Shown here: positions 1 to 64,000 of the stretch, in pieces | Position numbering within the stretch: position 1 is the first letter of the stretch | Layout: the number at the start of each line of letters is the position of its first letter | Assembly: GCA_964639285.1 (NCBI GenBank) | Contig: CAZXCI010000001.1 | Coordinates: 219,757-283,756, forward strand | From: an uncultured Candidatus Saccharibacteria bacterium | Lineage (GTDB): Bacteria; Patescibacteriota; Minisyncoccia; Phycocordibacterales; XYD1-FULL-46-19 | Reading direction: 5' to 3' | Length of the DNA stretch: 64,000 nucleotides | Position numbers and translations under genes: made by a program | Notes under the pieces: model-generated | What the model saw: only the letters and a program-made list of their open reading frames with translations | What the model was told of the DNA's origin: nothing | The model's database searches: none

Positions 1-155
1 TTGGCGATAGACCAGAAGACTGTGTCTAAGGTGATGAGAGCAAAAAGAATATTGGTAACATTTCTTCGATCGTGGAGATAAGTTATAATTCCAAGGTAAA
101 TAACCAAGAAGCTTGGAATGATCGTCAAAAACAAATCGACATAGCTTGAAACCAT
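1..155 (-). CDS. Partial CDS giving the N-terminus of a membrane protein (MVSSYVDLFLTIIPSFLVIYLGIITYLHDRR...); the gene continues beyond the window edge
   Basis: ATG at 153-155 on the minus strand and an open frame running to position 1; the N-terminus is hydrophobic. Confidence 0.3.
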   Translation of the reverse strand, partial: MVSSYVDLFLTIIPSFLVIYLGIITYLHDRRNVTNILFALITLDTVFWSIA

Positions 156-236
156 TAGAATATTATAACAGATTTTGGTAATTTTTAGCTAATATAAAGA
201 GGATAACATTAAGAAGGTTGCAGAAATTCTTAATTA

Positions 237-683
237 TTAGATATCCTCTTTTTTGACCAATTCTTCGACAACAAGAAAAAGTAGGTCCTTTTTGTAAAAC
301 GGGGCCTTATTTGTCCCATTAAGTATATCTGTCACAAAACTTTGCATTGTTCCGTTGGTTGATATTTGAGTATAATATTGAGCAAGTTCTACTTCAGGCC
401 AGTCCGTAATTTTATCAATTAAGACTTTAGTTCTTTCTAGACTTTTTGTCCAAGAATATTTATTCTTCTGCAGACCTCGAATCTTGGGCAACAATTTATC
501 ATTTGACACATCATTCATTAAGGTTATTCCCATATCAAATTGACTTGCCTTTTTTAGATTAAAGTCATCTTTGAAAGTGACCCCTTCGTTATTCAAGAGA
601 CTCAAAAGGTCTTCTTTAGAGATAACTTTCGTTAAAAAAATCTCGATGTAGGAATTTTCCAGATTAAATTTTTCGTTTATCAT
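237..683 (-). CDS. Hypothetical protein, 148 aa
   Basis: ORF with no recognisable motif; lies downstream of the ThiF/nitroreductase/ANL operon on the same strand. Confidence 0.4.
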   Translation of the reverse strand: MINEKFNLENSYIEIFLTKVISKEDLLSLLNNEGVTFKDDFNLKKASQFDMGITLMNDVSNDKLLPKIRGLQKNKYSWTKSLERTKVLIDKITDWPEVELAQYYTQISTNGTMQSFVTDILNGTNKAPFYKKDLLFLVVEELVKKEDI

Positions 684-744
684 GATATTTGTTATATCTT
701 GACAACAATATTTAAGTTTAATAAAATATAAACAATAACATTTT

Positions 745-1044
745 ATGATTAATCAAAAAATTAAACGATTTAATGATCTGGTGTCTCTGATAATGTCTTC
801 TATCAAAAAGGGTGACGATAAACAGGCTCGATTAATTTTTGATAAAGAGTTGCGACCAAACTTTGGCGAAGCGGTATGGATCGGCAGTAGCCCCTTAAGG
901 CCTCTTGCTTTTTTCTATTGTGAAATGGACGATTATCTTAACAATGAGGGAGCTAAAATTTTGGGGGTTTCAAGTAAAGGAAAAATTTTAGATTTATATG
1001 AGAGTGAATACAAAGAAGAATTTGCTAAACTTGCGGGTGATTAG
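745..1044 (+). CDS. Hypothetical protein, 99 aa
   Basis: ORF only. Confidence 0.3.
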   Translation: MINQKIKRFNDLVSLIMSSIKKGDDKQARLIFDKELRPNFGEAVWIGSSPLRPLAFFYCEMDDYLNNEGAKILGVSSKGKILDLYESEYKEEFAKLAGD

Positions 1045-1082
1045 GGCTGGATTTGCTCTAATCACCCTGTATCTCGTCTTTG

Positions 1083-1301
1083 TTATTTGTTCCCGCTACG
1101 ATCACCTGAATTTTCTCCTCCGCCATACTGCGAGTATTCGCCAGTAGACGTGTTTAGGTTGAAACTTTCATGAACGTGTCCGCCACCACCAGTGTTGGTA
1201 TAACGGTCTGCGGTAATCCTGTCTTGATCCTCCTTACTTTGACGAACTCTAGTTGTCTGCCCATCACTTGAGCTGTTGAATAACCGTTCGAACAATCCCA
1301 T
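1083..1301 (-). CDS. Small Gly/Ser/Thr/Tyr-rich protein of 72 aa (…TNTGGGGHVHESFNLNTSTGEYSQYGGGENSGDRSGNK)
   Basis: ORF preceded by AGAGAGG, a Shine-Dalgarno-like sequence; low-complexity Gly-rich C-terminal half. Confidence 0.45.
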   Translation of the reverse strand: MGLFERLFNSSSDGQTTRVRQSKEDQDRITADRYTNTGGGGHVHESFNLNTSTGEYSQYGGGENSGDRSGNK

Positions 1302-1517
1302 GACAACCTCTCTTTCTGACCCCTTGGGTCATTATCACCAGACTTATTTCTGATGATGTCTAATTTCATTATGATGTTATGAAGACTGTTGTCTATATCT
1401 AACAACATGGGCTGAAAAAGGCTTTTAAATAGGGTTTAAGTAAGGGGTGGTTTGACAAAAGAGGTAAATTTTGTTAAATTTGTTGGATAGTAACAACAAT
1501 TTAGATATCGCAAAAAA

Positions 1518-2312
1518 ATGACTATCCTATCTAATAATATATTGGTTAAAAATTTGGTCGAATATGGCTTAAGCGACAAAGAAGCTAAGATATATTTGGC
1601 TTTGTTGAGACTCGAAGTTAGTGTGGTCAACGAAGTAGCTAAAACGGCGGGAGTTAATCGTAGCTCAGCTTATGTTGTCCTTGAAGCGCTTAAAGAAAAA
1701 GGTTTGGTTAGTGTTTCGCATGATAAAAAAATTCAACACTATATTGCCACTTCGCCTGAGGCCCTCCTCTACTCTGCCGAGAATCTTGCTCAAAAACAAG
1801 AGAATATTAAGAACAAAATTGCTGATATCGTGCCAGAATTGAAGGCTCTTCATAAGGATACTAAACAGAAACCCAGGGTTATGGTCTACGAAGGTGAAAA
1901 AGGAATTATGAATGCCTTAAGCTGTACCCTAGGAAGCAAAGAAAAGAAGATTCGTGTTCTCTCTTCAAGTGAACAAGTCTCTGAGCTGATGATTGGCTAT
2001 ACAGTAAAAAGATTTGAAAAGGGTATAAAAATGATGGGGATTCATCCTGATGGCGAAATCGCTAAAATGCTAATTTCTAAATCTCCTAAAAACTTTGACG
2101 AATTAGCTCTAATTTCTGCTAAAGATTACAAATTTTCCGCGGACATTGCTATTTTTGACGATAAAATTGGATATATATCAAATAAACAAAAAGGTATCTC
2201 TTTTATTATCGAGAGTAGAGACATGGCGGAAGCAATGAAAACAATTTTCGATTTAGCCTGGAAAGAAGCAAGACGTGTTGGTTTTAGCGAAAAGGAGTAT
2301 CAAAAAGATTGA
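1518..2312 (+). CDS. TrmB-family transcriptional regulator
   Basis: N-terminal helix-turn-helix LVEYGLSDKEAKIYLALLRLEVSVVNEVAKTAGVNRSSAYVVLEALKEKGLV matches the TrmB winged-helix pattern. Confidence 0.7.
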   Translation: MTILSNNILVKNLVEYGLSDKEAKIYLALLRLEVSVVNEVAKTAGVNRSSAYVVLEALKEKGLVSVSHDKKIQHYIATSPEALLYSAENLAQKQENIKNKIADIVPELKALHKDTKQKPRVMVYEGEKGIMNALSCTLGSKEKKIRVLSSSEQVSELMIGYTVKRFEKGIKMMGIHPDGEIAKMLISKSPKNFDELALISAKDYKFSADIAIFDDKIGYISNKQKGISFIIESRDMAEAMKTIFDLAWKEARRVGFSEKEYQKD

Positions 2313-2313
2313 T

Positions 2314-3432
2314 CTAACAAAGACTCTCTCTTATTTGGTCAAGTTCCAAACGATAACGCCCGGTCGGCATATCTTCAGAGATTAAGATTTTTCGGGCGAA
2401 GTAAGCTAGGGTAGCCCCACGCAGGAAAGTGGCTTCGGCTAGTTGTGGGATACCGGCGAGATCGACACCGACGCGGTCGAAGGATTCGCGTAATTCTTTA
2501 ACTAGATTCTCGCTTCCCATAAAATCGCGAGCCAGGGCCATCTTCTCACGAAAGTCGGTTGTTGGTCCAACTTGAGCGATGCGATCGATTACCTCTTGCT
2601 TAAGTTTCCCATTTAGGAGAGTGATAGAATTATCTAAATCGTAGCGTTCGACATCGATGATGATGTTAGAGCCATTGCCAGTGACCATTAAGACGGGAAT
2701 TTTGAGCCCCCTTGCTTTTTCTCGGATGGCAATTTTAAGCTTGAGGTTGTCCATTTCTTCAATCAGCAGATCAATTTTGGAGTCAGTCAGGAATTTGTCC
2801 AAGTTATCTGGTTGGATACCTTGGTCATAAAGTTCGAGATTGACGTAGGGATTAATTTCGTAAATTTCGCGGGCGGTGATCGTCGTTTTATCTAGTTCAA
2901 CATCAGAAAGGCCTGCGCGAAAACGATTAAGGTTGGAGAGAGAAAGAATATCGAGATCGGCTAACTTCAAGTTCTCGAAGCCCTCTTGCGCTAGACAGAT
3001 AGCTCCGGGGTTACCAACATTTAGACCAGCTATGCCAATTGTTAGTTTTTTTATTGCATTTTGTTCAGCACTAGAAACAAAACTATTATTGCGAGAGAGA
3101 CGAAGTAATTCGTAGTCATCCTTAGGCAGGGCATGTATCAATTTTTCGTTCCATGGGTAGTATATCCAGTTGCCATCTTCAATCTGGCTAGCCCCTTCTT
3201 TAACTGATGAGTTGGCCATTTTATCTAAAATTAGAGTGGGATTATTCACTAAAGCTAACTCTCCACTTTGTTCTCCGTAATTATCAACAACCTCTTTTAT
3301 GCTACCCTGCTCAAACATTGTTAACAATTTTGCTTGGTCCGCGGGATCTGTTAGTTTAAAAATTTGTGGCTTACTATTAGGCTGAGAATGACGAGTTTTA
3401 GCCTTGAGATAATCAATTAATTGAGAGTTCAT
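2314..3432 (-). CDS. ThiF/MoeB/E1-like adenylyltransferase-fold protein with an N-terminal extension of about 100 aa
   Basis: Rossmann motif IGIAGLNVGNPGAICLAQEGF...LADLDILSLSNLNRF matches the ThiF-family pattern; this is the last gene of a 3-gene minus-strand operon. Confidence 0.65.
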   Translation of the reverse strand: MNSQLIDYLKAKTRHSQPNSKPQIFKLTDPADQAKLLTMFEQGSIKEVVDNYGEQSGELALVNNPTLILDKMANSSVKEGASQIEDGNWIYYPWNEKLIHALPKDDYELLRLSRNNSFVSSAEQNAIKKLTIGIAGLNVGNPGAICLAQEGFENLKLADLDILSLSNLNRFRAGLSDVELDKTTITAREIYEINPYVNLELYDQGIQPDNLDKFLTDSKIDLLIEEMDNLKLKIAIREKARGLKIPVLMVTGNGSNIIIDVERYDLDNSITLLNGKLKQEVIDRIAQVGPTTDFREKMALARDFMGSENLVKELRESFDRVGVDLAGIPQLAEATFLRGATLAYFARKILISEDMPTGRYRLELDQIRESLC

Positions 3433-3445
3433 AATTATTGAGTAA

Positions 3446-4492
3446 TTAAATTAATAATTTGTCTTTTAATTTATGTCGTGGGGTGGTTCGAAATTGCTTG
3501 TCCATTCGACCTGCGGCAAAAACGAATTGAGGGTCGTCCTGAGATCCAATAATCTTCTTAACTTCTTGATAGAAATTACCGATTTCAATGGAGGCAAGAT
3601 AAATCGAAGTGTTATAACCATCATTTTGTAATTCGAGCATTAGACGTTCAATTAACCGGCCCAGCTTGATCCAAGTTTCGGCTCGTGGCTTCGGTGCAGT
3701 AAAAATAAAAACAAAGGGTGAAGTTGAGACGCTCAAGTAATTAATTTTGCCCATAATTGGGCCCATGTTGAAAAATCGAATTACTTTTGATACAAAAAGA
3801 GATATCGGTCCGGGCATATTCATTGAATAGCCGATCATTCCATCATTTCTTCGACTATAGTTACTGATAATCCATCTGGACATTTCTCGCCTAAAGTTTT
3901 TGTCGGAGTGGGCCAAACGCATTCCTTGCTGAGTTAAACTGGCAATCTTTTCAATTTCGGCGGGGGTGGTAATAATCTTAACGTTAATTCCATCTTCGGA
4001 CCAGCGACTGATTAAATCTTTAAGTTTTGCAATGTAAGACTGATCAATTTTTTCTCTAATGAAAGGCCCACGGGCGTTGGTGCGATGTAGAATTGTTTTA
4101 ATGAGTGATGACAAATCTTTCTTGTCTTCCTCGTCTTCAAATGAAACTGTCGCAATCAAATTACCCACATTGTCGTCAGCAGAATAAATGATTTCTGTTT
4201 TTTGGCCATAATACTTGGCGGCAATGACGAGGTTTTCAATTGCGCAGCCGATACTGATGTATAGATCACGGCTTTTAGGGTCGGCATACTTCAGTTTAAG
4301 TTGAGGATCAAAATAAACGGAACAAATATTTTTTTGTACTTTGAATAACCAAGGCTGAGTATTATGGGTTGAGGGAGCTAAAATAGTATAACGTAGTAAA
4401 AATTTAATTTTCTCTTCGATATTAGTTAGACCAAAAAATAAGTCCTTCTCTTGGACCAATTGATTACGCATTTTATCTAATCTTGCTTCCAT
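3446..4492 (-). CDS. Nitroreductase-family (FMN-dependent dehydrogenase-fold) protein, 348 aa
   Basis: APSTHNTQPWLF motif, the NQPW nitroreductase signature; larger than a canonical NfsB-type nitroreductase; SagB-like is not excluded. Confidence 0.65.
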   Translation of the reverse strand: MEARLDKMRNQLVQEKDLFFGLTNIEEKIKFLLRYTILAPSTHNTQPWLFKVQKNICSVYFDPQLKLKYADPKSRDLYISIGCAIENLVIAAKYYGQKTEIIYSADDNVGNLIATVSFEDEEDKKDLSSLIKTILHRTNARGPFIREKIDQSYIAKLKDLISRWSEDGINVKIITTPAEIEKIASLTQQGMRLAHSDKNFRREMSRWIISNYSRRNDGMIGYSMNMPGPISLFVSKVIRFFNMGPIMGKINYLSVSTSPFVFIFTAPKPRAETWIKLGRLIERLMLELQNDGYNTSIYLASIEIGNFYQEVKKIIGSQDDPQFVFAAGRMDKQFRTTPRHKLKDKLLI

Positions 4493-4523
4493 CAGAGAAT
4501 TATAGCTTTTTTCCTCTATTCTG

Positions 4524-6065
4524 TTAATCGTGAGACTCTTTAATTACCCACTTTTGTTTAATCCCCGGCTGAAAGAAAGTAACATCCTCAGCTGGCCATA
4601 AGACAACCTTAGGTAAGGCTCGCTTGCCGATGAAGCGATAAAGTTCTCGGTACTCGGAACTTTTTTTAAGTAAACCTTCGAGAATTGCTCTCTGGACCTT
4701 GTAACGAAGCTTGGGGCTGGCTTTAACCCCTTTTTTCATCTCGACGTTGATTTCGAGATATTGGTTTTGATGTTTATCGAATTTTGTACACATCGCCATC
4801 TTGCCCGTGCAAAACTTGGAGCTTTCTGTTTGGAGGAGTCCATCTTTGATAAATTCTGGGAAAATATTTAGGCCATAAAGAGTAGTAGATAGATCTTTGC
4901 GCTCATAGACATAGACGAAAGGTAGCTCGTTTTTTTGATCTGCAATCCCAGCCTTGCTCATTTCCTTTTTTATATCAAGACCATTATTTTTGAATTTCTC
5001 TTTTAAATCAGCAAAGCTTATTACTCCGCCGTTGTCGCCGATGGCATAACGAACAAGGGGGATAGTATTATCTCCGGTCAGTATTATTTCTCCTTGATCC
5101 TCATCAAAGCTTATGAAGGATGGGTTGAATTGGGTGAAGGTCGGGGTTTTTTCGATATTGCCAAAAATTTCTCCAAAGAGCTTCTTATTTTTAATTGCCT
5201 TCTCTCTTGCGAGGATTGAAAGTGGAGTTTCTGAAGCCATTGCGCCGATATCTGCGCTGCCATAGATGTTAATGGTTTCGCGGTACTTGTTGTTGAGGCC
5301 AACGTGTTCGGCCAAATAATCACGGAAACTCTCGGTGAAAGATTCTGCGGCGAAAGAAAATTTAATTTTTAGTTTCTTCAAATTAATCCCGTTGGCAATT
5401 GCTTCGTCAATTACATCTTTAACAAATGGAGGGTAGCCGCAGATAATTGTCTGGTCAAATAGTGGCGACAACTTACTAAAGGCACTAAAGATTTCCTTTT
5501 TATTTAATCCTGGAGTGATGATAGAAATTTTATTTTTTGTTCTATCCCGAGTCATTTCATAACCGCTAAAGGTAATAAGTCCTCCAATCCAAACCCCCAT
5601 GCCAAAAGCTATGATAACAAGAGTAGACTCCTTGGCGGAGGAAAAACTGTCCAAAAAACGTTCGTGGATAATAGAGCCTTGCCAGTCAAGCTTTGCTTCG
5701 CGAGGGAAATAAAAAGGTTCACCTGTCGAACCGGTGGTTGAGGTATAAGTAGAGTTTTTTTGGGGTTCTCCGTTCCAGAAGAGTTCGCGGTAAGGATAGT
5801 AACGAAGATAATTCTTCTTATTTATAACGGGGACTTTTTGGAAATCGTTCCAAGTTTTTATTTTTTTATGGTTGATTTTGTGTCGGGCCAAAAATTTTTT
5901 ATAAGCAGGGACTTTTTCGGCGGCACGATGAAAAAGGCTTAAGGCTCGAACCTCTCTTTCTCTCATCCAAAAATTACTTGTTCTGGACGAGATAAGGGCA
6001 CTCATTTTTTCTACTTCTTTGTTTGCCTCTTGCATATATTCTAATACCGTTACAGTATACCACAA
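4524..6065 (-). CDS. ANL-superfamily adenylate-forming enzyme, similar to phenylacetate-CoA ligase PaaK and coenzyme F390 synthetase
   Basis: YTSTTGSTGEPFYFP matches the T(S/T)G(S/T)TG.P AMP-binding P-loop; first gene of the 3-gene operon. Confidence 0.6.
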   Translation of the reverse strand: MWYTVTVLEYMQEANKEVEKMSALISSRTSNFWMREREVRALSLFHRAAEKVPAYKKFLARHKINHKKIKTWNDFQKVPVINKKNYLRYYPYRELFWNGEPQKNSTYTSTTGSTGEPFYFPREAKLDWQGSIIHERFLDSFSSAKESTLVIIAFGMGVWIGGLITFSGYEMTRDRTKNKISIITPGLNKKEIFSAFSKLSPLFDQTIICGYPPFVKDVIDEAIANGINLKKLKIKFSFAAESFTESFRDYLAEHVGLNNKYRETINIYGSADIGAMASETPLSILAREKAIKNKKLFGEIFGNIEKTPTFTQFNPSFISFDEDQGEIILTGDNTIPLVRYAIGDNGGVISFADLKEKFKNNGLDIKKEMSKAGIADQKNELPFVYVYERKDLSTTLYGLNIFPEFIKDGLLQTESSKFCTGKMAMCTKFDKHQNQYLEINVEMKKGVKASPKLRYKVQRAILEGLLKKSSEYRELYRFIGKRALPKVVLWPAEDVTFFQPGIKQKWVIKESHD

Positions 6066-6127
6066 AGAAAAAATAAAGTAAAGTGTCTGGACTATGCCTG
6101 GCTCCAGACTGATGATATAATAGCTTA

Positions 6128-7168
6128 ATGCCTAAAAATAAGAAAGAGTTCAGGCTTGACCTAAACGAGGGCCAGCGGAGTTTTATTAACAAGAAAATGC
6201 TTGGAGGAATATTGGACCCTAGTGATTGGCACCAATATGCTCGAAAGTCAGACCTTGCTACTCTTCAAAAAAATACAGCTAAGCGTCTTGGTGTTTTGTC
6301 AGAAAATCTAGTTTTTATGAATGGGACTTATCATGCCCTTGATACCCTTTTTAATTTCTTAGTTCGCGAGGATGAGTCAGTTGTTATTCCTGTCCCTACC
6401 TTTGCTTTCTATCCTAAGTTTGAGAAATATCGTCGGATCACCTTTAAGAAAATTAAGTATGGCGAAAATCTACATTTACCAGTCACAAGAATTCTCTCTG
6501 CTCTTGATGTTAAAACAAAATTAGTTTATTTGGTTAACCCTCATAATCCTCTTGGTTCTGTCGCTAGCTCTAACGAATTAGAAATTATAATAAAGGCAGC
6601 TAAGTCAAAAGGGGCTTATGTCGTTGTCGACGAAGTCTACTCGGAATTTTGGGGCAAAAGCGTTGTCCAGTTAATCAATAAACATAAAAATCTTATTATT
6701 CTTCGGTCTTTTTCTAAGGTTGGTCTAAGCGGTTTGAAGCTTGGATTTACTGTCTCAAATGAGAAGCTGGCTCAGAAAATTGAGGAGATGCGTGGTGATA
6801 TCTATAATGTAAACAAGGCCTCAATCTCTATTGTCTCAAAAGTTTTTTCTGGTCGCGAGCAAATAAATAGGTACGTTGATGATATCAAAGAAGCTCGTTC
6901 TGGGCTCATTAAATTTTTGAATGAACGTAAGGTTTTGGTTTTGCCTAGTGAGACAAATTTCGTTACGGCTAAATTCTATCGACAAGAAGAGCTTGTTTCT
7001 AGGCTAAAAGGGAAAGGTGTTTGGGTCAAGGACTTGACCCATTATCCCGATGCCCCTCGTTGGCTTAAGGGTTATGTCCGCATTACTGTCCCGGGGACTA
7101 AAGATTTACCAACTTTTTTAGCTATTTTGGGTTCTGTTATGGACGATTTCAAAAAATCTTCCCTCTAG
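6128..7168 (+). CDS. PLP-dependent class I/II aminotransferase (histidinol-phosphate aminotransferase-like)
   Basis: LNEG, NPHNPLG, VVDEVYSEF and SFSKVGLSGLKLGF (Lys-containing PLP site) motifs. Confidence 0.7.
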   Translation: MPKNKKEFRLDLNEGQRSFINKKMLGGILDPSDWHQYARKSDLATLQKNTAKRLGVLSENLVFMNGTYHALDTLFNFLVREDESVVIPVPTFAFYPKFEKYRRITFKKIKYGENLHLPVTRILSALDVKTKLVYLVNPHNPLGSVASSNELEIIIKAAKSKGAYVVVDEVYSEFWGKSVVQLINKHKNLIILRSFSKVGLSGLKLGFTVSNEKLAQKIEEMRGDIYNVNKASISIVSKVFSGREQINRYVDDIKEARSGLIKFLNERKVLVLPSETNFVTAKFYRQEELVSRLKGKGVWVKDLTHYPDAPRWLKGYVRITVPGTKDLPTFLAILGSVMDDFKKSSL

Positions 7169-7201
7169 TTTAATAGTTGTGCTAGAATTATAGTAATTAA
7201 T

Positions 7202-8422
7202 ATGACAAATATAATCGAAGAACTTAAAGCTCGCGGGCTCGTTGCGCAAGAGACGCATGACGGTAAATTAGGAGAAATTTTGGCGAGAGAGAAAATGGCT
7301 TTCTTTGCCGGCTTTGATCCTTCGGCGGATAGTTTGCATATTGGGAGTTTGGCGCTAATTGTTACAATGACTCGCCTTGCGGGAGCGGGGCACAAGCCGA
7401 TTTTTTTAATGGGTGGAGCGACGGGTCTAATCGGCGATCCGAGTGGAAAAATAGAAACCAGAAAAATGCTTGGTGAAGCCGATGTCGAGCGGAACCTTCA
7501 GTCTATTAAAAAACAAATTGGAAAAATTCTGGGAGATCAAGAACTTCTTTTTGTTAACAATTTTGACTGGCTCAAGAAATTTAATTATCTAGAATTTTTG
7601 CGTAATTACGGCCCCCTTTTTAAGGTTAACGAGATGGTCAAAAGTGAGACCTATCGTGAACGCCTAGAGAAAGAATATGGTCTTACTTTTCTTGAGTTTA
7701 ATTACCTGATTCTTCAGGCGATAGACTATCTTCATCTTTTTGATACCGAAGGTTGTCGTCTGCAAATTGGTGGGAGTGATCAATGGGGCAATATTCTGGC
7801 TGGGGTGGAGCTTGTTCGTCGAGAGCGCCAGACCGAAGCTTATGCTTTTACCATTCCTTTGATCGAGCGTTCGGATGGTAAGAAGATGGGTAAGTCTGAA
7901 GCCGGAGCTGTTTGGCTCGATGCCAAGAAGACTTCCCCTTTCGATTTCTATCAATACTGGGTTAATGTTGACGATAAGGATGTTGGCCGTTTCTTGAAAA
8001 TTTTTACTTTTCTCTCACTTGAAGAAATTGCCGAGCTTGATAAGCTGAGTGGTTCTGAAATTACAGAAGCTAAAGACATCTTAGCTTATGAGGTCACGAA
8101 GTTTGTCCATGGAGAAGAAGAAGCTGAAGAAGCCAAACGTCTTTCTTATGAATTGTTCAGCTTGAGAGGTGCCGGTATTAATTATTTACCTCCAATTAAG
8201 GTCTCTCTTCCTTTGGGAGGCTTGAATATTGTTGATTTTCTTGTTAGTACAGGAATAAGTGATCTCAATTCCAAAAGGAAAGTTCGTGAGTTAATATCAT
8301 CTGGCGGTATTTATCTTGATCTCGAACCAGTAAAGGATTTAAATCTTGTGGTGAAAAAATCAGATTGGACAGTGCTTCTTCGTGTTGGGAAGAAGAAATA
8401 TTATAGAATAGAGGCGAATTAA
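7202..8422 (+). CDS. tyrS: Tyrosyl-tRNA synthetase
   Basis: GFDPSADSLHIGS (HIGH-like) and KMGKS (KMSKS-like) motifs, with a C-terminal S4-like domain. Confidence 0.85.
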   Translation: MTNIIEELKARGLVAQETHDGKLGEILAREKMAFFAGFDPSADSLHIGSLALIVTMTRLAGAGHKPIFLMGGATGLIGDPSGKIETRKMLGEADVERNLQSIKKQIGKILGDQELLFVNNFDWLKKFNYLEFLRNYGPLFKVNEMVKSETYRERLEKEYGLTFLEFNYLILQAIDYLHLFDTEGCRLQIGGSDQWGNILAGVELVRRERQTEAYAFTIPLIERSDGKKMGKSEAGAVWLDAKKTSPFDFYQYWVNVDDKDVGRFLKIFTFLSLEEIAELDKLSGSEITEAKDILAYEVTKFVHGEEEAEEAKRLSYELFSLRGAGINYLPPIKVSLPLGGLNIVDFLVSTGISDLNSKRKVRELISSGGIYLDLEPVKDLNLVVKKSDWTVLLRVGKKKYYRIEAN

Positions 8423-8451
8423 CTAAAGGTATCACTTATGAAGTCCAATTT

Positions 8452-9612
8452 CTAAGTTCCCCTGCCGACGGCTTCACTTATATTTTTATAACCATCTTTT
8501 TGGAGTAACTCAACTAAGCCTTGATTGATCTCGCTGATTAGCTGGGGTCCTTCGAAAATCATGCCGGTGATGAGTTGGAGAAGAGAAGCGCCAGCTTTTA
8601 TTTTGGTATAAGCGTCCTCGGCGCTTGCGATTCCCCCGCAACCGATGATAATTGGTCGTTCTGTTTCGGGGAGAAGCTTAATTTTGTTGTAAATATATTT
8701 GATTTGCATATTAGCCAACTCTTCGACGATCTTGCCGGAGAGGCCACCTTTATCGGTGGGCAGAACGTCCTTGATTTTTGCTTGGAAGTTGGGGAGGGTT
8801 CTATCCTTGGTTAAATTAGTGCAGATAAAGCCGTTAACTTTATATTCTTGAGCTATTTTGATAATTTCATCTAATTTTTCTTCGCTTAAGTCTGGTGGTA
8901 ATTTAAGAAAAAGAGGTTTAGCCTTGCCCGAGGCTAGTCCTCGGGCAAGGGCGGAGAGTAATAAAGTAAGACGCTCTGGTTCAACAAATGGCTCTCCGCC
9001 AAAAGTGTTGGGGCAACTGATGTTGATGGTATAATAATCGCCAACCCCAGCTTCGATAAATTTTTGATACGCGAAGAGATAGTCAGACACTCCTTCTTCG
9101 GTCGTGATCGTTTGTTGGTCGTTGGTCTTGGCCAGGCTAACGCCCACGGGGAAATTTGAGCGGAGGAGGCTTCCTAATCTCTTGGCCACCTCTTCTGCTC
9201 CATTATTTTTTAATCCATAGTAGACAATGAGGCTCCGCGACTTTGGCAGACGCCAAAGTCGCGGTCTCTCGTTTCCCGCACAAGGTTGGCCTGTGACCGA
9301 ACCAATTTCGGTAAAACCGAAACCGACTGACGGCATAATTTTTGTCATCTCGCCATTTTTATCAAAGCCGGCCGCGAGTCCTAACGGATTTTTAAATTTG
9401 ATCCCGAGAATTTCTTGCTCGAGAACTGGGTTCTCATAAAAAAACAAGATTTTTGTTAGCCACCGGGTGGCTGATATCGAGCCCAAGAATTTCCCGATAC
9501 TTATGAACCAGTCATGAACATTCTCTGGGTCAAAGTGAAAAAAAATCGGTTTCAACACCCAGCGGTATTTCCAACGAATAATTTTGTTTCTAAATTTTAT
9601 CCAATTTTCCAT
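8452..9612 (-). CDS. pyrD: Dihydroorotate dehydrogenase, class 2
   Basis: FKNPLGLAAGFDKNG, INISCPNT and IIGCGGI...GASLLQL motifs. Confidence 0.8.
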   Translation of the reverse strand: MENWIKFRNKIIRWKYRWVLKPIFFHFDPENVHDWFISIGKFLGSISATRWLTKILFFYENPVLEQEILGIKFKNPLGLAAGFDKNGEMTKIMPSVGFGFTEIGSVTGQPCAGNERPRLWRLPKSRSLIVYYGLKNNGAEEVAKRLGSLLRSNFPVGVSLAKTNDQQTITTEEGVSDYLFAYQKFIEAGVGDYYTINISCPNTFGGEPFVEPERLTLLLSALARGLASGKAKPLFLKLPPDLSEEKLDEIIKIAQEYKVNGFICTNLTKDRTLPNFQAKIKDVLPTDKGGLSGKIVEELANMQIKYIYNKIKLLPETERPIIIGCGGIASAEDAYTKIKAGASLLQLITGMIFEGPQLISEINQGLVELLQKDGYKNISEAVGRGT

Positions 9613-9615
9613 TTA

Positions 9616-10710
9616 TTATAATCCTTCGGATTGCAGATTTTCGATCGCCTCACGGGCTTTCTTAGAAAGTTTCGCCGGGGTTGGGAAAGTGACCCGGATG
9701 AGGAGGTCGCCTCTTCGGCTTGTTCCTCGAATGGGTACACCCTTAGCCTTTACCCGTAAAATTTCGCCATAGGTGAGCCCAGCTGGCACCTTCAAAGTTA
9801 GTTGTCCATCGGGAGTTTCTAATTTATAGTCAGTGCCGAGCAGGGCCTCGGTTAATTTGATTTTGATATCGGTGACGAGATCGTTGCCGTTGCGCCTCCA
9901 AGTTTTGTCTTTATCGACATGAACTTTTATATATAAGTCTCCAGTCTGTCCGCCAGCCACCGCTTCGCCTTGACCGGTAAGACGTATCATCTCCCCCGCA
10001 TCGATTCCTGCCGGAACTTTGACCTCGATGCTCTCTTGTTTGTTCAGAATTCCGGCCCCGTGACAGGGCTGGCATTTTTTCTCAGGTATTTCACCACGGC
10101 CAAGGCAGTCGCTACATTCATGGGTTGATTGGAATACGCCGAAGATTGAGCGTCGAGTCTCATTGACCTTCCCTTTCCCGTCACAAGTGGCACATTTTTT
10201 CATCTGAGAGCCAGCTTCGGCTCCAGAGCCATGACAGTTGTCACATTGACTGACTTTATTAATTAAAATATTTCTCTCAGTGCCAAAAATGGCCTCTTTG
10301 AAACTGATTTGGATATCTACTGATATGTCTCTTCCTCTTTTGACCCGGCTACGCCCGCCACCACCGTTGAACATTTCGCCGAAGATATCGCCTAAGTCGA
10401 ATTCGAAGCCACCATTCCCCGCATTTTGGAAACCAGAAAAATCAAAACCACCCCACGCACCATTCGGTCCATGGTTAGTACCGCCTCCGTGATTGCCGCT
10501 AGCAAAATCACTTCCGAACTGATCATACTGTGCGCGCTTAGTATCGTCAGAGAGGATCTGATAAGCTTCGTTAATTTCTTTAAATTTCGCTTCATCACCG
10601 CCCTGCTTGTCGGGGTGGTATTTATGGGCAAGTTTATGAAAAGCTTTTTTCACCTCTTCCTTAGAGGCCTTTTTTTCCACGCCCAATGTTTTGTAATAGT
10701 CTTTGGCCAT
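9616..10710 (-). CDS. dnaJ: Chaperone DnaJ
   Basis: J-domain YYKTLGV...HKLAHKYHPDK, a Gly-rich linker, and four CxxCxGxG zinc-finger repeats. Confidence 0.9.
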   Translation of the reverse strand: MAKDYYKTLGVEKKASKEEVKKAFHKLAHKYHPDKQGGDEAKFKEINEAYQILSDDTKRAQYDQFGSDFASGNHGGGTNHGPNGAWGGFDFSGFQNAGNGGFEFDLGDIFGEMFNGGGGRSRVKRGRDISVDIQISFKEAIFGTERNILINKVSQCDNCHGSGAEAGSQMKKCATCDGKGKVNETRRSIFGVFQSTHECSDCLGRGEIPEKKCQPCHGAGILNKQESIEVKVPAGIDAGEMIRLTGQGEAVAGGQTGDLYIKVHVDKDKTWRRNGNDLVTDIKIKLTEALLGTDYKLETPDGQLTLKVPAGLTYGEILRVKAKGVPIRGTSRRGDLLIRVTFPTPAKLSKKAREAIENLQSEGL

Positions 10711-10814
10711 CCCGTTAGAAATTCATTAATTTATAAGTAATTTCAGACCTTTTATATTTATCAATAATCGTAATATTTACCCCCGTATTTCTAGATAGTA
10801 AAATTTCTAACGGG
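10711..10814 (-). repeat. Inverted-repeat leader element, copy A (CCCGTTAGAAAT...ATTTCTAACGGG, 104 nt, AT-rich interior); it abuts the dnaJ start codon
   Basis: Terminal inverted repeats of 12-13 nt; the same arms are found at 52178-52264 and 59520-59642. Confidence 0.7.
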
Positions 10815-10829
10815 ACCATGTATCCTTAT

Positions 10830-10857
10830 ATTATACTATGTTTTTTGCTAGGGGCAA
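10830..10857 (-). promoter_or_regulatory. Putative sigma70-type promoter for dnaJ (-35 TTGCCC, 16-nt spacer, -10 TATAAT), directly upstream of element copy A
   Basis: Minus-strand reading of plus 10852-10857 and 10830-10835. Confidence 0.4.
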
Positions 10858-10866
10858 GGGTTATGT

Positions 10867-10895
10867 TTGACAGAATACAGTTTAAAGAGTATAAT
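10867..10895 (+). promoter_or_regulatory. Consensus sigma70 promoter (TTGACA, 17-nt spacer, TATAAT)
   Basis: Exact consensus hexamers at 10867-10872 and 10890-10895. Confidence 0.55.
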
Positions 10896-10948
10896 TAAAG
10901 AGGAGTTTAAAGAGAGTACACCAGTACACCATAGAAAGGAGAAAAGAA

Positions 10949-11326
10949 ATGGTTATACCTTCGTTTCCTAGAGCGAAAAAGAAGACTCCTCGTCAGTGTC
11001 CCTTGTCTTTAATGAGAGGCAAGGCTAAGCAGAATGGCCTTGATCTTGGTGTCCCTGGTGGGGAAAACCACCCCGTTGCCTTTAATGGGATTCCTCGAGA
11101 CATGATTGAGAAAATCGTCGTATTTTGCCACCCGGATAAGACTTTCCAACCTTCTAGAAGTCTGAGGTCTCTCCCCAGGAGAGTGGCCGAAAAGATTGAG
11201 AAATTGGGGCCGGCTTCCATTGGCAGAACCTGCACTTTGTCCGGAACCAAGCTCGTTTTAATTGATGTTTATTCCGGGGAAAGATACTATTTTCTCCCTG
11301 CCAAATTGGTTGACGTCGGGAAATGA
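10949..11326 (+). CDS. Hypothetical protein, 125 aa
   Basis: ORF with a strong Shine-Dalgarno sequence (AAAGGAG), a consensus promoter upstream and a hairpin terminator downstream. Confidence 0.45.
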   Translation: MVIPSFPRAKKKTPRQCPLSLMRGKAKQNGLDLGVPGGENHPVAFNGIPRDMIEKIVVFCHPDKTFQPSRSLRSLPRRVAEKIEKLGPASIGRTCTLSGTKLVLIDVYSGERYYFLPAKLVDVGK

Positions 11327-11348
11327 TGCCAACATGTTTAGTGTCCAG

Positions 11349-11378
11349 CCGTGGCGCGCTTGCGCGCCACGGCTTTTG
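11349..11378 (+). terminator. Intrinsic terminator hairpin (ccgtggcgcgc-tt-gcgcgccacgg) followed by a T-run
   Basis: 11-bp GC stem plus cttttggttt. Confidence 0.5.
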
Positions 11379-11451
11379 GTTTCGAGGTTGGATCTGGCCC
11401 CCACTTCGCTAAAGCTATGAGGGGCAGGTATGCGAGATCCAACCTCGAAAG

Positions 11452-13392
11452 CTATGATTTTGTTTCTGCGTCTCTTACATTACCTTCGTCGGAGTCGGAA
11501 GGGCTGGCATTGTCAGCGGGCTTCGCCTCGCTGGAGCCTTCGGCGGAAGCGGGGGCGGATTGGGCCTTCATTAATGCTTCTCCAATTTTTTGCATTTCGG
11601 CAGAGAGGGCGGCGGTCGCTGTTTTAATCGCCTCAATATCCTCGCCATCCTTTACGCCCTTGAGAGCAGTAATTTTGTCTTCGACTCCCCTTTTGATTTC
11701 TTCGGGAACTTTTTTCTCACCTTCGGGTACGCCATCGGCATCTTTCAAACTTTTTTCGGCAGTATAAATTAATTGATCAGCCATGTTGCGAGTTTCAATT
11801 ACCTCGCGCTTTTTCTTGTCTTCTTCGGCGTGAAGTTCGGCATCTTTTTTCATCTTTTCAATATCTTCTTTAGAAAGACTAGTCTTGGCTTCAATGCGAA
11901 TTGATTGTTCTTTGTTTGTCGCTTTATCCTTAGCTTTGACCGACAATATACCGTTGGCATCAAGGTCGAAGGTAACTTCAACCTGAGGCAAACCCCTTGG
12001 TGATGGCGGGATGCCGTCTAAGATGAAGCGGCCAAGTGTTTTGTTATCAGTTACTAGTTCTCGTTCGCCTTGGACGATATGAATTTCAACAGATGTTTGA
12101 TTGTCGGCGGCGGTCGAGAAAATTTGTGACCGCGAGGTAGGGATTGTCGTGTTGCGTTCAATAATTTTTGTAGCAACTCCACCCATTGTTTCGATACCGA
12201 GAGAAAGTGGGGTGACATCGAGGAGCAGGACATCTTTTACGTCTCCGGCAAAAATTCCTCCTTGGATGGCCGCTCCAATAGCTACGACCTCGTCGGGGTT
12301 AATTGAACGGTTTGGCTCTTTGCCGAAGAGGGTTTTTACGGCTTCTTGTATCGCCGGCATACGAGTCTGGCCCCCAACCATGATAATCTCATTAATATCG
12401 CCTACTGCGAGCCCAGAGGCTGTCATAGCACGCTTGGTGATCTCAATCGACTTATCGATAAACTCACGGGCAAGATCCTCTAATGTTGCCCGAGTCATGC
12501 TCATATTGAGGTGGACAGGGCCAGAGGCATCGGAGGTAATAAATGGGATGTTGATCTCGGTTTGATTCATTGTTGAGAGTTCATGTTTGGCTTTCTCGGC
12601 GGCTTCTTTCAAGCGTTGAAGGGCGAGTTCGTCTTTGGTGATATCAATACCATTTTGCTTTTTGAACTCATTACCAATCCAGGCAATGATTTTTTGATCA
12701 ATGTCTTCTCCACCCATATGTGAGTCACCATCGGTAGATTTAACGGAGATACTTTGCTCCTCCTCGCCCCCAATGATTTCGAGAACTGAGACGTCGAAAG
12801 TTCCTCCGCCAAAATCGTAGACAACAACCTTTTCGTCTTTTTTCTTATCAAGACCATAAGCCAAAGCGGCGGCTGTCGGTTCGTTGATAATTCGACGAAC
12901 CTTAAAGCCGGCAATTTCGCCAGCATCTTTTGTTGCCTTGCGTTGAGAGTCGTCGAAGTAGGCGGGCACCGTGATAACAGCCTCTTCAATCTTTTCCCCA
13001 AGCTTGGCCTCAGCATCGTGTTTTAATTTTTGGAGAATTTGAGCCGAGATTTCTTCTGGTCGGAAGTTTTTGTCTCCCATTTTGACCTGGACACCACCGT
13101 CTGATGACTGCTCCATGGTGAAGGAAACAAGCCCCTTATCTTTTTGGATATTGGGATCGTTGAATTTGTGACCCATTAAGCGCTTCACACCAAAAATTGT
13201 GTTCTTTGGGTTAGTGATAGCTTGGCGTTTAGCCAATTGACCCACTAAGCGCTCACCCGCTTTAGAAGTTGCCACAATCGATGGGGTCGTGCGCATACCC
13301 TCGACGTTTTCGACGATACGAGGAGAACCGCCCTCAACAACAGCCATCGCTGAGTTTGCTGTACCTAGATCAATTCCTAAAATTTTTGCCAT
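11452..13392 (-). CDS. dnaK: Chaperone DnaK (Hsp70)
   Basis: [18 protein letters not shown]..., full-length Hsp70. Confidence 0.95.
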
Positions 13393-13405
13393 ATTGTTTT
13401 TTATC

Positions 13406-13978
13406 TTAATTCTTGTAATGTTTAACTTTTACACTAGCCGGACGAACAATTTTTCCATGTAATTTGTAGCCTTTTTTAATAATCTCAGAAATCTCGTCAT
13501 CCTCCGCTTCTTTTTTAGTCTCAATTGTTCCTAGCGGTTCTTGCTCGGTGGGATCAAACTTATCGCCAGGGCTGGGATTTATTTCTTCGACCCCATGGTC
13601 ACGGAAGATGGTTTGCAGTTGGTTGTAAATGTATTCAATTCCTTTCCGCCAGTTCTCTGGAGCCTGTTCCCAGGCTTCTTTGTTACCGAAGGCCATTTCG
13701 AAACTGTCCGCGATAGCGAAGAGGTCTGAGAGGACCCCTTCTTTGGCCCATTTGCCAATTTCGTGCCGATTCGTCTCGTTTTCTTTTCTGAGGTTTAAGT
13801 AATCAGCCTTGGATCGTTGCCAGCCGTCTAGGTATTCTGAGCGTTCACTCTGGCAGGTTTTAAGCTCTTCTTTTACCTTTTTTAATTTTTCACTCATTTC
13901 GACCGCTTCTGGGGCTCTATCCTCGGTATTTTCTACAAAATCAAAATCCTCTTCGTCTTTAGTTATATTTTTAGCCAT
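13406..13978 (-). CDS. grpE: Nucleotide exchange factor GrpE
   Basis: Immediately upstream of dnaK on the same strand; acidic N-terminus and a GrpE-like C-terminus. Confidence 0.8.
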
Positions 13979-14050
13979 ATTTTAGTGATTTTTAAGAATT
14001 GTTGACTTTTCTTATTCTTGATAATAACAAAAATATTATTTTAATCAATA

Positions 14051-14088
14051 TGTGCGATATCCAATCTCGCACAATAAGGATATTTTAG
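14051..14088. repeat. REP-like palindrome tgtgcga-tatccaatc-tcgcaca plus a conserved tail ataaggatattttag
   Basis: Same unit, with the loop flipped, at 49101-49138; flanks the RAYT gene. Confidence 0.7.
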
Positions 14089-14769
14089 CTATTCTATCCA
14101 CAGATTTGTATAGTTTATAGAGCTGGCTTCTTTTAACCATTCACCTATTTCTTTTTCAAGTTCTTGGGGTGATCTGAGGTAGTCAATTAGTTGATCTTTG
14201 TCTATAATGCTGGCAAAATTGTTGTAGCCTAAGTAATCGCGAAGACTCGACCATTCGTATGATTTTAAGAAGTCTAAAAGACGACTTTTGTCTACAATTT
14301 CTTTTTCTTTCCAGCGGGCTTCAATAAGTTCGGCAGGATTAAAATGGATGTAAAAAGGAATATAATTTAATTGTTCTTCGTTTTCAATTCTAACAAATTT
14401 GTATTTACCTTGGAACAAAGTTCCTGATCTTTCGTTTTTAATATTGAAATAGTGAGTATAGCCAATCCCGATTTTTTTCATAAATTCCGAAGCCCCGTCT
14501 TTGACCAACGGTTTAATTAGGAGGTGGTAATGGTTAGGCATTAAAACAAAAGCCAGGATCTCTACAAGTTTTTCTCGTTGATCTTCTGTTTTTGTGCGAG
14601 ATTGGATATCGCACAAACGATCAATATTTTTTGTTTGATTGACGTCGTTAAAATAATAAAGACAAGCCAAAAAACGACGCCTATCATTGTCGCAACTAAA
14701 TATCTCCCGTTTATCTACCCCGCGGTTGTAGATGTGGTAAATATAGTCCTCCGTCGGCTTTTCTCTCAT
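14089..14769 (-). mobile_element. REP-associated tyrosine transposase (RAYT), an IS200-like Y1 HUH transposase
   Basis: HUH motif LMPNHYHLLI and catalytic Tyr motif FYIHFNP; flanked on both sides by REP palindromes. Confidence 0.75.
14593..14615. repeat. REP palindrome copy (tgtgcga-gattggata-tcgcaca) inside the RAYT coding sequence, translated as ...DRLCDIQSRTK...
   Basis: Identical 7-nt stems and the same 9-nt loop as the uvrC copy. Confidence 0.6.
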
Positions 14770-14800
14770 GTTGTGGATATCTTACCATAAAAACCTTTAT

Positions 14801-14850
14801 TGTGCGATATCCAACCTGCCCGAAATGCCTAGGCAGGCGGGTCTCGCACA
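14801..14850. repeat. REP palindrome (tgtgcga...tcgcaca) carrying a nested 27-nt GC-rich element (cctgcccgaaatgcctaggcaggcggg) in its loop
   Basis: REP stems at 14801-14807 and 14844-14850; the nested element at 14815-14841 belongs to the cctgcc/ggcagg family. Confidence 0.6.
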
Positions 14851-14860
14851 ATCACAAATA

Positions 14861-14896
14861 CCAAAATCGCCCGGCTGACAAACAGACTAGGCGATT
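14861..14896 (-). terminator. Intrinsic terminator downstream of rpsI (aaaatcgcc...ggcgatttt)
   Basis: 9-bp stem with flanking A/T runs. Confidence 0.5.
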
Positions 14897-14913
14897 TTGA
14901 AGCACAAGGATAG

Positions 14914-15321
14914 TTAACGTTTAGACCACTGAGGAGCCTTACGAGCCTTTTTAAGGCCAAATTTGCGACGTTCTTTGGCACGGGCGTCACGGGTCATCAT
15001 CCCCTCTTTCTTCATCTCTGGCTTAACCTCTGGCTTCATGGTAACAATGGCGCGACCAAGACCCATGATAACGGCGTCGGTCTGGCCACTGATGCCACCT
15101 CCTATTGAGTGGACGGTGACGGCGAAAGAGCCGTGTTCGCCAATTTTGGCCAGAGCCTTCTTAACTCGTTCGCGCATTTCAACAGTTGGGAAATAGGCAT
15201 CGAGAGTTTTGTCATTAATCTCAAAACTATCTTTGTTCGCTTTGGTAATGCGAACACGAGCTGACGCTGTCTTGCGTCGCCCAACTCCTTCAAAATATCT
15301 TTCTTTAGTAGCGGTTGTCAT
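14914..15321 (-). CDS. rpsI: 30S ribosomal protein S9
   Basis: GRRKTASARV...GGGISGQ...KAPQWSKR. Confidence 0.9.
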   Translation of the reverse strand: MTTATKERYFEGVGRRKTASARVRITKANKDSFEINDKTLDAYFPTVEMRERVKKALAKIGEHGSFAVTVHSIGGGISGQTDAVIMGLGRAIVTMKPEVKPEMKKEGMMTRDARAKERRKFGLKKARKAPQWSKR

Positions 15322-15330
15322 ATTTATTAA

Positions 15331-15705
15331 CTATTCGGTAATTATTAAATTCTTTATCATTACTGCGCGCAAACGATTAGCCGGGAGCATTCCGTAAACA
15401 GCTTTCTTGATTGGTTCAGCCCACCCCTTTTTTTCTACAAGACGGGATAAAGGTGTTCTGCGCAAACCGCTTGGGTGGCCAGTATAATGAGTATAGATCT
15501 TGTCATCCATTTTCTTCTGGGTAACCTTGAGCTTGCTGGCATTGATGACCTTAACGATAACTTGGGGGGCAATGTTCTTGGCAAAACTGGTTGTGTCTTT
15601 ACCGCGCAAAGCATTAGCCGCTTGAGTGGCAACTCGGCCCAGGGCTTGTCCGGTAGCGTCAATAGTATATTCCTTTTTTTCTGTTTGGGTATTCATATTA
15701 AACAA
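15331..15705 (-). CDS. rplM: 50S ribosomal protein L13 (the alternative start at 15696 would avoid overlap with rplQ)
   Basis: L13-like sequence, immediately upstream of rpsI. Confidence 0.85.
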   Translation of the reverse strand: MFNMNTQTEKKEYTIDATGQALGRVATQAANALRGKDTTSFAKNIAPQVIVKVINASKLKVTQKKMDDKIYTHYTGHPSGLRRTPLSRLVEKKGWAEPIKKAVYGMLPANRLRAVMIKNLIITE

Positions 15706-16051
15706 ATTCGATTACAGCCATTGGACTGCCATCACTGATGCGTCGTCCAAGTTTGGTAATACGGGTATAGCCACCATGTCGCTCGTTGAAACGAGGACCT
15801 AATTCGGCAAACAATTTAACGATAACCTTTTTGTCTTGACCAATTTTCTCAATAACAGTTCGGCGATTGGCAAGGGTATCTTTTTTTGCTTTGGTCACCA
15901 ATTTCTCCACGTAAGGGCGGATTTCTTTGGCCTTAGGTTCAGTCGTTGTGATTTTTTCTCTTAAAATTAGATTGCTTGCCAAAGAACGCACTAAAGCGGT
16001 GCGGACTTTCTTAACGCGGTTGAATTTTCGGCCTTTTACTTGGTGACGCAT
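15698..16051 (-). CDS. rplQ: 50S ribosomal protein L17
   Basis: MRHQVKGRKFNR... Confidence 0.9.
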   Translation of the reverse strand: MRHQVKGRKFNRVKKVRTALVRSLASNLILREKITTTEPKAKEIRPYVEKLVTKAKKDTLANRRTVIEKIGQDKKVIVKLFAELGPRFNERHGGYTRITKLGRRISDGSPMAVIEFV

Positions 16052-16057
16052 AATAAT

Positions 16058-17011
16058 TTATTTGAGGCTTAGACCATAATCTTCTAACACTTTTTTGATT
16101 TCTTGTAAACCTTTTTCACCCAAACCTTCGATCTCTTTGACATCGGACTCCCTCTTTCGTCCTAAGCCGCCAACTGTTCTAATACTGGCATTGGCCAGAG
16201 CCTTTTGGGTTCGGACAGAGAGCCCAAGGTCCTCGATTTTGGTTTTAAGGGCATCAGTCTCTTCTTCACGTTCGGTATCGTCAACCTCGGTTTTCTTGGG
16301 TTTCTCGTTCTCAACTTCTTCTTTAAAGCCGACAATAGCTTTGAGCTGTTCAATCATAATATAGATACTTCTCTCGAGGGCTTCTCGTGGAGAGACGGTC
16401 CCGTCAGTTTCGATGTGAAGAATTAATTTGTTGAAGTCAGTACGATCACCAACGCGCATGTTCTCAACCTCGTAATTGGCTTTCTTAATAGGGGTGAAAG
16501 CAGCATCGAGAACGATGGCTCCAATCTCCACCTTATCCTTCTTTAGGTTTTCGCTGGGAATATATCCGATACCTTTCTCGATAGTGAATTCTCCTTCGAG
16601 AGTTATATTTTTGTCAGTAAGGCTGGCAATGTATTGATCGGGATTAATAACCTTAACTTGGCCTGGAACTTGGAGATCACGAGCGGTTGCCTCTTTGCCT
16701 CCTTTAAAATGGAATTTAACAACCTGACTCTCGTCGCCAACAACCTGGAATCTAATTTTTTTTAAATTTAGGATGACGTTGATTGCGTCTTCTTTAACCC
16801 CAGCAATAGATGAAAACTCGTGATTGACCCCCTCAATTTTGAGTGAAGTGATGGCCCAGCCAGGCAAAGAGGAAAGAATAATTCGGCGCAAAGAATTGCC
16901 TAGGGTGTGACCATAGCCGGGGTAGAAACCCTCTATCTCATAAACACCGCTGGTGGCAGTTTCGCTAACGACACGAGGCTTAGATGGAAAAATAATATTG
17001 GAATTTATCAT
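16058..17011 (-). CDS. rpoA: DNA-directed RNA polymerase alpha subunit
   Basis: GYGHTLGNSLRRI and a C-terminal domain (CTD). Confidence 0.9.
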   Translation of the reverse strand: MINSNIIFPSKPRVVSETATSGVYEIEGFYPGYGHTLGNSLRRIILSSLPGWAITSLKIEGVNHEFSSIAGVKEDAINVILNLKKIRFQVVGDESQVVKFHFKGGKEATARDLQVPGQVKVINPDQYIASLTDKNITLEGEFTIEKGIGYIPSENLKKDKVEIGAIVLDAAFTPIKKANYEVENMRVGDRTDFNKLILHIETDGTVSPREALERSIYIMIEQLKAIVGFKEEVENEKPKKTEVDDTEREEETDALKTKIEDLGLSVRTQKALANASIRTVGGLGRKRESDVKEIEGLGEKGLQEIKKVLEDYGLSLK

Positions 17012-17059
17012 AAATGTTTATTCAAATAAATGACCTATTGGTAATATGGATAAACTTTT

Positions 17060-17674
17060 CTAACGACTATAGAACTCTAAAATTGAACTAAAATCGATAC
17101 TTGCCTCGTTTTGACCCCTAACTGGTTCGCCTTTGACAGCGCCGGTTGAGGTTTCGACATCAAACGAGAGCCACTCCGGAGTCTGATGACCCCGAACTTT
17201 TTCGCCGAGATTGGCAAAAATTCCTTTGTTTTGACTAGCCGGGCGAATTTTTACAGTATCCCCAGCTTTTAATAGGATTGACGGGACGCGGACCTTCTTG
17301 TTGTTGACAAGGAAGTGTCCATGAGAGACAGCCTGGCGGGAAGCTTGGCGAGAGGTAGTTAAGCCAAGACGATAGACAATGTTATCAAGACGAGACTCAA
17401 GTTTTTTGAAAAGGAGGTCGACGTGATCACTTCCTCGTTTAGTGCGGATGGTTTGGACATAATTGCTAAATTGTTTTTCTGTTAATCCGTAAGTGTAACG
17501 GGCTTTCTGTTTCTCTTGGAGCTGAAGTGAGTATTCAGAAGGAGCTCGCTTCGGGTGCTTACCTCCACGTCGGACTTTGTCGGTTCCCGAAATAGCAAAT
17601 CTCGGTCCCTGGCATTTACCAAACACTTGATCTCCAACACGACGACAAATTTTAAATTTTGGTCCTAATTTCAT
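17060..17674 (-). CDS. rpsD: 30S ribosomal protein S4
   Basis: MKLGPKFKICRRVG... Confidence 0.9.
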   Translation of the reverse strand: MKLGPKFKICRRVGDQVFGKCQGPRFAISGTDKVRRGGKHPKRAPSEYSLQLQEKQKARYTYGLTEKQFSNYVQTIRTKRGSDHVDLLFKKLESRLDNIVYRLGLTTSRQASRQAVSHGHFLVNNKKVRVPSILLKAGDTVKIRPASQNKGIFANLGEKVRGHQTPEWLSFDVETSTGAVKGEPVRGQNEASIDFSSILEFYSR

Positions 17675-17680
17675 AATTTT

Positions 17681-18109
17681 TTATACTCGTCTCGGCTTAG
17701 GCGCCTTAGGTCCATTGAAAGGTACTGGCGTCTTATCCTTGATTGATAAAATATTAACCCCTTTGGCCGCAATGGCGCGCATGGCCCCTTCTCGTCCGGC
17801 TCCAACTCCGCGGATGATGACATCAATTTCTTTAACTCCCATGGCCATAGCTTTCTCGGCAATCAATTCTCCAACCTTACTAGCCGCAAACGGAGTTCCC
17901 TTTTTGGAACCAGAATAACCAAGAGACCCGCTTGAAGACCAAACAAGGGCCCCACCAGAACCGTCGGTTAAGTTCAATTTAGTATTGTTGTAAGTTGCCT
18001 CAATGTGAAGAGTGGCTCGTTCGAGTTTCTTTTTGGGTACGCGAGAACTCCCGGCTGTTTTGCCGGAAGAAGTTTGCCCTGATTTCTTTATAATTCTTTT
18101 CTTTCCCAT
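17681..18109 (-). CDS. rpsK: 30S ribosomal protein S11
   Basis: ATLHIEATYNNTKLNLTD... Confidence 0.9.
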   Translation of the reverse strand: MGKKRIIKKSGQTSSGKTAGSSRVPKKKLERATLHIEATYNNTKLNLTDGSGGALVWSSSGSLGYSGSKKGTPFAASKVGELIAEKAMAMGVKEIDVIIRGVGAGREGAMRAIAAKGVNILSIKDKTPVPFNGPKAPKPRRV

Positions 18110-18117
18110 TTTATTTG

Positions 18118-18498
18118 CTATTTCTTCTCAACTTTACGCTTTCCTGAACCCATCGTCTTCCTTACATTACCACGGCGAGTGCGGGAATTGGTCTTAGTAC
18201 GCTGGCCTCTTGAGGGGAGACTTCGTGTGTGTCTTGATCCGCGATAGCTTTTAATATCTTTTAGACGTTTAATATTGCCAGAAATTTCTCGCTTAAGATC
18301 GCCTTCAATCTTATACTTTTCAAGGGCCTTGCGGATTTTGTTTTCCTCTTCAGGCTTAAGATCTGCGCTTTTTTTTGAAGCATTAACTTTCGCTTCAGCG
18401 AGGATTTTTCTTGAACGAACAAGACCTACGCCATAAATTGCTGTTAGGGCATACTCCAAGCGCTTATTATCGGGAATGTTAATACCTACAATACGCAT
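18118..18498 (-). CDS. rpsM: 30S ribosomal protein S13
   Basis: MRIVGINIPDNKRLEYALTAIYGVG. Confidence 0.9.
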   Translation of the reverse strand: MRIVGINIPDNKRLEYALTAIYGVGLVRSRKILAEAKVNASKKSADLKPEEENKIRKALEKYKIEGDLKREISGNIKRLKDIKSYRGSRHTRSLPSRGQRTKTNSRTRRGNVRKTMGSGKRKVEKK

Positions 18499-18500
18499 GG

Positions 18501-18617
18501 CTAGGCTTGTTTTTGCTTGTGGCGTGGCTTATTAGGGCAAATAATATAAAGATGGCCACGGCGTTTGACCATTTTGCACTTAGCACATCTTTTTTTGATT
18601 GTTGATCTAATTTTCAT
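18501..18617 (-). CDS. rpmJ: 50S ribosomal protein L36 (38 aa; below the ORF-track length cutoff)
   Basis: Translates to MKIRSTIKKRCAKCKMVKRRGHLYIICPNKPRHKQKQA, which carries the L36 zinc-ribbon pattern; lies between infA and rpsM as expected. Confidence 0.8.
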   Translation of the reverse strand: MKIRSTIKKRCAKCKMVKRRGHLYIICPNKPRHKQKQA

Positions 18618-18632
18618 AAAAAATCGACTGAA

Positions 18633-18854
18633 TTAGAAGCGTTTGACTATCCTACCTCTTCCGCCGTAGTCGTCGAGAACGAGCTCCACTTTATCACCCA
18701 CGAGGACGCGGATTCTGTGGATTCGCATTCTACCAGCAAGATAAGCTAGTACTTCTTCTCCAGTACCAATATTGACCCTAAATTGGGTGTTGGGTAAAGC
18801 CTCGGTAACTATACCGCTAATCGTTTCTTTTTTTTCAGCTTTATCCATTGCCAA
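18633..18854 (-). CDS. infA: Translation initiation factor IF-1
   Basis: S1-like fold, 73 aa, GIVTEALPNTQFRV... Confidence 0.85.
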   Translation of the reverse strand: MAMDKAEKKETISGIVTEALPNTQFRVNIGTGEEVLAYLAGRMRIHRIRVLVGDKVELVLDDYGGRGRIVKRF

Positions 18855-18937
18855 ATCTGACCTGTTTATCCTAGCAAATTAACTGGGTATAAGTCAACCC
18901 CCGTAAGGTCCGTTTGTAAAGGGTCAAGGGGTGAGTC

Positions 18938-20233
18938 TTATGGTTGAGTAATATTGGTTTCGACTTTTATCTTAGATTCGTCGGAAGGGACCGTTCTTAT
19001 CCATGGTGGCGAGAAGACGACGGTGGCCATTTGGATGGTAGGGAAATTTTTGTCAAAAACGTCTTTGTAATTTTTACTAGTGGCCAAACGAAGCTTATTT
19101 TTCAAGCTTTTTTCGTCAAAGGACCAAACCAGGTGGCCATTGCCCTCAAGCTTAAAGCTGATCTTTTCTAGGTTGCTGATATTCAAATTATCTCTATTTT
19201 GTAAGGTAAATTTAAGTTCTTGCCAGTTGGTGATGGAAACGGGCTCATCTTCGTAGTCTGGAACCTGCTGAGCGGCAAGATATTTGCTGAGTTCCTCCTT
19301 GTTGAAGAGAATTCCCGTGGCATTAACCGACATTTTGAAAGTTGCTTTGTCTGGTGCTTCCGGGGTCGGGAGGATACTTTGAGTAAAATTGGTGATTATT
19401 CCATCGTCAAAGAGAAGATAGTCTTCAGGAATCTGGGGCTTAAGTTTCTGAGCAATCTTTGTCATCAAGATTTTCTTCAATTCTGTCTCAGCTTTAGCTT
19501 TATCTACTTCTGACACCTTACCCCTCTCACCAATGAAACCTCCGGTCATGGCAGTTTTAGACTTGGCATAAATACTAGTGGCCTTGTCTGTTCCCTTGAA
19601 ACCAGGAATACTAAAATCTGAGAGCCCAATATTGTAATTATCTCCTGCTTTATCAGCAACGACCGTTACTTCTAATTGGCCAGGAACATCTTTACCGCTA
19701 GCGTCCTTAGACATCCCGGGAATAGAAATAGCGGTTGGTGTTCGAAAAATTAAACCTTCGGCCGTTTGAAACCTTGTGGTTGCTACAAGATTTTGGACCT
19801 TGGAGCTGTAATTATTATAGACAATTATTTGACCACGAGCTTTTTCTTGGACATTTTCTTTGCCGGTTGTTGTGACAGATAGGGTTGCCTCATCTTGAAG
19901 GTTAGAAGCTAGAACAAACTTAAGACCAGTTTGACCACCTTGAGTGGCCTCATAAGTGTTACTAATTAATAAGCGACCCTGTTTGGGGGTAACCTTAACG
20001 GTGACATGAGCAAACTGACTACTTAAGCCGTAACCAATACCACCAAGGACAAGTAAACAAACTAATCCAAGAGCGATTTTGCTCCTCCAGCTTTTTAACA
20101 TTGATTTATTGTTTATATCCATATTTCTATTTGGTTGGTAATAATTAGTAACGATCTCCTCGTGTTGCTCTTCATGATTAGACTCTGGGAAGATATCTCG
20201 CAAACTTCTTTTTGTTTTATTGATGTCTTGCAT
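18938..20233 (-). CDS. Hypothetical membrane-anchored protein (one N-terminal transmembrane helix, extracytoplasmic domain)
   Basis: ORF; transmembrane helix IALGLVCLLVLGGIGYGL. Confidence 0.45.
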   Translation of the reverse strand: MQDINKTKRSLRDIFPESNHEEQHEEIVTNYYQPNRNMDINNKSMLKSWRSKIALGLVCLLVLGGIGYGLSSQFAHVTVKVTPKQGRLLISNTYEATQGGQTGLKFVLASNLQDEATLSVTTTGKENVQEKARGQIIVYNNYSSKVQNLVATTRFQTAEGLIFRTPTAISIPGMSKDASGKDVPGQLEVTVVADKAGDNYNIGLSDFSIPGFKGTDKATSIYAKSKTAMTGGFIGERGKVSEVDKAKAETELKKILMTKIAQKLKPQIPEDYLLFDDGIITNFTQSILPTPEAPDKATFKMSVNATGILFNKEELSKYLAAQQVPDYEDEPVSITNWQELKFTLQNRDNLNISNLEKISFKLEGNGHLVWSFDEKSLKNKLRLATSKNYKDVFDKNFPTIQMATVVFSPPWIRTVPSDESKIKVETNITQP

Positions 20234-20266
20234 AATAAAAAATTAAGCTTACAAAGTTAATTGTCC

Positions 20267-21418
20267 TTATTTAAGCTTAGCACAGAAAAGGGCCTCCGCC
20301 AATAACCAGCTGTTGGTAAGTATCTGGGCCTTCCCCGTGAGGTGGGCGAGGCCACTGGCCAGGAGTTTTTCAACAAAAATAGTATCTAATTTGTGGTTGC
20401 TGAGGGTAACATCGCTAAGTTCTGCCTGATTTATAAAATTGACAAAGAGACTGTCAGTCGGGTCATCGCTAATAAGATAAACGGTCTCTGGCAGAAAAGT
20501 TGTGGTAAGGGCTGAAGTAAGAGTTTGTTTGAAATCTGCTTGCCAGAGCTCTTCCACCTTCCCCATCACTGAATTTAGTCTATTTTTAAGTTGTTGGTTG
20601 GCTTGGCCAGAAGTCAGGAGATTAAGCGAAGTCTCCGCTTCAGCCGGTATTGTTCCTAACTCCTTTGCCAGACTACGAACTAGGAAATTCTTGCCTTTAG
20701 GGAAGGAAAAATGTTCAGCGAGGATATTATCCTTGATAATTAAAATGTCAGTGATTTCGTTGCCAACATCAAGCAGGATAAAATCTTTTTCGGGCAGAAA
20801 ATCTTTAAAAATATCGTAGGTAGCAAAAGAAAAGGTGCTAAAAATCACCGGTGCTTTGGCGTACTCGGCGCGCATCAGGTCGCGCAAATTAACAAGCAAA
20901 TCTTTGTCGGCCCAACTTAAGAAACGGTTTAAGACCACTTCCTGGGCTCTTTGTCCGACTGGCCAAGTGGTGACATAGCCGTCGAGTTTTGTCTGCATCA
21001 CTTTATCTTCAAGGATAACAATATCTTCGCCCAATTTTGTCTCCTTGTCGGCCTGTTTGACAAGATCGGCCAGATAAGCCTTGGTGATCTTTGTCGAGCT
21101 GGGATTATCTGCCCGAACAACCTTTGTCTGGGACTGGAAAAATGGCGAGGAGAGGAAGATAAAAATTTTTTCTGGTTCATTAGTTCCTGCTTTGGCCCGT
21201 AATTCTTTGAGTAAAGTTTGGATAGCGAGTTTGGTCTGCTCCCAAAAATGGTTAAATTCGGGCAGATCATGGTAAGAAATCTTCTCGTCTGATTCGGCCA
21301 AAACACTCACGACTTCTCGATCTTGCTGTTTGATAATTGCTCCACTCACACGAGCACTACCAATATCAATAACGCTAACAATCCGACCCTCATCCTTTTT
21401 CGCAGAAGAGAAAAACAT
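20267..21418 (-). CDS. Actin-like ATPase-fold protein (FtsA/PilM-like), hypothetical
   Basis: N-terminal RIVSVIDIGSARVSGAII resembles the phosphate-1 motif of the actin/Hsp70 fold. Confidence 0.4.
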   Translation of the reverse strand: MFFSSAKKDEGRIVSVIDIGSARVSGAIIKQQDREVVSVLAESDEKISYHDLPEFNHFWEQTKLAIQTLLKELRAKAGTNEPEKIFIFLSSPFFQSQTKVVRADNPSSTKITKAYLADLVKQADKETKLGEDIVILEDKVMQTKLDGYVTTWPVGQRAQEVVLNRFLSWADKDLLVNLRDLMRAEYAKAPVIFSTFSFATYDIFKDFLPEKDFILLDVGNEITDILIIKDNILAEHFSFPKGKNFLVRSLAKELGTIPAEAETSLNLLTSGQANQQLKNRLNSVMGKVEELWQADFKQTLTSALTTTFLPETVYLISDDPTDSLFVNFINQAELSDVTLSNHKLDTIFVEKLLASGLAHLTGKAQILTNSWLLAEALFCAKLK

Positions 21419-21563
21419 TGGTTATATTATAACAGTAATCAAAGAGAAGTGTTAAGAAATAAGTGGAAAAATAAATTAATCTGGGGATAAAAAGATGGCA
21501 TTGAAGTCCAAGGGCAATCCTCGGATGATCCTTTCGTCACCAGCCTTATTATGGTAAAATAAA

Positions 21564-21755
21564 ATGATGATGAAGAAAACTTTAAAGATAACTATCGTTG
21601 TATCAATACTAATTTTGGTATCCTTTGGAGTTTATCTTGTTTATTTTTTGTTACAACCATTATCAAACCCAGAGAGATTTAGGACTGATCGAGATTGGTG
21701 GAGATATTTGCAAGTTTCCACACTCACAAGACAAGAACTAACTGATAAAAAGTAA
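21564..21755 (+). CDS. Small membrane protein, 63 aa
   Basis: ORF with a hydrophobic helix. Confidence 0.3.
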   Translation: MMMKKTLKITIVVSILILVSFGVYLVYFLLQPLSNPERFRTDRDWWRYLQVSTLTRQELTDKK

Positions 21756-21761
21756 AATTTC

Positions 21762-21806
21762 AAAAACTTAACATTCATGACGGTCGTCAATGATGTTAAG
21801 TTTTTG
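21762..21806. terminator. Bidirectional terminator hairpin (aaaacttaacat...atgttaagtttt) between convergent small genes
   Basis: 12-bp stem flanked by A-runs and T-runs. Confidence 0.55.
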
Positions 21807-21808
21807 GG

Positions 21809-22075
21809 TTACTTAAAGAAATTATTTAGCCACCATTTCTTGAAAAGTGGGATTGTCAGGGTAGATAAAACAAAACCAAGAGTTGGGACAACCGCGTTGA
21901 CAAAAGGCTCGGGTAGGTTGGCGAAGAAGAAAAAGATGACGACAACGAGATAGGTTAAAATTAAAATAAGAAATTTTCTTGCCCAACTTGTCTCCCAGGC
22001 TTTATCCGCTTCGACGCGCTTGTTACGTTCTTTAATCTTTTCTATTTCCTGTTGTAATTCTTCAACTGTGGACAT
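21809..22075 (-). CDS. Small membrane protein, 88 aa
   Basis: ORF with a hydrophobic core. Confidence 0.4.
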   Translation of the reverse strand: MSTVEELQQEIEKIKERNKRVEADKAWETSWARKFLILILTYLVVVIFFFFANLPEPFVNAVVPTLGFVLSTLTIPLFKKWWLNNFFK

Positions 22076-22076
22076 T

Positions 22077-22664
22077 TTATTTTTTCTGGAGTTCTTTTAC
22101 CGCGATATGCCAAATACCATTGTCGTCCTCGATTGTTCCAATATCAGTGAGTCCATTTTTTTCGATGTTGGCCCTTAGAGATCGTTTGTTTTCGTCGTTA
22201 ATTTCGCCTATACCAATTTCATATTTGAGGCCCAGTTTTTTAGTAAGGGTCTCATAAAGTGCTGGCAAAATTGTTTGCCCTCGAAAGTTCTTATCGATAC
22301 AAATTTGTGCGAGAACAGCAAATTTATATTGAGCGATAGGTTTGCCTTTAAATTCTAGCGCTTCTACTGAAGATAATAATTTGTCAAAAAAACCACTTTC
22401 TTTAGCTTGTTCGGGTGACATTGGCATATAATAACCGACGATTTTCCCCTTCGATCTTGCGATCGGCAATCCTTCATTGGTAATAATTTTTGCAAGAAGT
22501 TCTGGTGATGTTTCCATCATTATAAAACCGCCAGATTCTTTTTCTTTGGGAGTTAGATTCTTGTCCAAATTCCTTTCCTGAAGAGCCAAGATTTGGTCAA
22601 TATCTTCTATCGTTGCGAGTCTGATTTCAGTTTCCTGTTCGATTTTTGGATTTGTCTCTTCCAT
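22077..22664 (-). CDS. GNAT-like N-acetyltransferase (start corrected to the Met just after the alaS stop; 195 aa)
   Basis: MEETNPKIEQETEIRLATIEDIDQILALQ... resembles a GNAT N-terminus; the upstream part of the track ORF overlaps alaS. Confidence 0.45.
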   Translation of the reverse strand: MEETNPKIEQETEIRLATIEDIDQILALQERNLDKNLTPKEKESGGFIMMETSPELLAKIITNEGLPIARSKGKIVGYYMPMSPEQAKESGFFDKLLSSVEALEFKGKPIAQYKFAVLAQICIDKNFRGQTILPALYETLTKKLGLKYEIGIGEINDENKRSLRANIEKNGLTDIGTIEDDNGIWHIAVKELQKK

Positions 22665-22665
22665 C

Positions 22666-24570
22666 TTATTCCAAAACTGCTTTAATTCGGCGGACGCCGG
22701 CGGAGATGGCTTCTTCTTTAGTAATTTTGAATTTGGCCACTTGCGCTGAGCCGATTGAAGCGAGGATGCCAGTATTCTCAACGTGAGGGCCACCACAGAA
22801 TTCTGTGGAGAAAGCTTGCCCGGCTGGGTCAGACGGGTCGTTAATTTTATACACCTTAACTGTCTCGCCATATTTAGATTCATCGAAAGATAGAACAGTA
22901 ACAATTTTTTTCGCCTCGTCTTTCGATAATTCGAGCATCTCAACGGGAATTTTCTCTTCAATTTTCTGATTTACTAAATCTTCAACAGCTTTTATCTGTT
23001 CGGGAGTTAATTTCTCGGGCCAATTGAAGTCGAAGCGCAAACGTTCACTGGTGATGTTACTCCCCTTCTGGACGATATCGGCGCCCAAAACTTTTCTAAG
23101 CGAAGCAAGAAGTAGGTGGGTAGCGGTATGATACTTGATCTCCATTTCTCCCGTCCCGGCTAATCCCCCTTTGAATTTTTGCTCTGATCCGGCTTTAGAA
23201 ATGACTTGATGTTTGCTCATTTGTTCGTCGAATTTTTGGCGGTCGATAATTATCCCCTTTTCTTTAGCCAATTCTTCAGTCAGTTCGATGGGAAAACCGA
23301 AGGTTTGATAGAGGTCAAAGGGGTCTTGATTTTTCTCAAACTCTTTGAGGCCTTTCTCGAGAGTCTGCTTGAACTTATTTTCTTCTTTTTCTAACTCGGC
23401 AAAAATTTTCTCTCGATTTTCCTCTAATTCGGGATAAACTTTCTTATATTTCTTGATAACGATCTCGGCTAATTGAGTGATCAGATTTTCGGCCGATTGC
23501 ATTTGGTTGGCGTGACGGACAAGTCGGCGAATAATTCGTCTCAAGATGTAGCCACGATCGGTATTGGAGGGAGTCACCCCATCGGCAATCATGAAGACGG
23601 CCGTTCGCACATGGTCGGCGACAATGCGCTCACTTTTCTCTGTTGGTTTGGCCGAAGTTTGCCTAATTTTGTCTAAAATCGGAAGAAAGAGATCAGTCTC
23701 GAAGACATTATCTTTGCCATTGACCACGGCGGTTGTCCTTTCCACCCCCATGCCGGTGTCCACATTCTTCGCTGAGAGAGGTTCATAACGGCCTTCAGGC
23801 GTCTTGTTGAACTCCATGAAGACATTGTTCCAAACCTCGATTAGACGGAAGGAATCTACTAAATCGCTAAATTTGCCTTCAAGACCTGCCCGTACGCCTG
23901 CGCTGTCCGGATCAACCCGTCCGGCTACTCCATCCGGGTAAACATCATAAAAAATTTCGGTATCACTCCCACAAGGTCCTGAGTTGCCAGCAATCCAGAA
24001 ATTATCGTCCACACCAAGAGGAATAATTCTCACACCGTCTCTCAACATTTCATCGTCGCCAGCTACATCGTTGGAGAGGCCGTATTTAGCAAAAACTTCT
24101 TGCCAGATTTTTATCGATTCTTCGTCGCGAGGAATACTTGCTCCGCCATTGGCAGGTAAACCTTTAAAAACGGTCACGTAGAATCTAGCTGGATCAAGCC
24201 CAAGACCATAATCTTTGTTGGTTAGAAAATCAAAACTCCAAGGGATAGATTCGGCTTTAAAATAGTCGCCAAGCGACCAATTGCCAAGCATCTCGAAGAA
24301 AGTATTGTGACGGTTGTCACCGACATCATCAATGTCGCTGGTGCGGACACATTTTTGCACATCAGCAATCCTTTGGCCTCTGGGGTGGGCTTGACCGAGA
24401 AGATAAGGAATCATTGGTTGCATCCCCGCTGTCGTGAAGAGGGTGCCTTCGTCGCCGTAAGTGCTTGGGATCAGTGAAGCTGAGGGTACAATTCTGTGTC
24501 CCTTTTTCTCAAAAAAATCTAGGAATTTCTGGCGGATTTCTTCAGAAGTCATTGCCTCTAATCTTACCAA
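22666..24570 (-). CDS. alaS: Alanyl-tRNA synthetase, short form lacking the C-terminal C-Ala/DHHA1 domain
   Basis: DEGTLFTTAGMQPMIPYLLG catalytic core plus HTATHLL editing-domain motif; 634 aa. Confidence 0.85.
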   Translation of the reverse strand: MVRLEAMTSEEIRQKFLDFFEKKGHRIVPSASLIPSTYGDEGTLFTTAGMQPMIPYLLGQAHPRGQRIADVQKCVRTSDIDDVGDNRHNTFFEMLGNWSLGDYFKAESIPWSFDFLTNKDYGLGLDPARFYVTVFKGLPANGGASIPRDEESIKIWQEVFAKYGLSNDVAGDDEMLRDGVRIIPLGVDDNFWIAGNSGPCGSDTEIFYDVYPDGVAGRVDPDSAGVRAGLEGKFSDLVDSFRLIEVWNNVFMEFNKTPEGRYEPLSAKNVDTGMGVERTTAVVNGKDNVFETDLFLPILDKIRQTSAKPTEKSERIVADHVRTAVFMIADGVTPSNTDRGYILRRIIRRLVRHANQMQSAENLITQLAEIVIKKYKKVYPELEENREKIFAELEKEENKFKQTLEKGLKEFEKNQDPFDLYQTFGFPIELTEELAKEKGIIIDRQKFDEQMSKHQVISKAGSEQKFKGGLAGTGEMEIKYHTATHLLLASLRKVLGADIVQKGSNITSERLRFDFNWPEKLTPEQIKAVEDLVNQKIEEKIPVEMLELSKDEAKKIVTVLSFDESKYGETVKVYKINDPSDPAGQAFSTEFCGGPHVENTGILASIGSAQVAKFKITKEEAISAGVRRIKAVLE

Positions 24571-24599
24571 AAAAGTCCCGAAAATAAAAATTTTTATTT

Positions 24600-25754
24600 T
24601 TAGGCAATCACTCCTCCACCAAGGCAGATATCTTTGTCGTAGAGGACAAGTGATTGACCGGGGACAGCCAATTGGGGCTTCTCGAAAATGATTTGGGCTG
24701 TTCCCTTTTTACTATCGATATTTTTAATCCGGCATTTCTGGAGAGGTTGGCGATAGCGAACCCTAGATTCTAGCTGGCAGCTTTTACCTGCCTGCGCAGG
24801 CAGGGCTGGCAGCTTAAGAGGGTCAGAAATCCAATTGGTTTTTTCTAGCTGAACTTCTAATCTCTCGGCTCTTATCGAATAAGGTTTATCTGAGACAGTA
24901 AGTGTATTCTTTTTCACATCTTTGGCAATAATATAATAAGGCTTCTCATCTGGGGATTTGGTTGTGATTTCGAAGCCATGGCGTTCTCCCAGGGTGAAGA
25001 AGGTTGCGCCATCATGACAGCCAATAACTTTTCCTTGTTCGTCTAAGATGTTTCCTTTTTTTTCTTTTATCTCACGTTTAAGAAAATCTTTAAAATCAAT
25101 CTCACCGACGAAACAGAGTCCTTGGCTATCTTTCTTCAGAGCGGTAGGTAAATTAAATTTTTTCGCTAAAGCGCGGACTTCTGGCTTAGTATATTTACCG
25201 ATAGGAAACAAGATTTTAGGCAATTGTTCAGACTTGAGGTTCCAGAGAAAATAAGTTTGGTCTTTGTTTAGATCTTTTGAAACTTTTAAAACAAGCCCCT
25301 TTCGAGGTGAGACCTCGGGCTCACTTGAGGACTCACCTCGGGAAACCGGTACTTGAGAAATTTGTGAGTAATGCCCCGTCGCAACAAAGTCGGCGCCGTG
25401 GGTCATGGCCCAATCATAGAAGACGCCGAATTTGATGTGTTTGTTGCACATTACATCGGGGTTGGGAGTTCGTCCAGCTTTATATTCAGCGATAAAATAA
25501 TCAACTACTCTCTTCTTGTATTCTCGACTCAAATCTAAAGTTAGGAGGGGGATATCAAGATGAGCTGCAACTCGCCTGGCCCAGCGACGTTCCTCTCTCC
25601 AGCTACAAAAGTCGGCGGATTTACCCTGAGCAAAGTTGAAGGGCTCCCACACCCTAATAAAAACGCCGACAACATCATAACCCGCCTTCTTCAACAAAGC
25701 AGCCGAAACCGAGCTATCGACCCCTCCGCTCATTCCAACAAAAACTTTTTTCAT
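24600..25754 (-). CDS. mnmA: tRNA-specific 2-thiouridylase MnmA
   Basis: PP-loop SGGVDSSV; carries two short GC-rich in-frame insertions (see findings). Confidence 0.85.
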   Translation of the reverse strand: MKKVFVGMSGGVDSSVSAALLKKAGYDVVGVFIRVWEPFNFAQGKSADFCSWREERRWARRVAAHLDIPLLTLDLSREYKKRVVDYFIAEYKAGRTPNPDVMCNKHIKFGVFYDWAMTHGADFVATGHYSQISQVPVSRGESSSEPEVSPRKGLVLKVSKDLNKDQTYFLWNLKSEQLPKILFPIGKYTKPEVRALAKKFNLPTALKKDSQGLCFVGEIDFKDFLKREIKEKKGNILDEQGKVIGCHDGATFFTLGERHGFEITTKSPDEKPYYIIAKDVKKNTLTVSDKPYSIRAERLEVQLEKTNWISDPLKLPALPAQAGKSCQLESRVRYRQPLQKCRIKNIDSKKGTAQIIFEKPQLAVPGQSLVLYDKDICLGGGVIA

Positions 25755-26743
25755 TAATCCAAATATAGACGACGGTTCTTCTTGTGTCCAGCAAAGTCTT
25801 CGGCGTAATACATTTTGCCGTCTCGGCCAGTTAGGTAATAAAGATAGGGAGAAAAGGTTGGATTAATTGCTGCTTCGATTGAGGCGAGGCCCGGGTTAGC
25901 GATCGGCGTTGGCGGGAGCCCCTTGTTGGTGTAGGTATTATAAGGCGAATCCTTTTTCATTTCGGCCTTAGTAATAGTATAAGTATTTTTATTAGTAAAA
26001 TATTCGAAGGTGGCATCAACTTGCAGAGGCATGTCAATGGAAATCCGCTTCCAGAGTATCCCGGAGACAAGTCGCCGGTCCTCATCTGTTTTTGTTTCTC
26101 TCTCGATAAGAGAGGCCATCGTGAGAATTTGATCGAGAGTTTTGCCAGAGAAAACAATCGCTAGTTTGAGCGATGAGATTTGGTCGTTAAAATTCTGATT
26201 CATCTCATAGATAACATCATCAACGGTATCATAAGGTGAGAAAAAATAGGTATCAGGAAAAAGTCGCCCTTCAAGATTATCTGTTTTTTCTAAAAATTCT
26301 TTCTTAGAAAATTCGGGGAATTTCTTAACTAGAGCCGTAGCAATTTTTTGATTAGACATTCCTTCGTAGACAGTTACAGAAACCGGCTTATAGCCCAAGA
26401 AACGATTAGTCAGTTTAAGAGCAATATTCAGAGCCGAGACTGGTTGTTTAAAGAAATAAGTTCCAATTTGCATTCTTTTTTCTCCTCCCAGAAAGATAAC
26501 GAAGATTTTGAAGGCAGTTTTTGATTGAATGAATCCCTTTTCCTTAAGCTCTGTTGCAATTTGCGAAACGGATTTGCCTCGATCGACATGATAGAACGGG
26601 CTTGTTGGAAAATTGGCAGGGGGAAAGACAATCTTAACCACCCCGACAAAAATCAAGACAAAAATCAAAGCGAGGACAATAATTTTCCAGGGTTTGTTGT
26701 ATAGCATAAATAATTTAGATAGGCAGGTTCGCTGGTGGTTCAC
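25754..26743 (-). CDS. mltG: Endolytic murein transglycosylase MltG/YceG family
   Basis: N-terminal transmembrane helix; GLPPTPIANPG...SPYLYYL signature. Confidence 0.75.
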   Translation of the reverse strand: MNHQRTCLSKLFMLYNKPWKIIVLALIFVLIFVGVVKIVFPPANFPTSPFYHVDRGKSVSQIATELKEKGFIQSKTAFKIFVIFLGGEKRMQIGTYFFKQPVSALNIALKLTNRFLGYKPVSVTVYEGMSNQKIATALVKKFPEFSKKEFLEKTDNLEGRLFPDTYFFSPYDTVDDVIYEMNQNFNDQISSLKLAIVFSGKTLDQILTMASLIERETKTDEDRRLVSGILWKRISIDMPLQVDATFEYFTNKNTYTITKAEMKKDSPYNTYTNKGLPPTPIANPGLASIEAAINPTFSPYLYYLTGRDGKMYYAEDFAGHKKNRRLYLD

Positions 26744-27959
26744 CTCGCTTAGATTGGATACGGTCGAGGCTTGGGGTGGTGGCTACTTGGCCAGGGAAGT
26801 GGAAAATTGTCGCCAGCTCTTCTGTCGTAAGAGTCATCGGTTTACGACTAGCTGGTGGATAAAAGAACGATCGGTTGCGATAATATTTAAAATGATTAAG
26901 TTTTCTTCTTTTTGCCCGCCAACCAAAAGGATCTTCCCACGGGTTGTTAAAACCAGTTAGAGTGTTATCGAGTAAACTAAATCCATTTCTTCTTTCAGCG
27001 CTAAATTGTTTGAGACTTGCTATGATTCCAACGTTAACGGCTGGACGGATGCCCTCAGAAGAGGCATAGAGGATTCTCATGCCAACGTCGAAGGGTAATT
27101 TTTTGAGATTTCGCTCAACGGCTTCAATCATATCGCGTTCTCCAGGAGAGAGAACAGTTTTGATCCAGGCTGACGACATATCTTTAGCGTCAACGTCCCG
27201 ATTAAGCAACTTAGAGAGCTCAGCCTTAACCTCTTTCTGCCAAGAGACAAGTTCGCCCTTTTTGTCTGTAAAGCGTTTTTTCCCACCCATAATCATGATT
27301 TGAATCCAAACCTGCTCCGTTGGCTTAATGGTCGAGAGGAACTCGAGAAGTGGTGTCATCGGATCGATCTTGAACTCTTCTTTTGGATCTTTATCTAACT
27401 CGTAATCGATATAAGTACGGATCGGATAAACTTCTGGTTCGCTCAATTTAAGGTCACGTCCGGCAATATCCCAAGCCGAACCCGGTTGGCCATAAGTGAC
27501 CTCTTCAGTATAGTCACGGTCACACTTGATAATTTCTACTTCTGGGTATTGAGAATAGATACGGGATTCCACAAGGTTCTGGAAAAATTTAGGGATATAT
27601 AGGTAAAAATGGATTTTCCCCCCGATAGAAATGAGTTCGAGCGAGAACCAACCACGAACGACACCCCTAATATATTTATCCACTAGTTCACCCTCGTAAG
27701 TCTGATAGAAAACCTCAAGAAGAAGCTCCATTGCTCGAGGCGATTTGGTAATCTCTTTAGGAATTCGAACTTCGAGCAAGACCCATTCTTGTTCTTTAAC
27801 ATATTTTGATCGGATATAGAAAAGATAAGTTTGCCATAATAAAAAGGCTAAGAGGATCGGTGAGAAATAAACAAAGTATTTAAGACCCTCCAAAAAGATG
27901 GGGGCAGAAGCCCAAACGAAATTGTTGAAAACTTTAAAAGGCGTGAGAGCAGAGAGCAT
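26715..27959 (-). CDS. Hypothetical membrane protein, 414 aa
   Basis: ORF; N-terminal transmembrane helices. Confidence 0.45.
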   Translation of the reverse strand: MLSALTPFKVFNNFVWASAPIFLEGLKYFVYFSPILLAFLLWQTYLFYIRSKYVKEQEWVLLEVRIPKEITKSPRAMELLLEVFYQTYEGELVDKYIRGVVRGWFSLELISIGGKIHFYLYIPKFFQNLVESRIYSQYPEVEIIKCDRDYTEEVTYGQPGSAWDIAGRDLKLSEPEVYPIRTYIDYELDKDPKEEFKIDPMTPLLEFLSTIKPTEQVWIQIMIMGGKKRFTDKKGELVSWQKEVKAELSKLLNRDVDAKDMSSAWIKTVLSPGERDMIEAVERNLKKLPFDVGMRILYASSEGIRPAVNVGIIASLKQFSAERRNGFSLLDNTLTGFNNPWEDPFGWRAKRRKLNHFKYYRNRSFFYPPASRKPMTLTTEELATIFHFPGQVATTPSLDRIQSKRGEPPANLPI

Positions 27960-27984
27960 GCCTTAATTATAACCCAAGAGAGGT

Positions 27985-29007
27985 TTATTTGGCTAGACTA
28001 AAACGTCCATCAGTCCCCTTCTTGAAGTATTTAGGATTCTGAAGATTGACGATAATTGTGTTGAGTTTGACTTGTCGTTGTTTCAAGACAAGATCTACGA
28101 CATCTTGGCGAGCAAGAGGGCCCTTCTCTTTTATCAATTTCTGGATAACCTCAATGACGGTTCCCTTGGAGTAACCCCATTCGGTAAGAGCGTACAAGCC
28201 TCGGCCAACTAAGACAAAACGACTATCTTTGATCAACTCGTTATGACAAGTGGCGGGGTGAGCTTCGCGACCAAAAGTTTTCTGAATTTGTTTGGCGACT
28301 TCGCTAAAGTGAAGAGGCTTCTCGGCTTTGCGCAAGACGAGATAGGCGTAGTCACGAATACCACGCATGCGAATATTAGGAGAAGAAGCGAGTCCCCACT
28401 CACCCAGGGGATTCCTGGCGAGAGATTTGCTGATTGAGAGCCACTTATTAGCAAACTGATTAACCTTGGGTTCATCAGAAAGATTCTTTAGTTCCTTTAA
28501 AAATTTCTCAACTAGTTCTGGCTCAGAGACAAGGTCTCCTTCAGAAAAGTTAGAACACAAATTTTTGAGAGACTGGTGGATTTTAGTAGCAAGCTCTTCG
28601 TCAGTTGTCCACTGGTGGTGGAAATCTCCGTCTTCTCGCAATTTAGTAAAAGCGTTAGACACCACCAACAAGAAGTGAATGTGATTTTGAGTTGAACGGT
28701 CTTTAGCCTGAGCATCAAGAAAGAGTTGTTCATGCACAACCCCGCCAAAATCGTCGACAAGTTTCTTAAGTTGATCGAAGGCTGGTTGACTGGTGCCATA
28801 AGCCTTAGATTTCTTAATTAAGTTCAAAGCAAACGACTCAATCTGGCGAACACGCTCACGGGTTATTTTATATTCTCGGCCAATACCTTCGAGGGTTTCC
28901 CTCTTAGCAACTTTTCCTAGGCCATAACGCTTCATCAAAATATCTTGACTACGCTTAGGCAACTCATCGAGCAAACGCTTAGTGATGTCCTTAACTTTGA
29001 TACTCAT
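27985..29007 (-). CDS. Protein with an N-terminal sigma-70 region-4-like helix-turn-helix and an uncharacterised C-terminal domain
   Basis: GIGREYKITRERVRQIESFALNLI resembles sigma70 region 4.2. Confidence 0.5.
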   Translation of the reverse strand: MSIKVKDITKRLLDELPKRSQDILMKRYGLGKVAKRETLEGIGREYKITRERVRQIESFALNLIKKSKAYGTSQPAFDQLKKLVDDFGGVVHEQLFLDAQAKDRSTQNHIHFLLVVSNAFTKLREDGDFHHQWTTDEELATKIHQSLKNLCSNFSEGDLVSEPELVEKFLKELKNLSDEPKVNQFANKWLSISKSLARNPLGEWGLASSPNIRMRGIRDYAYLVLRKAEKPLHFSEVAKQIQKTFGREAHPATCHNELIKDSRFVLVGRGLYALTEWGYSKGTVIEVIQKLIKEKGPLARQDVVDLVLKQRQVKLNTIIVNLQNPKYFKKGTDGRFSLAK

Positions 29008-29055
29008 ATAAACCTATTTCTATCATTAAATGCTAACAAAGTCAACTAGTGATTA

Positions 29056-32016
29056 TTATACCACAAAGTTTACCAATTTATCCTTAATATATATGGCTTT
29101 TTTATACTTCCCTCTTTCGAGCCATTTACTAACAGTTTCGTCGTTTAGAGCTTGTTTGATAATATTTTCCTCGATCTGGTTAGCCGGGAGATTGAGAGTT
29201 GCTCGGGTTCGGCCATTGATCTGAACAATAATCTTTACTTCAGAGACGACTAATTTCTTTGGATCAGCCGTCGGCCAAGCAGAGAGATGGATAGACTTTT
29301 TCTCACCTAAGTTCTGCCACAATTCTTCGGCCAAGTGAGGGGCAAAAGGGGCCAAGATTTGCAAGAATAATTTGAATTCATTTTTATTTATTACCTCACT
29401 CTTCTCATATTCGTTGACCAAAATCATCATCTGAGAAATAGCTGTGTTGAAGGACATGGCTTCAATATCATCTGTTACTTTTTTAATCGCTTGGTGGGTT
29501 AGTTTTTCTATTCTCTGAGTTTCGAGCGTTGAACGGTTGCTTGATTTTACTTTTTTACTCACTCGCCAAATTTTCTCTAAGAAACGATAAGAACCAATAA
29601 TACTCGCCGTATCCCAACTAATCGCTTGGTCAAAAGGCCCCATAAACATTTCGTAGAGCCTTAGAGTATCGGCTCCATAACTTTCAATAACCATATCCGG
29701 GTTAACAACATTACCTCTCGATTTAGACATTTTTATTCCTCCTTCGCCCAAGATCATACCGTGCGAAGTTCTCTTCTGGTAAGGTTCAATAGTTGGGACA
29801 ACCCCAAGATCATAGAGAAACTTATGCCAGAAACGTGAGTAGAGAAGGTGAAGAGTCGTATGCTCCATTCCTCCATTATACCAATCTACGGGCGTCCAAT
29901 ATTTAGCTTTCTTAGGGTCAAGGGGGTTGGTTTTATTTTGAGGATCAATGTAACGAAGATAATACCAAGAAGAGCCTGCCCAGTTGGGCATGGTATCGGT
30001 CTCGCGCTTGGCTGGGCCATTGCAGACAGGGCATTTTGTCTTTACCCAATCAGAAATAGCCGACAGAGGAGATTCGCCCGTTTTTGTTGGCTTATATTTC
30101 TCAACATGGGGAAGAACTACCGGTAAATCTTTCTCGGGTACCGCTTGCCAACCACATTTATCGCAATGAATCATCGGGATAGGTTCACCCCAATAATGTT
30201 GCCGCGAGAAAATCCAATCACGCAATTTGTATCGTGAGACCTGCCGCCCTCGAACAAATTTTGTCATCGCCTTTTTTGCCTGTTCGTTATTGAGGCCAGT
30301 CCATCGTCCGGAGTTCACCATTTTCCCTGACCCTGCGTAGGCCTCTCCGGCGTGATCAATAAGGGTAGGAAGGTCATTAATAATGACCGGAATAATCGGC
30401 AAATGAAATTTCTTAGCAAACTGATGATCCCTCTCGTCATGAGCGGGGACAGCCATAATGGCTCCTGTTCCATAGTCTGGTAAAACGTAATCGGCAATAA
30501 AAATAGGAATTTCTTCGTTATTGACCGGGTTAATGGCTGTGATCCCTTCTAACTTTACCCCTGTTTTTTCTTTAGTTTCTGCCGTACGTTCAATCTCGCT
30601 TCGACGTCTAGCCTCGGCGATATATTTTTTAACTTCTTTGAAGTTTATGATTTTACTTTTCCACTCAGCAACCAATTTGTGCTCTGGAGCTAAGACTAAA
30701 TATGTTGCTCCGAACAACGTATCAGCCCTAGTGGTGAAAACTTTCACCTGATCTAAACAATGATCAAGAACCAATGGCTCAACTGTCCCGCAAAAATGAG
30801 GCTTTTCCGCTTTAACTCGATACGATTCGCCACCAAGATTTTTCTGAATAATGTCTGACTCCCCTTCAGCGATTACTCCGTCGTTATCATCCTCAAGAAT
30901 AACAATTTTGCCTACATTTTTTTTGATTTTTTCTAAATCAAACTTCCAATCTATAAGATATTTAGCTGCTAAGCGTTCCTTGCCTCGAAATTTTGGCTCA
31001 ATTAGCCCTCCGACAATGACTAACTTTTTAATGGGCTTTTTAAGTCTTTCCAAAATGCGATAAGAAACAACCGAGCCGAGCGAATGACTGACAATTGTCG
31101 TATTTTCATCAAAGTTTACTTTGGAGAGAACTGTTTCCGCTTGTTCAATAACGTCAGGGACAAAAGGATGGGGCAAGTCAAAAGTGATAACTTCGTGGCC
31201 CCTTTCTTCTAACTCACGCCTGAGCCAAGGGATGAAGCAACTCTTGCTCGTGCTTCTCCACCCATGAAGGATGACGTATTTCTCCTTGGCTTTAAGGGGA
31301 AAAGAAATCTCCGCTCCTTCACTTCGGCCAATCCAATTACGCTGTTGGATCTTTATTTTTTCTAAATAATCAACAGTCTCAAGATCATCATAAAGTCGAT
31401 CAGCATATTTAGTAATTGCCAACATCCATTGATCTTTCTCTTTTTTCTCTGCTTCCGTTCCACAGCGTTCACATTTACCGTCCACCACCTCTTCGTTGGC
31501 TAGACCAGTCTTGCAAGAAGGACACCAATTGATTGTCGCCTGACTCTTATAAGCCAAACCTTTTTTGAAGAGCTGGAGGAAGATCCATTGTGTCCATTTA
31601 TAATACTTGGGGTCAGTCGTATCAATTTCTCGATCCCAATCAAAAGAGAAACCAATTGATTTGAGTTGCCGACGGAAATTGCCAATATTTTTCTTAGTAG
31701 TGATTGCTGGGTGAATGCCGGTCTTAATGGCGTAATTTTCTGACGGTAAGCCAAAAGCGTCCCAGCCGATGGGGTACAAAACATTATATCCTTGCATTCG
31801 CCTCTTGCGCGAAATAATGTCCATCGCCGTATTGCTTCTTACATGACCAACATGGAGACCTTCACCTGAAGGATAGGGGAATTCAATGAGAGAGTAAAAT
31901 TTGGGTTTCTTAGAGAAATCTTGGGCCTTATAGATGCCCTCTTTCTCCCAAACTTTTTGCCATTTAGGTTCAATCTTTTTCGGATCGTAGGGTCCCTCTT
32001 TAGAATCATTTTTCAT
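29056..32016 (-). CDS. leuS: Leucyl-tRNA synthetase carrying a serine-hydrolase domain of about 180 aa inserted in-frame
   Basis: HVGH and KMSKS motifs, NWIGRSEGAEI and VFTTRADTLFGATYLVLAPEH CP1 markers; the insert between them has HGW...SHSLGS...H motifs. Confidence 0.9.
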   Translation of the reverse strand: MKNDSKEGPYDPKKIEPKWQKVWEKEGIYKAQDFSKKPKFYSLIEFPYPSGEGLHVGHVRSNTAMDIISRKRRMQGYNVLYPIGWDAFGLPSENYAIKTGIHPAITTKKNIGNFRRQLKSIGFSFDWDREIDTTDPKYYKWTQWIFLQLFKKGLAYKSQATINWCPSCKTGLANEEVVDGKCERCGTEAEKKEKDQWMLAITKYADRLYDDLETVDYLEKIKIQQRNWIGRSEGAEISFPLKAKEKYVILHGWRSTSKSCFIPWLRRELEERGHEVITFDLPHPFVPDVIEQAETVLSKVNFDENTTIVSHSLGSVVSYRILERLKKPIKKLVIVGGLIEPKFRGKERLAAKYLIDWKFDLEKIKKNVGKIVILEDDNDGVIAEGESDIIQKNLGGESYRVKAEKPHFCGTVEPLVLDHCLDQVKVFTTRADTLFGATYLVLAPEHKLVAEWKSKIINFKEVKKYIAEARRRSEIERTAETKEKTGVKLEGITAINPVNNEEIPIFIADYVLPDYGTGAIMAVPAHDERDHQFAKKFHLPIIPVIINDLPTLIDHAGEAYAGSGKMVNSGRWTGLNNEQAKKAMTKFVRGRQVSRYKLRDWIFSRQHYWGEPIPMIHCDKCGWQAVPEKDLPVVLPHVEKYKPTKTGESPLSAISDWVKTKCPVCNGPAKRETDTMPNWAGSSWYYLRYIDPQNKTNPLDPKKAKYWTPVDWYNGGMEHTTLHLLYSRFWHKFLYDLGVVPTIEPYQKRTSHGMILGEGGIKMSKSRGNVVNPDMVIESYGADTLRLYEMFMGPFDQAISWDTASIIGSYRFLEKIWRVSKKVKSSNRSTLETQRIEKLTHQAIKKVTDDIEAMSFNTAISQMMILVNEYEKSEVINKNEFKLFLQILAPFAPHLAEELWQNLGEKKSIHLSAWPTADPKKLVVSEVKIIVQINGRTRATLNLPANQIEENIIKQALNDETVSKWLERGKYKKAIYIKDKLVNFVV

Positions 32017-32064
32017 TCTAATACTTTAACACGAATCGCCAGAATTTCAATTTTTAAAAAGCAA

Positions 32065-32093
32065 TTGACTTTACGTTTCCACTGATCTATCCT
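32065..32093 (+). promoter_or_regulatory. Putative promoter (TTGACT, 17-nt spacer, TATCCT) that would drive a plus-strand non-coding transcript
   Basis: Hexamers at 32065-32070 and 32088-32093. Confidence 0.35.
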
Positions 32094-32099
32094 TCTCTT

Positions 32100-32340
32100 T
32101 GGAAATGGTGGTACAATTTTGTATCGTTAGCTCAGACCACAACGCTTGGGGATTCCTAGGTAGCCTAGGATGAAAGAGTGAAAAACTATGGCTTTCTGTC
32201 GATTGGGACGCTGCGAGAGACCGATAACCCAGGCGGTGCGAGCTTGGACCTCGGGGAAATCGCAAATATCCCGAGGCGTAGGGGCGTTCTAGACCCATTT
32301 CCTTTCTTTCCGCCTGGTGGGTTCCGTCAGGCGGTTTTTT
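32100..32340 (+). ncRNA. Candidate structured small RNA or attenuator of about 240 nt, ending in an intrinsic terminator; class unknown
   Basis: No credible ORF; nested helices; ccgcctgg can pair either with the upstream cccaggcgg or with the downstream caggcgg; T-run at 32335-32340. Confidence 0.3.
32312..32340 (+). terminator. Intrinsic terminator (ccgcctg-gtgggttccgt-caggcgg-tttttt)
   Basis: Hairpin followed by a T6 run. Confidence 0.6.
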
Positions 32341-32435
32341 CTTGCCTAAATATTCAAACTATGACAGAAATGGAAGTGGAATAATATTGTGTCGTTTGGA
32401 AAGTTAATCTCAACACCCTGAAAGGAGGTGGCTTT
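32341..32435 (+). promoter_or_regulatory. Leader/promoter region, paralog A (TTGCCTAAATAT...CAGAAAT...)
   Basis: About 70% identical to 38139-38242, which lies upstream of an unrelated gene. Confidence 0.5.
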
Positions 32436-32810
32436 ATGTCAGAAGACAATTGCCTTGATAGTGGAGAAAGAAAGACGTTTGAAGAAGCCAAGAAGACACT
32501 TTTAGACTTTCTCGATCAACTTGAGCCAGATGAACGGAGAGAAAAAATAGACGATTTCCTGCATCTTCTCAACTTCGAACGCCGCTTTATGCTTCTTACA
32601 GACGAGGAAAGAGCGCACATGATGGACGAGGGCCTTTCTCCCGAGCAAAGAAAAGCCCTCGATAAAGACAAGGCTTTGTCAGAGGAGGCTTACGAAGAAC
32701 GATTAAAAGGTTATGCTAGGGCGACATACTTCAGGCGCATGGCCTGGGCAGCTTACCTTAACGGAGAAACAGAAAAAAAGCCGTTCTCTTCTCGGCCAAA
32801 GGGAGACTAA
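32436..32810 (+). CDS. Hypothetical acidic protein, 124 aa
   Basis: ORF with a Shine-Dalgarno sequence (GGAGGTGG) and a terminator downstream. Confidence 0.5.
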   Translation: MSEDNCLDSGERKTFEEAKKTLLDFLDQLEPDERREKIDDFLHLLNFERRFMLLTDEERAHMMDEGLSPEQRKALDKDKALSEEAYEERLKGYARATYFRRMAWAAYLNGETEKKPFSSRPKGD

Positions 32811-32973
32811 GGTTATTTAGTCATAGCAACAACAATGCCCACTATTAGTGTCCCCTCTCTCCGGGAGGGGGCCTTTTTATTTGTTTGCAAAAGAAGGGAA
32901 ATTAGGTAGAGTAAGAGCAGAAGTTTTGTTATTTTGAAAAATTAACCCAAATTCTCGAGAAAGGAGAGAAACT

Positions 32974-33993
32974 ATGATTAGTCAAGAAGAAGTTGCTCTC
33001 TTTACCTTAGAGAGAGTGGAGAAAGAAGCTCGAGTTATTTTGGAGCTTCTCCCTAATGGGGAAATCTTAAAGAAGAGAAATCCGAATGGAAAAATCAATG
33101 TCCTCGCCGTTATTGGCCCCGGACTTGAGCCTCTTAACGGTTGCCCTCCAATGGAACAGGTCCTCTTGGCTGAAGTCGGTTTCTACCGAACAAAGCCATA
33201 TAATAGGGTTCGTTCAGTCCCATACCGTCCCAAGCAATTTGTCCTAGCTCCGGAGCAGTATGAATTAGTGGGCACTCATATCTGGGCAGAGTTGGTAGAA
33301 AGAGTAGAAAAAGCTGTCGAAGGTTGGGAATACTCAACTTTCAATTTACCGGTTAGGAGGGACTGGCTGAAGATAACTACCCGGGAAATAGAGACCTCTT
33401 TCCCGCGAAGAAGCTTTGTTCGTGGTTTAAGTTTTAGCTTGGATCAGAGGGATAAAAGGCTTTTTCAGGATTTGTGTTGGGCCGAATTCCATCTGAATCC
33501 TCAAACTAAGAAGATGATAAACTGGCTTGCAAAATTTATCGAGGGAGCTCTTTCAAAAAATAAGAAATTTTTGACACCTCAACAATTTCAACGTTTGAAA
33601 GGCTATCAGGTAATCCAGCAATTATTAGCTGGGCGCAATTTCCCCCCTCACCTGCTTCCAGATGTCCTGATGTCCTCTCCCGTCGGGAAAAAACATCCTC
33701 ATATTCACAATCTCGCTGAATCCGATCTTTTCTCTTGGGACCTAAGTCCAACGGAAGCAATGAAAATGAGGCAAGCATCCCTTCCTGGCCAAAAAGAAAG
33801 ATTAAGGGGGGTTCAAGCACGAATTCGTTCCTTTAGAGAGAACTATGTCGTTTTTGAGATCCTTCCTCGACCAGATTTTCTTTTGAAGCTTGTCTCAGAA
33901 AAAACAAAGGGTGACGAGCCAGAAATTTTTTCCAACAGGAAACTTCAGTATTTAAGGCCAGCTGAGTCTACTGACGAAGAGATCCCCTTCTAA
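32974..33993 (+). CDS. Hypothetical protein, 339 aa
   Basis: ORF with a strong Shine-Dalgarno sequence (AAGGAGAG). Confidence 0.5.
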   Translation: MISQEEVALFTLERVEKEARVILELLPNGEILKKRNPNGKINVLAVIGPGLEPLNGCPPMEQVLLAEVGFYRTKPYNRVRSVPYRPKQFVLAPEQYELVGTHIWAELVERVEKAVEGWEYSTFNLPVRRDWLKITTREIETSFPRRSFVRGLSFSLDQRDKRLFQDLCWAEFHLNPQTKKMINWLAKFIEGALSKNKKFLTPQQFQRLKGYQVIQQLLAGRNFPPHLLPDVLMSSPVGKKHPHIHNLAESDLFSWDLSPTEAMKMRQASLPGQKERLRGVQARIRSFRENYVVFEILPRPDFLLKLVSEKTKGDEPEIFSNRKLQYLRPAESTDEEIPF

Positions 33994-34028
33994 TACCCTG
34001 AGTTTAGCTTGACTAGGCTCAGGGTATT

Positions 34029-34703
34029 TTAATTTTTTTCAATCCCAATGATTCTACCGTCATCAATGCGCACAATTTTTTGAGCCATCGCGCCATATGG
34101 TTCTTCGTGAGTGACCATGACGATGGTCTGGCCCGCTTCATGTAGCTGTAAAAAAATTTTCATAATCGCTCGTGATGATTCGTTATCAAGATTAGCCGTT
34201 GGCTCATCGGCGAAGAGGATATTAGGATCATGTGAGATGGCCCGAGCAATACTTGTTCTCTGTTGTTCGCCACCAGAGAGTTGGCTCGGCAATTGATGAA
34301 GGTGATTTACCAAGCCCACTTTTGATAATGATTCAAAAGCGAGTTCGTAAGCTTTACTTTTCTTTGTTCCTTGCATCAAGAGAGGAAGAACCACATTTTC
34401 TAGGGCCGTAAGTTCGGGAATCAACGCATAATCTTGGAAGACATAGCCCAGTTTTTCTAGGCGAAATCTAGTCTTCTCTTCGGGGCTCATGGTGTGGACA
34501 TCATGATTCTCAATATAAATTTCACCACTTGTCGGCTCATCAAGAAGGCTCATCTGATACATTAAAGTACTCTTGCCTGCCCCTGACCGACCCATAATGG
34601 CGATGAACTCTCCTGTTTCAACTTTAAAGTCAATCCCCTTGAGAACCTGGGTTTCAACATCGCCGATATGGAAGGATCTTTTTAAATTTTTTACTTCAAT
34701 CAT
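34029..34703 (-). CDS. ABC transporter ATP-binding protein (MacB/LolD-type)
   Basis: Walker A GRSGAGKST, signature LSGGEQQR, Walker B LFADEPT. Confidence 0.85.
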   Translation of the reverse strand: MIEVKNLKRSFHIGDVETQVLKGIDFKVETGEFIAIMGRSGAGKSTLMYQMSLLDEPTSGEIYIENHDVHTMSPEEKTRFRLEKLGYVFQDYALIPELTALENVVLPLLMQGTKKSKAYELAFESLSKVGLVNHLHQLPSQLSGGEQQRTSIARAISHDPNILFADEPTANLDNESSRAIMKIFLQLHEAGQTIVMVTHEEPYGAMAQKIVRIDDGRIIGIEKN

Positions 34704-34711
34704 ATTATTAT

Positions 34712-35995
34712 TTAATCACGCCCCAAGATGGAGTCGAGGGTATTCTTCCGCACAATCATCCAAGCGGGGACATAGCCAGCAATAATTGTAGCAAAAACTA
34801 AGAGGGCAAGGCGAAAGAATGACGAACCGATCGGGGCAACCAAAATTCCGTCACTAAAAGGGAAATTGATCGGATGAGCGGCAATATAAGGTTGAAGAAT
34901 CACATAGACAATAAAGAGTCCGATGGCCGAACCAACAATCGCGTAGAAGAACGACTGAAGAACATAAGAAATCTCAATTGCTTCACCAGAGATACCGATC
35001 CCCTTCAATATCCCGATAAACTTACGCCGAGTTATCGCGTTGATGAAGATGACGATAAAAATGGTGATCGCCGCCACGACTAAGCCAAGAGAACTGAAGA
35101 TATCGCCCAAGATAGCAAAGGTTTGAATCATATCTTTAATAAATTTTGGTTCAGCATCTTCGAAAGTTTGGACTTTAGCAACCCGACCAATGCCATTGCC
35201 AAGGAGCGAATCTCTAACCGCAACAGGGTCATAGCCTGGCTTTAATTTGATAGAAATTTCGTCAACGTTAAAATCGTTGCGACCGATGAGACTACGTAAT
35301 TGTGAGTCCACCATAAAGATTCTCATGTTAATCTCATCAACCTTACTGCTAATGATCCCCTTAACTGTCACTTCACGGACAACATCGCCAATGGCAATCC
35401 GAACCTTCGTTCCTGGATTAATATTTCCACTTAAAGTCACGAAGCCGGGGCTTTCTATTGGTAAGTATTCTTTAAGCAGGTAAGCCCCCAAGACGATTTG
35501 GTCATAGTCTCCTGGCGCGAGCCACTCCCCTTCGACAATAAATTTTGAAAGGTTCGTGACCTTATCTTCAGCGATCGGATCAATACCGGCAAAAGAAGCC
35601 GAAGTAAGATTAGCTTTATCGGTATCCTTGATTCGAGTCTTATAATCAGCTTCAACCGTTCCTCTGTCAGCATAACGGGCACTGTAGAGGTCGATACGAG
35701 GATCTCTCTTTATGATATCGATAACTGTCGGGCTATTCTCAATGTAATTTTTGTTATTTAAATTGGTGACAATAATATCACTAATATAATGACTGCGGAT
35801 TGATTCAACCGCCCCCTGGATAAGTCCCACCAGAATACCAGAGACCACCACCAAGTTGAGGAAGGTTAGGACCATCACGAAGGTAATGAGGATGTTAGTC
35901 CAAATACTCGCGCGCTTAACTTGACGCACGGCGAGGAAAAAACCGATGCGATAATTGAGCCAAGAAAACATACTAATCAGTTTTAGGATTAACAA
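34712..35995 (-). CDS. ABC transporter permease, FtsX/MacB-like
   Basis: N-terminal transmembrane helix, periplasmic domain, and a C-terminal 3-TM FtsX-like region. Confidence 0.7.
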   Translation of the reverse strand: MLILKLISMFSWLNYRIGFFLAVRQVKRASIWTNILITFVMVLTFLNLVVVSGILVGLIQGAVESIRSHYISDIIVTNLNNKNYIENSPTVIDIIKRDPRIDLYSARYADRGTVEADYKTRIKDTDKANLTSASFAGIDPIAEDKVTNLSKFIVEGEWLAPGDYDQIVLGAYLLKEYLPIESPGFVTLSGNINPGTKVRIAIGDVVREVTVKGIISSKVDEINMRIFMVDSQLRSLIGRNDFNVDEISIKLKPGYDPVAVRDSLLGNGIGRVAKVQTFEDAEPKFIKDMIQTFAILGDIFSSLGLVVAAITIFIVIFINAITRRKFIGILKGIGISGEAIEISYVLQSFFYAIVGSAIGLFIVYVILQPYIAAHPINFPFSDGILVAPIGSSFFRLALLVFATIIAGYVPAWMIVRKNTLDSILGRD

Positions 35996-37433
35996 TCACT
36001 AAGTCCCCTTCTTTAAGCCCCGAGATTATCTCTGTTTGGCCAAGAGCCCCGATGTTTCCCAGAACAATCGGCTGCTTAACAGTTTGCTCACCAACCTTAA
36101 GTTCTACAAATTTTTGCCCGTCGAGAGTGATAATGGCGCTTGGAGGAACAGAGATGACTCCCGGCTTGCTGAGTGTCGTCAAGATAATATTAGCGGTCAT
36201 CCCTGATTTAATACGAGAATCATTATGAGCAAATTGAAGTTTGACCTTGTAAGTTGAGACACCGTCTCGGATAGTTTCGGCTGGGTCAATAGCAATAATT
36301 TGAGCATCAAAAATGACATCTGAACCATAGGCATCAAGAGTAATCTTTGCTGGATTGCCAACCTTGATGTTCGCGATATTGATTTCGGGGACGAAACTCT
36401 CAATTTGGAAGAGCCCCGAGTTAATCATCGTCACCGTCGCTTGGCCAGCAACCGCCAGCTCGCCCGTCTTAATATCGAGACGAGTGATAATTCCAGCAAA
36501 GGGGGCGCGAAGGAAATAGTCAACCATGTCGTTTTCCCTCTGCTTCACGATCAAACGTTGGCCGTCAATATCAAAGTTAGAATTTTTAAGAGTATTACGG
36601 CTGGCGATGATCGAAGACAAACTATTGTTTACCGTTTGAAGCCAAGTATTGATATTCGTTCGATCGCTCACCAAGCTCGCAACAGAGACCGAACCCATAG
36701 ACTTAAGTTCGTAATCATAAAGATAATTGATATGGAGATTTGTATCCTTGGTCGTCTGGGTAAGGGCCTGGAGCATGGTATAAGTCTCTTCAATTAGATT
36801 TTTTACGGTCTGTGAAGAGATCGGCTGAGTTGCCCCTTTGTAATCAGCGAGGACTTTTTCATACTCGGCCAAAGACTTGTAAAAACCGGCTTGAGCCACC
36901 CTATAATAATTACGGCTCGTTTCGTTTGGTAAGCTAGTCAAGTAAGGCGAAAGTCGGTAATTATTCAAGACACTATCTAGGCCATTGATAATTGTCGGAA
37001 GATCAGAGAAAATTTGATTAATAGTATTTAGACTATCTTCAGAATCCTTATCTAGACCCGAGGAACCACTCAAACTACTGTTTTCAGTCATTTTTCTAAG
37101 TTCTACCTTGGCATTCTCAAGAGCCAAGACCGCATCGCGCGAATCAAGTTCGGCGATTAGTTGTCCAGCACCAACATTTTGCCCGACAGCAACAGGAACA
37201 TTAGATATTTTTCCACTTTTGTTGAAACCGAGATCAACACTCTTAGCCGGGATCACTTTACCTGAGACGGAGACTGTTTGGACAAAGTCCGCCTTTTGAA
37301 CAATTTGAATTTCTTCCACAACTGTATCTTTCTTGTACCAGACAAAATAATAGGCAATTACCCCAATAATCGCGACAACGATAACAATAATGAAGTACCC
37401 CTTAACTTTTCCCAGGAAATTTTTCTTTGTCAT
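35973..37433 (-). CDS. HlyD/MacA-like periplasmic adaptor (membrane fusion protein)
   Basis: N-terminal transmembrane helix, coiled-coil region, biotinyl/lipoyl-like hairpin GQNVGAGQLIAELD. Confidence 0.65.
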   Translation of the reverse strand: MTKKNFLGKVKGYFIIVIVVAIIGVIAYYFVWYKKDTVVEEIQIVQKADFVQTVSVSGKVIPAKSVDLGFNKSGKISNVPVAVGQNVGAGQLIAELDSRDAVLALENAKVELRKMTENSSLSGSSGLDKDSEDSLNTINQIFSDLPTIINGLDSVLNNYRLSPYLTSLPNETSRNYYRVAQAGFYKSLAEYEKVLADYKGATQPISSQTVKNLIEETYTMLQALTQTTKDTNLHINYLYDYELKSMGSVSVASLVSDRTNINTWLQTVNNSLSSIIASRNTLKNSNFDIDGQRLIVKQRENDMVDYFLRAPFAGIITRLDIKTGELAVAGQATVTMINSGLFQIESFVPEINIANIKVGNPAKITLDAYGSDVIFDAQIIAIDPAETIRDGVSTYKVKLQFAHNDSRIKSGMTANIILTTLSKPGVISVPPSAIITLDGQKFVELKVGEQTVKQPIVLGNIGALGQTEIISGLKEGDLVIVNPKTD

Positions 37434-37477
37434 GGCTATATCCTAGCATATTTTAGGCTTGGAATTCAATTTTGAAC

Positions 37478-38092
37478 CTAACCCTTAAATTTCTTCAAAC
37501 CTAACCAAATTAAGGTCGCCAGAGCCAGACCCAAGACAATAACTCGAAGGTAATCGTCCATTGCCGACCAGTAACGGATAGTTCCGACAACAAAGGAAAT
37601 TAACCCGCCATAAGATAGTCCTGTCGAAATCACAATATTGGCAGATAAAAGTAAGCCAACAAGCAGAGACAATATTCCCAAAATAATTAAAACCAAGAAG
37701 ATATTGCGATTATACAAATCTCGAGCTGTTCCAAAATTCTTTTGGCAAGTGAAGAAAGTGTCGCAATAACCACTAGTGACCGGTCTCGTCTGGTCAAAAT
37801 TAACAGGGCTAGCAGGCGAAGGAATAAATTTTTCGTTAGGATTACTATTCCAAGCTCCGCCGACTTCAAGGCAGGCTTTCTCTCCCTCGGGTTGAATATT
37901 AACTTGTTTCGTCGGGCAAAAGTCTTCGAAGTTTGGTTCGTTATAAACCAGCCTCAGCGCAAAATGGAAAAACAGGTTGAGAACAATCACAATACCAATA
38001 ATCAAAGCCCACTTTAAGAGATTTTTATTATTCATATATCTTAATGGTAGCAGATTTTTACCTAAAACACACCCGCCAAACCCCCTACTCAC
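37478..38092 (-). CDS. Hypothetical membrane protein
   Basis: ORF; several hydrophobic helices. Confidence 0.4.
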   Translation of the reverse strand: MSRGFGGCVLGKNLLPLRYMNNKNLLKWALIIGIVIVLNLFFHFALRLVYNEPNFEDFCPTKQVNIQPEGEKACLEVGGAWNSNPNEKFIPSPASPVNFDQTRPVTSGYCDTFFTCQKNFGTARDLYNRNIFLVLIILGILSLLVGLLLSANIVISTGLSYGGLISFVVGTIRYWSAMDDYLRVIVLGLALATLIWLGLKKFKG

Positions 38093-38138
38093 TTTTAGCC
38101 GAGGCTCAACCTCGACTTTTGCATTACCTCTTTTCCTT

Positions 38139-38242
38139 GCCTAAATATCCAAATTATGGCAGAAATAGGGGCGGAATTTTGTTTAAAAATTTGTGTTGTT
38201 TGAAAAATCAACCCCTCTTAGAAGGGAGAAAGGGAGACTATT
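38139..38242 (+). promoter_or_regulatory. Leader/promoter region, paralog B
   Basis: Conserved blocks shared with 32341-32435. Confidence 0.5.
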
Positions 38243-38710
38243 ATGAGTACAGGGCTCGGATTTCTCGCATCACTTATCTCGCTAACGGTAGTGTTTTACG
38301 GTTTACCGATACAAATTTTAAAAAACTACCAGAACAGGAGTTGTCGAGGTCTATCTTTGGAGCTGGTCGTGGTGACGTTTTTTGCTTACTCAACCTGGTC
38401 GGCTTACGGTTTGACAAAACCAGACTGGTTTCTTTTCGCTTCGCAAACTCCAGGAGCAATATTGGCCCTTCTGATTATTCTCCAATTTGTGAGGTACGAG
38501 GATCTGGTCAGAAGAATTAAAAAAGTGGCAAGGCAAGGCTGGGAAGACTTTCGTTGTACTTGCCCCAAAGAATGCGATTGCGAGATGCCTAAACCGGATA
38601 ATTGGAAGGGAGGAGAAAGGGTGTGGCGATACAGCAACAATTGCCCCATCCACAATGAGGAACCCGAACCAGACCCAGACTGCCCAATTCATGGAGATGA
38701 ATGGGAATAA
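38243..38710 (+). CDS. PQ-loop (SemiSWEET-like) 3-TM membrane domain fused to a Cys/His-rich C-terminal tail
   Basis: LPIQILKNYQNRSCRGLSL resembles the PQ-loop motif; tail has CTCPKECDCE...CPIH...CPIH. Confidence 0.45.
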   Translation: MSTGLGFLASLISLTVVFYGLPIQILKNYQNRSCRGLSLELVVVTFFAYSTWSAYGLTKPDWFLFASQTPGAILALLIILQFVRYEDLVRRIKKVARQGWEDFRCTCPKECDCEMPKPDNWKGGERVWRYSNNCPIHNEEPEPDPDCPIHGDEWE

Positions 38711-38816
38711 TTTAACCCCGCCTATGATTACGACAAACTCGTTGTCAATTATGTGGCGGGTTTGTTGTTTATCCCGTTTAAAAGCCCCCATATCGTCTAG
38801 TAAAGAGCTAGGAAAC

Positions 38817-38845
38817 TTGACTAGTTAAAGCTACTATGATATAAT
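38817..38845 (+). promoter_or_regulatory. Consensus sigma70 promoter (TTGACT, 17-nt spacer, TATAAT)
   Basis: Hexamers at 38817-38822 and 38840-38845. Confidence 0.5.
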
Positions 38846-38851
38846 GGAAGA

Positions 38852-38905
38852 TAGGGTGGATTCAGACCAATTACCGTCAGCGCCTCCGGCGCTGACGGGA
38901 TTTTT
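38852..38905 (+). ncRNA. Candidate tiny sRNA of about 50 nt, lying between a consensus promoter and an intrinsic terminator
   Basis: Terminator ccgtcagcgcc-tcc-ggcgctgacgg-ga-ttttt at 38874-38905; there is no ORF. Confidence 0.3.
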
Positions 38906-38906
38906 C

Positions 38907-40019
38907 TTAAATCTTAAACTCAATCACATCCCCGTCTTTGACGATATATTCTTTGCCCTCAGTACGAACAAGACCTTGCTCACGTGCTTTACCATAAGAA
39001 CCGGCTTTAAGGAGATCTTGCCAATTGATAATCTCAGCTTTGATAAATTTATCATAGAAGTCGGTGTGGATAGCCGTACCAGCCACCGGAGCCGTTGAAT
39101 CTTTCTTTATCGTCCAAGCCCGGGTCTCATCTTCGCCCGTGGTGAGGAAGGTGATGAGTCCCAGCATCTTATAACTTTCTTTGATCAGGTCATTAATACC
39201 GTCATCTTCGACCCCCAACTCTTTTTTGAAGACTTCTTTATCCTCCTTTTCAAGTTCGGATAGCTCCCCCTCAATTTTGGCATCAACTATCACCCAATTC
39301 GCTTTAATCTTACCTAAATAATCAATCAATTCTTGGTTTACCCCGTTAGAAGTAGCTAATTCATTAGCGTTAGTTCTAATGGGGCCAGAGTGCTTGTTAT
39401 TTAGAACATATAGTATAGGTTTGGCCGACAAGAGATGCATCCCCTTAAGAATTTCTTCTTCCTCTTTGGTTAGGGAAACAGAATTGGCCATTTGCCCCTT
39501 TTTCAAAACTTCTTCAATTTTTACCAGAACGGCATGTTCAGCGATAGCTGTCTTGTCTCCCCGCTTCACGTCATGAGCGAGATTGGCAATTCTTTTACTC
39601 ACCGTCTGGTCATCGGCCAAGATCAATTCGAGATTGATAGTCTCAATGTCATCAATTGGGTCAATGCGATCAGAAACGTGAGTAATATTAGAATCTTCAT
39701 AAATTCTTACCACTTCAATAATAGCATCCACTTCACGGATATGGGACAAGAATTTATTTCCTAGCCCTTCGCCGGCCGAAGCTCCTTTCACCAAACCGGC
39801 AATATCTACGAATTCAATGGCCGCCGGGATTCTTTTGGCCGAATGAGAAAAATCAGCGAGAATATCAACACGCTCGTCTGGCACTGCCACAATCCCCACC
39901 GCCGGATCAATAGTACAGAAAGGGTAATTCTCCGCCGGCACCCCCTTCCGCGTCAATGCGTTAAAAAGCGTCGATTTCCCGACATTTGGCAACCCCACAA
40001 TTCCCACCGAAATATTCAT
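38907..40019 (-). CDS. ychF: Ribosome-binding ATPase YchF (Obg-family GTPase)
   Basis: GIVGLPNVGKSTLFNALT...NYPFCTIDP. Confidence 0.85.
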   Translation of the reverse strand: MNISVGIVGLPNVGKSTLFNALTRKGVPAENYPFCTIDPAVGIVAVPDERVDILADFSHSAKRIPAAIEFVDIAGLVKGASAGEGLGNKFLSHIREVDAIIEVVRIYEDSNITHVSDRIDPIDDIETINLELILADDQTVSKRIANLAHDVKRGDKTAIAEHAVLVKIEEVLKKGQMANSVSLTKEEEEILKGMHLLSAKPILYVLNNKHSGPIRTNANELATSNGVNQELIDYLGKIKANWVIVDAKIEGELSELEKEDKEVFKKELGVEDDGINDLIKESYKMLGLITFLTTGEDETRAWTIKKDSTAPVAGTAIHTDFYDKFIKAEIINWQDLLKAGSYGKAREQGLVRTEGKEYIVKDGDVIEFKI

Positions 40020-40063
40020 TCTCTGATTCTATAGAAAAATCAACAAAAAAGCGAGTTACAAAA

Positions 40064-40091
40064 TCCCGCTGGTGCGCATGCGCACCAGCGG
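40064..40091. repeat. Perfect 28-nt GC-rich palindrome cccgctggtgcgcatgcgcaccagcggg (terminator or mini-element)
   Basis: Perfect dyad symmetry. Confidence 0.5.
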
Positions 40092-40118
40092 GACACAACA
40101 TCTCTCAACAAAAAATAA

Positions 40119-41150
40119 TCATTCGATCTCAGCCTCAGGGAAAAGTTGGGAAAAAAGTTCTCTAATAACCTGAACCTCCCTTCCGTCGAGGGAATCGCGT
40201 TTGTTGTCGAAAGGTTTGACATTACCCTCTCTAACTTCACTCATGAGGTAAGCAATCCGAGAGCAGATACCCTTAACGTCGGACATTCGTTGAGGCCTCT
40301 CTTGGATTGTATATTTCTCAGTTTGACGAGAAGATTGCGATCGTTGAAAACTATCCAAGAGTAGTTCCAGCCGTTCCCGCCTAAAATATTCGGGGGAGCA
40401 AACATGAACACCTCCCTGAGATTCACACCAAATAGAATATGCGACCAAATTTTTTGAGATCGGTCTTCCAACAAGAGATGGGTCAAGGGCCTGAGAGAAA
40501 TCGGTAAGGAATTCCAGACGTTGCCTCATCCTTTCTAGGCGTTTCTCTCTTTGTTGCAGAACTTCGTTAACAGTTTTGTAAATCTCTTCCACAATGTGAA
40601 GAGAGAAGGCATAGCGAAAAAAATCGACAAGGAAAAGAGAATTTTCCTCCTCTTCCAAGATTCTCTCCATTTCTTTTCTCTCGTTTTGACCTCGGAAGAA
40701 TTCCTCTTTCCAGGTTATATCAATGTACCCTGAAAACATTTTGCTCAACCCCAAAGAATCTACTTCTACGGCAGAGCAGTACTCCTGACCAGATGGCGAC
40801 AAATTGATAACCCACTCCCCCTTACGATTAAGGCCTAAACGTAAGGAACCTCGACGATAGAGCAACATGACCCTCCTTGGCTCTAAATCTTGAGCTTCAT
40901 CGGAGCCGGGCCAATAATTAAGGGGCCGGTCAAGCCATTGGACAAAGGGGAAGAGAATTTCTAGGAACCCCTGCAAAACTTCGGGGGTTAAACAGGTTCC
41001 TCCCCTTTTTCCCACTCTTTCTGCTAGTCCCAACTGTCTCATTTTTTGAGCAATAGTTAGAACAGGGAAATCATCAGATTCTCTTTTTGTCATGACAATG
41101 ATCCTTTTCTGTTTCGAGGGCGAACCCTCATTTGAGAAAATCCATCCCAA
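40119..41150 (-). CDS. Hypothetical protein, 343 aa, in a locally GC-richer block
   Basis: ORF only. Confidence 0.45.
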   Translation of the reverse strand: MGWIFSNEGSPSKQKRIIVMTKRESDDFPVLTIAQKMRQLGLAERVGKRGGTCLTPEVLQGFLEILFPFVQWLDRPLNYWPGSDEAQDLEPRRVMLLYRRGSLRLGLNRKGEWVINLSPSGQEYCSAVEVDSLGLSKMFSGYIDITWKEEFFRGQNERKEMERILEEEENSLFLVDFFRYAFSLHIVEEIYKTVNEVLQQREKRLERMRQRLEFLTDFSQALDPSLVGRPISKNLVAYSIWCESQGGVHVCSPEYFRRERLELLLDSFQRSQSSRQTEKYTIQERPQRMSDVKGICSRIAYLMSEVREGNVKPFDNKRDSLDGREVQVIRELFSQLFPEAEIE

Positions 41151-41333
41151 TGATGGAATCTAGTCCTATTAATACCCCTAAAAATGATCTTTGTCTAGTT
41201 TGAGAATCTGCTCTGGCTAAAATTCTCAATCTGTGGTAGGAATAAGAGTAGGTTGCAGTTTATTGTTCAAACGATTGCGCTTCTGAAGACGCGTAATCGT
41301 AACAGGAATAAATTCAGGAAAGGAGGAGCCGTC

Positions 41334-41528
41334 ATGTCCAGAAAAGCAAGTTTCCATGTTACCTTGCCAAATGGTACCACTATTACTGTTAGAGCAAGTA
41401 GCCGAAGGGTTGCGATCAATACCCTGTGTGCCAAGTCAGGCTATTCGCTCCAAGAGATTAAAAGCTTTGGTGTCTATGGCTCTGGGGCCCATAGCGGTAA
41501 GAAATCTCGCAAGAAAGTCTATTGGTAG
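41334..41528 (+). CDS. Small basic hypothetical protein, 64 aa
   Basis: ATG preceded by AGGAGGAG; the upstream part of the track ORF lacks a ribosome-binding site. Confidence 0.4.
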   Translation: MSRKASFHVTLPNGTTITVRASSRRVAINTLCAKSGYSLQEIKSFGVYGSGAHSGKKSRKKVYW

Positions 41529-41566
41529 TCGTGGTAACCAGTTACCAACTGGCCGTCGTCATTACG

Positions 41567-41608
41567 GGCCCCGCCAGCACTTCAGTTTGCTGGCGGGGTT
41601 AATTTTTT
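41567..41608 (+). terminator. Intrinsic terminator (ggccccgccagca...tgctggcgggg followed by a T-run)
   Basis: 11-bp GC stem plus ttaatttttt. Confidence 0.6.
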
Positions 41609-41614
41609 ATTTAA

Positions 41615-42166
41615 TTATATTTTCTCATAACGAGCTCCGCCTTTGTCTCCAGTCCGGCGAATTCGCCCAGCCTTAATCAATTCATTAAGATAATTAGTTG
41701 CCGAGGTGTCAGAGACATGCAGAAGTTTTTCCACCATATCATTAGTGATTTGCGATTTTTTTTCGAAGAGGGTCATCAGACGGTCAAGCCTTTTCTTTTT
41801 TCGAATTTGAAAGCCAATTTTGGCTTTAGCCCGAAGCCAAGCCATGAAGCTGGCTGAAGGTTTCATTTGACTATAATCCTCAATTTTTTCTACCGATTTT
41901 GTCTCCCCTGCTGGTACCGTCACTACGACTTGCTCGGTTGAAATGATCGGTTCGTTAATAGTGGTCGGAGTAGGAGCTGGTTCTGGGACAGGTGCTGGCT
42001 CTGGAGATATCGGAGGAGTAACTGGAACTTCTGCCACAGGGGTTTCTGAGACAACCATCGGTTCGGAGATTATCTCTGGAGATACTGCTTCCGAAGTTGG
42101 AGTTACTTCTTCTAGAGTTATTGCTTCTTGAGTTTCAACTGGCTCTATTTTTTCTTCGTCTGCCAT
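41615..42166 (-). CDS. Hypothetical protein with a Pro/Glu/Val-rich linker and a C-terminal winged-helix-like domain
   Basis: ORF; low-complexity PVxEP repeats. Confidence 0.4.
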   Translation of the reverse strand: MADEEKIEPVETQEAITLEEVTPTSEAVSPEIISEPMVVSETPVAEVPVTPPISPEPAPVPEPAPTPTTINEPIISTEQVVVTVPAGETKSVEKIEDYSQMKPSASFMAWLRAKAKIGFQIRKKKRLDRLMTLFEKKSQITNDMVEKLLHVSDTSATNYLNELIKAGRIRRTGDKGGARYEKI

Positions 42167-42174
42167 AATTCTAA

Positions 42175-42402
42175 TTATTTCTTCCCAAAAATTTGGGCCA
42201 ATTCGGCTTGATACTTGGTCGTCACCGCCAAAGCAGCTTCTTGATAACCCATTTTATCCTTCTTCACCCTCTCTTCGATCTCCTCACCCAGTTTCTGGAA
42301 GAGGCCGGGGTTCTTCTTTACCACCTCCATCATTCCTTCTAATTGCGAACCATCTACCCCCATACTCTTCAATTGACGCTTAACAAAAAATTCTTTTAAC
42401 AT
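42175..42402 (-). CDS. Small hypothetical protein (75 aa after start correction; the longer track ORF overlaps the tRNA)
   Basis: ORF. Confidence 0.3.
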   Translation of the reverse strand: MLKEFFVKRQLKSMGVDGSQLEGMMEVVKKNPGLFQKLGEEIEERVKKDKMGYQEAALAVTTKYQAELAQIFGKK

Positions 42403-42485
42403 AAGTTTTGATTTTAAAGATGTTAAGTAATAATTTAAAATCTTAAGTAATACCGTGCTCGCACTGCGAAGCTTCAGCGAAGCAG

Positions 42486-42559
42486 TGGACCGCACCGGGA
42501 TCGAACCGGTTACCTCCCGCTTGCAAAGCGGGTGCTCTAGCCAGATGAGCTAGCGGCCC
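42486..42559 (-). tRNA. tRNA-Ala (anticodon TGC)
   Basis: Cloverleaf GGGCCGC...CCCGC-TTTGCAA-GCGGG...TTCGATC...GCGGTCC-A; Ala-identity G3:U70 pair present. Confidence 0.85.
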
Positions 42560-42605
42560 AACAATCGTAATTAAACCAAATTTTGGGGTAAAAAGGAAGG
42601 AAAAG

Positions 42606-43151
42606 CTATACCCGCCAATTTTCAATTTGTTCTCTAAGCAACAAAATATTGTCAGTGGATTCTTTAATCATTCCCAAAGATGGGCCGTCGGAAAAACCAA
42701 CATACTCTACACTTTTACCCCTAGTCTTGACATAACGAATTGCGGGGATTAGATCCGTATCAGAACTGACGATAATCGCCGTATCATAATTATTCTCGAC
42801 AGCGCCAATCACAAGATCTATCGCAATCTGAACATCAACACCTTTTTCTCTAATTTTATTATCATAGACAACTCGGCCCCGTTTAATTTCAAACCCCTCG
42901 TTTTCCAAACCGCTCAAAAGCTTCTGTTGGCTTTCTACCATCTTTTGACTTTTATCACTTTGATCATAATTCCTTACAATACCAATATAATAATTTTTAG
43001 ACGCAATTCCCCTTTCCCTGGCCAAAAATTGGCAAAATTTAGAGTAATCAAATCTTGTCCCTTTCGGAATGAGATTACCATGGCGAATTTTTCGGAAAAA
43101 ATTCCCACCGTCAATAAATATTGCTACACACTTTTCTTTTTGATCATCCAT
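42606..43151 (-). CDS. NYN-domain (LabA-like) putative RNase
   Basis: IFIDGGNF...DVQIAIDL...SSDTDLIPAI. Confidence 0.65.
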   Translation of the reverse strand: MDDQKEKCVAIFIDGGNFFRKIRHGNLIPKGTRFDYSKFCQFLARERGIASKNYYIGIVRNYDQSDKSQKMVESQQKLLSGLENEGFEIKRGRVVYDNKIREKGVDVQIAIDLVIGAVENNYDTAIIVSSDTDLIPAIRYVKTRGKSVEYVGFSDGPSLGMIKESTDNILLLREQIENWRV

Positions 43152-43261
43152 AAATCAAAAGTATTATATCGCAAATTTTTGATAACCAAAACCGCCCTTA
43201 CTCTTACGAGCAGGGGCGGTGAGGTTAATGTCTTAAATTATAGACCTATTGTCTGAGAAGT

Positions 43262-43310
43262 CAAGGGGCCTTGCCGGGATCGAACCGGCCACCTTTCCTG
43301 TGCAGTCGTA
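43262..43310 (-). pseudogene. tRNA 3'-half remnant (anticodon TGC region to acceptor 3' end) fused to a copy of the upstream flank of tRNA-Ala(TGC)
   Basis: TGCAC-AGGAA-AGGTG-GCCGG-TTCGATC-CCGGC-AAGGCCC-C parses as tRNA positions 34-73; the adjacent 35 nt at 43311-43345 are nearly identical to 42560-42600. Confidence 0.5.
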
Positions 43311-43367
43311 ATTAAACCAAATTTTGGGGCAAAAAGGAAGGTAGATAAGATTTCTCCTCTGCTAAAC

Positions 43368-43397
43368 TTGACAATTCATGCCATTTAGGTGTATAAT
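43368..43397 (+). promoter_or_regulatory. Consensus sigma70 promoter (TTGACA, 18-nt spacer, TATAAT)
   Basis: Hexamers at 43368-43373 and 43392-43397; followed by a GAGAGGAG Shine-Dalgarno sequence. Confidence 0.55.
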
Positions 43398-43464
43398 AAT
43401 AGAGTATCTGAACACAATAAAATTAAATACACCTAGAAACCACAAAAACGAGAGGAGATGAATA

Positions 43465-43836
43465 ATGACCGAAAAGCTTAAGGACGGGTACATTTTGTAC
43501 CAACCTAAGAACCACAAGGTTCTTGTGGTCGATCATTTTGAGGTTTGGGTGGGACTTCCCCTGGACCTCGAGTTCTACGATGCTAGGGCTCGAAATCCGC
43601 GGTATATTGGTCTAAGGGCCGAGACAGACCAAGCTTATGCATGGGTCGATCCAGGAGCCGTGCCTATTATCAAGGCCGACCCAAAGACCTTACTCTTGGC
43701 TCTCGGAAAGAGGACAAGTAAGAGAATGGAGTTCTACTCCGTTTTCATCCCCTCTCAAGAAGACCCGGTCGCTTTCGCGAAGAGTTTCGCGGAAGAGAAA
43801 CTAAGGAGCCTTTACCGGGGAAGAGGCCATCATTAA
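43465..43836 (+). CDS. Hypothetical protein, 123 aa, GC-richer than its surroundings
   Basis: ORF with a consensus promoter and a strong Shine-Dalgarno sequence; roughly 50% GC in a roughly 40% GC context. Confidence 0.5.
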   Translation: MTEKLKDGYILYQPKNHKVLVVDHFEVWVGLPLDLEFYDARARNPRYIGLRAETDQAYAWVDPGAVPIIKADPKTLLLALGKRTSKRMEFYSVFIPSQEDPVAFAKSFAEEKLRSLYRGRGHH

Positions 43837-43906
43837 GAGCCCCCCCCTATCAAGAATCCCGCAAAGGGCGACATCAATGAAAGATGCCGCCCTTTATTTA
43901 TATTTG

Positions 43907-43979
43907 TGGACCATACCGGAATCGAACCGGTCACCTCTCCCATGCCATGGGAGCGCTCTACCAAATGAGCTAATGGCCC
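43907..43979 (-). tRNA. tRNA-Ala (anticodon GGC)
   Basis: GGGCCAT...CTCCC-ATGGCAT-GGGAG...TTCGATT...ATGGTCC-A; G3:U70 present. Confidence 0.85.
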
Positions 43980-44040
43980 TTTGTTAATTTATCTCATCTT
44001 TCAAAAATCTTCTCCCCGCTGAACTTTTTAAATACAACGT

Positions 44041-44110
44041 AAGGCGGGCGCTCCCCGCCCGACTGAACGATTTCAGTCGTTCGGGCGGGTACCAAATGAG
44101 CTAATGGCCC
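44041..44110 (-). pseudogene. Partial duplicate of the tRNA-Ala(GGC) 5' end (21 nt identical), interrupted by a 36-nt GC-rich hairpin
   Basis: GGGCCATTAGCTCATTTGGTA + cccgcccgaacgactgaaatcgttcagtcgggcggg + GAGCGC... Confidence 0.45.
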
Positions 44111-44151
44111 TTACGCCCGTTATATTACCAAACTTTCCTCCCTTTGTGAAG

Positions 44152-44184
44152 TAAAATAAAACCCCCAAACTGGGGGTTTTATTT
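44152..44184. terminator. Bidirectional intrinsic terminator (aaaacccccaaactgggggtttt)
   Basis: Perfect hairpin flanked by A-runs and T-runs. Confidence 0.6.
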
Positions 44185-44199
44185 TACGATCGCTAGTCT

Positions 44200-45525
44200 T
44201 TACCAAAACTTCCAGAACGGTTTCTTCGCTGGTGAGCTCGAAGCCGTTGAGGTCGAAGGAATTTCTTCGCCAGTGACAGGATCCACAATCCCCGTCCCCG
44301 CTGTTGGAGCTTTTGTCCCCAAGACTTGAGAAGCCTGTGGATGCTTAAGCTCATAAATCTTAATGGCAAAGTGATTTTTTCTTTTCTTCAGAAGGCGCAA
44401 CCTCTTTTCTACCGGTGTTAAATTTGACCTGTCTCTAACCTGAGAAGAAATCTTCTCTGTCGAGGTCCCCAAAACTTGACCCAAAACTAGGTTAACTGAT
44501 CCGTTCGGTCCCCAACCTGGAGCAAAACCACTACTATGACTACCCGAACTTGGGGCTTCAATCTTTACTTCTCCACCTTGGGCAACCTCCTGATTACCAA
44601 CATAATCAATACCGTAAACTTTTAGCAAATAGGTGCCGGGTGTTGTTAGGGTAAAGGGCCCAGCATAAACAGTATAATTAGCCCCGTCATCGGTTGAATA
44701 ATAAATTTTATCAAGACCACTTTCGCTATCGACACTATCCAAGGTGACAACAACGCTATTGGTCGTAGGAGTGCCAAAGGAATAAGGGGCTGAACCAGAC
44801 TCAGCACTGATGGTCGTCACAGGGGCTGTCGCATCAACAGTTACTGCCTGATCACCACTTTGTGAATGTTGAAAGTTGTCGTAAGCCTGAACAATAATCT
44901 TTGTAATCATCTGATCTGAAGTGTCAACATCATTGAGGGTACAACTTGTTACCGTAGAACCCCAATAACTAACAGTCCCATTGTCATAACCAAACTCGCA
45001 GTCTCTAATCCCGGTTCCGGCATCAGAAACGTCCACACTTAAGTCCGAAGAAACTCCAATATAAGTTGTCGATCCTACAATCCGACTTGGAGTAACAGTA
45101 ATGGCTCCAACAACGGGAACGTCATTATCGACAATAATCGTCTTGCTAGTGTCAGTGGCCGTAGTACTCGCACTAGTGTAGACAACCTGCACAGTATAAG
45201 TCCCATCAGCAACGAAATTATTAGAGGAATCCTTCCCGTTCCAAACCCGAGAAAAAGTACTAGAAGCGGCAACATTGTAAAAATGTTTAATCGCAACGTC
45301 AGAGCTGTTGCGGAGATACATATCAATATCAACCGGACCTGAGAACTCAAGATCAATACTTGCACTTTTTGCAAGAAGCCCGGAAGTGTCCTCAGGAGCA
45401 ATGACAGGATTATCAATAGTGAAGACATCCAAGGTCGCCGGAGTGATCGCGCTAGCCGGTAAAGCCAAGAAGAAAAGTCCTAAAATCAAGCTGAGCTTGA
45501 GACTAAATAAAAGTTTTTTATCCAT
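44200..45525 (-). CDS. Secreted or cell-surface Thr/Ser-rich protein with a signal peptide
   Basis: Signal peptide LSLILGLFFLALPASA; repetitive Thr/Ser/Val-rich, beta-rich composition. Confidence 0.5.
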   Translation of the reverse strand: MDKKLLFSLKLSLILGLFFLALPASAITPATLDVFTIDNPVIAPEDTSGLLAKSASIDLEFSGPVDIDMYLRNSSDVAIKHFYNVAASSTFSRVWNGKDSSNNFVADGTYTVQVVYTSASTTATDTSKTIIVDNDVPVVGAITVTPSRIVGSTTYIGVSSDLSVDVSDAGTGIRDCEFGYDNGTVSYWGSTVTSCTLNDVDTSDQMITKIIVQAYDNFQHSQSGDQAVTVDATAPVTTISAESGSAPYSFGTPTTNSVVVTLDSVDSESGLDKIYYSTDDGANYTVYAGPFTLTTPGTYLLKVYGIDYVGNQEVAQGGEVKIEAPSSGSHSSGFAPGWGPNGSVNLVLGQVLGTSTEKISSQVRDRSNLTPVEKRLRLLKKRKNHFAIKIYELKHPQASQVLGTKAPTAGTGIVDPVTGEEIPSTSTASSSPAKKPFWKFW

Positions 45526-45755
45526 AAATATCTATAAAGATTAATAATTAAAAATACCAATAATTTATTCTATATAACTACCTTAACTAGGATTAAAGTC
45601 AAGATATCTCTGGAGAGGAAAAAGATGAGAAAACAGTCATTCTAAAAGACAAAAATGCCTGTCCAATAGAAAAGCCCCGAGTTAAGGGATTTTACAGAAA
45701 CCAAAAATCCCCCAGCAAAGCTGAGAGAGCAAAAAAACTGTGGATAACTCTATAT

Positions 45756-46733
45756 TTAGTGTCTAGCCATTGCCAAAGTGACAATGTGGTCAAGGAATTG
45801 ATCATAAGGAATCCCCGCCGCCAACAGGGACTTAGGAATCAACGATTCTTCGGTTAGACCCGGCAAAGTGTTAACCTCAAGAGCATAGATTCCTCGGGGC
45901 GAGAGAATGAAGTCAGAACGGGAATAATGCCTCAAACCGAGAACTTTGTGGATTTCTCGCGATAATCTCTCCAACTCCGCCTTTTCCTCTCGACTAAAGC
46001 GTCCTGGGCAAATCTCTGAAGTGATACCAGTATACTTGGACTCATAGTCAAAAAGCTTTTTATTGCTTGGAGTAACTATCTCAATCGGCAAAAGTAGGTA
46101 ATGATCTTGACCTCGAAGACCATCGACAACTCCGCAAGTCGCTTCTTTACCCTTAATATACTCTTCGACCAAGATCGAATCACTGAATTTAAAACAAGCT
46201 TCTATTGACTGAACAAGCTCTGGGTAAGTGCGGGCCAGGTAGAGACCAACCGAAGAACCACTCCCCACCGGCTTGATAATCCACGGAGGAGAAATTCGCT
46301 GGAAGGCGTCGTAAGCGATGGCTTCGACTTCAGTTTGATAATCTCTCTTCAAGACGACGCCACTAGGGACCTTAATCCCCGCTTTTTTAAAAATTTCTTT
46401 GGCCCGAACTTTATCCATCCCAAGGGCTGAAGCTACCGTTCCCGAGCCAGTATAAGGAGTATTAAGGGCATCGAGAATTTGCTGAACTTGTCCATCCTCG
46501 CCAAACTCGCCGTGCAAGGCGTTGAAGATAACGTCAACACTACGCACCGCTCTTTCTGGGGATGTTGGCAGACCATTCACATGCCAAGCTCCATCACGAG
46601 ATAAGAGCATATCTATTGGCTGATACTTGTCAGCTGGCAAATTCTTAAGAACACTGGCGCCAGTCTTAAGCGACACTTCGTATTCGTGCCCGATTCCACC
46701 ACGCAAAATTCCAACTTTGATTGGGACTCCCAT
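45756..46733 (-). CDS. ddl: D-alanine--D-alanine ligase
   Basis: HGEFGEDGQVQ...YTGSGTVASALGMDK, ATP-grasp fold. Confidence 0.85.
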   Translation of the reverse strand: MGVPIKVGILRGGIGHEYEVSLKTGASVLKNLPADKYQPIDMLLSRDGAWHVNGLPTSPERAVRSVDVIFNALHGEFGEDGQVQQILDALNTPYTGSGTVASALGMDKVRAKEIFKKAGIKVPSGVVLKRDYQTEVEAIAYDAFQRISPPWIIKPVGSGSSVGLYLARTYPELVQSIEACFKFSDSILVEEYIKGKEATCGVVDGLRGQDHYLLLPIEIVTPSNKKLFDYESKYTGITSEICPGRFSREEKAELERLSREIHKVLGLRHYSRSDFILSPRGIYALEVNTLPGLTEESLIPKSLLAAGIPYDQFLDHIVTLAMARH

Positions 46734-47114
46734 TTATTTTAAAACCTCTTTAATCTTTAAGACGACATCATCGAGAGTAAAATTAGCCTTCACTAAGAAA
46801 TCGATCGCTCCAAGGTTGTGAGCTTTCTCAATGTCCTCCTTCTGGCCAAGGTTAGAAAAGACTATGACCGGGATATCTTTGGTCTTCTCATCAGCCTTGA
46901 TTTTCTTAAGGACTTCGAAACCATCAATACCCGGGAGAAGAAGGTCAAGAAAGATTAGGTTCGGCATTTCTTTTGGAATAAGATCGATCGCATTCTGGCC
47001 ATCAACAGCGACAACAACCTTAAAACCTTCTGTCTCTAGGCGTTTGGCATTGAGCGATCGAAGGAATTCGTCGTCTTCAACGATTAGAACTTTTTTGACA
47101 TCAGCGTTTTCCAT
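46734..47114 (-). CDS. Single-domain response regulator (CheY-like receiver)
   Basis: KVLIVEDDEFL...LDLLLPGIDG...KA. Confidence 0.8.
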   Translation of the reverse strand: MENADVKKVLIVEDDEFLRSLNAKRLETEGFKVVVAVDGQNAIDLIPKEMPNLIFLDLLLPGIDGFEVLKKIKADEKTKDIPVIVFSNLGQKEDIEKAHNLGAIDFLVKANFTLDDVVLKIKEVLK

Positions 47115-47145
47115 ATTTTTATTATTAAATGATTAATTAACCAAA

Positions 47146-48216
47146 TTATACTTTTTTCTGATGTAAAGGTAAAGAGAAGGAAAAAGAGGTTCCTTGATTG
47201 CCCACTGACAAATCTCCACTAGAGCGATTCTCAAACCAGATAGCTCCATGGTGCTTCTCGATGATATCTCGGGCAATGAAGAGGCCCAGGCCAGAGCCAT
47301 CGGGCTCGCTTTTTATCGCATTAGACGCTCTAAAGAATTTTTGGAAGACTTTCTCAGACTCACTCGACGGAATACCGATCCCCGAATCAGTGACAATCAC
47401 TTCAAGAGCCCCCTCGGCACTATTTACTCGCTCATCAGAGATCCTAATCGTGACTTTGCCTCCCTCCGGTGTATATTTAATGGCGTTATCGATAAGGTTC
47501 TCGATGACCATCCGAATTTTATCATCATCTATTTCTACTTTGGGAATAGTATTTTGGGGTCGGAGAAAGAGGAAATTAATCTTCTTTAATGCCGCTTGAC
47601 TAGTAAATTCAAAAATGACATTAGAAATAAGCTTAACTAAGTCAGTTGGCTGGAAGTGATAATCAACCCGCTCGGCATCCATTGAGTCCACTTTGAGCAA
47701 ATCATTGACAATAGAGATTACTCGCTCAGTACTAACCAAACCTTGGAGTAGGTATTTCTTCTGTTCATCTGTCACGGCACCAAGTTGGCCCTTCGCCGCC
47801 ATATCAAGAGTCCACTTAACTGCCGCCAGTGGTGTTCTCAATTGATGAGTCGTTACAGAAATAAATTTTGATTTCGCTTCTTCTAGAGATTGGAGTTTCC
47901 TATTAGCTAAAGTTAGGCCCAATTCTTTAGAATAGAGTTCGCGGTTTTTCTCTTCGAGCTCATTGTTGACCTTCTCTAATTCCTTAATCTGCTGAGTCTT
48001 AAGATTTGCTTCATTAATGAGAATCTTGAGGCGACTTTCTTTGCTTTGAGAAAAACGTCCCAGATAAAAAACCAGTAAGCCAAAAATAATTAGCAAAATC
48101 CAAAAAGCTGGAATAGAGACAAAAGAGAAATCTAATAAAGATTCTACCACCCTTATATTATAGCAACCGCCCGCGTAATTTTCTATGGTAAAACAGTGCA
48201 AAACGGTGAGCTTCAC
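47146..48216 (-). CDS. Sensor histidine kinase (GTG start; overlaps the 3' end of uvrC)
   Basis: H-box HQLRTPLAAVK, HATPase_c motifs (N and G boxes), N-terminal transmembrane helix. Confidence 0.75.
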   Translation of the reverse strand: MKLTVLHCFTIENYAGGCYNIRVVESLLDFSFVSIPAFWILLIIFGLLVFYLGRFSQSKESRLKILINEANLKTQQIKELEKVNNELEEKNRELYSKELGLTLANRKLQSLEEAKSKFISVTTHQLRTPLAAVKWTLDMAAKGQLGAVTDEQKKYLLQGLVSTERVISIVNDLLKVDSMDAERVDYHFQPTDLVKLISNVIFEFTSQAALKKINFLFLRPQNTIPKVEIDDDKIRMVIENLIDNAIKYTPEGGKVTIRISDERVNSAEGALEVIVTDSGIGIPSSESEKVFQKFFRASNAIKSEPDGSGLGLFIARDIIEKHHGAIWFENRSSGDLSVGNQGTSFSFSLPLHQKKV

Positions 48217-49528
48217 TATTGGCCAGAATTATGGCTTTGCGATAATCGCGAATAATCGCCGAGTCACCGATTAATTTCCCCACTTTATGTCTGTCGTTTT
48301 TAGTCACGGCAATGATCTGTGCTCTGTTTAGCGCCGTGCGATTTCTCACAACAGAATCGGCCACATTAACTTGCACCTGATTCCCATCAACCACAATAAC
48401 ATCGGGGTAAGGCCACTCCGTGTGAGCCAAGCGACGTTCGAGAATCTCGCGCAAATTAGCGAGGTCATCAACTTGTTTGGCTTTTGATCCTTTTAGTTTA
48501 AACTTTTTGTATTTACTCTTATCCATTTCGCCGTCTTGCCAGACAACCATCGCCCCCGCAGTATTCGTTCCCGAGAGATGGGCAATGTCATAGGCTTCAA
48601 TCCGAATTGAATGAGTCATAATTTGCGTCCGAGGTCTCTCCTCTGGTGAGTTCGAGGTGAGTCCTCGGGCCCCTTTGAGCAGCGACACATCTCGAATATG
48701 ATTCAAAGCGAAGATTTGATCACGAACTTGCCCCGCTTTTTCGAACTCTCGCTTCTTTGACAAGTTCTTCATCTCTTTTTCCAAACTCTTCAAAATTTCT
48801 TGTTTTTTACCAGAAAAAAGAAGTTTAATGTTTCGCACAATTTTCCGATAATCCGTCTTAGAAATTTCCCCCGTGCAGACACCGGGACAAAGTCCGATCT
48901 GGCGATTGAAACAAGAACGACACCGGTCGCGAGGAGAGACCTCGGCCTGCCCGCAATGCTTTGTAACGCAAGGCAGGCGGGGCTCACTTGAGGACTCACC
49001 TCCCGATCTGCAGGGCAAGCATTTATCCCGAAACGGGAAAATTTTACGAATAATCTTCAGCGCCTCTTTAATTTCACTCGCATAAGGAAACGGCCCAAAT
49101 TGTGCGAGATTGGATATCGCACAATAAGGATATTTTAGTTCTTGGCCACGGACAAGGAGGACACGGGGGAAGTCTTCGTCAGTAATAATGACATACCAAT
49201 AGCTCTTGTCATCTTTTTCTCGCGAATTATATTTGGGTTGATGCTTCTTAATCAATTCGGTCTCCAACAATAGCGCTTCTAAGACAGAATCTGTCTCCTG
49301 CCACTCTACCTTATCCGCAATCTCAACCATACGCCAAATCTTGGGTCCTCTCTTCGCCACGCCGGAGCCTTCGGCGAAGGCTGGGCCAATATCACCAACA
49401 AAATAACTCCGCACTCGATCCTTGAGCGAAGTCGCTTTGCCGACGTAGAGGAGACTTTTCCCCCGTTTGAAGAAATAAACCCCTGGCTTATCTGGCAATT
49501 TATATTTTTTTACATCTTGACTATTCAT
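48158..49528 (-). CDS. uvrC: Excinuclease ABC subunit C, short form lacking the C-terminal (HhH)2 domain and carrying in-frame repeat insertions
   Basis: GIY-YIG motif VYFFKRGKSLLYVGKATSLKDRVRSYF and a C-terminal endonuclease-like domain. Confidence 0.8.
   Translation of the reverse strand: MNSQDVKKYKLPDKPGVYFFKRGKSLLYVGKATSLKDRVRSYFVGDIGPAFAEGSGVAKRGPKIWRMVEIADKVEWQETDSVLEALLLETELIKKHQPKYNSREKDDKSYWYVIITDEDFPRVLLVRGQELKYPYCAISNLAQFGPFPYASEIKEALKIIRKIFPFRDKCLPCRSGGESSSEPRLPCVTKHCGQAEVSPRDRCRSCFNRQIGLCPGVCTGEISKTDYRKIVRNIKLLFSGKKQEILKSLEKEMKNLSKKREFEKAGQVRDQIFALNHIRDVSLLKGARGLTSNSPEERPRTQIMTHSIRIEAYDIAHLSGTNTAGAMVVWQDGEMDKSKYKKFKLKGSKAKQVDDLANLREILERRLAHTEWPYPDVIVVDGNQVQVNVADSVVRNRTALNRAQIIAVTKNDRHKVGKLIGDSAIIRDYRKAIILANSEAHRFALFYHRKLRGRLL
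48931..49003. repeat. Composite GC-rich mini-element inside uvrC: a 36-nt cctgcc...ggcagg element nested within a copy of the 42-nt element also present in mnmA
   Basis: ggctcacttgaggactcacctc is shared with 25321-25342; the 36-nt insert is in-frame (translated RLPCVTKHCGQA). Confidence 0.65.
49101..49138. repeat. REP unit (tgtgcga-gattggata-tcgcaca plus tail ataaggatattttag) inside uvrC, translated in-frame
   Basis: Same unit as the RAYT-flanking REP at 14051-14088, with the loop inverted. Confidence 0.7.
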
Positions 49529-49549
49529 GTTTTATCGTCAAAAAATTTT

Positions 49550-52177
49550 TTATTTTTTTCTCAACGCCCTTTTGAGATACTTCGCCGTGAAAGAGCCCGG
49601 GGCGTAGGCCACTTCCTCAGGTGTCCCTTTGGCCACCAAGTCACCGCCCCCAAGACCGCCATCCGGACCCATGTCAATAATATAATCAGCACATTTGATC
49701 ACCTCCATATTGTGCTCGATCACCACCACGGTATTCCCCTTCTCTACTAATTTCTGCAAAATATTATTCAAATTTTTCACATCTTCATAGTGCAGACCAA
49801 TCGTCGGTTCATCGAGAATATAAATTGTTCGCTCGGTATGCGGACGATAAAGTTCGGAAGAGATCTTCACCCGTTGCGCTTCACCGCCCGACAAGTCGGT
49901 CGCTGATTGACCAAGTTCGAGATAACCCAGACCCACATCATTAAGAGTTTTGAGTCGATCATAAATGGCTGGGATATCGTTGAAGAACCCTAAAGCTTCT
50001 TCAATCGTCATATGGAGAATCTGACTAATATTTTCCTTTTTATATTGTACCTCGAGCGTATCTTTCTCATAACGAGTGCCTAAACATAAGTCACAAGGAA
50101 CATAGATGGTTGGCAGGAAATGCATCTCTACCGCCACTTCGCCATTACCCCGACAAGCCTCACAACGCCCGCCCTGCACGTTGAAGGAAAAGCGCGAAGC
50201 CTTCCATCCTCTGGCTCGAGCGAGAGCTGTCTCAGCCAAGAGTTCACGAATGAAGGTGAACGCGCCGGTATAAGTGGCTGGATTCGAGCGTGGCGTTCGA
50301 CCAATCGGTGATTGATCAATCATCACGACGCGACTAAGATATTCGCTCCCTGAGAATTCTCGGCAATTAAATAATTCATTTGTGCGATAACGTCGCTCCA
50401 GTCGCGCCTGCAAATTTTTAAACAAAATTTCGTAAACCAAAGATGATTTACCCGAACCTGATACCCCCGTGATCGCCACAAGTTTCCCTAGAGGAATATC
50501 AACATTAAGATTTTTAATATTGAAGATTTGGCCTCCCCGAATTTTGATTGTCCCCTTATCTTTGCTCCGGCGATTCTCGGGGACGGGGATTTCTTTGTCC
50601 CCGCGCAAATAATCAACAGTTAGAGAATTATGATCATTTTTCTTCGAAGTCAGGAGTTTGTCTGTCTCACCCGCCACCACAATTTCTCCACCATGAACAC
50701 CGGCTCCCGGCCCAATATCCACAAGATAGTCGGAGGCAAAAATTGTGTCTTCGTCATGTTCAACGACGACAATAGAATTACCAAGATCGCGCAATTCGAG
50801 CAAGGTTTTTATCAAGCGATCATTGTCACGGGCATGCAAACCAATTGTCGGCTCATCGAGTACATAGAGAGTCCCCACCAAGCGTGAACCAAGCTGAGAC
50901 GCCAAACGTATACGTTGAGCTTCACCACCAGAGAGAGTGTCCGCCCGACGATTAAGAGCAATATAATCCAAACCAACATCATTTAAGAACTTCAGGCGAG
51001 CGCCAATCTCTTTAGTCAGAACTTCAGAAATCGCTTTATCCTTAGGTGATAATTTAAGAGTGTCAAAAAATTTCTTAGCTTCGCCAATGGATAAAGCGAC
51101 GAGGTCGACAATATTTTCATTAAAAATTTTCACTTCGAGGGCTTCGGGGCGAAGCCTGGCCCCCAAACAAGTCTCACAGACTTCGTTACCCCACATATGC
51201 TTGGTTCCCAAACCATGACAAGCGGGACAAGCCCCATAAGGAGAATTGAAGGAGAAGAGGCGAGGCTCAATCTCGGGGAAAGAGAAACCGTCATGGGGGC
51301 AAGCAAATTTTGACGACAAGAGGGAAGTCTCCCCTCCGATGATAATCTTAATTAAACCGTCAGATTCTTTGAGCGCTCGCTCCACCCCCTCGGTTAAGCG
51401 TTCGTTAGCTGAGTCAAATTTAGCAATGGCAACAATCTTGCTAAGTTCGCCCCGCGTAGCTTTAGCGGAGTGGGGCTTCGCGATAAAATCGGACAAGTTT
51501 ATCTCATCCACTACTACATCAATATCGTGTTTCTTGGTTTTAGTGAGAATTATTCTTTCGCGTAATTTATATTTTTTATTATCAATCAAAACTTCTGAAT
51601 AACCCTTCTCAATCAGATCATAGAGAAGTTGATAATATTCACCTTTTCTCCCTTTCACTACCGGCGCCAGCAATGTGACTGAGGTAAAGGCAGAGAGAGA
51701 TCGTTTTTCGCGTAGCAAAATGGGGTCTCGCGGAGCTTCTTCTATTTTATTTTTTACAAAATTCACAATCTCCTCATGTGAAAGTTTTTCGATCCGTGTT
51801 CCACAGACAGGGCAATAGGGCTGACCAATTCGAGCATATAGCACCCGTAGATAATCATAAATCTCGGTAATAGTAGCAACAGTTGAACGTGGATTATGTG
51901 ATCGTGACTTCTGATCAATGGAGATGGCGGGCGAGAGACCGGTAATCTCATCGACGTCAGGCTTAGGTAATTGCTTCAAAAATTGACGAGCGTAAGCTGA
52001 GAGCGATTCCACATAACGACGTTGGCCCTCGGCAAAAATTGTGTCAAAAGCGAGGCTAGACTTGCCCGAACCCGAAAGACCAGTAAAAACCACCAACTTA
52101 TTGCGTGGTATTTCTAAACTCACATTCTTGAGATTATGAGTCCGAGCCCCCTTAATTTTGATTTTTTGTTCTTCCAC
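49550..52177 (-). CDS. uvrA: Excinuclease ABC subunit A (GTG start)
   Basis: [10 protein letters not shown]...[23 protein letters not shown]; two ABC ATPase modules. Confidence 0.9.
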
Positions 52178-52264
52178 CCCGTTAGAAATAGATCGCGATC
52201 TATGAATAAATAATAATCTCTTTAGACTCTCTCGTTAGCCATCGCGGTTTCTAACGGGATTCAT
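52178..52264 (-). repeat. Inverted-repeat leader element, copy B; abuts the uvrA start codon
   Basis: CCCGTTAGAAATAGATCGCGATC...CGCGGTTTCTAACGGGATTCAT. Confidence 0.7.
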
Positions 52265-52334
52265 AATCGAAATCCCCTCTGGTTTTCCCATAGGGTGATA
52301 GAGCGATTATAACATACGAGTCAAACTTTGGGAA

Positions 52335-54113
52335 TTAAGCAATAAATCCTCCTGCTTGGAGTTGCCAGAGCTTGGCATAGATGCCACCAATTTGTTTAGA
52401 AAGATCGCTGTGAGTTCCCTCTTCGACAATCTTACCTTTTTCAATCACGATTATTCGATCCGCATGACGAATAGTAGACAAACGATGAGCAATAACCAAA
52501 ACCGTCTTCCCCCTCATCAGTTCATTAAGTGCTTCTTGAATCAAGTGTTCAGATTCTGAATCAAGACTAGAGGTCGCTTCGTCAAGAACTAAAATCGGTG
52601 CATTACGCAAAATGGCACGAGCAATCGCCACCCGCTGACGCTCTCCACCCGAGAGCTTGATTCCCCGTTCACCGACAAAAGTGTCATAACCTTTTTCTTG
52701 TTTAATAATAAAATCATGACAGCGAGCTTTTTGAGCCGCTTCCATCACTTGCTCATCCGTAGCCTCAGGCCGACCATAACGAATATTCTCCTTGAGCGTT
52801 CGGTGGAATAGGATAGGGTCTTGAGGAACGAGACTAATATTACGCCAGAGACTTTCTTGAGTCACTTTGGTGATATCTTGATTATCAATCGTAATTTGCC
52901 CAGAAGAGAGATCGTGCATGCGCAAAATTAATTTGATGATCGTTGTTTTGCCCGCCCCAGACGAACCAATAAAAGCCACCTTCTCTCCAGACTTAATATT
53001 GAGACTAAGATTATCAAGAACTGTTCGTCCCTGCCGGCCATATTTGAAGACAACATTATTGAAGTTTATTTCCCCCGCTTTAACTTTAAGTTTTTTGGCC
53101 CTAGGGGCGTCCTGGATCTCCGGCGGGGTCATCAATATCTCGGTCATTTCTTCAGCATCAGAGAGAGATTGGAAGATTCGACGCATCACATTACCAAGCC
53201 CCCAAATTTTATAAAAGAGAGTGATGAGATAGGCTTGAATTAACGCAAAGTCACCAATAGTAATGAGACCCTTAACCCATAGCCTCACAGCTAAATAAAT
53301 AATAAAAATTTCTAAGGCTGAAGCTAAGAAATCTTGAGCAGCACCAAAATAATTTTCCAAATCCCAGGTAAAAAGACGAGCCTTCTTGACCTTGTCGGTT
53401 GAACGAGAAAAACTCTCAACCTCATTTTGATAACCAGTAAAAAGTTTGATGTTGGCATTATTGACGATGCCGTCAGCTAAGAGACCTGAATTTTCTGACT
53501 CGGCCTCATTGCGCAAGGCGTCATACCTTAACTTGTAGATAGCAAAAAATCCGTTAACCGTGAGAAAAACGACCATCCAAACAACTAGCGATAAGGCTAG
53601 CCAAATGCTTGTAAAAGCGAGGACTATCACAATAACAATAGCCGAGATAACAAAGGGGATAATATCCCAAACCAAACGATCAGTTAGAGCCTCAAAGGCT
53701 CCAGTGAACCACTTCATCTTTTTGGTCAGAGTGCCAGTAAAATTATTATTGAAAAAAGAAAAAGAGTGTAAATGCAAACGGGCAAAACAAAAATTAGAGA
53801 GACCAGCCATAGTCCCAGATTCAAAGCGGGCGAGAACCTGATTAGCTAGACGTAAGGCCAGCCATTGGACGAAATAAAGAAGGGCCACCCACCAGACAAT
53901 TGCCAGCAAAGAGGTTAAAAGCTCAGCCCGAGTCGAGAGCAAATCAGAAGAGGCAAGAAGATTAAATAATTTTTTGTAGAAAAGAGGGGCAATCAATCCA
54001 GCCACCATATTAAGCGCTACCGCAAAAATCAACAAAGATATGGCTACTTTATATTTCCTCGCCTCAGCCCAATAAAAACCAAGGGTTTCCTTAATTTTGT
54101 TATTTTTCTTCAT
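52335..54113 (-). CDS. ABC exporter with fused transmembrane and ATP-binding domains (MsbA-like)
   Basis: 6-TM N-terminus, Walker A GSSGAGKTT, LSGGERQR, Walker B LVLDEATS. Confidence 0.85.
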   Translation of the reverse strand: MKKNNKIKETLGFYWAEARKYKVAISLLIFAVALNMVAGLIAPLFYKKLFNLLASSDLLSTRAELLTSLLAIVWWVALLYFVQWLALRLANQVLARFESGTMAGLSNFCFARLHLHSFSFFNNNFTGTLTKKMKWFTGAFEALTDRLVWDIIPFVISAIVIVIVLAFTSIWLALSLVVWMVVFLTVNGFFAIYKLRYDALRNEAESENSGLLADGIVNNANIKLFTGYQNEVESFSRSTDKVKKARLFTWDLENYFGAAQDFLASALEIFIIYLAVRLWVKGLITIGDFALIQAYLITLFYKIWGLGNVMRRIFQSLSDAEEMTEILMTPPEIQDAPRAKKLKVKAGEINFNNVVFKYGRQGRTVLDNLSLNIKSGEKVAFIGSSGAGKTTIIKLILRMHDLSSGQITIDNQDITKVTQESLWRNISLVPQDPILFHRTLKENIRYGRPEATDEQVMEAAQKARCHDFIIKQEKGYDTFVGERGIKLSGGERQRVAIARAILRNAPILVLDEATSSLDSESEHLIQEALNELMRGKTVLVIAHRLSTIRHADRIIVIEKGKIVEEGTHSDLSKQIGGIYAKLWQLQAGGFIA

Positions 54114-54177
54114 AAGACAAAGAAGGCCTTTCGGCTTTTTTCATTATACCACAAAAATATTATTAATAGAAAAAGGC

Positions 54178-54200
54178 CGGCGTTCCTCCACGCCGGCCAT
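54178..54200 (-). terminator. Intrinsic terminator (ggccggcg...cgccggcc) downstream of the small zinc-ribbon gene
   Basis: 8-bp GC stem plus a T5 run on the minus strand. Confidence 0.5.
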
Positions 54201-54223
54201 TAGTATCTGCATCGTCACCGTTG

Positions 54224-54379
54224 CTAGCCAACTTTAATTTTCTTATGTCGACCTTCTTTGTGACGCGTAGCCTTTTTACAATGCTGGCAAAAAGCTTGCC
54301 CTCCCGAGAGCCTCACCGTATGAACCTCTCGACAAACCTCACATGTCGCTCTTACCTTGTCTGCCGCCGGTTTGCACAT
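54224..54379 (-). CDS. Small zinc-ribbon protein (51 aa; CxxC...CxxC), not in the ORF track
   Basis: MCKPAADKVRATCEVCREVHTVRLSGGQAFCQHCKKATRHKEGRHKKIKVG; AAGGAGAGG Shine-Dalgarno sequence; terminator downstream. Confidence 0.4.
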   Translation of the reverse strand: MCKPAADKVRATCEVCREVHTVRLSGGQAFCQHCKKATRHKEGRHKKIKVG

Positions 54380-54482
54380 TCATCCTCTCCTTCTATCTGT
54401 TTTTACCAAAGACACAAAAAAATACGTTGAACAAAACCTCTTACTAGGATAGCAACGCCCAAAGAGCTTGTCAATTTTTAGG

Positions 54483-55034
54483 CTATCTCTTAATAAACTT
54501 AAGCTCGCTGGCTAAACTTTGTTCTTTAAGGATATTTTTTAAGCTAGCTAAAGCTTCAACCAACTCACCGTTGTTGTTAATAACTTTTTCGTCTGGGATA
54601 ACGATGTTTTTTATATCTCTCCCTAAATTCTCAAGGTCTTCTCTTGAATTATGCCTGGGACGTTTAGCCCGTTCAAGAGTCTCTTCTAATTCTAAAAGCT
54701 TTTCTAAATCTCTTTCTACTCTAAACCAGACAGTTTCAACTCCCTTTTCCTGACAGAAAGATCTTAGCCTCTCGACAAATTCTTTATCTCGTAATAATTC
54801 CTCACAGACAAGAGTTGCAATACCCTTGGCTTCGGCTTGAGCCAAATATTCAAGAGTAGCCTCATAAGCTTTAGCTCTAATTTCTGGCCAGGTAAATTGC
54901 CCGGGGAAATCTTTCATGATTTGGGTTTTCAAATAATCAATATGCAAAACTTCAGCCCCAAGATCCGCCGCTAATTTGTTGGCTAATTCTGTTTTCCCCG
55001 AACCTGGGAGACCTCTTATGATTATGAGCTTCAT
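54483..55034 (-). CDS. P-loop NTPase/kinase-like protein
   Basis: Walker A GLPGSGKT. Confidence 0.5.
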   Translation of the reverse strand: MKLIIIRGLPGSGKTELANKLAADLGAEVLHIDYLKTQIMKDFPGQFTWPEIRAKAYEATLEYLAQAEAKGIATLVCEELLRDKEFVERLRSFCQEKGVETVWFRVERDLEKLLELEETLERAKRPRHNSREDLENLGRDIKNIVIPDEKVINNNGELVEALASLKNILKEQSLASELKFIKR

Positions 55035-55048
55035 CTTTCGATTATAAG

Positions 55049-57208
55049 TTATTGATTGCTTTTCTCCAACTCACGAATCTCGTCACGGAGGATGGCAGCG
55101 GTTTCGAAGTCGAGATTCTTGACTGCTTCGGACATTTGTTTATTTTTTTCTTTAATCAATTTCTTATAACCCTTCTTATCAAGATCAAGCGTCTCAATCG
55201 CCAGCAAATTGGCCACCGCCTTATGACGATCCCCAGCAATCGAGTCAGTAATGTCATGAATTTTCTTAGAAATAGAAATGGGGGTGATTTTGTGTTTTTT
55301 GTTATAAGCCAGCTGGATAGTGCGACGACGATTGGTCTCATCAATCGCCTTCTTCATTGAGCCAGTCACAACATCAGCATAAAGAATTACTCGCCCAGCC
55401 AAATTACGAGCCGCCCGACCGATAGTCTGAATTAAGGAAACTTCAGAACGCAAAAACCCCTCCTTATCAGCATCAAGAATCCCGATGAAAGAGACCTCGG
55501 GCAAGTCCAAGCCCTCACGCAAGAGGTTCACTCCCACCAAGCAGTCAAAAGTTCCTCGACGAAATTCGGTGAGAATCTTAATGCGCTCCAAGGTCTTAAC
55601 CTCACTGTGGAGATACTCCGACTTCACCCCCTCGTTCTTGAGATACTCGGCGAGATCCTCGGCCATCTTCTTGGTGAGAGTGGTGGCAATCACGCGATGA
55701 CCACTTTTAATTTCTTTTTGTGCTTCTACTATAAAATCTTTTATCTGGCCATCGTAAGCCCGGCAGTTTGAAGTCGTATCTCGCGTAGCCAGATCCGACT
55801 TCGAACTGCCAGATCCGAGGACTTTCTGAGAAGCAGAGTTCTTCTTCGGAGTTATTCTTGAAATTATGGGCCTAATTTTGACCATTGGATCAATCAACCC
55901 AGTCGGACGGATAATTTGTTCGACAACGCCCTTTCCTTCACTTTTTTCAAGTTCATACTCACCTGGTGTGGCACTGGTATAGATAACTTGACCAACCCGT
56001 TCTTCAAATTCGGGGAACCTAAGGGGGCGATTATCAAGCGCGGAGGGAAGACGAAAACCATACTCAACTAAATTCTTCTTGCGACTCTCATCACCAGCAA
56101 ACATCCCCCGAATTTGTGGTACCGCCACATGCGATTCATCAATAATGGTCAAAAAGTCAGCGACCTTCTTCGCATGAGAACCTGTCCCGAGCGTAGTCGA
56201 GGGGAAGTAGTCAAGCAAAGTCGCTGGCGCCTCCCCCTTCTTCCGCCCCGTTAGGTGACGCGAATAATTCTCAATTCCATTGCAATAACCCACCTCCTTA
56301 ATCATCGCGAGGTCATAATTGGTTCGTCTTTTTAATCTCTCGGCCTCAAGCAACTTCCCCTCTTTATTTAATTCCTTCAATCTCGTCTCAAGCTCTAATT
56401 TTATAGATTTTATCGCGCGATCACGGTCTTCTTGACTAGTGATGAAGTGCTTGGCCGGATAAATATAGGTTTCTCGGGGCGTACTAATGATCCGCCGGGA
56501 AATAGAATCAACGATCAAAATTTCACCAACTCTACTTGCCCCGTCATGAGAGGAGTCAGCCACCATTTTCAAATTCACAATCTCACGGCTACCCGGCAAC
56601 ATAATCTCGATGGAGTTACCAATCGCGCGGAAGGTGCCCGGAGTTAAGTCAGCATTTGTTCGTTCAAAATAAACATTGATTAATTTCTCAATAATTTCCT
56701 GACGCGTATATTTGTCACCCACCAAGAGACGCACGAAGCTCTTGGCATATTCCTCCGGACTCCCTAAGCCATAAATACACGAAACCGAAGCGACAATAAT
56801 CACATCACGCCGAGTAAGCAAGGCCTCGGTGGAAGCATAGCGCAAACGCTCAATTTCTTCGTTAATGCTGGCGTCCTTCTCGATATAAGTATCAGAGTGA
56901 GCAATATAGGCTTCGGGTTGATAATAATCGTAATAAGAGACAAAATAATGCACGGCCGCATCAGGGAAAAAATCGCGATACTCTTGGGCCAATTGGGCCG
57001 CCAAGGTCTTGTTGTGAGCGATTACCAGGGTTGGCTTATTGTGCTCGGCAATCACATTGGCCATGGTGAAGGTCTTGCCCGAGCCCGTCACACCCAACAA
57101 GGTCTGATGCTTGAGACCTTCCTTAAGCCCCTTAACCAGCGCCTCAATCGCTCGTGGTTGGTCACCAGCTGGGGCAAACTTAGATTGTAATTTAAAAATC
57201 TTGGCCAT
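55049..57208 (-). CDS. uvrB: Excinuclease ABC subunit B
   Basis: GVTGSGKTFTMANVI, helicase motifs, C-terminal UVR domain; possible insertion of about 35 aa around 55762-55820. Confidence 0.9.
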   Translation of the reverse strand: MAKIFKLQSKFAPAGDQPRAIEALVKGLKEGLKHQTLLGVTGSGKTFTMANVIAEHNKPTLVIAHNKTLAAQLAQEYRDFFPDAAVHYFVSYYDYYQPEAYIAHSDTYIEKDASINEEIERLRYASTEALLTRRDVIIVASVSCIYGLGSPEEYAKSFVRLLVGDKYTRQEIIEKLINVYFERTNADLTPGTFRAIGNSIEIMLPGSREIVNLKMVADSSHDGASRVGEILIVDSISRRIISTPRETYIYPAKHFITSQEDRDRAIKSIKLELETRLKELNKEGKLLEAERLKRRTNYDLAMIKEVGYCNGIENYSRHLTGRKKGEAPATLLDYFPSTTLGTGSHAKKVADFLTIIDESHVAVPQIRGMFAGDESRKKNLVEYGFRLPSALDNRPLRFPEFEERVGQVIYTSATPGEYELEKSEGKGVVEQIIRPTGLIDPMVKIRPIISRITPKKNSASQKVLGSGSSKSDLATRDTTSNCRAYDGQIKDFIVEAQKEIKSGHRVIATTLTKKMAEDLAEYLKNEGVKSEYLHSEVKTLERIKILTEFRRGTFDCLVGVNLLREGLDLPEVSFIGILDADKEGFLRSEVSLIQTIGRAARNLAGRVILYADVVTGSMKKAIDETNRRRTIQLAYNKKHKITPISISKKIHDITDSIAGDRHKAVANLLAIETLDLDKKGYKKLIKEKNKQMSEAVKNLDFETAAILRDEIRELEKSNQ

Positions 57209-58475
57209 TGATAATTTTTTCTCTAATGTTATTAGTCAAATGGATTAGAAAATAGAGATTATGAACTGAGGCAAGTGTGCCGGCCAACATTTCCTTAGCG
57301 CGGAAGAGGTGGGCCAAGTAAGCGCGAGTGTAATGCTTACAAACATAACAACCGCAACCTTCCTCAATCGGAGTAAAATCTTCTTTATATTGAGCATTCA
57401 AGATATTTAGACGGCCATTTTTTGTAATTAACGTACCATTCCTAGCCATGCGGGTAGGAGTGACACAATCGAAAGTGTCGGCTCCATTTTTAATCCCCTC
57501 CACGATATCTTCAGATTCGCCAATGCCTAATAAATGTCTTGGTTTGTCTTCGGGCAAAAGAGCGGAGACCCAACCCACCGCTGTCCCCATGTCTTCTTTA
57601 TTAAAGGAGCCCCCAATGCCGAAGCCGTCGAAGTCCATTGCTCCAATCACCCTTGCCGATTCTTCTCGCAAATCTTGATGTCGCCCACCCTGAACAATGC
57701 CAAATAAGGCGGGTTGCGAAGAAGGTAAGAAGTCCCTATCAAAAACGTCTGGCCGAGCATCGCGAGGAGATCCGAGGACTTTTTGAGAGGGAGCTTCTTC
57801 CTTCTGAAGCAAACGTTTATGTTCAGCCAAACTTCTCTCCGCCCAACGGTGAGTTCTCTCCATCGCTTGCTTCTGATAATCATAGTCAGCAGAAGGTGAC
57901 GTGCATTCATCAAAAGCAAAAATAATATCCGCTCCCAAATTATGCTGAATCTGCATCGAACGTTCAGGGGTGAAGCGATGCTCACTCCCATCAATATGTG
58001 ATTTGAAAGTTACCCCTTCCTCATCAATCTTCGCCAGCTTGACAATAGGCTCACGATCGGAGTCTTCTTCGGCCTGCCCGCCTAAGTTTTGCTTAGCAAA
58101 ATTTTGGAGGGCAAATTTAGAAATCCCACCTTCACCGTATGCGGCCCCCAGAGAGAAAACTTGGAAACCGCCAGAGTCAGTCATCATTGGTCCGTGCCAA
58201 TTCATAAAATTATGCAGTCCACCCGCGCGAGCCACCAATTCATCGCCTGGTTGGAGATATAAGTGATAAGTGTTAGCGAGCACCACTTGCGCGCCAAGAT
58301 TATTGACCATCTCGGGCGTCAGAGCTTTAACTGTGGCCTTAGTTCCCACAGCAACAAAAGCCGGGGTCTGGATATCCCCGTGTGCCGTATGGATCACTCC
58401 GGCCCTGCCTGCGCAGGCAGGCCGGCCTAACTCACCTTTCATCTTCTTCTCAATTTTAAAACTAAAATCGCTCAC
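57192..58475 (-). CDS. tgt: Queuine tRNA-ribosyltransferase
   Basis: TPAFVAVGT and the zinc site CGCYVCKHYTRAYLAHLF; a GC-rich palindrome is translated in-frame near the N-terminus. Confidence 0.85.
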   Translation of the reverse strand: MSDFSFKIEKKMKGELGRPACAGRAGVIHTAHGDIQTPAFVAVGTKATVKALTPEMVNNLGAQVVLANTYHLYLQPGDELVARAGGLHNFMNWHGPMMTDSGGFQVFSLGAAYGEGGISKFALQNFAKQNLGGQAEEDSDREPIVKLAKIDEEGVTFKSHIDGSEHRFTPERSMQIQHNLGADIIFAFDECTSPSADYDYQKQAMERTHRWAERSLAEHKRLLQKEEAPSQKVLGSPRDARPDVFDRDFLPSSQPALFGIVQGGRHQDLREESARVIGAMDFDGFGIGGSFNKEDMGTAVGWVSALLPEDKPRHLLGIGESEDIVEGIKNGADTFDCVTPTRMARNGTLITKNGRLNILNAQYKEDFTPIEEGCGCYVCKHYTRAYLAHLFRAKEMLAGTLASVHNLYFLIHLTNNIREKIINGQDF

Positions 58476-58517
58476 GATCTGATATTAACATCTTGAGCGA
58501 TTTTAATGAAGTTTATC

Positions 58518-59519
58518 TTATTTCACTAGGTTCACCGGTGTGCCGGAGGCAAAACTTCTGACATTCTCAAGGGTTGTATTAACGATACGCAGCATAGCCT
58601 CCCAAGTGTTGAAGGCGTTGTGCGGAGTGACAATAACATTGGGCATATCAACCAAAATGTGGTTTTGCAAGACCGTACGGAGATTGTGTTCACCCGAACT
58701 TGGGGTGGTGAGATAAGTAAATTCATCTTTAGTCACCCCCTCTTCTTCTAAGACATCAAGACCAGCTCCCGCCAAGTGTCCATCTTTAAGACTCTTGAGT
58801 AAAGCATCTGTCTCGACTAAAGCCCCGCGAGCCGTATTGATGAGGTAAGCCCCTTTCTTCATCTTGGCCAAAGTGTCAGCGTTGATGAGGTGATGATTCT
58901 CTTCCATATAGGGCACATGTAGAGTCACAATATCAGCTTGCGCCAAGACCTCATCGAAAGTTAGATATTGGTAATCAAATTTCGCCCGATAGGCCTCATC
59001 GGGGAATTTGTCATAAGCGATAACCTTCATGTTGAAGCCTTTAGCAATCTCAATCACGTTCTTGCCAATCTTGCCGGTGCCAATCACACCCAACGTTTTC
59101 CCATTCAGGTCAAAACCGCGCATCCCCTCGAGGCTAAAGCTTCCTGTCTCTCTAATCCGATCATAGCTAGCAAAAATCTTACGTGACAGGGTGAGCATCA
59201 GGGCAAAGGCGTATTCGGCCACCGTCTCCTCACCATAACTCGGGACATTAGCCACCACGACTCCGTGAGCTTTGCAAAGGTCAAGATCAATATGATCAAA
59301 ACCGGTCGAGCGTGTCGAAATCATTTTGAGCTTGGGAAAATGAACGAGAACTTTCTCATTAATTACTGAATTCACAAAAACAGAAAGGATCTCCGCATCA
59401 TTCTCGGTCGGCAGAGTGTCTTCGGTCAAAATTCCATCAAGAAGTTCTGTCTCAGACAAATTTTGTTCCTGCAAATACTCCTTTTCCCATTTTTCTAACT
59501 CAAAAAATATTGTTTTCAT
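58518..59519 (-). CDS. D-isomer-specific 2-hydroxyacid dehydrogenase (D-lactate dehydrogenase-like)
   Basis: GKTLGVIGTGKIG NAD-binding motif, catalytic region AYLINTARGALV...H. Confidence 0.8.
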   Translation of the reverse strand: MKTIFFELEKWEKEYLQEQNLSETELLDGILTEDTLPTENDAEILSVFVNSVINEKVLVHFPKLKMISTRSTGFDHIDLDLCKAHGVVVANVPSYGEETVAEYAFALMLTLSRKIFASYDRIRETGSFSLEGMRGFDLNGKTLGVIGTGKIGKNVIEIAKGFNMKVIAYDKFPDEAYRAKFDYQYLTFDEVLAQADIVTLHVPYMEENHHLINADTLAKMKKGAYLINTARGALVETDALLKSLKDGHLAGAGLDVLEEEGVTKDEFTYLTTPSSGEHNLRTVLQNHILVDMPNVIVTPHNAFNTWEAMLRIVNTTLENVRSFASGTPVNLVK

Positions 59520-59642
59520 CCCGTTAGAAACAGGTCGCGATCTTTAAATCACCACCCGTCATTATTTTATTATTTAATAATATCTTTAACATTTTAACTT
59601 TTATACACCATCCTAGCGATCGCGGTTTCTAACGGGATTCAT
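59520..59642 (-). repeat. Inverted-repeat leader element, copy C; abuts the start codon of the 2-hydroxyacid dehydrogenase gene
   Basis: CCCGTTAGAAACAGGTCGCGATC...GATCGCGGTTTCTAACGGGATTCAT. Confidence 0.7.
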
Positions 59643-59646
59643 TTTT

Positions 59647-62094
59647 CTACTCTTGAACGCTCGAGTCCGGACCCGGATATTTCTTCTCCGCGGATTCGAT
59701 AATTGGAAGAGTTTTTATAACCGTATCAGGGTTAAGGGAGATACTTGAAATGCCGTTCTTGATCAGAAACTCAGCGTACTCTGGATAATCCGATGGCGCT
59801 TGGCCACAAATACCAATATACTTATTCTCTTTGCGGCAAGCACTAATCGCCACCTCAATCAATTTCTTTACCGACGGATGGTTCTCGTTAGCGATGTGAC
59901 TAATAATATTCGAATCACGATCAAGACCAAGAGTAAGTTGAGTTAAATCGTTAGAGCCAATCGACATCCCATCGAAGACCTCCAAAAATTCAGTGGCTTC
60001 AGTGACGTTTGAAGGGATCTCACACATGACATAGACCTTAAGCGACGGATCAGCCTTACGATCAAGTCCCGCTTCTTCCATAATAGCAACCACTTGGTTC
60101 GCCTCCTCAACGGTGCGACAAAAAGGAATCATAGGAATAATATTGAAGAGGCCCATTTCTTGGCGCGCCTTGTAGAGAGCCTTGCACTCAAGAGCAAAAG
60201 CTTTGCGGAACTTGGGGTCATAATAACGCGAAGCGCCTCTCCAACCAATCATCGGATTCTCCTCGTGAGGCTCATACATATCGCCTCCGATCAAAGTACT
60301 ATACTCGTTGGTCTTGAAATCGGAGAAGCGGATAATGACATCATGCGGATAGAAAGCGGCGGCGATAAGGGAAATGCCCTCAGCTAATTCGCCAACATAA
60401 TAATCTGTTTTATTTTTATATTCTTTGGCCAATTCATCAATCGCTTTTACCGCTTTCTTGGCTCGGGGATCCCGGCTAGTTTTTAGCTCTTTGTAGTCAA
60501 GCAACGCATTAGGGTGCACCTTGATATAAGAACTGATAATGAACTCTAGACGGCCAAGACCAACACCGGAGGTGGGTAAATGGAAATTGCGGAAGGCGTC
60601 TTCGGGCGAGCCAATATTTACCATTACTTTAGTCCTGGTTTTAGGCAAGCGATCAAGATGGTGTTCCTTAACCTCAAAATCGAGTTTTCCCTCATAAGCA
60701 ACTCCTTCTTTGCCTGACGAACAATCAACTGTCAGCAATTGGTTATTTTTCAGAACCTTAGTCGCGTTACCGGTTCCCACAATACAGGGGACACCGAGCT
60801 CACGAGAGACAATAGCGGCGTGGCTGGTGCGACCACCTTTCTCAGTGATAATGGCTGAAGCAATCTTCATGATGGGTTCCCAATCTGGATCGGTAATTTC
60901 TGTCACCAAGATCTCCCCCTTTTTGAAGGTATTCATCTGCTTAGCATCACGAATAATTCGAACCCGCCCTGAAGCAATCTTAGAACCAATAGCCGTCCCT
61001 TTAATCAGCTCTTTACTCTTGGGGCCAAGAACATATTCAGAGTAAACATTTTTGTCTGCTCCCGCGTGAATCGTTTCGGGTCGAGCTTGCACAATGTAGA
61101 GCTCCTTAGTTTTTCCATCTTTAGCCCATTCCATATCCATTGGCTGATAGCGATTATGCTTCTTCGAGAAATATTTTTCGATAGTCATCCCCCAAATTGC
61201 CAACTTATTGATCTCGTCATCAGTTAAGGCAAATTTCTCGAAATCGGCGGCTGGCACCTTCACCTGCTTAGTCCCCTTCTTGTCATAAATTAATTTTACA
61301 TCTTTCTTGCCCAGAGTCTTAGATAAAATTGCGTGATAACCTCGCTCAAGAGATGGTTTGAAAACGGTATATTCGTCTGGTGTAACCTTGCCCAAGACAA
61401 TCATCTCACCGAGGCCATAAGAAGCGTTAATAATCACAACTTTGTCGAAACCATTCTCAGTATCAATAGAGAACATTACACCAGAACAGCCAAGGTCACT
61501 TCGCACCATCTTCTGAACACCAACCGAGAGAAGAACATCAAACATGGAGAAACCTTTGTCGAAGCGATAAGAAATGGCCCGATTGGTGAAGAGTGAGGCC
61601 ATACACTTGCGCACCGAGAACATTAACTCCTTCTCATTATTAATATTTAGAAAAGTTTCTTGTTGGCCAGCAAAAGAGGCTCCGGGTAGATCTTCAGCCG
61701 TCGCCGAAGAACGCACGGCAACGTCAACATTGCGAGTATGATAACTTGAACTAAGTTGCTGATAAGCAGCAATAATTTCAACCTTTAATTCTTCGGGGAG
61801 TTCCTCGGCAATAATCATGTCACGAACCTTCTTCCCTCGTTTTTGCAAATCAGTAATATTGTGAGTATCAAGATCAGTAAGAACCTCTTTGATTCGTTGC
61901 TTCAGGCCCGTCTTGTCGAGAAAATAAGAGTAAGCGTACGCCGTAATGGCAAAACCATTGGGGACATTAACTCCCATCTGAACTAAATTATTAAACATTT
62001 CGCCAAGAGCGGCGTTCTTACCACCAACAAGAGGGATGTCAGAGATAGTGAGGTCCTTAAACCAGATAACAAATTCTTTTGATTTTTCCGTCAT
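59647..62094 (-). CDS. ppsA: Phosphoenolpyruvate synthase (pyruvate, water dikinase)
   Basis: LVGGKNAALGEM N-terminus, phospho-His domain GGRTSHAAIVSRELGVPCIVG, C-terminal PEP-utilizing domain. Confidence 0.85.
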   Translation of the reverse strand: MTEKSKEFVIWFKDLTISDIPLVGGKNAALGEMFNNLVQMGVNVPNGFAITAYAYSYFLDKTGLKQRIKEVLTDLDTHNITDLQKRGKKVRDMIIAEELPEELKVEIIAAYQQLSSSYHTRNVDVAVRSSATAEDLPGASFAGQQETFLNINNEKELMFSVRKCMASLFTNRAISYRFDKGFSMFDVLLSVGVQKMVRSDLGCSGVMFSIDTENGFDKVVIINASYGLGEMIVLGKVTPDEYTVFKPSLERGYHAILSKTLGKKDVKLIYDKKGTKQVKVPAADFEKFALTDDEINKLAIWGMTIEKYFSKKHNRYQPMDMEWAKDGKTKELYIVQARPETIHAGADKNVYSEYVLGPKSKELIKGTAIGSKIASGRVRIIRDAKQMNTFKKGEILVTEITDPDWEPIMKIASAIITEKGGRTSHAAIVSRELGVPCIVGTGNATKVLKNNQLLTVDCSSGKEGVAYEGKLDFEVKEHHLDRLPKTRTKVMVNIGSPEDAFRNFHLPTSGVGLGRLEFIISSYIKVHPNALLDYKELKTSRDPRAKKAVKAIDELAKEYKNKTDYYVGELAEGISLIAAAFYPHDVIIRFSDFKTNEYSTLIGGDMYEPHEENPMIGWRGASRYYDPKFRKAFALECKALYKARQEMGLFNIIPMIPFCRTVEEANQVVAIMEEAGLDRKADPSLKVYVMCEIPSNVTEATEFLEVFDGMSIGSNDLTQLTLGLDRDSNIISHIANENHPSVKKLIEVAISACRKENKYIGICGQAPSDYPEYAEFLIKNGISSISLNPDTVIKTLPIIESAEKKYPGPDSSVQE

Positions 62095-62170
62095 AATTTA
62101 AAATTACTTATAATTAAGTTTTAATTGTAATAATGTTTTAATTATACAGGAACAAGGGAGAATAAACAAA

Positions 62171-62205
62171 AAATCCCCCCGGCCGGAGGCCGGGGGGATT
62201 TTTCT
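62171..62205 (-). terminator. Intrinsic terminator (tccccccggcc-gga-ggccgggggga) with flanking A-runs and T-runs
   Basis: 11-bp GC stem; lies immediately downstream of the 52-aa ORF. Confidence 0.65.
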
Positions 62206-62209
62206 TGGA

Positions 62210-62368
62210 CTATTTGCCCCGATTGAAGACTTTGATCGGACGACTCTTGAAATTATTCTTGGTCGCCCAAGTTGCCTGATTCTCGATGTTCTTAGATCCA
62301 CGAAAACTAGAGGCAGTACGAAACTTCGGTTGACCTGGCTTATTGCCAACTTTCCCCGTATTTTTCAT
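62210..62368 (-). CDS. Small basic protein (52 aa), not in the ORF track
   Basis: MKNTGKVGNKPGQPKFRTASSFRGSKNIENQATWATKNNFKSRPIKVFNRGK; a strong terminator follows directly; the 81-aa ORF in the track in another frame looks spurious. Confidence 0.4.
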   Translation of the reverse strand: MKNTGKVGNKPGQPKFRTASSFRGSKNIENQATWATKNNFKSRPIKVFNRGK

Positions 62369-62397
62369 GTTAATTTACAACGTTAGAGACAAAAATA

Positions 62398-63186
62398 TTA
62401 ATTTTTGAAGGCATCACGGAGATCAGCGATGGCTTTTTCATAAGCAGCACGAAATTCTTCTTGCGCTCTGGTTACGGCCATCTTACGAGTTTCAGTGCTT
62501 GAATTCACTGTCACCTTGGCCTTATCGATACCCTGAACAGCTTGCCTAAATTCCTCTCGAGCAGCCTTAATTCCCTCGTTGATGTTCCTTCGAATAACTT
62601 GAATATCAACACCATTGTCACAATCAGTTTTAGCTTTAGCCAAGAGGCCATCAACGGCTGCCTTAAAGGCTGTGCGAGCTGTCTCATTAGCCGTCTTTCT
62701 CAAAGAAAGAGCTTGGTCAACATTTTCACGATAAGCCTTCACGGCTTCATCAACAGCTAAACGATGAGTCTCGGTAATAGAAGCGAGTGTTGTGCGAAAG
62801 GCGGTGACGGCAATTTTCTGGTCACTCGTTGTTGCTCGAGCTTCTAACTTGGAGATACGTTCGTCACGATTAGCGTCAACTCTAGCTCGAATGCTAAGAC
62901 GTTTCTCATCAACATTTAAGCGATTTTCACTAATTTTCTTAAGTTGCTCGGCTTTCTTAATTTCGAATTTGGCTAATTGCTCGGACAAATTCTGATTTTG
63001 CTGGGTTAATTTATCGGTAATATTGACACAGAAATTATTGCCAACCTTGTTTGCTTTAGGCGTAGAAGTCGCAAAGGGACGTGCAAAAGAGGCAATCGGC
63101 AAAATTAAAGCACCAAGAACAAGGGCACTGACTAAAACTTTGAAATTGTTTTTATAATTCATTTTGGTAAGTTTGGTTAATCTCAT
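62398..63186 (-). CDS. Secreted coiled-coil protein with a signal peptide
   Basis: Signal peptide LVSALVLGALILPIASFA; Ala/Lys/Glu-rich helical repeats. Confidence 0.5.
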   Translation of the reverse strand: MRLTKLTKMNYKNNFKVLVSALVLGALILPIASFARPFATSTPKANKVGNNFCVNITDKLTQQNQNLSEQLAKFEIKKAEQLKKISENRLNVDEKRLSIRARVDANRDERISKLEARATTSDQKIAVTAFRTTLASITETHRLAVDEAVKAYRENVDQALSLRKTANETARTAFKAAVDGLLAKAKTDCDNGVDIQVIRRNINEGIKAAREEFRQAVQGIDKAKVTVNSSTETRKMAVTRAQEEFRAAYEKAIADLRDAFKN

Positions 63187-63484
63187 CTAATAATGAGTTG
63201 TTGTCGGTTAAAGCTGAAACGTTGGCGTCCCCCGAACGCAAGAGTTCTGTTTCCTCAGCTTGTTCCTGGTCCAGAGAAGAGAGGAGGCTATCAAGATCGA
63301 CATCGCCAGTTTTAGCAGAAGGATTGACTACTTTACCTGGCCAAAACGGTTCCTCTATTATATCTGCCGACTTAAAGTAGAAGTAGACAACCCCAGCTAA
63401 CAAAATTAAGACGATAACGACGAGAGAGACAATAATTTTTATAGTTTTGCTCATATTAATAATTAAGATACTAATAATATACAA
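63152..63484 (-). CDS. Small membrane-anchored acidic protein
   Basis: ORF; transmembrane helix IIVSLVVIVLILLAGVVYFYF. Confidence 0.4.
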   Translation of the reverse strand: MYIISILIINMSKTIKIIVSLVVIVLILLAGVVYFYFKSADIIEEPFWPGKVVNPSAKTGDVDLDSLLSSLDQEQAEETELLRSGDANVSALTDNNSLLDEINQTYQNEL

Positions 63485-63507
63485 ATCTACCTTTATCTTA
63501 TCACAAA

Positions 63508-63762
63508 CTAAGAACCAGCGCGATAGGAAGGGAGCCAGTCCATCACCCGACGACGATGTTTGTCAATTGTCCAGAGGCCACTTTTTTCGAAGAGGGAATC
63601 GTGGGTAACTTGAAATTCAAGAAGGGACTCTTTAGTTGCCCGGGGCATAGCTAAGGGAGTATTTTCATTATAGTAGGTCTTAAACTCGTCAAGAGACATC
63701 TCAACAAAATTTACCTCCTGTTCTTGCTTATAGTTATTCTTCACTCCCCTATTGTAACACAA
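63508..63762 (-). CDS. Hypothetical small protein
   Basis: ORF only. Confidence 0.3.
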   Translation of the reverse strand: MCYNRGVKNNYKQEQEVNFVEMSLDEFKTYYNENTPLAMPRATKESLLEFQVTHDSLFEKSGLWTIDKHRRRVMDWLPSYRAGS

Positions 63763-63866
63763 ACTTACTACTTTTACAAATTTACCCTTGTTTATTTCTC
63801 CAGAAGGTCTAAACTGTAATCAGTATCTAAATCCTAAGTGTTCTTTTTTCATAAAAAGGAGGTAAC

Positions 63867-64000
63867 ATGTCTGGAGAAGACCGTCCTAGCGAAGAGATCT
63901 TAGAGCGCAACAGACTTCAAGCAGAAGACAGCAAGCAATATTACAGATTTGCCTGCCAGGTTATGGGGAAAGAATTGACCCCCAGCGAACTATTTGAGTT
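63867..64000 (+). CDS. Partial CDS (5' end) of a hypothetical protein
   Basis: ATG with an AAAGGAGGT Shine-Dalgarno sequence; open frame to the window edge. Confidence 0.4.
   Translation, partial: MSGEDRPSEEILERNRLQAEDSKQYYRFACQVMGKELTPSELFE

Follow-up and report, generated by a model that had tools for sequence, protein, structure and literature searches.

How did the same GC-rich DNA come to be read in the same frame within two unrelated genes? Two copies, and no more, of the 22-mer GGCTCACTTGAGGACTCACCTC are present in the 64-kb stretch of DNA analyzed here (the window), which comes from a tiny, uncultured bacterium of the Paceibacterota (CPR): one at 25318-25339 in mnmA and one at 48981-49002 in uvrC. 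Both host ORFs lie on the minus strand. An earlier reading of the letters alone (the sequence-only reading) had noticed both the sharing and the common frame. These observations hold, with the positions corrected by 1-3 nt from 25321-25342 and 48982-49003. The repeat encodes ...SRGESSSEPEVSPRK... in MnmA and ...GGESSSEPRLPCVTKHCGQAEVSPRD... in UvrC. The number of matches expected by chance is 0 and none was obtained in 100 shuffles; within the window, a search that allowed up to 3 mismatches returned no further copy. The two genes, and the hairpin elements of the family that we call F2, are the following.

24600-25754, minus strand: mnmA ORF, identified as MnmA by Pfam tRNA_Me_trans
25303-25340: F2 short form in mnmA, 38 nt long as a hairpin, of which 25304-25339 form the 36-nt core; it corresponds to MnmA residues 139-151 (RGESSSEPEVSPR)
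48158-49528, minus strand: uvrC ORF, identified as UvrC by GIY-YIG/UVR/UvrC_RNaseH
48930-49003: F2 composite in uvrC (hotspot C), core of 72 nt, encoding GGESSSEPRLPCVTKHCGQAEVSPR
48629-48668: third F2-type doublet, diverged and oppositely oriented, at hotspot D of uvrC, encoding ARGLTSNSPEERPR

A hairpin element in mnmA and uvrC

The mnmA hairpin possesses perfect 9-bp arms, CGAGGTGAG and CTCACCTCG, the inverted arms that the sequence-only reading had described, and folds with an energy of -25 to -29 kcal/mol (z = -3.3 to -4.6). Its core consists of two inverted GAGG-N5-CCTC modules (25304-25316 and 25327-25339) with a 10-nt spacer between them. Modules of this type were observed 9 times, compared with 0.8 expected. 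GAAGT-N5-ACTTC modules are absent from the window, and related families do occur in relatives. The conserved unit, first taken to be 42 nt, measures 36 nt (the core GAGG...CCTC) or 38-40 nt with its closing pairs, and in mnmA it contributes 13 codons, within the protein stretch ...VSRGESSSEPEVSPRKG....

The uvrC unit equals the mnmA element with exactly 36 nt, or 12 codons (RLPCVTKHCGQA), added between GACCTCGG and GCTCAC, and the frame is kept, precisely as had been proposed from the letters. The left module of this composite lies at 48931-48943 and the right module at 48990-49002, and between them, at 48946-48981, lies a 36-nt hairpin of another family, F3. The composite peptide, in the stretch ...GESSSEPRLPCVTKHCGQAEVSPR..., sits between the cysteines of a C-x2-C...C-x2-C motif. 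The doublet of hotspot D also has a 36-nt core, with modules at 48631-48643 and 48654-48666, and in orthologs this hotspot holds other F2 forms, namely RGESSSEPEVSPR in P0127 and the composite in P0128. The in-gene hairpins as a whole have strong folds, with z values of -3 to -4.6.

F2 is a dispersed DNA element

Alignment with orthologs, one of the checks proposed with the sequence-only reading, shows that the inserted segments are lineage-specific. The closest orthologs are empty at the F2 sites (P0002/L098 for mnmA and P0122/L099 for uvrC), as are many others. At the corresponding loops other lineages carry RGESSSEPEVSPR, RGETSGSLEDSPR, EERPRAHLRSHL or EVSPQVSPRSLL, and these peptides are the four open-frame translations of one F2, read in its two orientations. 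A wider search, also proposed at the outset, took the element beyond mnmA and uvrC. Outside the source genome it is present in at least five Paceibacterota/Vogelbacteria genomes, where it sits in other genes as well as between genes, occurs in either orientation and is read in four frames. F2 DNA was found in L001, L003, L004, L006, L009 and L011-L015, with two of the copies intergenic. Independently produced assemblies (JGI, ENA, NCBI, Logan), which differ in sample and pipeline, contain it.

A scan of 185,579 species genomes, a collection that does not contain the source genome of the window, revealed 7 true copies of the exact F2 core in 3 CPR genomes, with 2-3 copies per genome. F2 is therefore a low-copy family. 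The four non-CPR matches consist of the bare 19-mer only, and their number is near that expected by chance. Among the 12 catalogued copies, which include the composite in L009 and an intergenic composite at L001 13291, 10 are located in ORFs, compared with a coding fraction of about 0.88. The lengths are all multiples of three, as had been anticipated (36, 72 and 57 nt for the elements; 36, 27 and 21 nt for nested inserts), and the genic copies use stop-free frames only and leave the ORFs intact.

Comparison of F2 with its host genes shows where conservation resides. Between genomes the element is 0.97/0.95 identical, and its third positions are identical at 13/13 and 12/13 sites. The corresponding identities of the host genes are 0.72/0.71 overall and 0.47/0.51 at third positions, and their silent sites are saturated. 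F2 is a DNA element, not a peptide motif. That all copies occupy orthologous sites with flanks conserved like the element is contradicted by these data, and a peptide motif selected at the protein level was rejected because the F2 DNA is read in four frames. CRISPR repeats were rejected since there is no array, and an assembly artefact because the independent assemblies agree. An Rfam scan of the whole window at the gathering threshold detected two tRNA-Ala genes only, with no family for any hairpin. Viral contigs scanned for the F2 19-mer and for a 23-mer of a further hairpin family, F1, gave 0 matches, and a phage vector is therefore without support. The identity of F2 between genomes could also stem from gene conversion or structural selection, without recent transposition.

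In-gene copies and protein loops

In an AF2 model of MnmA, pLDDT drops below 50 exactly at residues 139-151, between two strands, and also at two peptides encoded by other hairpins (residues 40-50 and 316-324). The 139-151 segment is missing from solved MnmA structures, which are shorter at this site. The F2 peptide of MnmA is thus predicted to occupy a surface loop, the location that had been suggested for it from the letters. The in-gene copies are presumably translated as an extra loop peptide, to judge solely from the intact frames in essential genes.

Nested hairpins and their insertion sites

The window contains several hairpins besides F2, belonging to the F1 and F3 families and to one separate family. 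Since F1 copies surround a putative transposase gene, this gene is listed with them.

14050-14074: F1 hairpin, TGTGCGA-N9-TCGCACA, directly 3' of the Y1 gene
14089-14769, minus strand: gene for a RAYT-like Y1/HUH transposase of 226 aa, with rpsI and grpE on either side
14592-14616: F1 copy within the Y1 ORF, in frame, RLCDIQSRTK
14800-14851: F1 hairpin on the 5' side of the Y1 gene, interrupted in its loop by a 27-nt F3 at 14815-14841 (CCTGCCCGAAATGCCTAGGCAGGCGGG)
24787-24804: in mnmA, the short palindrome CCTGCCTGCGCAGGCAGG of the F3 type, which encodes PALPAQAGK (residues 316-324)
48946-48981: F3 hairpin CCTGCCCG...GGCAGGCGGG, 36 nt, within the central loop of the uvrC F2
49100-49124: in-frame F1 copy at hotspot B of uvrC, encoding YPYCAISNLAQ, 25/25 identical to 14592-14616
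49352-49385: hairpin of a separate GC-rich family, encoding FAEGSGVAK at hotspot A of uvrC; a dnaK segment, 11521-11554, is 85% identical to it
58404-58421: short F3-type palindrome CCTGCCTGCGCAGGCAGG in tgt, GRPACA, missing in the L004 and L006 orthologs

The hotspot A hairpin is missing in the L099, L004 and L006 orthologs. F3 copies occur within the loops of other hairpins: inside the F1 loop at 14815, inside the central loop of F2 at 48946 (uvrC) and in L001 and L003, and inside the loop of the left F2 module in L009. In L001 the F2/F3 composite is present in mnmA and in an intergenic spacer (13291); L003 carries it in uvrC, oriented the opposite way.

The ends of the elements were examined for traces of insertion and compared with MITEs of the Correia or ERIC kind, which have terminal inverted repeats and a direct target-site duplication of fixed length. 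No direct target-site duplication is visible at F2 or F3 ends, where the arms are inverted repeats, the F3 boundaries carry a 2-nt ambiguity and the pre-insertion loop sequences are strongly diverged. From codon alignments with empty-site orthologs no conserved tag, target motif or target-site duplication was definable, because for F2 the loop flanks are too diverged; the nested F3 alone could be placed. A GTAG or CGTC tag, or its complement, is absent in and beside F1, F2 and F3. The flanks around F2 are mutually complementary in a copy-specific manner (0.63 compared with 0.31; permutation p < 5e-5).

A Y1/HUH transposase gene among cognate hairpins

The Y1 gene is located about 10 kb upstream of the mnmA F2 within the window. 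Its product contains the HUH motif (N79-H80-x-H82) and Y140-I-H-x-N-P, and it matches Pfam PF01797 (Y1_Tnp) with 31.8 bits, above the cutoff of 23. The best NCBIfam match is REP_Tyr_transpos (NF047646) at 44.9 bits, below the cutoff of 80, and a PDB sequence search gave a marginal match only, to E. coli TnpA-REP (4er8, E = 0.29). There are 3675 homologs, and NHxH and YIHxNP are invariant among 28 Y1 sequences. The rpsI-grpE locus is fixed in 5 genomes, those of the window and 4 others.

The association of Y1 genes with hairpins is widespread. F1 is present on both sides of the gene in the window, L001, L100 and L102, and in the window and L001 the loop orientation of the flanking copies is equal on both sides. 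About 68 of 76 CPR Y1 loci have a word of at least 11 nt common to both flanks, and 36 of 77 have a perfect same-stem hairpin in both. The copy inside the Y1 ORF has equivalents in 14 of the 36 same-stem loci, and 13 of these are at aa 42-57. Cognate hairpins of the GAGG type (GAGG-N-CCTC) lie beside Y1 genes in L031, L036, L038, L041, L047 and L074, with three further copies in frame in neighboring ORFs of L038, and doublets built like F2 flank the Y1 genes of L051, L055, L061 and L064. A Y1 gene bounded by F2 itself was not found; the sole Y1 gene of the 64-kb window is bounded by F1, and a tblastn search of the window and of the 8-kb loci that bear F2 detected no second Y1 gene. Observations that weigh against a Y1 model include the F1 boundaries of the only Y1 gene in the window, the low copy number of F2 (classical REPINs reach hundreds), the lack of a definable tag, target motif or target-site duplication, the sub-threshold score with the RAYT model and the weak match to TnpA-REP.

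How the hairpins may have spread

We favor, with a probability of roughly 0.6, the interpretation that F2 is a non-autonomous hairpin repeat, copied into Paceibacterota genomes and tolerated in loops, with a Y1/HUH RAYT-type transposase as the most likely agent. Y1/HUH RAYT-type enzymes act on single-stranded DNA hairpins. According to this interpretation the F2 doublet would be copied to many sites, including the coding sequence of essential genes. Survival in a gene would require that whole codons be added, that one of the four stop-free frames be used and that the loop tolerate 12-25 extra residues, and surviving copies would become lineage-specific, translated loop peptides. F3 (CCTGCC...GGCAGGCGGG) would enter the single-stranded loops of other hairpins, which would produce the nested composite of uvrC. 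The enzyme may be the single-copy one at 14089-14769 or a paralogue encoded at another place in the genome, and the system as a whole would be of the REP/REPIN-RAYT kind, with repeats that enter genes. We infer from the arrangement of hairpins that F2 and F3 are moved by a Y1 enzyme and that hairpin loops or single-stranded DNA are the insertion target.

A different explanation, unlikely in our estimation but a serious one, holds that F2 was spread and homogenized without a dedicated transposase, by ectopic recombination or gene conversion and by template-switch (quasipalindrome) errors, and that the Y1 enzyme serves F1 only or has another role. The low copy number of F2 and the bounding of the Y1 gene by F1, not F2, are consistent with this. 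So are the copy-specific complementary flanks, which are what template-switch correction of quasipalindromes is expected to leave, and the repeated occupation of the same loops is explicable by selection alone. However, a copying step is needed to explain why several genomes have identical 36-nt cores at sites that are not homologous and in either orientation. Further, the nested inserts are clean and have constant ends (CCTGCCCG...GGCAGGCGGG) in three loop contexts, and other CPR lineages have similarly built GAGG hairpins and doublets beside Y1 genes and in frame in nearby ORFs. These features speak against a spread without a transposase.

It is improbable that the hairpins are kept for a function in place, such as mRNA stability or RNase sites, translational pausing or protein binding, so that their conservation would reflect selection and not mobility. 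Such a function would account for silent positions that are conserved in the element and saturated in the host gene, for the strong folds and for the fixed internal position of the Y1 ORF hairpin across very diverged lineages. It leaves unexplained how identical copies arrived in unrelated genes. Moreover, close orthologs of the same essential genes lack the hairpins, different lineages carry unrelated hairpin families at the same loops, either orientation is used, intergenic copies exist and there is no Rfam match.

We attach still less weight to the idea that the elements are untranslated, having been removed or skipped at the level of RNA or the ribosome by translational bypassing or as an excised mini-intron. 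This idea draws on the resemblance of GC-rich hairpins in an AT-richer genome to mitochondrial GC-cluster/byp elements. The restriction of genic copies to four stop-free frames and to multiples of three would be needless if they were removed, degenerated copies persist in orthologs as ordinary coding sequence, and neither a take-off/landing codon pattern nor a known ribozyme or intron family was found. Finally, nothing except the small copy number in the window speaks for coincidence, for an ancestral peptide motif common to both proteins or for an artefact of assembly, and these readings can be set aside given the absence of any 22-mer match in 100 shuffles, the recurrence of F2 in the JGI, ENA, NCBI and Logan assemblies and its reading in four frames and two orientations.

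Relation to known palindromic repeats

The sequence-only reading had likened these repeats to Rickettsia palindromic elements (RPEs). In one account (PMC10969869), the RPEs (RPE-1 to RPE-10; Ogata et al. 2000) are described as Rickettsia families of about 100-150 bp for which a transposase is not known. As with F2, they are hairpin repeats that lie in frame in unrelated housekeeping genes, at fold-compatible positions, and are read through. The presence of intergenic copies as well and the reduced genome are further likenesses. The RPE-like behavior of F2 (in frame, in loops, dispersed) is well supported, and the comparison is correct for behavior but not for membership. The F2 core is only 36 nt (72 nt in the composite), compared with about 100-150 bp for RPEs, and the hosts are Patescibacteria and not Alphaproteobacteria; published size and host thus set F2 apart from the RPE families, and a relation in sequence is not expected. 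In addition, a Y1/RAYT-type gene with cognate hairpins shares the window with F2, whereas RPEs have no known transposase, and the nesting of hairpins within loops is prominent in the F2/F3 system.

The Y1 gene and its cognate hairpins in the window point to a REP/REPIN-like system as a more precise frame than the RPEs (for REP/REPIN-RAYT systems see Nunvar 2010; Bertels & Rainey 2011, PMC3116915; Ton-Hoang 2012; bioRxiv 10.1101/119735). REP sequences are imperfect palindromes only 20-40 nt long, and their doublets, in which two inverted units form one long hairpin, correspond to the architecture of F2. Also shared is a single-copy, vertically inherited Y1/HUH gene between cognate palindromes, here F1, as at most of the 77 CPR loci. 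The known REP/REPINs, however, are extragenic by definition and number tens to hundreds of copies, whereas F2 has few copies per genome, and the share of them in coding sequence is roughly that expected from the coding fraction. The conserved GTAG or CGTC tetranucleotide at the end of REP palindromes (PMC3733652) is absent here. Unlike RAYT genes, the present Y1 gene holds its own hairpin in frame, and its product falls below the NCBIfam RAYT cutoff.

A Y1 HUH transposase is also a feature of IS200/IS605 elements and their miniature derivatives, the PATEs. Both ends of these elements carry subterminal hairpins on one strand, which the flanking F1 copies of equal loop orientation in the window and L001 resemble. 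The single-stranded 'peel and paste' movement of IS200/IS605, with its seamless excision, would fit the clean empty sites and the loop targets. In contrast to such elements, the Y1 gene described here is single-copy at a fixed rpsI-grpE locus in five genomes and so is not IS-like in mobility, TnpB is absent and no target tetranucleotide was identified. Yeast mitochondrial GC clusters and byp elements are likewise short GC-rich palindromes that invade the protein genes of an AT-richer compact genome and leave them intact. They differ in being organellar, in that some are bypassed at translation and in having no known association with an HUH transposase.

To our knowledge, in-frame palindromic repeats in housekeeping genes have been described almost only from Rickettsia, and the mobilizing enzyme is not known. 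RPE-type behavior is now seen in a second, very large radiation of reduced-genome bacteria, in elements that are much smaller than RPEs, have a REP/REPIN architecture and are found near a conserved HUH/Y1 gene with in-frame cognate hairpins. A full-text literature search of incomplete coverage returned nothing that links tyrosine transposases or in-frame palindromes with CPR/Patescibacteria. Because the hairpins lie near a conserved Y1 gene, the mechanism is directly testable with one small protein and three oligonucleotides.

We propose tentatively, as a conjecture with somewhat less than an even chance, that Paceibacterota, and probably much of the CPR, possess a REPIN-RAYT-type system that enters genes, in which a vertically inherited Y1 enzyme would move 20-40-nt hairpins and doublets into the single-stranded loops of hairpins and into other single-stranded DNA, giving nested 'Russian-doll' palindromes. 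Copies in frame in tolerant loops of essential proteins would be retained and translated, and the enzyme's own gene has its cognate hairpin in frame at a constant position. If so, such a system would be a major source of lineage-specific insertions in CPR proteins and would provide an enzymatic explanation, hitherto missing, for 'selfish DNA in protein-coding genes' of the RPE type. The hairpin inserts inflate and diversify CPR proteins and confuse alignments and domain models, and they could serve as fine-scale lineage markers. About a quarter of the medium-sized ortholog indels in the clade are such hairpins: a folding energy of -0.3 kcal/mol/nt or lower was reached by 27% of the 48 ortholog indels compared and by 3.4% of controls (Mann-Whitney p = 4e-6).

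Copies of the F2 hairpin in mnmA and uvrC

A search of the whole window located exactly two copies of the 22-mer GGCTCACTTGAGGACTCACCTC, which belongs to F2, the hairpin doublet under study. They lie at 25318-25339 and 48981-49002; no third match was found in the window even when 3 mismatches were allowed, and shuffles gave none. The sequence-only reading had reported this pair, which is borne out, at coordinates that were off by 1-3 nt. Both copies fall within minus-strand ORFs identified by Pfam as MnmA (24600-25754) and UvrC (48158-49528) and, as had been proposed, they are read in the same frame in the two genes, yielding SRGESSSEPEVSPRK and GGESSSEPRLPCVTKHCGQAEVSPRD. Two further F2 features were delimited.

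25303-25340, mnmA: F2 unit, a 38-nt hairpin with perfect 9-bp arms
48629-48668, uvrC: third F2 copy, diverged, in opposite orientation, with a 36-nt core

The 9-bp inverted arms described earlier for the mnmA unit are present and perfect, and on both strands this hairpin folds much better than shuffles. The uvrC unit consists of the mnmA element plus an insert of exactly 36 nt, the length previously reported, which is placed between GACCTCGG and GCTCAC and forms its own hairpin, CCTGCCCG...GGCAGGCGGG. The shared unit had been put at 42 nt; the conserved core instead measures 36 nt, from GAGG to CCTC, and is built of two inverted GAGG-N5-CCTC mini-hairpins with a 10-nt spacer between them. Nine GAGG-N5-CCTC modules are observed in the window, compared with 0.8 expected. 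The composite F2 in uvrC (48930-49003, residues ~176-200) lies between the cysteine pairs of the UvrC C-x2-C...C-x2-C motif and contributes two extra cysteines (RLPCVTKHCGQA); among orthologs the length here ranges from 0 to about 30 residues.

Dispersal of F2 as DNA

Ortholog alignments show empty sites in the closest relatives and in many further sequences: the mnmA segment is missing from P0002, P0005-7 and P0009, and the uvrC segment from P0122. These empty sites were confirmed by codon alignments with L098 and L099, two loci from other genomes, and the segments are lineage-specific. The composite F2 is found whole at three more places: the mnmA site of P0003/L001, a spacer between L001 genes and, in opposite orientation, another uvrC loop in a third genome (P0128/L003). 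When one genome from each of 185,579 species was scanned for the 19-nt core of F2, 7 complete two-armed copies were found in three Paceibacterota/Vogelbacteria genomes, together with 4 bare 19-mers in unrelated phyla, which is about the number expected by chance. F2 DNA is present beyond the two genes, in other ORFs and in intergenic DNA of related genomes, the scan copies being located in ORFs of 1193, 978 and 404 aa, in uvrC and in intergenic DNA. F2 is low-copy. Since an extra copy is present at L013 92-127 (SO_2017_GW1_141 genome), beyond the one by which this locus was retrieved, per-genome counts from exact words are lower bounds.

A peptide motif conserved in loops would be one explanation for the recurrence, and relatives do have the peptides RGESSSEPEVSPR, RGETSGSLEDSPR, EERPRAHLRSHL and EVSPQVSPRSLL at the same or other loops of MnmA and UvrC. 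Six-frame translation derives all four from a single DNA sequence, as its stop-free readings in the two orientations; the remaining two frames have stops and were never observed in a gene. Between genomes F2 shows 95-97% identity and its third codon positions agree at 25 of 26, whereas the host genes are 71-72% identical and their third positions 47-51%. This difference in identity therefore implies constraint or homogenisation acting on the nucleic acid. F2 is copied, dispersed DNA and not a peptide motif. As a whole, we regard F2 as a dispersed, in-frame, presumably translated hairpin element, with a probability of about 0.9; that it is translated is suggested by the intact frames in essential genes.

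Protein location and other hairpin families

An AlphaFold2 model of the window MnmA, built from 21 sequences (mean pLDDT 75), contains five segments with pLDDT below 50, of which three coincide with hairpin-derived peptides. In the model, segment 139-151 is exactly RGESSSEPEVSPR, between two beta-strands; 40-50 is NFAQGKSADF and 316-324 is PALPAQAGK, from the palindrome CCTGCCTGCGCAGGCAGG. Solved MnmA structures are shorter at these three places.

Window genes were also compared with syntenic orthologs in L001, L004 and L006, giving 48 non-redundant indels of 5-40 aa. These are GC-richer than controls (0.53 versus 0.43), and 27% of them reach a folding energy of -0.3 kcal/mol per nt or lower, compared with 3.4% of length-matched coding controls. 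In uvrC there are at least 4 hotspots, filled with different hairpins by different lineages. F2 is one of many such hairpin families. A 36-aa in-frame insert in uvrB (55754-55861) consists of two adjacent hairpins; one of them belongs to a family (SSKSDLATRDTTSNC) with further in-frame members in the orthologs of 2-hydroxyacid dehydrogenase from L004 and L006. Further GC-rich palindrome families, not placed in F1, F2 or F3, have members in the spacer downstream of dnaK and in uvrA, dnaK, uvrC and the dihydroorotate dehydrogenase gene.

11399-11425 and 51449-51475, GC-rich palindrome
11521-11554 and 49352-49385, GC-rich palindrome
8922-8950, GC-rich palindrome
9235-9264, GC-rich palindrome

Nesting and flanks

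In the 5' copy of F1, the hairpin flanking the Y1 transposase gene, the loop is interrupted by a 27-nt hairpin whose ends are identical to those of the 36-nt uvrC insert, and in L009 a 21-nt version of this nested type, F3, lies within the loop of the F2 left module. Hairpin loops of three kinds thus harbour F3, in every case at a size divisible by three (36, 27 and 21 nt), in keeping with the earlier claim of frame-preserving insertion.

For F2 no target motif and no direct duplication could be defined. The flanking sequences vary from copy to copy, and the two 7-nt stretches bordering the core are mutually complementary at 63% of positions; pairing flanks taken from different copies gives 31% (p < 5e-5). 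This complementarity fits either insertion into the loops of older hairpins or outward extension of the stem by template switching.

A Y1 transposase gene and its cognate hairpins

L001 carries a Pfam Y1_Tnp gene between rpsI and grpE, and its window ortholog (14089-14769) encodes a protein that exceeds the PF01797 cutoff and whose top NCBIfam match, which is sub-threshold, is the REP-associated tyrosine transposase. HUH and YIHxNP are invariant across the family, whose members number in the thousands and come mostly from Patescibacteria. Within the window's clade Y1 is 70-84% conserved, above mnmA or uvrC. Because five genomes have the gene at the same rpsI-grpE locus, it is single-copy and vertically inherited, like RAYTs (bioRxiv 10.1101/119735). 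F1 (TGTGCGA-N9-TCGCACA), a hairpin different from F2, stands on either side of the gene and also occurs as two in-frame copies.

14592-14616, F1 copy in frame within the Y1 ORF
49100-49124, F1 copy in frame in uvrC (YPYCAISNLAQ), a 25-mer identical to 14592-14616

Within the clade the uvrC copy tracks each lineage's own F1 variant, which suggests concerted evolution with the Y1-flank copies. At this loop the window has the F1 loop orientation YCAISNLAQ and the L001 lineage (P0137) the opposite one, CARLDIAQ, so that the loop has either been flipped or arisen by a separate insertion.

None of the Y1 genes found in the window and the other loci examined has F2 in its flanks, and the sole Y1 gene of the window goes with F1. 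Among 80 further Y1 loci taken from metagenomes, about 68 of 76 have a word of at least 11 nt in common between their two flanks, nearly always a short hairpin, and 36 of 77 pass a strict perfect-stem test for one and the same hairpin in the two flanks. Fourteen of these 36 have it in the ORF as well, in 13 cases at aa 42-57. The flank hairpins vary by lineage; in L031, L036, L038, L041, L047 and L074 they are GAGGT-NNN-ACCTC, which shares the build of the F2 modules. Seven loci have doublets in a flank, and in L051, L055, L061 and L064 these join a pair of inverted mini-hairpins across a spacer of 7-8 nt, the F2 architecture. In L038 the cognate GAGG-type hairpin is in frame at three places in neighbouring long ORFs, two of them with opposite loop orientations. 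That a Y1/RAYT-type enzyme moves F2 is a proposal to which we give even odds or slightly less. Internal copies in the Y1 ORF (window 14592-14616; L019, L024, L028, L045, L048, L051, L052, L055, L060, L064, L075, L077, L090 and L095) vary in sequence by lineage yet match the flank copies of their own lineage, a pattern suggestive of autoregulation or concerted evolution; L036, L041 and L047 have a second internal copy near aa 160.

Comparison with known systems

Rickettsia palindromic elements (RPEs) are in-frame, translated and loop-located in unrelated housekeeping genes (PMC10969869). The RPE-like behaviour that had been proposed for F2 is supported, as it is in frame, located in loops of unrelated housekeeping proteins and presumably translated; however, size, host and sequence families differ, so F2 is not an RPE. 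REP/REPIN-RAYT systems (short palindromes and an associated tyrosine transposase) are matched in architecture and in genomic surroundings: the palindromes are short, they form inverted doublets, and a Y1 gene present in one copy has its cognate hairpins on either side. Three defining traits of those systems are lacking here, namely an extragenic location of the repeats, a high copy number and the GTAG/CGTC tag, and the Y1 protein scores below the threshold of the curated RAYT model. The whole is best described as a CPR REP/RAYT-like system with hairpins inside genes, in frame. Full-text literature searches found no description of such in-gene hairpins in CPR. For the old RPE puzzle this offers a hypothesis of enzyme and substrate that can be tested, in one of the major radiations of bacteria.

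Other features of the window

A bipartite palindrome (CCCGTTAGAAA..GATCGCGATC ... ATCGCGGTTTCTAACGGGATTCAT) is common to 52172-52264 and 59514-59642, without an Rfam match. It sits right against the start codon in two genes, uvrA and that for 2-hydroxyacid dehydrogenase, and might serve both as a leader or operator. The window has two tRNA-Ala genes, with anticodons tgc and ggc (compare 42485-42600 and 43906-43979). The segment 43266-43341, in which neither ARAGORN nor Rfam called a tRNA, resembles their 3' half, has the same 39-nt downstream repeat and could represent what is left of a tRNA or the scar of a duplication.

Follow-up and report, generated by a model that had tools for sequence, protein, structure and literature searches.

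Two intergenic stretches in the window, i.e., the whole 64-kb stretch of DNA that we have analyzed, share a 47-nt block that is probably a duplicated sigma-70-type promoter together with its first ~10 transcribed bases. The two copies (A and B) precede a 124-aa protein gene and a SemiSWEET gene, respectively, and we infer their promoter activity, start sites, and origin by duplication from the sequence and its comparison with relatives. Overall, the feature is real but ordinary: one duplicated promoter with a decayed leader, in front of two unrelated, self-contained accessory genes. The features that compose the two units, and the small RNA that adjoins the first, are the following.

32101-32340, plus strand: structured, unannotated small RNA, ~240 nt in length, that separates leuS from copy A; the T run of its terminator is the upstream edge of copy A
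32336-32382, plus strand: copy A of the 47-nt repeat, with a T-rich upstream edge, the predicted promoter, and the predicted first ~10 transcribed bases
32342-32347, plus strand: predicted -35 hexamer of copy A, TTGCCT (4/6 matches to TTGACA)
32362-32371, plus strand: predicted extended -10 of copy A, TGaCAGAAAT (TG at 32362-32363, CAGAAA at 32365-32370), 17 nt from the -35
32372-32435, plus strand: unstructured 5' leader of copy A, with the Shine-Dalgarno sequence GAAAGGAGGTG at 32420-32430 (folding z 0.16)
32436-32810, plus strand: cargo A, an all-helical 124-aa protein of pI 5.0 from a family of 15 members, with no function assigned by the searches
32850-32880, plus strand: intrinsic terminator of cargo A (z -2.3)
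38131-38177, plus strand: copy B of the 47-nt repeat, from the direct-repeat comparison, pattern scan, and blastn
38137-38142, plus strand: predicted -35 hexamer of copy B, TTGCCT, read from the sequence and the pattern scan
38157-38166, plus strand: predicted extended -10 of copy B, TGgCAGAAAT (hexamer at 38160-38165), 17 nt from the -35
38167-38242, plus strand: unstructured 5' leader of copy B, with two AAGGGAG Shine-Dalgarno-like sites at 38222-38236 (folding z 1.38)
38243-38710, plus strand: cargo B, a SemiSWEET (MtN3/PQ-loop) protein with a Cys-rich C-terminal tail, from Pfam and the homolog search
38717-38772, plus strand: terminator of cargo B, made of a long hairpin and a U-rich tract after it (-22.1 kcal/mol, z -3.5)

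The solid part of the repeat (32336-32382 vs. 38131-38177) was identical at 39 of 47 positions (83%) and constituted the longest ungapped direct repeat between positions 32000 and 39200. Its 30-nt core, TTGCCTAAATATNCAAANTATGNCAGAAAT, starts at 32342 and 38137 on the plus strand; exactly these two sites were present in the 64 kb, a third was absent from the window even at three mismatches, and none of 100 shuffled sequences carried one. By blastn, copies A and B shared 32/36 identities (E 6e-6), and their local alignment reached a z of 13. The sequence-only reading had aligned the two regions over their full length of ~100 nt, and of that alignment the 47-nt core stood, with the downstream part being weak. 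Beyond about +10, 3' of the block, a 9-nt indel plus several smaller ones were required, and the similarity came down to the Shine-Dalgarno sequence and one A/T-rich block. Once the ribosome-binding site was taken out, the leaders of A and B still resembled each other with a z of 4.2 against shuffles, and upstream regions of other window genes scored nearly as well as the A-B leader pair (31 vs. 32). The GAA-GGAG block is the Shine-Dalgarno sequence, with GAAAGGAGGTG complementary to the 3' end of the 16S rRNA, and is thus uninformative on homology. Likewise, the 21-nt leader block GTGTCGTTTGGAAAGTTAATC (GTGT-GTTTG-AAA) matched a coding site at 36919-36939 with 81% identity and copy B with only 76%.

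The proposal that each copy directly follows an intrinsic terminator was true of copy A only, which lies immediately 3' of such a terminator (32310-32334 plus T run). Copy B is located inside a 207-nt divergent intergenic region whose upstream gene (37478-38035) is on the minus strand, and the hairpin upstream of it (38100-38114) is a weak one (-7.2 kcal/mol, z -1.5) whose end lies 22 nt short of the repeat.

The layout of the block bore out the idea of paralogous promoter regions. In both copies, the near-identical sequence covers a -35 hexamer, a 17-nt spacer, and a TG-extended -10, ~65-75 nt before the start codon, with the -35, spacing, TG, and -10 positions being identical between A and B. 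The ortholog of copy A in the relative L009 (LeuRS 87% identical), CTTGCCAAAATATCTAAATTATGACAGAAAT, carries TTGCCA as its -35 and the same 17-bp spacer. The -10 hexamer CAGAAA matches TATAAT at three of six positions (A2 present, T6 absent); in an alternative -10, AGAAAT with an 18-nt spacing, the key A of position 2 is missing. A simple consensus promoter scan did not call the TTGCCT/CAGAAA pair. The -35 of copy A occupies the position of TTGACT in the canonical promoters at 38817 and 29045 (minus strand). In addition, the promoter of a neighboring 340-aa sigma-region-4 (sigma-r4) gene (TTGACT-17-TGaTAGAAAT), which is kept in L009 and in the relative L010 (LeuRS 80% identical; a 553-kb JGI contig), has the same layout as A and B. 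When the canonical promoter at 38817-38845 (TTGACT-17-TATAAT with TG) was aligned to copy A, TATAAT fell on CAGAAA, in an alignment (CTTGaCTA...ACTATGA-TATAAT-GGAAG) that is marginal, with 84 of 3,000 shuffles scoring as high. The resemblance of the small RNA 5' end (32102-32122) and of the 38817 and sigma-r4 promoters to A/B was marginal (shuffle fractions about 0.02-0.3), and we have used these sequences solely to support the hexamer positions. Several other canonical TTGACA/TATAAT promoters occur within the window, and hence the organism uses sigma-70-type signals. Based on the -35/17/TG/-10 layout shared with neighboring promoters, we interpret the block as a sigma-70-type promoter of the extended -10 class, its -10 hexamer being weak.

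According to this promoter reading, transcription would start ~7 nt past the hexamer, near 32377-32380 and 38172-38175. The mRNAs would then carry leaders of ~55-70 nt that are unstructured and have a strong Shine-Dalgarno sequence at their end. Each copy would drive one monocistronic plus-strand accessory gene with its own terminator. The likeness of A and B would come from the duplication of a single ~100-nt promoter-plus-leader segment, after which the promoter core would have been held by selection and the leader would have decayed. Core and leader differ in identity both between the paralogs (83% vs. roughly 60%, with indels) and between copy A and its L009 ortholog (87% vs. about 70%). 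The poor -10 hexamer counts against this reading, as does the invariance of 12 of the 17 spacer positions among A, B, and the L009 ortholog, which exceeds the need of a plain sigma-70 promoter. No relevant data on CPR promoters or start sites emerged from a literature search.

The relatives for which DNA could be compared were L009, L010, and the outgroup L086 (LeuRS 63% identical). The homologs of the window LeuRS were named Candidatus Paceibacterota or Patescibacteria, and the same contig was present in several Logan assemblies. Both cargo genes are plus-strand genes within a conserved minus-strand backbone, with leuS, an ABC exporter, and ychF as neighbors. L010 has neither the small RNA nor the 124-aa gene, the ABC block, or the SemiSWEET gene, and in L086 the p185-HlyD-FtsX-ABC-leuS order is contiguous and co-directional. 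The synteny of L010 and L086 thus indicates that the plus-strand genes are lineage-specific insertions into the minus-strand backbone. Within a 50-nt block, copy A and its L009 ortholog differ at 6 positions, and each differs from copy B at 8-10; hence, the duplication would roughly coincide with, or precede, the split between the window lineage and L009. In L009, the contig ends before the locus of copy B, and its remaining part is without the motif.

For the leuS, ABC ATPase, and sigma-r4 genes, the identity of window and L009 at fourfold-degenerate sites is about 40%, i.e., these sites are saturated, so that high intergenic identity would normally indicate selection. The fourfold identity of the 124-aa gene (32436-32810 vs. 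L009 5260-5634) was 80% (28/35; P about 2e-6 against 40%), and the amino-acid identity of its product was 72%. This pattern suggests recent exchange or nucleotide-level constraint, plus relaxed or diversifying protein evolution, and the small RNA-promoter-gene segment may have been exchanged between lineages more recently than its flanks. Such an exchange would weaken the argument from ortholog conservation, and would also fit a transferable unit.

A possible third copy lies downstream of cargo A.

32884-32973, plus strand: copy C, a possible diverged third copy before a 339-aa gene, with TTTGCA-17-TAGAGT and a weakly A/B-like leader

The B-C leader similarity had a z of 6.3 with the Shine-Dalgarno sequence and of 4.2 without it, and copy C deprived of this sequence was barely above background. 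A MAFFT alignment of C with A and B placed TAGAGT opposite CAGAAA; copy C was itself among the sequences used to train the leader HMM by which it is scored. Copy C is possibly an older paralog of A and B. The upstream region of the L010 ortholog of the 339-aa gene was considered as a further copy and was similar by eye, with no significance. As for the 339-aa gene itself (32974-33993, plus strand), it and its orthologs in L009 (4125-5096) and L010 (8840-9772) encode proteins of 310-339 aa and keep their position beside leuS. The protein is fast-evolving (47% and 37% identity in L009 and L010, where LeuRS has 87% and 80%) and had no Pfam, PHROGs, or PADLOC match.

Because the spacer is conserved, a shared operator is possible. 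The promoter might then be overlapped by the operator of one regulator, with two (or more) accessory genes forming a small co-regulated set, an idea that we consider rather unlikely and that would add to the promoter explanation without replacing it. Across A, B, and the L009 ortholog, the conservation of the spacer and of positions +1 to +10 equals that of the hexamers, with GG..G.GGAAT kept alongside the 12 invariant spacer positions, and the weak -10 suggests activator dependence. However, recent duplication or exchange can also yield such conservation; the block, when read by eye, showed no dyad or regularly spaced direct repeat; and no candidate regulator gene was identified beside either copy.

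The number of sites also speaks against an operator, with only two in the 64 kb and none in any scanned collection. The only additional copy of the core was the L009 ortholog of copy A; no other was found in the window, the GTDB species-representative genomes, the JGI metagenomes, IMG/VR, or the loci of relatives and phage-like homologs. Of the source contig, the scan covered the window, with about 310 kb lying beyond it, and a small regulon is accordingly still conceivable. The GTDB species representatives, a collection that the source genome lies outside of, gave one exact-pattern match, a chance occurrence inside a Clostridia coding sequence. The scan of the JGI metagenomes with AAATATNNAAANTATGNCAGAAAT returned 69 matches, none with TTGCC upstream or GG..GGAAT downstream, most of them being start codons of the form ATGnCAGAAAT. 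IMG/VR was scanned twice, once per motif half, and none of the 10 matches carried the other half. Finally, nhmmer profiles of promoter and leader retrieved only their training sequences from the window, L009, L010, L086, and the phage-like loci. The sequence-only reading had envisaged a common regulator-binding site or an RNA leader. With neither further copies nor compensatory changes between the two, the regulon and RNA readings fail on the collections searched.

An extended form of the operator idea sees the 47-nt block as a portable promoter-plus-operator module, with the spacer as a putative regulator site, which a Paceibacteria lineage would have copied onto acquired opposite-strand genes. 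We judge this improbable. If it were true, the acquired 124-aa (phage-derived) gene, the SemiSWEET fusion, and perhaps the fast-evolving 339-aa gene would be controlled as a set.

The two cargo genes are unrelated, as had been recognized, one encoding a protein without a Pfam match and the other a SemiSWEET of the MtN3/PQ-loop type. The 124-aa protein gave no match in Pfam, PHROGs, PADLOC, a PDB sequence search, or GenBank phages (tblastn). Its structure model was confident (pLDDT 86) and all-helical, and a Foldseek comparison of the model with the PDB gave no match. Distant family members were found in phage-like contigs beside RdgC, NinB, YqaJ, DUF3164, and HU genes, and one homolog adjoins a tRNA 3' end. 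In the phage-like contig L083, a GC-rich non-coding region of ~330 nt with its own TTGACA promoter (5575-6000) precedes the 124-aa homolog; the arrangement parallels that of small RNA and gene in the window, without sequence similarity to the window small RNA and without an Rfam match. In cargo B, the MtN3/PQ-loop domain spans aa 5-86 and six of the seven Cys residues are in the tail. A single distant, partial homolog was found (58% identity over 55% of the length). The C-terminal ~65 aa (CTCPKECDCE...NNCPIHNE...DCPIHGDE) contain two CPIH motifs; no homolog of this tail was found, and it is possibly metal-binding. PHROGs gave no match for the cargo genes or their neighbors.

Cassette-like acquisition, which had also been suggested, received circumstantial support, since the units have their own promoter and terminator, lie on the opposite strand, are missing from relatives, and, for the 124-aa family, have homologs in phage-like contigs. 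However, neither inverted repeats nor target duplications were found, and no recombinase gene was present among the 15 ORFs compared with Pfam. We also consider it quite improbable that the genes were brought in by a small mobile or recombination element (a promoter-bearing MITE or a cassette junction), with the repeat as its end or its remnant. Such an origin would agree with both cargo genes being lineage-specific insertions opposite to the backbone, with the phage association of the 124-aa family and the homolog next to a tRNA, and with the synonymous sites of the 124-aa gene, which look "younger" than the flanks. However, no terminal inverted repeats or target duplications were found around either copy, no repeat lies on the 3' side of either gene, and only two copies were found, with none in the phage-like homolog loci or IMG/VR. 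Moreover, no integrase or transposase was present among the 15 ORFs checked against Pfam.

We have rejected the view of the ~100 nt as a cis-regulatory RNA leader (riboswitch, attenuator, or protein-binding RNA) common to both mRNAs, which we hold to be very improbable. RNAalifold predicted zero consensus pairs for five leader sequences, the folding energies were those of shuffles (z 0.16, 0.36, 1.38, -0.92, and 0.06, with 0.16 to 1.38 for the A and B copies), and the Rfam search of the leaders gave no credible match even up to an E value of 10. The conserved blocks named by the sequence-only reading do fall within the leader, but the most conserved part lies upstream of the predicted start site, and the leader block is matched equally well by chance in coding DNA. 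A small hairpin of the form GUUR-loop-YAAC fits A, B, C, and the L009 orthologs when drawn by hand, with one G-C to A-U swap between B and C in a 4-bp stem, the only compensatory pair found. The hand-drawn stem is of 4-6 bp with a loop of 10-17 nt and lies outside the minimum-energy fold of copy A, and we have dropped this hairpin as a conserved element for being too weak. A second hand-drawn helix (CAAAC-TAT-GACA/TGTC-GTTTG), which joins promoter and leader, presented one-sided changes only and would need a start upstream of the promoter, and we have likewise dropped it. As for chance resemblance between A/T-rich intergenic stretches, its probability is practically nil: the leader part does lie near the background of other upstream regions, but the shuffles, the z of 13, and the blastn E value refute it as the source of the 47-nt core.

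The small RNA beside copy A may be a more interesting object of the region than the promoter. It comes with a promoter (TTGACT-17-TATCCT, 32065-32093) and a strong terminator of its own, and is 88-93% identical to L009, while the flanking synonymous sites are saturated. Of its 65 predicted pairs, 3 showed compensatory changes, 7 showed one-sided changes, and none was broken (folding z -2.5). It belongs to no Rfam family, and no copies were found in the other fetched loci or in IMG/VR. The pairing of its tract CCUUUCUUUCC with the leaders or the 124-aa coding sequence was limited to a 9-bp purine run.

Other features were observed in the window. At 38817-38906 (plus strand), a strong terminator (38874-38898) lies ~30 nt past a perfect promoter (TTGACT-17-TATAAT with TG), and the predicted ~55-nt transcript has a folding energy of -28 kcal/mol (z -4.6). 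It could be a tiny sRNA, and the hairpin may be a bidirectional terminator for ychF. Three palindromic elements, whose arms read ATCCCGTTAGAAAC(C)GCGATC, are located at 10711-10814, 52178-52258, and 59520-59636. Each adjoins the start codon of a minus-strand gene (9616-10710, 49550-52177, and 58518-59519, respectively), with the inner arm overlapping the AUG/GUG. Six exact CCCGTTAGAAA sites form three inverted pairs, a count that no shuffle reached. These elements could be start-codon-sequestering hairpins or MITE-like insertions. LeuRS (29056-32016, minus strand) contains an alpha/beta-hydrolase (Ser hydrolase) insertion at about aa 247-342, and the same combination, in some cases extended by a NUDIX domain, is found widely in the LeuRS homologs of Patescibacteria.

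The feature is of a kind already known, namely promoter duplication and moron-like units. Extended -10 (TGn) sigma-70 promoters are exemplified by Escherichia coli galP1, and the -16 TG region is common in Gram-positive promoters. A and B resemble them in having a TTGNNN -35, a 17-bp spacer, a TG one base before the -10, and a distance of 65-75 nt to a start codon with a Shine-Dalgarno sequence. They differ in their weak -10 (CAGAAA) and in the conservation of the spacer and initial transcribed bases, and their starts are predicted only. Phage "morons," as reportedly described by Hendrix and colleagues, are autonomous promoter-gene-terminator units placed between conserved genes. The cargo genes are like them in having their own predicted promoter and terminator, in being absent from relatives, and in interrupting a conserved gene order, and the 124-aa family is found in phage-like contigs. 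Unlike morons, the cargo units reside in the chromosomal backbone, not in a recognizable prophage, and have one promoter sequence in common, and the SemiSWEET cargo is without phage relatives. The Correia elements of Neisseria are promoter-carrying miniature repeats. Like these, the repeat studied here, of ~50-100 nt, stands before unrelated genes and would supply a promoter, but A and B are without terminal inverted repeats or target-site duplication, and two copies were found. Integron cassettes usually lack a promoter, and their end is an attC site beside an integrase. Our units are, like them, small single-gene accessory units, but each carries a predicted promoter and a Rho-independent terminator of its own, and neither an integrase nor an attC site was seen.

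To our knowledge, the promoters of Patescibacteria (CPR) have received almost no experimental study. The A/B pair, with its clear -35/TG/-10 layout, offers two candidates for start-site mapping or expression tools in Patescibacteria, and is a small example of acquired genes obtaining expression signals.

Follow-up and report, generated by a model that had tools for sequence, protein, structure and literature searches.

Partial tRNA copies around two tRNA-Ala genes of an uncultured Patescibacteriota bacterium

Within the window, the whole stretch of 64,000 nt analysed here, two intact tRNA-Ala genes are accompanied by a repeated promoter flank, a tRNA-like 3' piece and an interrupted tRNA 5' piece, which raises the question of what these pieces are and how they came to lie there. 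A preliminary description had taken them for scars of integrase-mediated insertion, with a 123-aa gene as the surviving cargo of a decayed island. We favour, as a reasonably probable reading, that the locus is a hotspot of gene exchange flanked by two paralogous tRNA-Ala genes, where two or more lineage-specific events of recombination or break repair left the odd pieces behind as non-functional debris. The kind of scar is familiar; the instance is real and instructive. With both empty sites present in relatives, it shows by example how tRNA genes anchor recombination in uncultured Patescibacteria, a group of very small genomes and poorly known mobile-element biology.

The conserved backbone of the locus

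The tRNA-Ala(TGC) gene (42486..42559, minus strand) and the tRNA-Ala(GGC) gene (43907..43979, minus strand) were recognised by ARAGORN and scored 60.6 and 60.1 bits with Rfam, which confirms both as intact. All tRNA-derived features at the locus lie on the minus strand. Comparison with L087, L088/L089, L091, L086 and L093/L094 gave a common backbone of HK, RR, Ddl, a surface protein, tRNA-Ala(GGC), a variable segment, tRNA-Ala(TGC), a 75-aa gene, a second variable segment and YchF. The slot between the two tRNA genes varies in all relatives. The tRNA fragments occur in none of the relatives' loci examined (L086-L098) and are therefore lineage-specific relics. Nowhere in the relatives are the pieces conserved as functional elements, which upholds the earlier proposal that they are non-functional remains of rearrangement at tRNA genes.

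The sequence features listed in the preliminary description are all real and beyond chance, with small corrections to their coordinates, and they were recovered in independent assemblies. Logan assemblies of other runs reproduce positions 44199-43950 with 0 mismatches and positions 40611-43638 and 39257-43426 with 0-1 mismatches, ruling out an assembly artefact. A variant strain in Logan differs from the locus by 11 SNPs and one homopolymer indel and nothing more.

The tRNA-Ala(TGC) side, the NYN cassette and the 123-aa gene

The tRNA-Ala(TGC) gene carries G3:U70 and A73, does not encode CCA, and is unusually diverged, with 76-84% identity to the relatives' copies, which share 84-96% among themselves. 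Directly upstream of it a repeat search found the first copy of the flank (42562..42600, minus strand), beginning 5 nt past the stop codon of the neighbouring NYN gene. We infer that this flank is the promoter region of the tRNA gene, as an extended -10 element, TGGTTTAAT, can be made out by eye; a conserved counterpart precedes tRNA-Ala(TGC) in L086 (96%, 28 nt) and in L098. The second copy (43303..43341, minus strand) lies beside the divergent promoter of the 123-aa gene. In L098, the contig with the closest homologue, tRNA-Ala(TGC), the flank, the promoter and a homologue of the 123-aa gene form one continuous stretch, the empty site for the NYN insertion, and by this comparison the second copy is the promoter flank of tRNA-Ala(TGC) at its original site. 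The two copies are 95% identical over 39 nt (97% over 36 nt by BLAST, E 5e-13), so that the repeat reported earlier is real, although its second copy had been placed about 4-8 nt off.

Fused to the second flank copy and abutting the promoter of the NYN gene is a decayed tRNA 3' part (43265..43306, minus strand) corresponding roughly to tRNA positions 33-73, as determined by tRNA-register alignment and BLAST. Its T-arm is intact, the acceptor strand reads AAGGCCC and the discriminator is C; G3:U70 and A73 have been lost. In register, 28/42 positions are identical to tRNA-Ala(TGC) and 31/42 to tRNA-Ala(GGC), and an exact 15-nt T-arm core is common with the intact tRNA-Ala genes. The piece is thus tRNA-like, as had been noted. 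That it parses cleanly as the 3' half of a different tRNA was an overstatement: the Rfam tRNA model gives it no score even with truncation or a sequence end allowed, the T-arm alone being recognised. The TGC anticodon ascribed to it spans the junction with the duplicated flank and may be an artefact of that junction. While the flank copies differ at 2/39 positions, the 3' piece differs at 12/40 (Fisher p = 0.006): the flank has been conserved as a promoter, and the tRNA 3' piece has either decayed or come from elsewhere. Candidate origins are a degenerate duplicate of a resident tRNA-Ala and the tail of another tRNA, one that stood before the NYN cassette where the cassette was located previously.

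About 700 nt were inserted on this side, consisting of the decayed 3' part and a self-contained NYN cassette. The NYN (LabA-like) domain gene (42606..43151, minus strand, 181 aa), already named as such in the preliminary description, matches PF01936 with 81.9 bits against a gathering cutoff of 24.2 (E 8e-23), and its GC content of 0.372 is the lowest in the window. It is preceded by a promoter, TTGACT-16-TATAAT (43237..43264, minus strand, 11/12 matches), and by a leader hairpin (43184..43230, minus strand) with a GNRA loop and an internal loop followed by a U tract, identified from a conserved alignment and covariation. The promoter forms the left boundary of homology with other NYN loci, conservation starting at the -35 hexamer in 11/11 sequences. 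The leader model R1 matches upstream of NYN in 61 loci; 10/11 pairs covary, 97% of cells are paired, and no match was found in Rfam. A previously undescribed, strongly covarying leader RNA of an NYN/LabA-like RNase gene is thus a side product of this work. NYN homologues of 55-77% identity are found in unrelated contexts: a genome scan of 80 NYN loci showed no synteny with the tRNA-Ala locus, and the neighbours differ in every relative. In some relatives NYN lies just downstream of other tRNA genes (His in L021, Ala in L042, Asn in L044). Own promoter, covarying leader, differing neighbours and lowest GC content together mark the NYN cassette as an autonomous relocated unit and the actual newcomer at the locus.

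The gene on the other side of the second flank copy has a different history. It is driven by a sigma-70-type consensus promoter, TTGACA-18-TATAAT (43368..43397, plus strand, 12/12), whose hexamers are kept in L098, and has a Shine-Dalgarno sequence GGAGA at about 43453-43459. The 123-aa ORF (43465..43836, plus strand) has a GC content of 0.503 and a GC3 of 0.565, the highest among 28 window genes, in agreement with its earlier description as a gene of about 50% GC behind a perfect promoter. A word-indexed search with the protein returned itself alone; an exhaustive search overturned this orphan status with 27 remote homologues (best E 5e-23), providing the homology that the preliminary description had suggested looking for. 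Structure prediction with the alignment gave pLDDT 93 and pTM 0.84 (pLDDT 45 in a single-sequence run). The gene encodes a real protein that belongs to a small, unnamed family, and the apparent orphan is an annotation hazard, belonging as it does to a confidently folding family. Its predicted structure, a beta-barrel with a C-terminal helix, looks faintly OB-like; fold searches were weak and gave no significant match, and neither Pfam nor PHROG contained one. In L093/L094 a homologue likewise lies between tRNA-Ala(TGC) and tRNA-Ala(GGC). Together with the arrangement in L098 this identifies the 123-aa gene as an older neighbour of the tRNA genes and not as island cargo, the role previously assigned to it. 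A metagenome scan with a reduced 123-aa alignment yielded one locus, near tRNA-Asp and not tRNA-Ala. Between the convergent 123-aa and tRNA-Ala(GGC) genes an inverted repeat (43863..43895; 13-nt arms, 92% complementary) probably serves as a bidirectional terminator.

Could the fragments have arisen by duplication and decay without any nuclease? Unequal crossing-over or replication slippage between the tRNA-Ala genes would have duplicated units of promoter and tRNA, whose redundant copies then eroded by deletion at microhomologies, such as the TTG that the flank has in common with tRNA positions 33-35. The NYN gene and a nuclease relic described below would merely have been caught between the copies. 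The TTG/CTG microhomology at the junction of flank and 3' piece fits this, as do the long identical 5' stretches of the tRNA-Ala genes. All three tRNA-Ala-like copies here have the T-stem CCGG/CCGG, the relatives having GCGG/CCGC, and this lineage-specific T-stem points to exchange between tRNA-Ala paralogues (concerted evolution), an observation that counts for the favoured reading as well. However, this explanation does not account for why the NYN cassette, which all relatives have at other places, lies precisely between the two flank copies, or for why the 3' piece has diverged far more than the flank. We regard it as unlikely; it largely overlaps with the favoured one and differs in the trigger only.

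The tRNA-Ala(GGC) side and the nuclease relic

Read on the minus strand, this side begins with a perfect 17-bp hairpin (44151..44187), the terminator of the upstream gene for a 441-aa surface protein. A hairpin is found at the equivalent position in L091, and weak Rfam matches to ohsC and the Phe leader correspond to this hairpin; Rfam contains no family for the fragments or the palindrome. The native tRNA-Ala(GGC) promoter follows (TTCACA-17-TAATAT with a TG motif upstream of the -10, 44122..44150, minus strand), its CTTCACA -35 and its -10 being conserved in L094 and L091. Behind it lies an exact 23-nt copy of tRNA-Ala(GGC) positions -2 to 21 (44090..44112, minus strand; 43959-43981 = 44090-44112, BLAST E 1e-7), that is, tRNA positions 1-21 and two upstream nucleotides. 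Its interruption by a 36-nt hairpin, as reported before, was confirmed. Together with the upstream promoter and terminator the fragment aligns to the start of tRNA-Ala(GGC) in L094, L091 and L087, which represent the empty sites on this side, as L098 does on the other; comparison with relatives, proposed earlier as the way to find such sites, thus succeeded for both. On this alignment the 5' fragment marks the native position of tRNA-Ala(GGC), directly after the conserved terminator and promoter.

The 36-nt GC-rich palindrome (44054..44089) was found by inverted-repeat search and interrupts the dead tRNA in the D-loop at position 21/22. It is followed by GAGCGC, corresponding to tRNA positions 22-27, and the degenerate CCGCCTTACG (44038..44053, minus strand, read from the sequence), the end of the dead 5' tRNA portion. 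The palindrome occurs once in the 64-kb window. It recurs with 1 mismatch in L096/L097 with unrelated flanks and in the same orientation relative to the 123-aa homologue, and in L096 a T tract comes after it on the minus strand. Perfect ends, GC-richness, presence in two genomes with unrelated flanks and the T tract resemble REP- or MITE-like elements and intrinsic terminators, whereas a single copy per 64 kb and two contexts in all, both downstream of the 123-aa family, do not. Given this shared downstream location, common ancestry is as likely as mobility, and the palindrome may have arisen by template switching, may be left over from a terminator or may represent a small mobile element.

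Between the 5' fragment and the intact tRNA-Ala(GGC) gene we observed a feature that had been overlooked. The segment 43980..44035 (minus strand) is a relic of a GIY-YIG gene, comprising its last ~16 codons and the gene-to-tRNA spacer. Alignment to the 3' end and spacer of the L088 gene gave 46/55 identical positions and a score of 65; shuffled sequences scored 16.4 ± 2.5, with 0/1000 reaching 65. Identity to the L087 gene is 18/21. Intact GIY-YIG genes of 78-79 aa abut tRNA-Ala(TGC) in L087, L088 and L089, and the relatives' ORFs match PF01541 with E 2e-19 and 6e-12. According to its ORF listing, another relative has a GIY-YIG ORF at the corresponding place before YchF. The relatives' proteins consist of the catalytic domain without a DNA-binding domain; a full-length SegB-like enzyme has about 200 aa or more and links the catalytic domain to a DNA-binding domain. 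A group I tRNA intron carrying a GIY-YIG gene was rejected, the relatives' nuclease gene preceding a complete tRNA. A LAGLIDADG-type endonuclease seen by eye upstream of tRNA-Ala(GGC) in L088 was dismissed for want of Pfam support.

The intact tRNA-Ala(GGC) gene is orthologous to the copies in L087 and L094 (90% identity) and has been displaced, its native promoter now lying 131 nt upstream. On the minus strand between 44040 and 43980 no separate promoter-like site was found for it. The locus therefore holds further hazards for annotation, namely pseudo-tRNA pieces and a working tRNA that probably depends on a promoter from which 131 nt of relic DNA separate it.

With the repeats of both sides at hand, the origin from a tRNA-targeting integrative element can be weighed. 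The fragments would be attL/attR scars, the integrase would have been lost and the 123-aa or NYN gene would be the remaining cargo; in a weaker form, the 741-nt NYN segment with its 39-nt repeats would be a non-autonomous element mobilised by an integrase in trans. Direct repeats of 39 nt on either side of the NYN segment and the variability of the slot between the tRNA genes agree with such an element, as do the uninterrupted sites in L098 on the one side and in L094, L091 and L087 on the other. The NYN and 123-aa genes are both compositional outliers, and in one relative a primase-polymerase and a large serine recombinase are encoded at a distance of a few kb. However, tRNA-targeting integrases duplicate the tRNA 3' end, and an att-type scar is a near-identical copy of that end. 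The repeats found here are instead the 39-nt promoter flank and 23 nt from the tRNA 5' end, and identity between the 3' piece and either tRNA reaches only ~70%. A Pfam scan of 17 ORFs between 27985 and 58475 detected no integrase, as had been noted earlier. Furthermore the 123-aa gene is an ancestral tRNA neighbour in L098 and L093/L094, and neither the 3' piece nor the palindrome nor the 123-aa family has a match in viral contigs. The earlier assignment to integrase-type scars is not supported by these observations, and we consider an integrase island quite improbable.

We also assessed whether the pieces at 44110-44038 and 43306-43265 are functional, either as halves of a split tRNA joined in trans or as signals of tRNA-like form for regulation or processing, such as a structured leader that controls expression of tRNA-Ala(GGC) or NYN. 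Co-folding of both pieces yields a cloverleaf-like structure of -32.1 kcal/mol compared to -33 and -36 kcal/mol for real tRNA halves, with 6/7 acceptor pairs and, in the 3' piece, a perfectly paired T-arm including a G49-C65 pair. For the leader region the predicted fold is more stable than in shuffled sequences (z = -3.5), and both pieces are located directly behind promoters. Against this, only 1/5 pairs of the anticodon stem form in register, the stem of the co-fold being out of register with a 14-nt loop and no anticodon, which led us to reject a split tRNA. The alanine identity elements are gone, complementary leader and trailer sequences are absent, the tRNA model rejects the 3' piece and neither piece is conserved in L086-L098. 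Bacteria are not known to possess a splicing endonuclease that joins split tRNAs. In Nanoarchaeum equitans the 5' and 3' pieces of split tRNA genes are encoded apart. Separate 5' and 3' tRNA-like pieces, each behind a promoter, recall that system, yet here there are no joining sequences and no anticodon stem, the pieces are unconserved and the host is a bacterium. A functional role is highly improbable.

Reconstruction of events and comparison with known systems

According to the favoured reading of a gene-exchange hotspot, two events, A and B, would account for the locus. The comparisons establish the ancestral arrangements, the boundaries, what the relics are and that relatives lack the fragments. 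As the nearest relative with usable DNA has a YchF identity of 94% and a contig of 3.8 kb, event order and mechanism are reconstructions; double-strand breaks, perhaps set by a small GIY-YIG nuclease, would have been the start. In event A a unit of GIY-YIG gene and tRNA-Ala, such as relatives still have intact, would have joined through shared tRNA 5' sequence into the original tRNA-Ala(GGC), which stood directly behind its promoter at 44110. The old 5' portion (1-27) would thereby have come to lie ahead of the nuclease gene and an entire tRNA. The palindrome would have interrupted the old 5' portion later or simultaneously, and deletion would finally have left only the terminal ~55 nt of the nuclease gene. 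The working tRNA-Ala(GGC) is probably transcribed from the old promoter, its 131-nt relic-containing leader being removed by normal 5' processing. Event B would have started from the order 75-aa gene, tRNA-Ala(TGC), promoter flank and 123-aa gene. Insertion of the self-contained NYN cassette of promoter, leader hairpin and gene, with a tRNA 3' portion at its upstream end, would have been accompanied by duplication of the 39-nt promoter flank; one copy would now drive the working tRNA and the other would be fused to the dead 3' portion. A parallel to the NYN segment is found in L088, where a 655-nt single-gene segment lies between 26-nt direct repeats of a relic gene end.

Some observations weigh against this reconstruction. 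The relatives' GIY-YIG gene precedes tRNA-Ala(TGC) and not tRNA-Ala(GGC), so that an extra exchange between the paralogues has to be assumed. The 39-nt direct repeat around the insert is also a product expected of site-specific integration, and the relatives' GIY-YIG proteins, as catalytic domains lacking a DNA-binding domain, are at most putative site-specific or homing nucleases.

Several known systems share part of these characteristics. Islands and prophages integrated at tRNA genes likewise show a variable, exchanged segment bracketed by tRNA genes, direct repeats and empty sites in relatives, but here an integrase is missing, the repeats are a promoter flank and a 5' end, and the 3' piece does not duplicate the adjacent tRNA. 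As in tRNA pseudogenes that arise by recombination or gene conversion between tRNA paralogues, the copies are partial and lineage-specific, the paralogues are in concerted evolution and identity elements are lost, the 3' piece lacking G3:U70 and A73 and the 5' piece being interrupted at 21/22 and degenerate past 27. In contrast to ordinary pseudogenes, identifiable foreign pieces (GIY-YIG relic, palindrome, NYN cassette) are joined to the fragments here and allow the events to be reconstructed.

SegB is a free-standing GIY-YIG homing endonuclease in the tRNA gene cluster of T-even phages; it produces a duplication at whose junction a tRNA gene's 5' region meets the nuclease gene's 3' region, and a statistical enrichment near tRNA genes has been found for its homologues (PMC13096335, PMC2988022). 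The locus resembles this system in its footprint, a tRNA 5' part fused to a nuclease 3' end, and the relatives' GIY-YIG gene is likewise located immediately beside tRNA genes. The differences are that the locus is on a bacterial chromosome and not in a phage, that the relatives' proteins are predicted catalytic domains of 78-79 aa with only a 55-nt relic kept in the window, and that the polarity is opposite: here a tRNA 5' part is followed by the nuclease 3' end and a full tRNA, in the phage truncated segB is followed by tRNA repeats. Small GIY-YIG genes beside tRNA-Ala genes hint that nuclease-triggered rearrangement at tRNA genes, recently shown for phage SegB, may also shape bacterial chromosomes.

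An extension of this idea, which we consider unlikely, would make the paired tRNA-Ala genes of Paceibacteria-like Patescibacteria a dedicated landing pad for single-gene cassettes with their own promoters, with target duplications of 26-39 bp and breaks made by minimal 78-aa GIY-YIG nucleases. If true, this would be a chromosomal counterpart of SegB-driven rearrangement in phages and an unrecognised route of gene exchange in reduced genomes. Candidate cassettes would be NYN with its leader RNA, a 166-aa ORF in L088 and the 123-aa family.

Layout of the tRNA-Ala locus in the window and its relatives

Every tRNA-related feature of the locus lies on the minus strand. ARAGORN and Rfam both identified intact genes for tRNA-Ala(TGC) at 42486-42559 and tRNA-Ala(GGC) at 43907-43979. 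The repeat finder returned a 39-nt repeat of the flank, the promoter region upstream of tRNA-Ala(TGC), with 95% identity (42562-42600 vs 43303-43341), an exact 23-nt copy of the start of tRNA-Ala(GGC) (43959-43981 recurring at 44090-44112) and a third tRNA-like 3' portion at about 43265-43306. In BLAST against the 64-kb window the flank gave an E-value of 5e-13 and the 5' copy 1e-7. A 36-nt palindrome at 44054-44089 occurs once within the window, and a TTGACA-18-TATAAT promoter (43368-43397) matches at 12 of 12 positions. Among 28 genes, GC (0.503) and GC3 (0.565) peak in the 123-aa ORF, and the NYN gene has the lowest GC (0.372). The tRNA fragments, repeated flank, palindrome, promoter and ORF listed in the preliminary description were thus all found. 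Both halves of the locus were recovered with 0-1 mismatches in independent assemblies of other sequencing runs, which rules out an assembly artefact as the source of the arrangement. A variant strain in these assemblies shows 11 SNPs and one homopolymer indel relative to the window. Right behind the stop codon of the 123-aa ORF, a stretch of eight C (43840-43850) differs by one base between strains and may be either a slippage-prone homopolymer or a sequencing artefact.

Judged by the sequences of YchF, NYN and other proteins, the window belongs to the Patescibacteria (Paceibacterota-like). As relatives we compared the contigs of the closest YchF homologues (81-94% identity). They have in common the backbone histidine kinase – response regulator – Ddl – surface protein – tRNA-Ala(GGC) – variable slot – tRNA-Ala(TGC) – 75-aa gene – variable region – YchF. 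The slot between the two tRNA-Ala genes has a different content in every genome compared: a 79-aa GIY-YIG gene only (contig L087), an ABC transporter with a 166-aa ORF and a 78-aa GIY-YIG gene (L088/L089), two small ORFs (L091), or a 146-aa ORF with a homologue of the 123-aa gene and MscL (L093/L094). No partial tRNA copies were found in the loci of these relatives, so the fragments are specific to the window lineage. This supports the earlier reading of a relic of recombination at tRNA genes, and is the reverse of the conserved arrangement that would have refuted it.

The 75-aa gene (42175-42402 in the window, minus strand) is found 3' of tRNA-Ala(TGC) in every relative with a retained locus. 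L087 and L088/L089 have it immediately behind the tRNA; in L086, L091 and L093 another gene intervenes. In L092 a copy is found about 6.5 kb upstream of YchF with no tRNA nearby. Its identity across relatives is 41-92%, and its sole Pfam hint is a sub-threshold match to a phage late-transcription coactivator family (E 3e-4). In one relative the same locus has, ahead of the surface-protein gene on its upstream side, genes for a primase-polymerase and a 513-aa serine recombinase, which indicates that larger mobile elements use the neighbourhood too. Between the surface-protein gene and tRNA-Ala(GGC), L087 (8990-9110) and L088 (3750-3900) have some 120-150 nt of GC-rich intergenic DNA that looks structured and matches no Rfam family at gathering score; the window does not have this stretch.

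The tRNA-Ala(GGC) side

We aligned the region upstream of the 5' fragment, the dead copy of the tRNA-Ala(GGC) start, with the region upstream of tRNA-Ala(GGC) in L094, L091 and L087. The same order was seen throughout (terminator hairpin, CTTCACA -35, TA(A/T)TAT -10 and tRNA start), and the fragment therefore marks the original position of tRNA-Ala(GGC). Past position 21 it is followed by the palindrome, then by GAGCGC (positions 22-27) and a degenerate 10 nt. The next 55 nt, reaching the intact tRNA, are 84% identical (46/55) to the last codons of the GIY-YIG gene of L088 together with the spacer to its tRNA-Ala(TGC). The alignment score of 65 was attained by none of 1000 shuffles (16.4 ± 2.5), and the core of this relic, GTATTTAAAAAGTTC..CGGG, shares 18 of 21 positions with the GIY-YIG gene of L087. 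These genes in L087 and L088 were confirmed as true GIY-YIG domains.

A promoter scan of the minus strand at 44040-43980, upstream of the intact tRNA-Ala(GGC), found no site, and we infer that the working gene is transcribed from the old promoter at 44150-44122 through a 131-nt relic leader. The palindrome recurs with 1 mismatch in L096/L097, in unrelated flanks and with a T tract behind; there, too, a homologue of the 123-aa gene lies upstream of it, and its orientation is as in the window. It may be a terminator reduced to a relic, a small palindrome that is mobile, or the result of template switching.

The tRNA-Ala(TGC) side and the 123-aa gene

On contig L098 a continuous stretch begins inside tRNA-Ala(TGC) and runs through the flank (CCTTCCTTTTTGCCCCAAAATTTG.TTTAATTA) and a TTGACA-18-TATAAT promoter into P0243, the closest homologue of the 123-aa protein (63% identity over 65 aligned residues). 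Positions 2-88 match the window tRNA with the first flank copy and positions 57-399 match the second copy with the 123-aa gene. The window exceeds this arrangement by about 702 nt and a second flank copy, the additional DNA comprising the NYN gene, its leader hairpin and promoter and the tRNA 3' portion. When 11 NYN loci were aligned, homology with the other genomes began exactly at the -35 of the NYN promoter. The neighbours of NYN differ in every genome, and in some of them another tRNA gene (His, Ala or Asn) immediately precedes the cassette. The continuity in L098, the homology boundary and the variable neighbours identify the NYN gene as the newcomer and the 123-aa gene as the older neighbour, and do not support the earlier view of the 123-aa gene as cargo. 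Similar to the NYN insertion, a single-gene insert with duplicated target is seen in L088, where a 26-nt direct repeat (7592-7617 and 8247-8272) surrounds a 655-nt segment. The segment immediately precedes the GIY-YIG gene and holds the 166-aa ORF, which is encoded on the opposite strand. Its flanking repeat is a relic of the 3' end of an ABC-ATPase gene, and that gene is intact in L086.

The 3' portion differs from tRNA-Ala(TGC) at 12 of 40 positions, while the flank copies differ from each other at only 2 of 39 (Fisher p = 0.006). The low divergence of the flank is explained by its conservation, seen in L086 and L098 as well as in both copies of the window, and by an extended -10 (TGGTTTAAT), read by eye, some 10 nt ahead of the tRNA. 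The 3' portion, ending in ...GGCCGGTTCGATCCCGGCAAGGCCCC, has a perfect T-arm, has lost U70 and A73 and was not recognised by the tRNA model; the 'TGC' previously read as its anticodon straddles the junction with the flank. It may be a decayed duplicate of a resident tRNA-Ala, and the lineage-specific CCGG T-stem common to it and both intact genes speaks for this origin. Alternatively, it may be the tail of a different tRNA that stood before NYN at a former location, as suggested by its direct contact with the NYN promoter, its G49-C65 pair and its different acceptor strand. A split tRNA was rejected, as anticodon stem and identity elements are absent and the pieces are not conserved.

The 123-aa ORF is a real gene. 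An indexed search with the protein returned only itself; an exhaustive search found 27 homologues (best E 5e-23). Both the window and L093/L094 carry the gene between their tRNA-Ala genes; in a third lineage (L098) it adjoins tRNA-Ala(TGC), and in a fourth it is near tRNA-Asp. No Pfam or PHROG family matched. AlphaFold, using the homologue alignment, predicted a small beta-barrel with a C-terminal helix (pLDDT 93), and comparison with solved and viral structures gave insignificant matches, mostly to OB-fold single-strand binders.

Rearrangement at tRNA genes and associated elements

The locus shows a rearrangement anchored on paralogous tRNA genes. Two of the three defining features of the classical integrase model were not found here, and the interpretation as integrase scars is not supported. 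We favor break repair or unequal recombination between the tRNA-Ala paralogues, which might have been triggered by a small GIY-YIG nuclease, since GIY-YIG genes adjoin tRNA-Ala in several relatives and the relic junction fuses the 5' part of a tRNA to the 3' end of a nuclease gene. A published precedent is SegB, a free-standing GIY-YIG homing endonuclease amid T-even phage tRNA genes, for which nuclease-triggered rearrangement at tRNA genes has been shown. The nuclease proposed here would differ from the SegB family: the proteins of the relatives, known here from sequence, consist of the catalytic domain alone, and the junction polarity in the window is unlike that in the phage. The locus is unusually legible for a feature of an ordinary kind. 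Its main interest lies in a possible exchange of cassettes at tRNA-Ala genes, driven by a nuclease, and in the undescribed NYN leader RNA.

Together with its promoter this leader occupies 43184-43264 on the minus strand, and it is also present in L006-L085, about 20-90 nt upstream of each NYN gene. It consists of the promoter, a hairpin ATTAAC..CAC(Y)(R)CC..GNRA..GG(Y)(R)G with internal loop, and a U tract. A covariance model detected the hairpin upstream of NYN in 61 loci, with 10 of 11 pairs covarying and 97% of cells paired, and no Rfam family matches. The strongly conserved leader, preceding a gene for an NYN/LabA-like RNase, is a candidate attenuator or autoregulatory target of that enzyme.

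The tRNA-Ala genes of the window do not encode CCA; most of those in L086-L094 do. Window tRNA-Ala(TGC) is 76-84% identical to the relatives' copies, which are 84-96% identical among themselves, and both window genes and the 3' relic have the T-stem CCGG/CCGG in place of GCGG/CCGC in the relatives. The divergence and the lineage-specific T-stem suggest gene conversion or replacement.

Elsewhere in the window, a promoter/5'-UTR element of some 80-115 nt (CTTGCCTAAATATyCAAAyTATGrCAGAAAT..., 78-80% identity) is repeated at 38129-38246 and 32336-32411, and is also found in L096 (614-727). It precedes three unrelated small genes, a 155-aa MtN3/PQ-loop gene (38243), a 124-aa ORF (32436) and a 103-aa ORF (L096), and is possibly a shared regulatory RNA or promoter module.

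Follow-up and report, generated by a model that had tools for sequence, protein, structure and literature searches.

Four short GC-rich palindromes built on CCTGCC and GGCAGG in this 64-kb stretch of DNA (the window) are discrete insertions of exact units with sharp ends. They belong to two elements rather than one, an 18-bp perfect palindrome and a 24-40-nt hairpin with a CCTG tail that is closed by CCCGC/GCGGG and is represented in the window by units of 27 and 36 nt. Their landing sites are unrelated and include coding sequence, intergenic DNA and the loops of other hairpin repeats. The window has a GC content of 38-46% and about 91% of it lies within long ORFs. The labels of protein homologues assign the ultra-small host bacterium to the CPR/Patescibacteria, near Paceibacteria and Vogelbacteria. 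A search for CCTGCC-N(0-30)-GGCAGG gave four matches in the window, at 14815-14837, 24787-24804, 48946-48977 and 58404-58421, against 0.05 expected, and none of 100 shuffled sequences reached four, which bears out the original prediction of such a palindrome at four loci. The matches at 24787-24804, in mnmA, and at 58404-58421, in tgt, are exact copies of one 18-mer, CCTGCCTGCGCAGGCAGG; both sites had been recognized before, but at positions one base off. When up to three mismatches were allowed, no further copies of the 18-mer were found in the 64-kb window (0.01 expected). At the two looped sites the whole inserted units measure 27 nt (14815-14841) and 36 nt (48946-48981). The only Rfam matches in the window are two tRNAs, with no match at the CCTGCC elements.

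Perfect dyad symmetry, which had been proposed for all four contexts, was found in the two 18-mers but not at the two looped sites. The 18-mer has the structure (CCTG)2-C/G-(CAGG)2 with no separate tail, and its hairpin has a predicted folding energy of -6.5 kcal/mol. The 27- and 36-nt units start with CCTGCCCG and end with AGGCAGGCGGG, and they fold into a hairpin closed by CCCG(C)/(G)CGGG that is preceded by a 5' tail of CCTG, so the pairing of CCTGCC with GGCAGG is not their main stem. The single family that had been envisaged for the four copies therefore separates into two elements, each with two copies in the window. The retrieved loci contained nothing intermediate between the 18-mer and the long form; a common origin through the shared CCTG/CAGG block structure is plausible. 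Among the matches listed in a scan of the arms, the uvrC insert belongs to a recurrent long-form family, CCTGCCCGCAATGCTTCGCAACGCGAGGCAGGCGGG, that is present in many metagenome contigs, and a separate 39-nt long-form family also recurs in metagenome contigs. In locus L230 the CCTGCCCGCAATGCTTCGCAACGCGAGGCAGGCGGG family is found in the same host-hairpin context as in uvrC. Folding analysis indicates that all four window sites can be extended into larger imperfect hairpins with their own flanks. In tgt the predicted extension of the stem to 58400-58428 exists, but it is imperfect, with one bulge. A second short palindrome, TCCGCCAGCTGGCGGA, recurs in some of the genomes that bear the 18-mer, so the 18-mer is not the sole sequence of this kind.

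The insertion can be followed at the level of both protein and DNA in tgt (57192-58475, minus strand; PDB matches at 3e-95). Here the 18-mer at 58404-58421 is read on the minus strand as CCT GCC TGC GCA GGC AGG, that is, PACAGR, in the context LGR-PACAGR-AGVI. This peptide had been thought to replace an Arg-rich segment, which is wrong: in a protein alignment of the window Tgt with 25 orthologues it is a six-residue insertion into L-GRAG. The insert is absent from 24 of the 25 orthologues, which read L-GRAGVI, and LGRPACAGRAGVI occurs only in the window protein and in P0007. The filled site in the window reads TTA GGC CGG/18-mer/GCC GGA, and the empty sites read TTA GGG CGG/GCT GGG in L271 and TTA GGC AGG GCC in L270. 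The gene of P0007 (locus L146) carries the 18-mer at the same position with one change in 18 nucleotides, which is synonymous, and the 18-mer is also present in an independent Logan assembly of the same Tgt (L149). As a side observation, the GGC AGG of the empty site in L270 is the residue expected from a deletion between the GGC repeats of the filled allele, although this is suggestive only.

In mnmA (24600-25754, minus strand; PDB matches at 7e-82) the 18-mer at 24787-24804 is read on the minus strand in a different frame, as C CTG CCT GCG CAG GCA GG, giving (A)LPAQAG. The orthologue P0124 is shorter by about six residues at this site, and P0122 (locus L147) has a decayed copy with four changes in 18 nucleotides. 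Most orthologues lack the inserts. Locus L146 has an additional perfect 18-mer in the gene next to tgt. The 2-hydroxyacid dehydrogenase gene of L146 reads CCC GA/18-mer/A AAT, where the corresponding empty sites are CCA GAA AAC in L271 and GAA GAG AAT in the window.

The long form can be compared with empty sites in the same way. The 36-nt element CCTGCCCGCAATGCTTTGTAACGCAAGGCAGGCGGG (48946-48981, plus strand), which consists of the 5' CCTG tail and the hairpin and is translated on the minus strand as RLPCVTKHCGQA, lies in uvrC (48158-49528, minus strand; a clear orthologue). It is held in the loop of a host hairpin, the 'GESSSEP...EVSPR' element at 48930-49005. An uninterrupted 38-nt copy of this host hairpin in mnmA (25303-25340, CGAGGTGAGACCTCGG/GCTCACTTGAGGACTCACCTCG) serves as the empty-site reference, and compared with it the uvrC copy has exactly 36 nt extra in the loop. 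The UvrC orthologue in L271 has the host hairpin but lacks exactly 12 residues (36 nt), while the MnmA orthologue P0123 has a filled host hairpin, GESSSEPRLPCVAKHCGQAEVSPQ, where the window mnmA has an empty one. The 27-nt element CCTGCCCGAAATGCCTAGGCAGGCGGG (14815-14841, plus strand) is intergenic, 46 nt upstream of a RAYT-like gene, and lies in the loop of a REP (14800-14851) that reads TTGTGCGA TATCCAA ... TC TCGCACAA. REP copies at 14050, 14592 and 49100 read TATCCAA/TCTCGC, and the copy at 14800 differs in having exactly 27 nt where the slash stands. No target-site duplication was found at the resolved junctions (Tgt, dehydrogenase, REP and host hairpin), with at most a 2-nt GG ambiguity at uvrC. 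The idea that these are mini-elements spread by insertion is upheld by these insertions, which are clean when compared with orthologues or with further copies of the host repeat, and by unrelated flanks in at least 120 genome stretches. The family is also distinct from the REP, as had been proposed, since its sequence is unlike that of the RAYT-flanking REP and one copy sits inside that REP.

A scan of species-representative genomes gave exact matches to the 18-mer in at least 120 stretches, whereas by our own estimate less than one copy in 596 Gb would be expected by chance at 40% GC. About 71 of the matches listed carry CPR labels from many classes, some of which may be unreliable as MAG taxon labels, and these include WWE3, Microgenomates lineages, Parcubacteria lineages, Saccharibacteria and Dojkabacteria. 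The remaining matches listed are mainly Bacteroidota and MAGs of about 40% GC labelled Gammaproteobacteria, with a few from high-GC genomes that are possibly due to chance. Among the matches listed, the flanks of the 18-mer are unrelated between genomes and its borders are sharp. At the junction there is a weak preference for a purine at -1 (81%) and a pyrimidine at +1 (76%), the two positions being independent. The scans across genomes detected exact matches only, so the overall counts and the proportion of perfect to decayed copies are both biased, and ascertainment accounts in part for the preponderance of perfect copies. A further 25 matches to the 18-mer were found in viral contigs, but they are uninformative because most of these contigs have a GC content of at least 58%. 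In five Parcubacteria-type genomes the 18-mer is found at the same place upstream of tRNA-Gln, beside tctaatggtagga. Insertion into the tRNA gene itself was considered for these genomes and rejected, because ARAGORN puts an intact tRNA-Gln downstream, and the 18-mer there lies in a 5' fragment copy of the tRNA. In L033 two inverted copies of the 18-mer enclose housekeeping genes. The 18-mer string was found nowhere in the searchable literature, and nothing relevant on CPR-linked palindromes, MITEs, RAYT or REPIN was found there. Fresh perfect copies are present in many CPR lineages and in some other phyla, and the recurrence of the 18-mer in well over 100 genomes suggests mobile DNA of a very small type that has not been described before.

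The 18-mer spans six codons and is free of stop codons whichever of the six frames is read, which explains how it can be tolerated and translated within genes. Among the matches listed, 57 of the 102 low-GC sites lie inside ORFs and about 44% are intergenic. For the listed sites within open frames of 150 codons or more, the peptides LPAQAG, PACAGR and CLRRQ are represented 44, 11 and 3 times, respectively. This frame bias indicates that the copies are translated and that selection has acted on them as a filter; no such bias would be expected if the sequence were excised from the mRNA or were an artefact of assembly. AlphaFold modelling of the Tgt encoded in the window (mean pLDDT 74) places the insert in a beta-hairpin turn between strands 5-11 and 24-30, and two other repeat-derived inserts of this protein are predicted to be disordered. 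Selection keeps mostly the harmless frame, LPAQAG, and positions in surface loops.

Copies of the 18-mer are vertically inherited, and gains or losses at one and the same site have occurred in lineages that are not sisters. Orthologous copies decay, as in mnmA of P0122 (4/18 changes) and tgt of L146 (1/18). Besides the copies for which the loci were retrieved, these loci contain about seven perfect copies, five with one mismatch and about five with four mismatches. In Tgt trees, which were built from 360 ungapped columns of this single protein, the window sequence groups with P0002, which does not have the insert, in 93.5% of bootstraps, while a grouping of the two carriers that leaves out P0002 and P0013 appears in only 0.5%. 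The Tgt insert is not monophyletic, which suggests two gains at one site, precise losses, or transfer of the allele.

The insertion of exact units without duplication, the varied targets and the nesting in loops fit an enzyme that acts on single strands or hairpins. We are confident that the palindromes are mobile elements inserted as exact units. It seems probable, though with less assurance, that the explanation as a whole applies, namely that they are non-autonomous miniature mobile elements of two forms, while the part of this explanation that has a RAYT/HUH enzyme drive the insertion is possible but doubtful. Insertion would proceed via single-stranded or hairpin DNA, with an unlinked enzyme acting in trans and producing no duplication. 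The enzyme would most likely be a Y1 HUH transposase of IS200/RAYT type, for which the product of 14089-14769 is an example, and CCTG may play the role of the REP tetranucleotide, as in REP mobilisation. The predicted preference for insertion into hairpin loops was seen for the long form (6 of 72, compared to 1.3% in controls, which is significant), but not for the 18-mer, for which the perfect-stem test gave 4 of 104 compared to 1.1% (not significant). The folding energy of the 18-mer sites compared to in-silico insertions gave p=0.09, and there was no difference from controls matched for the purine/pyrimidine junction. On the perfect-stem and folding-energy tests, hairpin-loop targeting was rejected as a general rule for the 18-mer. 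The 18-mer in L070 has another hairpin nested exactly at its centre.

The RAYT-like Y1 (HUH) transposase encoded at 14089-14769 (minus strand) is a candidate for the enzyme acting in trans, and REPs of the TTGTGCGA type flank its gene. The protein matches Pfam Y1_Tnp with 31.8 bits (cut-off 23) and NCBIfam REP_Tyr_transpos with 44.9 bits, below the cut-off of 80, and contains an HYHLL motif. RAYT-like genes were found in the window, L029, L031 and L230; in a tblastn search with the window RAYT, homologues were found in four loci only, each with other REPs. In L029 and L031 the 18-mer lies about 150-200 nt upstream of the RAYT gene. The TTGTGCGA-type REPs of the window RAYT have also entered coding sequence, and it is this, together with the presence of RAYT-like genes in these genomes, that makes RAYT/HUH the leading candidate. 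None of the RAYT genes in the window, L029, L031 and L230 is flanked by CCTGCC elements, each having its own different REP or hairpins; the CCTGCC elements are found only near RAYT genes or nested in their flanking hairpins. We found no fixed target tetranucleotide of the IS608 type beside the element, and the left flanks of the 36-mer family vary. The orientation of the long form relative to local gene direction is 18:15, with no significant bias. No transposase family was enriched in a Pfam analysis of 150 ORFs flanking intergenic copies, and no larger parent element bounded by half-sites was found in retrieved loci with a GC content of 55% or less. The density in the window is low, with 2+2 copies in 64 kb, and the identity of the 18-mer across phyla is atypical for a REP since REP families are usually lineage-specific.

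Four other explanations were considered, and each of them fails on at least one point that was tested. The 18-mer could have spread by recombination without transposition, as an uptake or Chi-like signal, with alleles moving among related CPR bacteria by transformation and gene conversion. CPR bacteria rely on DNA taken up from outside, the element does not differ between lineages, and allele transfer would explain why two non-sister lineages are filled at the same Tgt site; the bias towards one frame within coding sequence is also like that of uptake sequences. However, recombination of this kind leaves unexplained how an exact 18-nt block comes to lie at new, unrelated positions, such as the GA/A of the L146 dehydrogenase, REP loops and hairpin loops. 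The density of about one per 30 kb in the window is far under that of known uptake sequences, and orthologous copies decay freely, all of which makes this explanation unlikely. We consider it quite unlikely that the elements are footprints or solo ends of a DDE-type insertion sequence with the terminal inverted repeats CCTGCCTGC, in which case the 18-mer would be two ends abutted after excision, or a minimal MITE. A perfect inverted repeat without a spacer does resemble two joined termini, and the long family, with its variable loops, is reminiscent of MITEs whose ends are conserved, but none of the filled/empty pairs has a target-site duplication, no longer element bounded by half-sites was found in the retrieved loci with a GC content of 55% or less, and no transposase is enriched beside the copies.

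The hairpins might instead be selected by the host as protein-binding sites, terminators or RNA-stability elements, and be conserved by function without being mobile. Copies of the 18-mer are found at non-conserved positions in unrelated housekeeping genes, are absent from most orthologues and decay on inheritance, and the frame bias reflects selection on the peptide, not on a nucleic-acid function. Against these points stand the stable hairpin (-6.5 kcal/mol), the approximately 44% of copies that are intergenic and the shared place upstream of tRNA-Gln in the five Parcubacteria-type genomes, and a functional role of this kind seems to us very improbable. Lastly, palindromes could be made locally, by template switching or hairpin-primed synthesis, or could be artefacts of assembly or sequencing. 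Template switching can yield palindromes, and the four window sites do extend into larger imperfect hairpins with their flanks. But the same 18 nt are found at unrelated sites in over 100 genomes that come from many different studies and assemblers, the independent Logan assembly of the same Tgt also has the 18-mer, inherited copies are decayed, and neither process predicts the reading-frame bias. A local origin or artefact is therefore scarcely credible and close to refuted.

The mobile elements described here are closest in kind to REPs, the palindromic elements of Rickettsia (RPEs) and mitochondrial GC clusters. REPs are present in high copy number, are nearly all intergenic and flank their cognate RAYT gene as inverted repeats, and their families are lineage-specific. 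The CCTGCC elements are like REPs and REPINs in being short GC-rich hairpins of 20-40 nt without target-site duplication, with a RAYT-like gene in the window, and the long form shares the layout of a conserved 5' tetranucleotide and a palindrome. A REP is defined by the 5' tetranucleotide GT(A/G)G followed by a palindrome (PMC3686654), whereas the tetranucleotide of the long form is CCTG. The CCTGCC elements also differ from REPs and REPINs in flanking none of the RAYT genes examined and in their low copy number (2+2 in 64 kb), and the 18-mer differs in being more than half intragenic (57 of the 102 listed low-GC sites) and shared across phyla. RPEs are palindromic selfish repeats that are inserted in-frame and translated at tolerated positions in the proteins of a reduced genome; they are about 100-150 bp long and confined to Rickettsia. 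The CCTGCC elements are likewise in-frame, translated insertions in genes, as the 44:11:3 frame bias indicates, but by description they differ from RPEs in being 18-39 bp long, in that one is a perfect palindrome, and in occurring across CPR bacteria and beyond.

Elements of the IS200/IS605 group transpose as single strands in a hairpin-dependent manner, with two different end hairpins, no target duplication and precise excision, and they insert next to a fixed tetra- or pentanucleotide with a strand bias. This would fit the sharp ends of the CCTGCC elements, the missing duplication and the apparent precise loss in Tgt, but the CCTGCC elements show neither a fixed target nor, in the long form, a strand bias (18:15), and they have one hairpin, not two. 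With DDE-derived MITEs they share inverted termini, but a target-site duplication and, in loci with a GC content of 55% or less, a parent element were not found. DNA uptake sequences occur about once per kb and arise by point mutation, whereas there are two copies of the 18-mer in 64 kb and these are 18-nt insertions relative to orthologues. The GC clusters of mitochondrial genomes (GC42 and GC18 of yeast, and those of other fungi) are small GC-rich palindromes in an AT-richer compact genome whose mechanism of spread is unknown (PMC4478555). They are sporadic at homologous sites, undergo rapid turnover and interspecies transfer, merge or nest into composites and have an 18-nt mobile unit, with a putative AG target-site duplication (PMC4478555). 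The CCTGCC elements are similarly GC-rich, sporadic at homologous sites and found in nested or composite forms, but this is an analogy of behaviour only: they show no duplication at the resolved junctions, they are found in free bacterial genomes, and no sequence similarity was noted. The CCTGCC elements thus mix traits of REPs, RPEs and GC clusters and differ from each in a defining respect, the tetranucleotide and RAYT flanking in REPs, the size in RPEs and the duplication in GC clusters.

The genomes of CPR bacteria (Patescibacteria) are about 90% coding, and their proteins nevertheless abound in lineage-specific insertions whose origin is unknown. The window shows one concrete source of such insertions, tiny hairpin elements in the essential genes tgt, mnmA and uvrC, where they survive because they are harmlessly translatable. 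We tentatively propose, as a possibility somewhat short of an even chance, that a CPR-wide 18-bp palindrome is among the smallest active mobile DNAs, that it is compatible with coding and active now, including in some other phyla, that it inserts as an exact unit without duplication by an undescribed mechanism or enzyme, and that together with REP-like hairpins it is a general source of the loop insertions through which CPR proteins exceed their orthologues in length. That an identical 18 bp occurs in over 100 genomes of many CPR classes, and that its filled and empty alleles are clean and free of duplication, implies a widespread insertion activity acting in trans. To our knowledge nobody has identified such an activity for elements of this type, and the 18-mer is a simple searchable marker with which to find it. 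For annotation and phylogenomics, the inserts cause spurious length variation and peptides shared by unrelated proteins, and in uncultivated lineages they can help to trace recent mobility or gene flow.

An extra perfect copy of the 18-bp palindrome that is inserted in the tgt and mnmA genes of the window (the 18-mer) is found at 2658-2675 of L146, a locus from a relative that shares the Tgt insertion, where it lies in a 2-hydroxyacid dehydrogenase gene neighbouring the gene with the Tgt insert. This copy is missing both from the window and from the comparison locus L271, giving a clean filled/empty pair without duplication. In five Parcubacteria-type genomes (L027 at 1735, L037 at 3540, L042 at 372, L038 at 6792 and L110 at 728) a fragment that repeats the initial ~16-24 nt of tRNA-Gln is broken in two by the 18-mer (tgccgg.tc., the 18-mer, then tctaatggtagga), with an intact tRNA-Gln 30-400 nt away; this arrangement may be an ancient insertion that these genomes share, or it may mark a hot spot. 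The 18-mer itself can be interrupted: at 7385-7423 of the WOR-3 contig L070 a further hairpin (CGCGCCGCTTCACTTTGCGGC) has been inserted at its exact centre, and the contig has several composites of this sort.

Another short, GC-rich palindrome, TCCGCCAGCTGGCGGA, is found repeatedly in 18-mer-bearing genomes of CPR and Bacteroidota, its copies having unrelated flanking sequences (L066 at 2080, L082 at 1716 and 7274, L097 at 7451, L105 at 4963, L107 at 5739 and L112 at 5471), and in L105 and L112 the two are ~30 nt apart within a larger repeat. Perfect or near-perfect GC-rich palindromes also occupy short intergenic gaps of the window (40064-40093, 11347-11374, 38870-38903 and 54169-54204), for example the 30-nt TCCCGCTGGTGCGCATGCGCACCAGCGGGA; these may be terminators, or else additional elements of the hairpin kind.

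Two unrelated genes of the window, mnmA (25303-25340) and uvrC (48930-49005, with a 36-nt element in the loop), share a 38-nt hairpin repeat encoding the peptide 'GESSSEPEVSPR', which is also found in the Tgt orthologue P0005. The repeat resembles a REP, or short hairpin repeat, flanking a RAYT in L031 (CTTAGAGGTGACACCTCTAAG). Its loop is a hot spot: the orthologue P0124 has a different insert, of 11 residues, at this position.

The RAYT-associated REP TTGTGCGAGATTGGATATCGCACAA is present in the window at 14050-14074, and coding sequence also contains it, in uvrC (49100-49124) and in the RAYT-like transposase gene itself (14592-14616). It is translated as 'YPYCAISNLAQ' in UvrC (decayed to 'SPYFSISNLEK' in the orthologue from L271) and as 'LCDIQSRT' in the transposase gene. 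Inserts with related peptides (CAKSDF, PYCARLDIAQT and NPYLSISNLENP) are found in Tgt orthologues.

Other repeats are also common to genes of the window. The neighbouring genes uvrB (55811-55850) and tgt (57768-57807) share a 40-nt direct repeat, 78% identical, that codes for 'SQKVLGS' and in Tgt lies within a ~25-residue insert missing from many orthologues; UvrB also has the peptide 'KSDLATRDTTSN', which turns up again among other Tgt orthologues. The 3' end of a dnaK-like ORF (11521-11554) and uvrC (49352-49385) have in common a GC-rich repeat of 34 nt with 85% identity, which in uvrC codes for 'PAFAEGSGVAK', a nine-residue insert that the L271 orthologue is without. At residues ~40-50 MnmA (ORF 24600-25754) has an extra 'NFAQGKSADF' compared with most orthologues (WEPxGFVC). 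Similar but not identical inserts occur in P0128, P0135 and P0146, suggesting that the site is another insertion hot spot.
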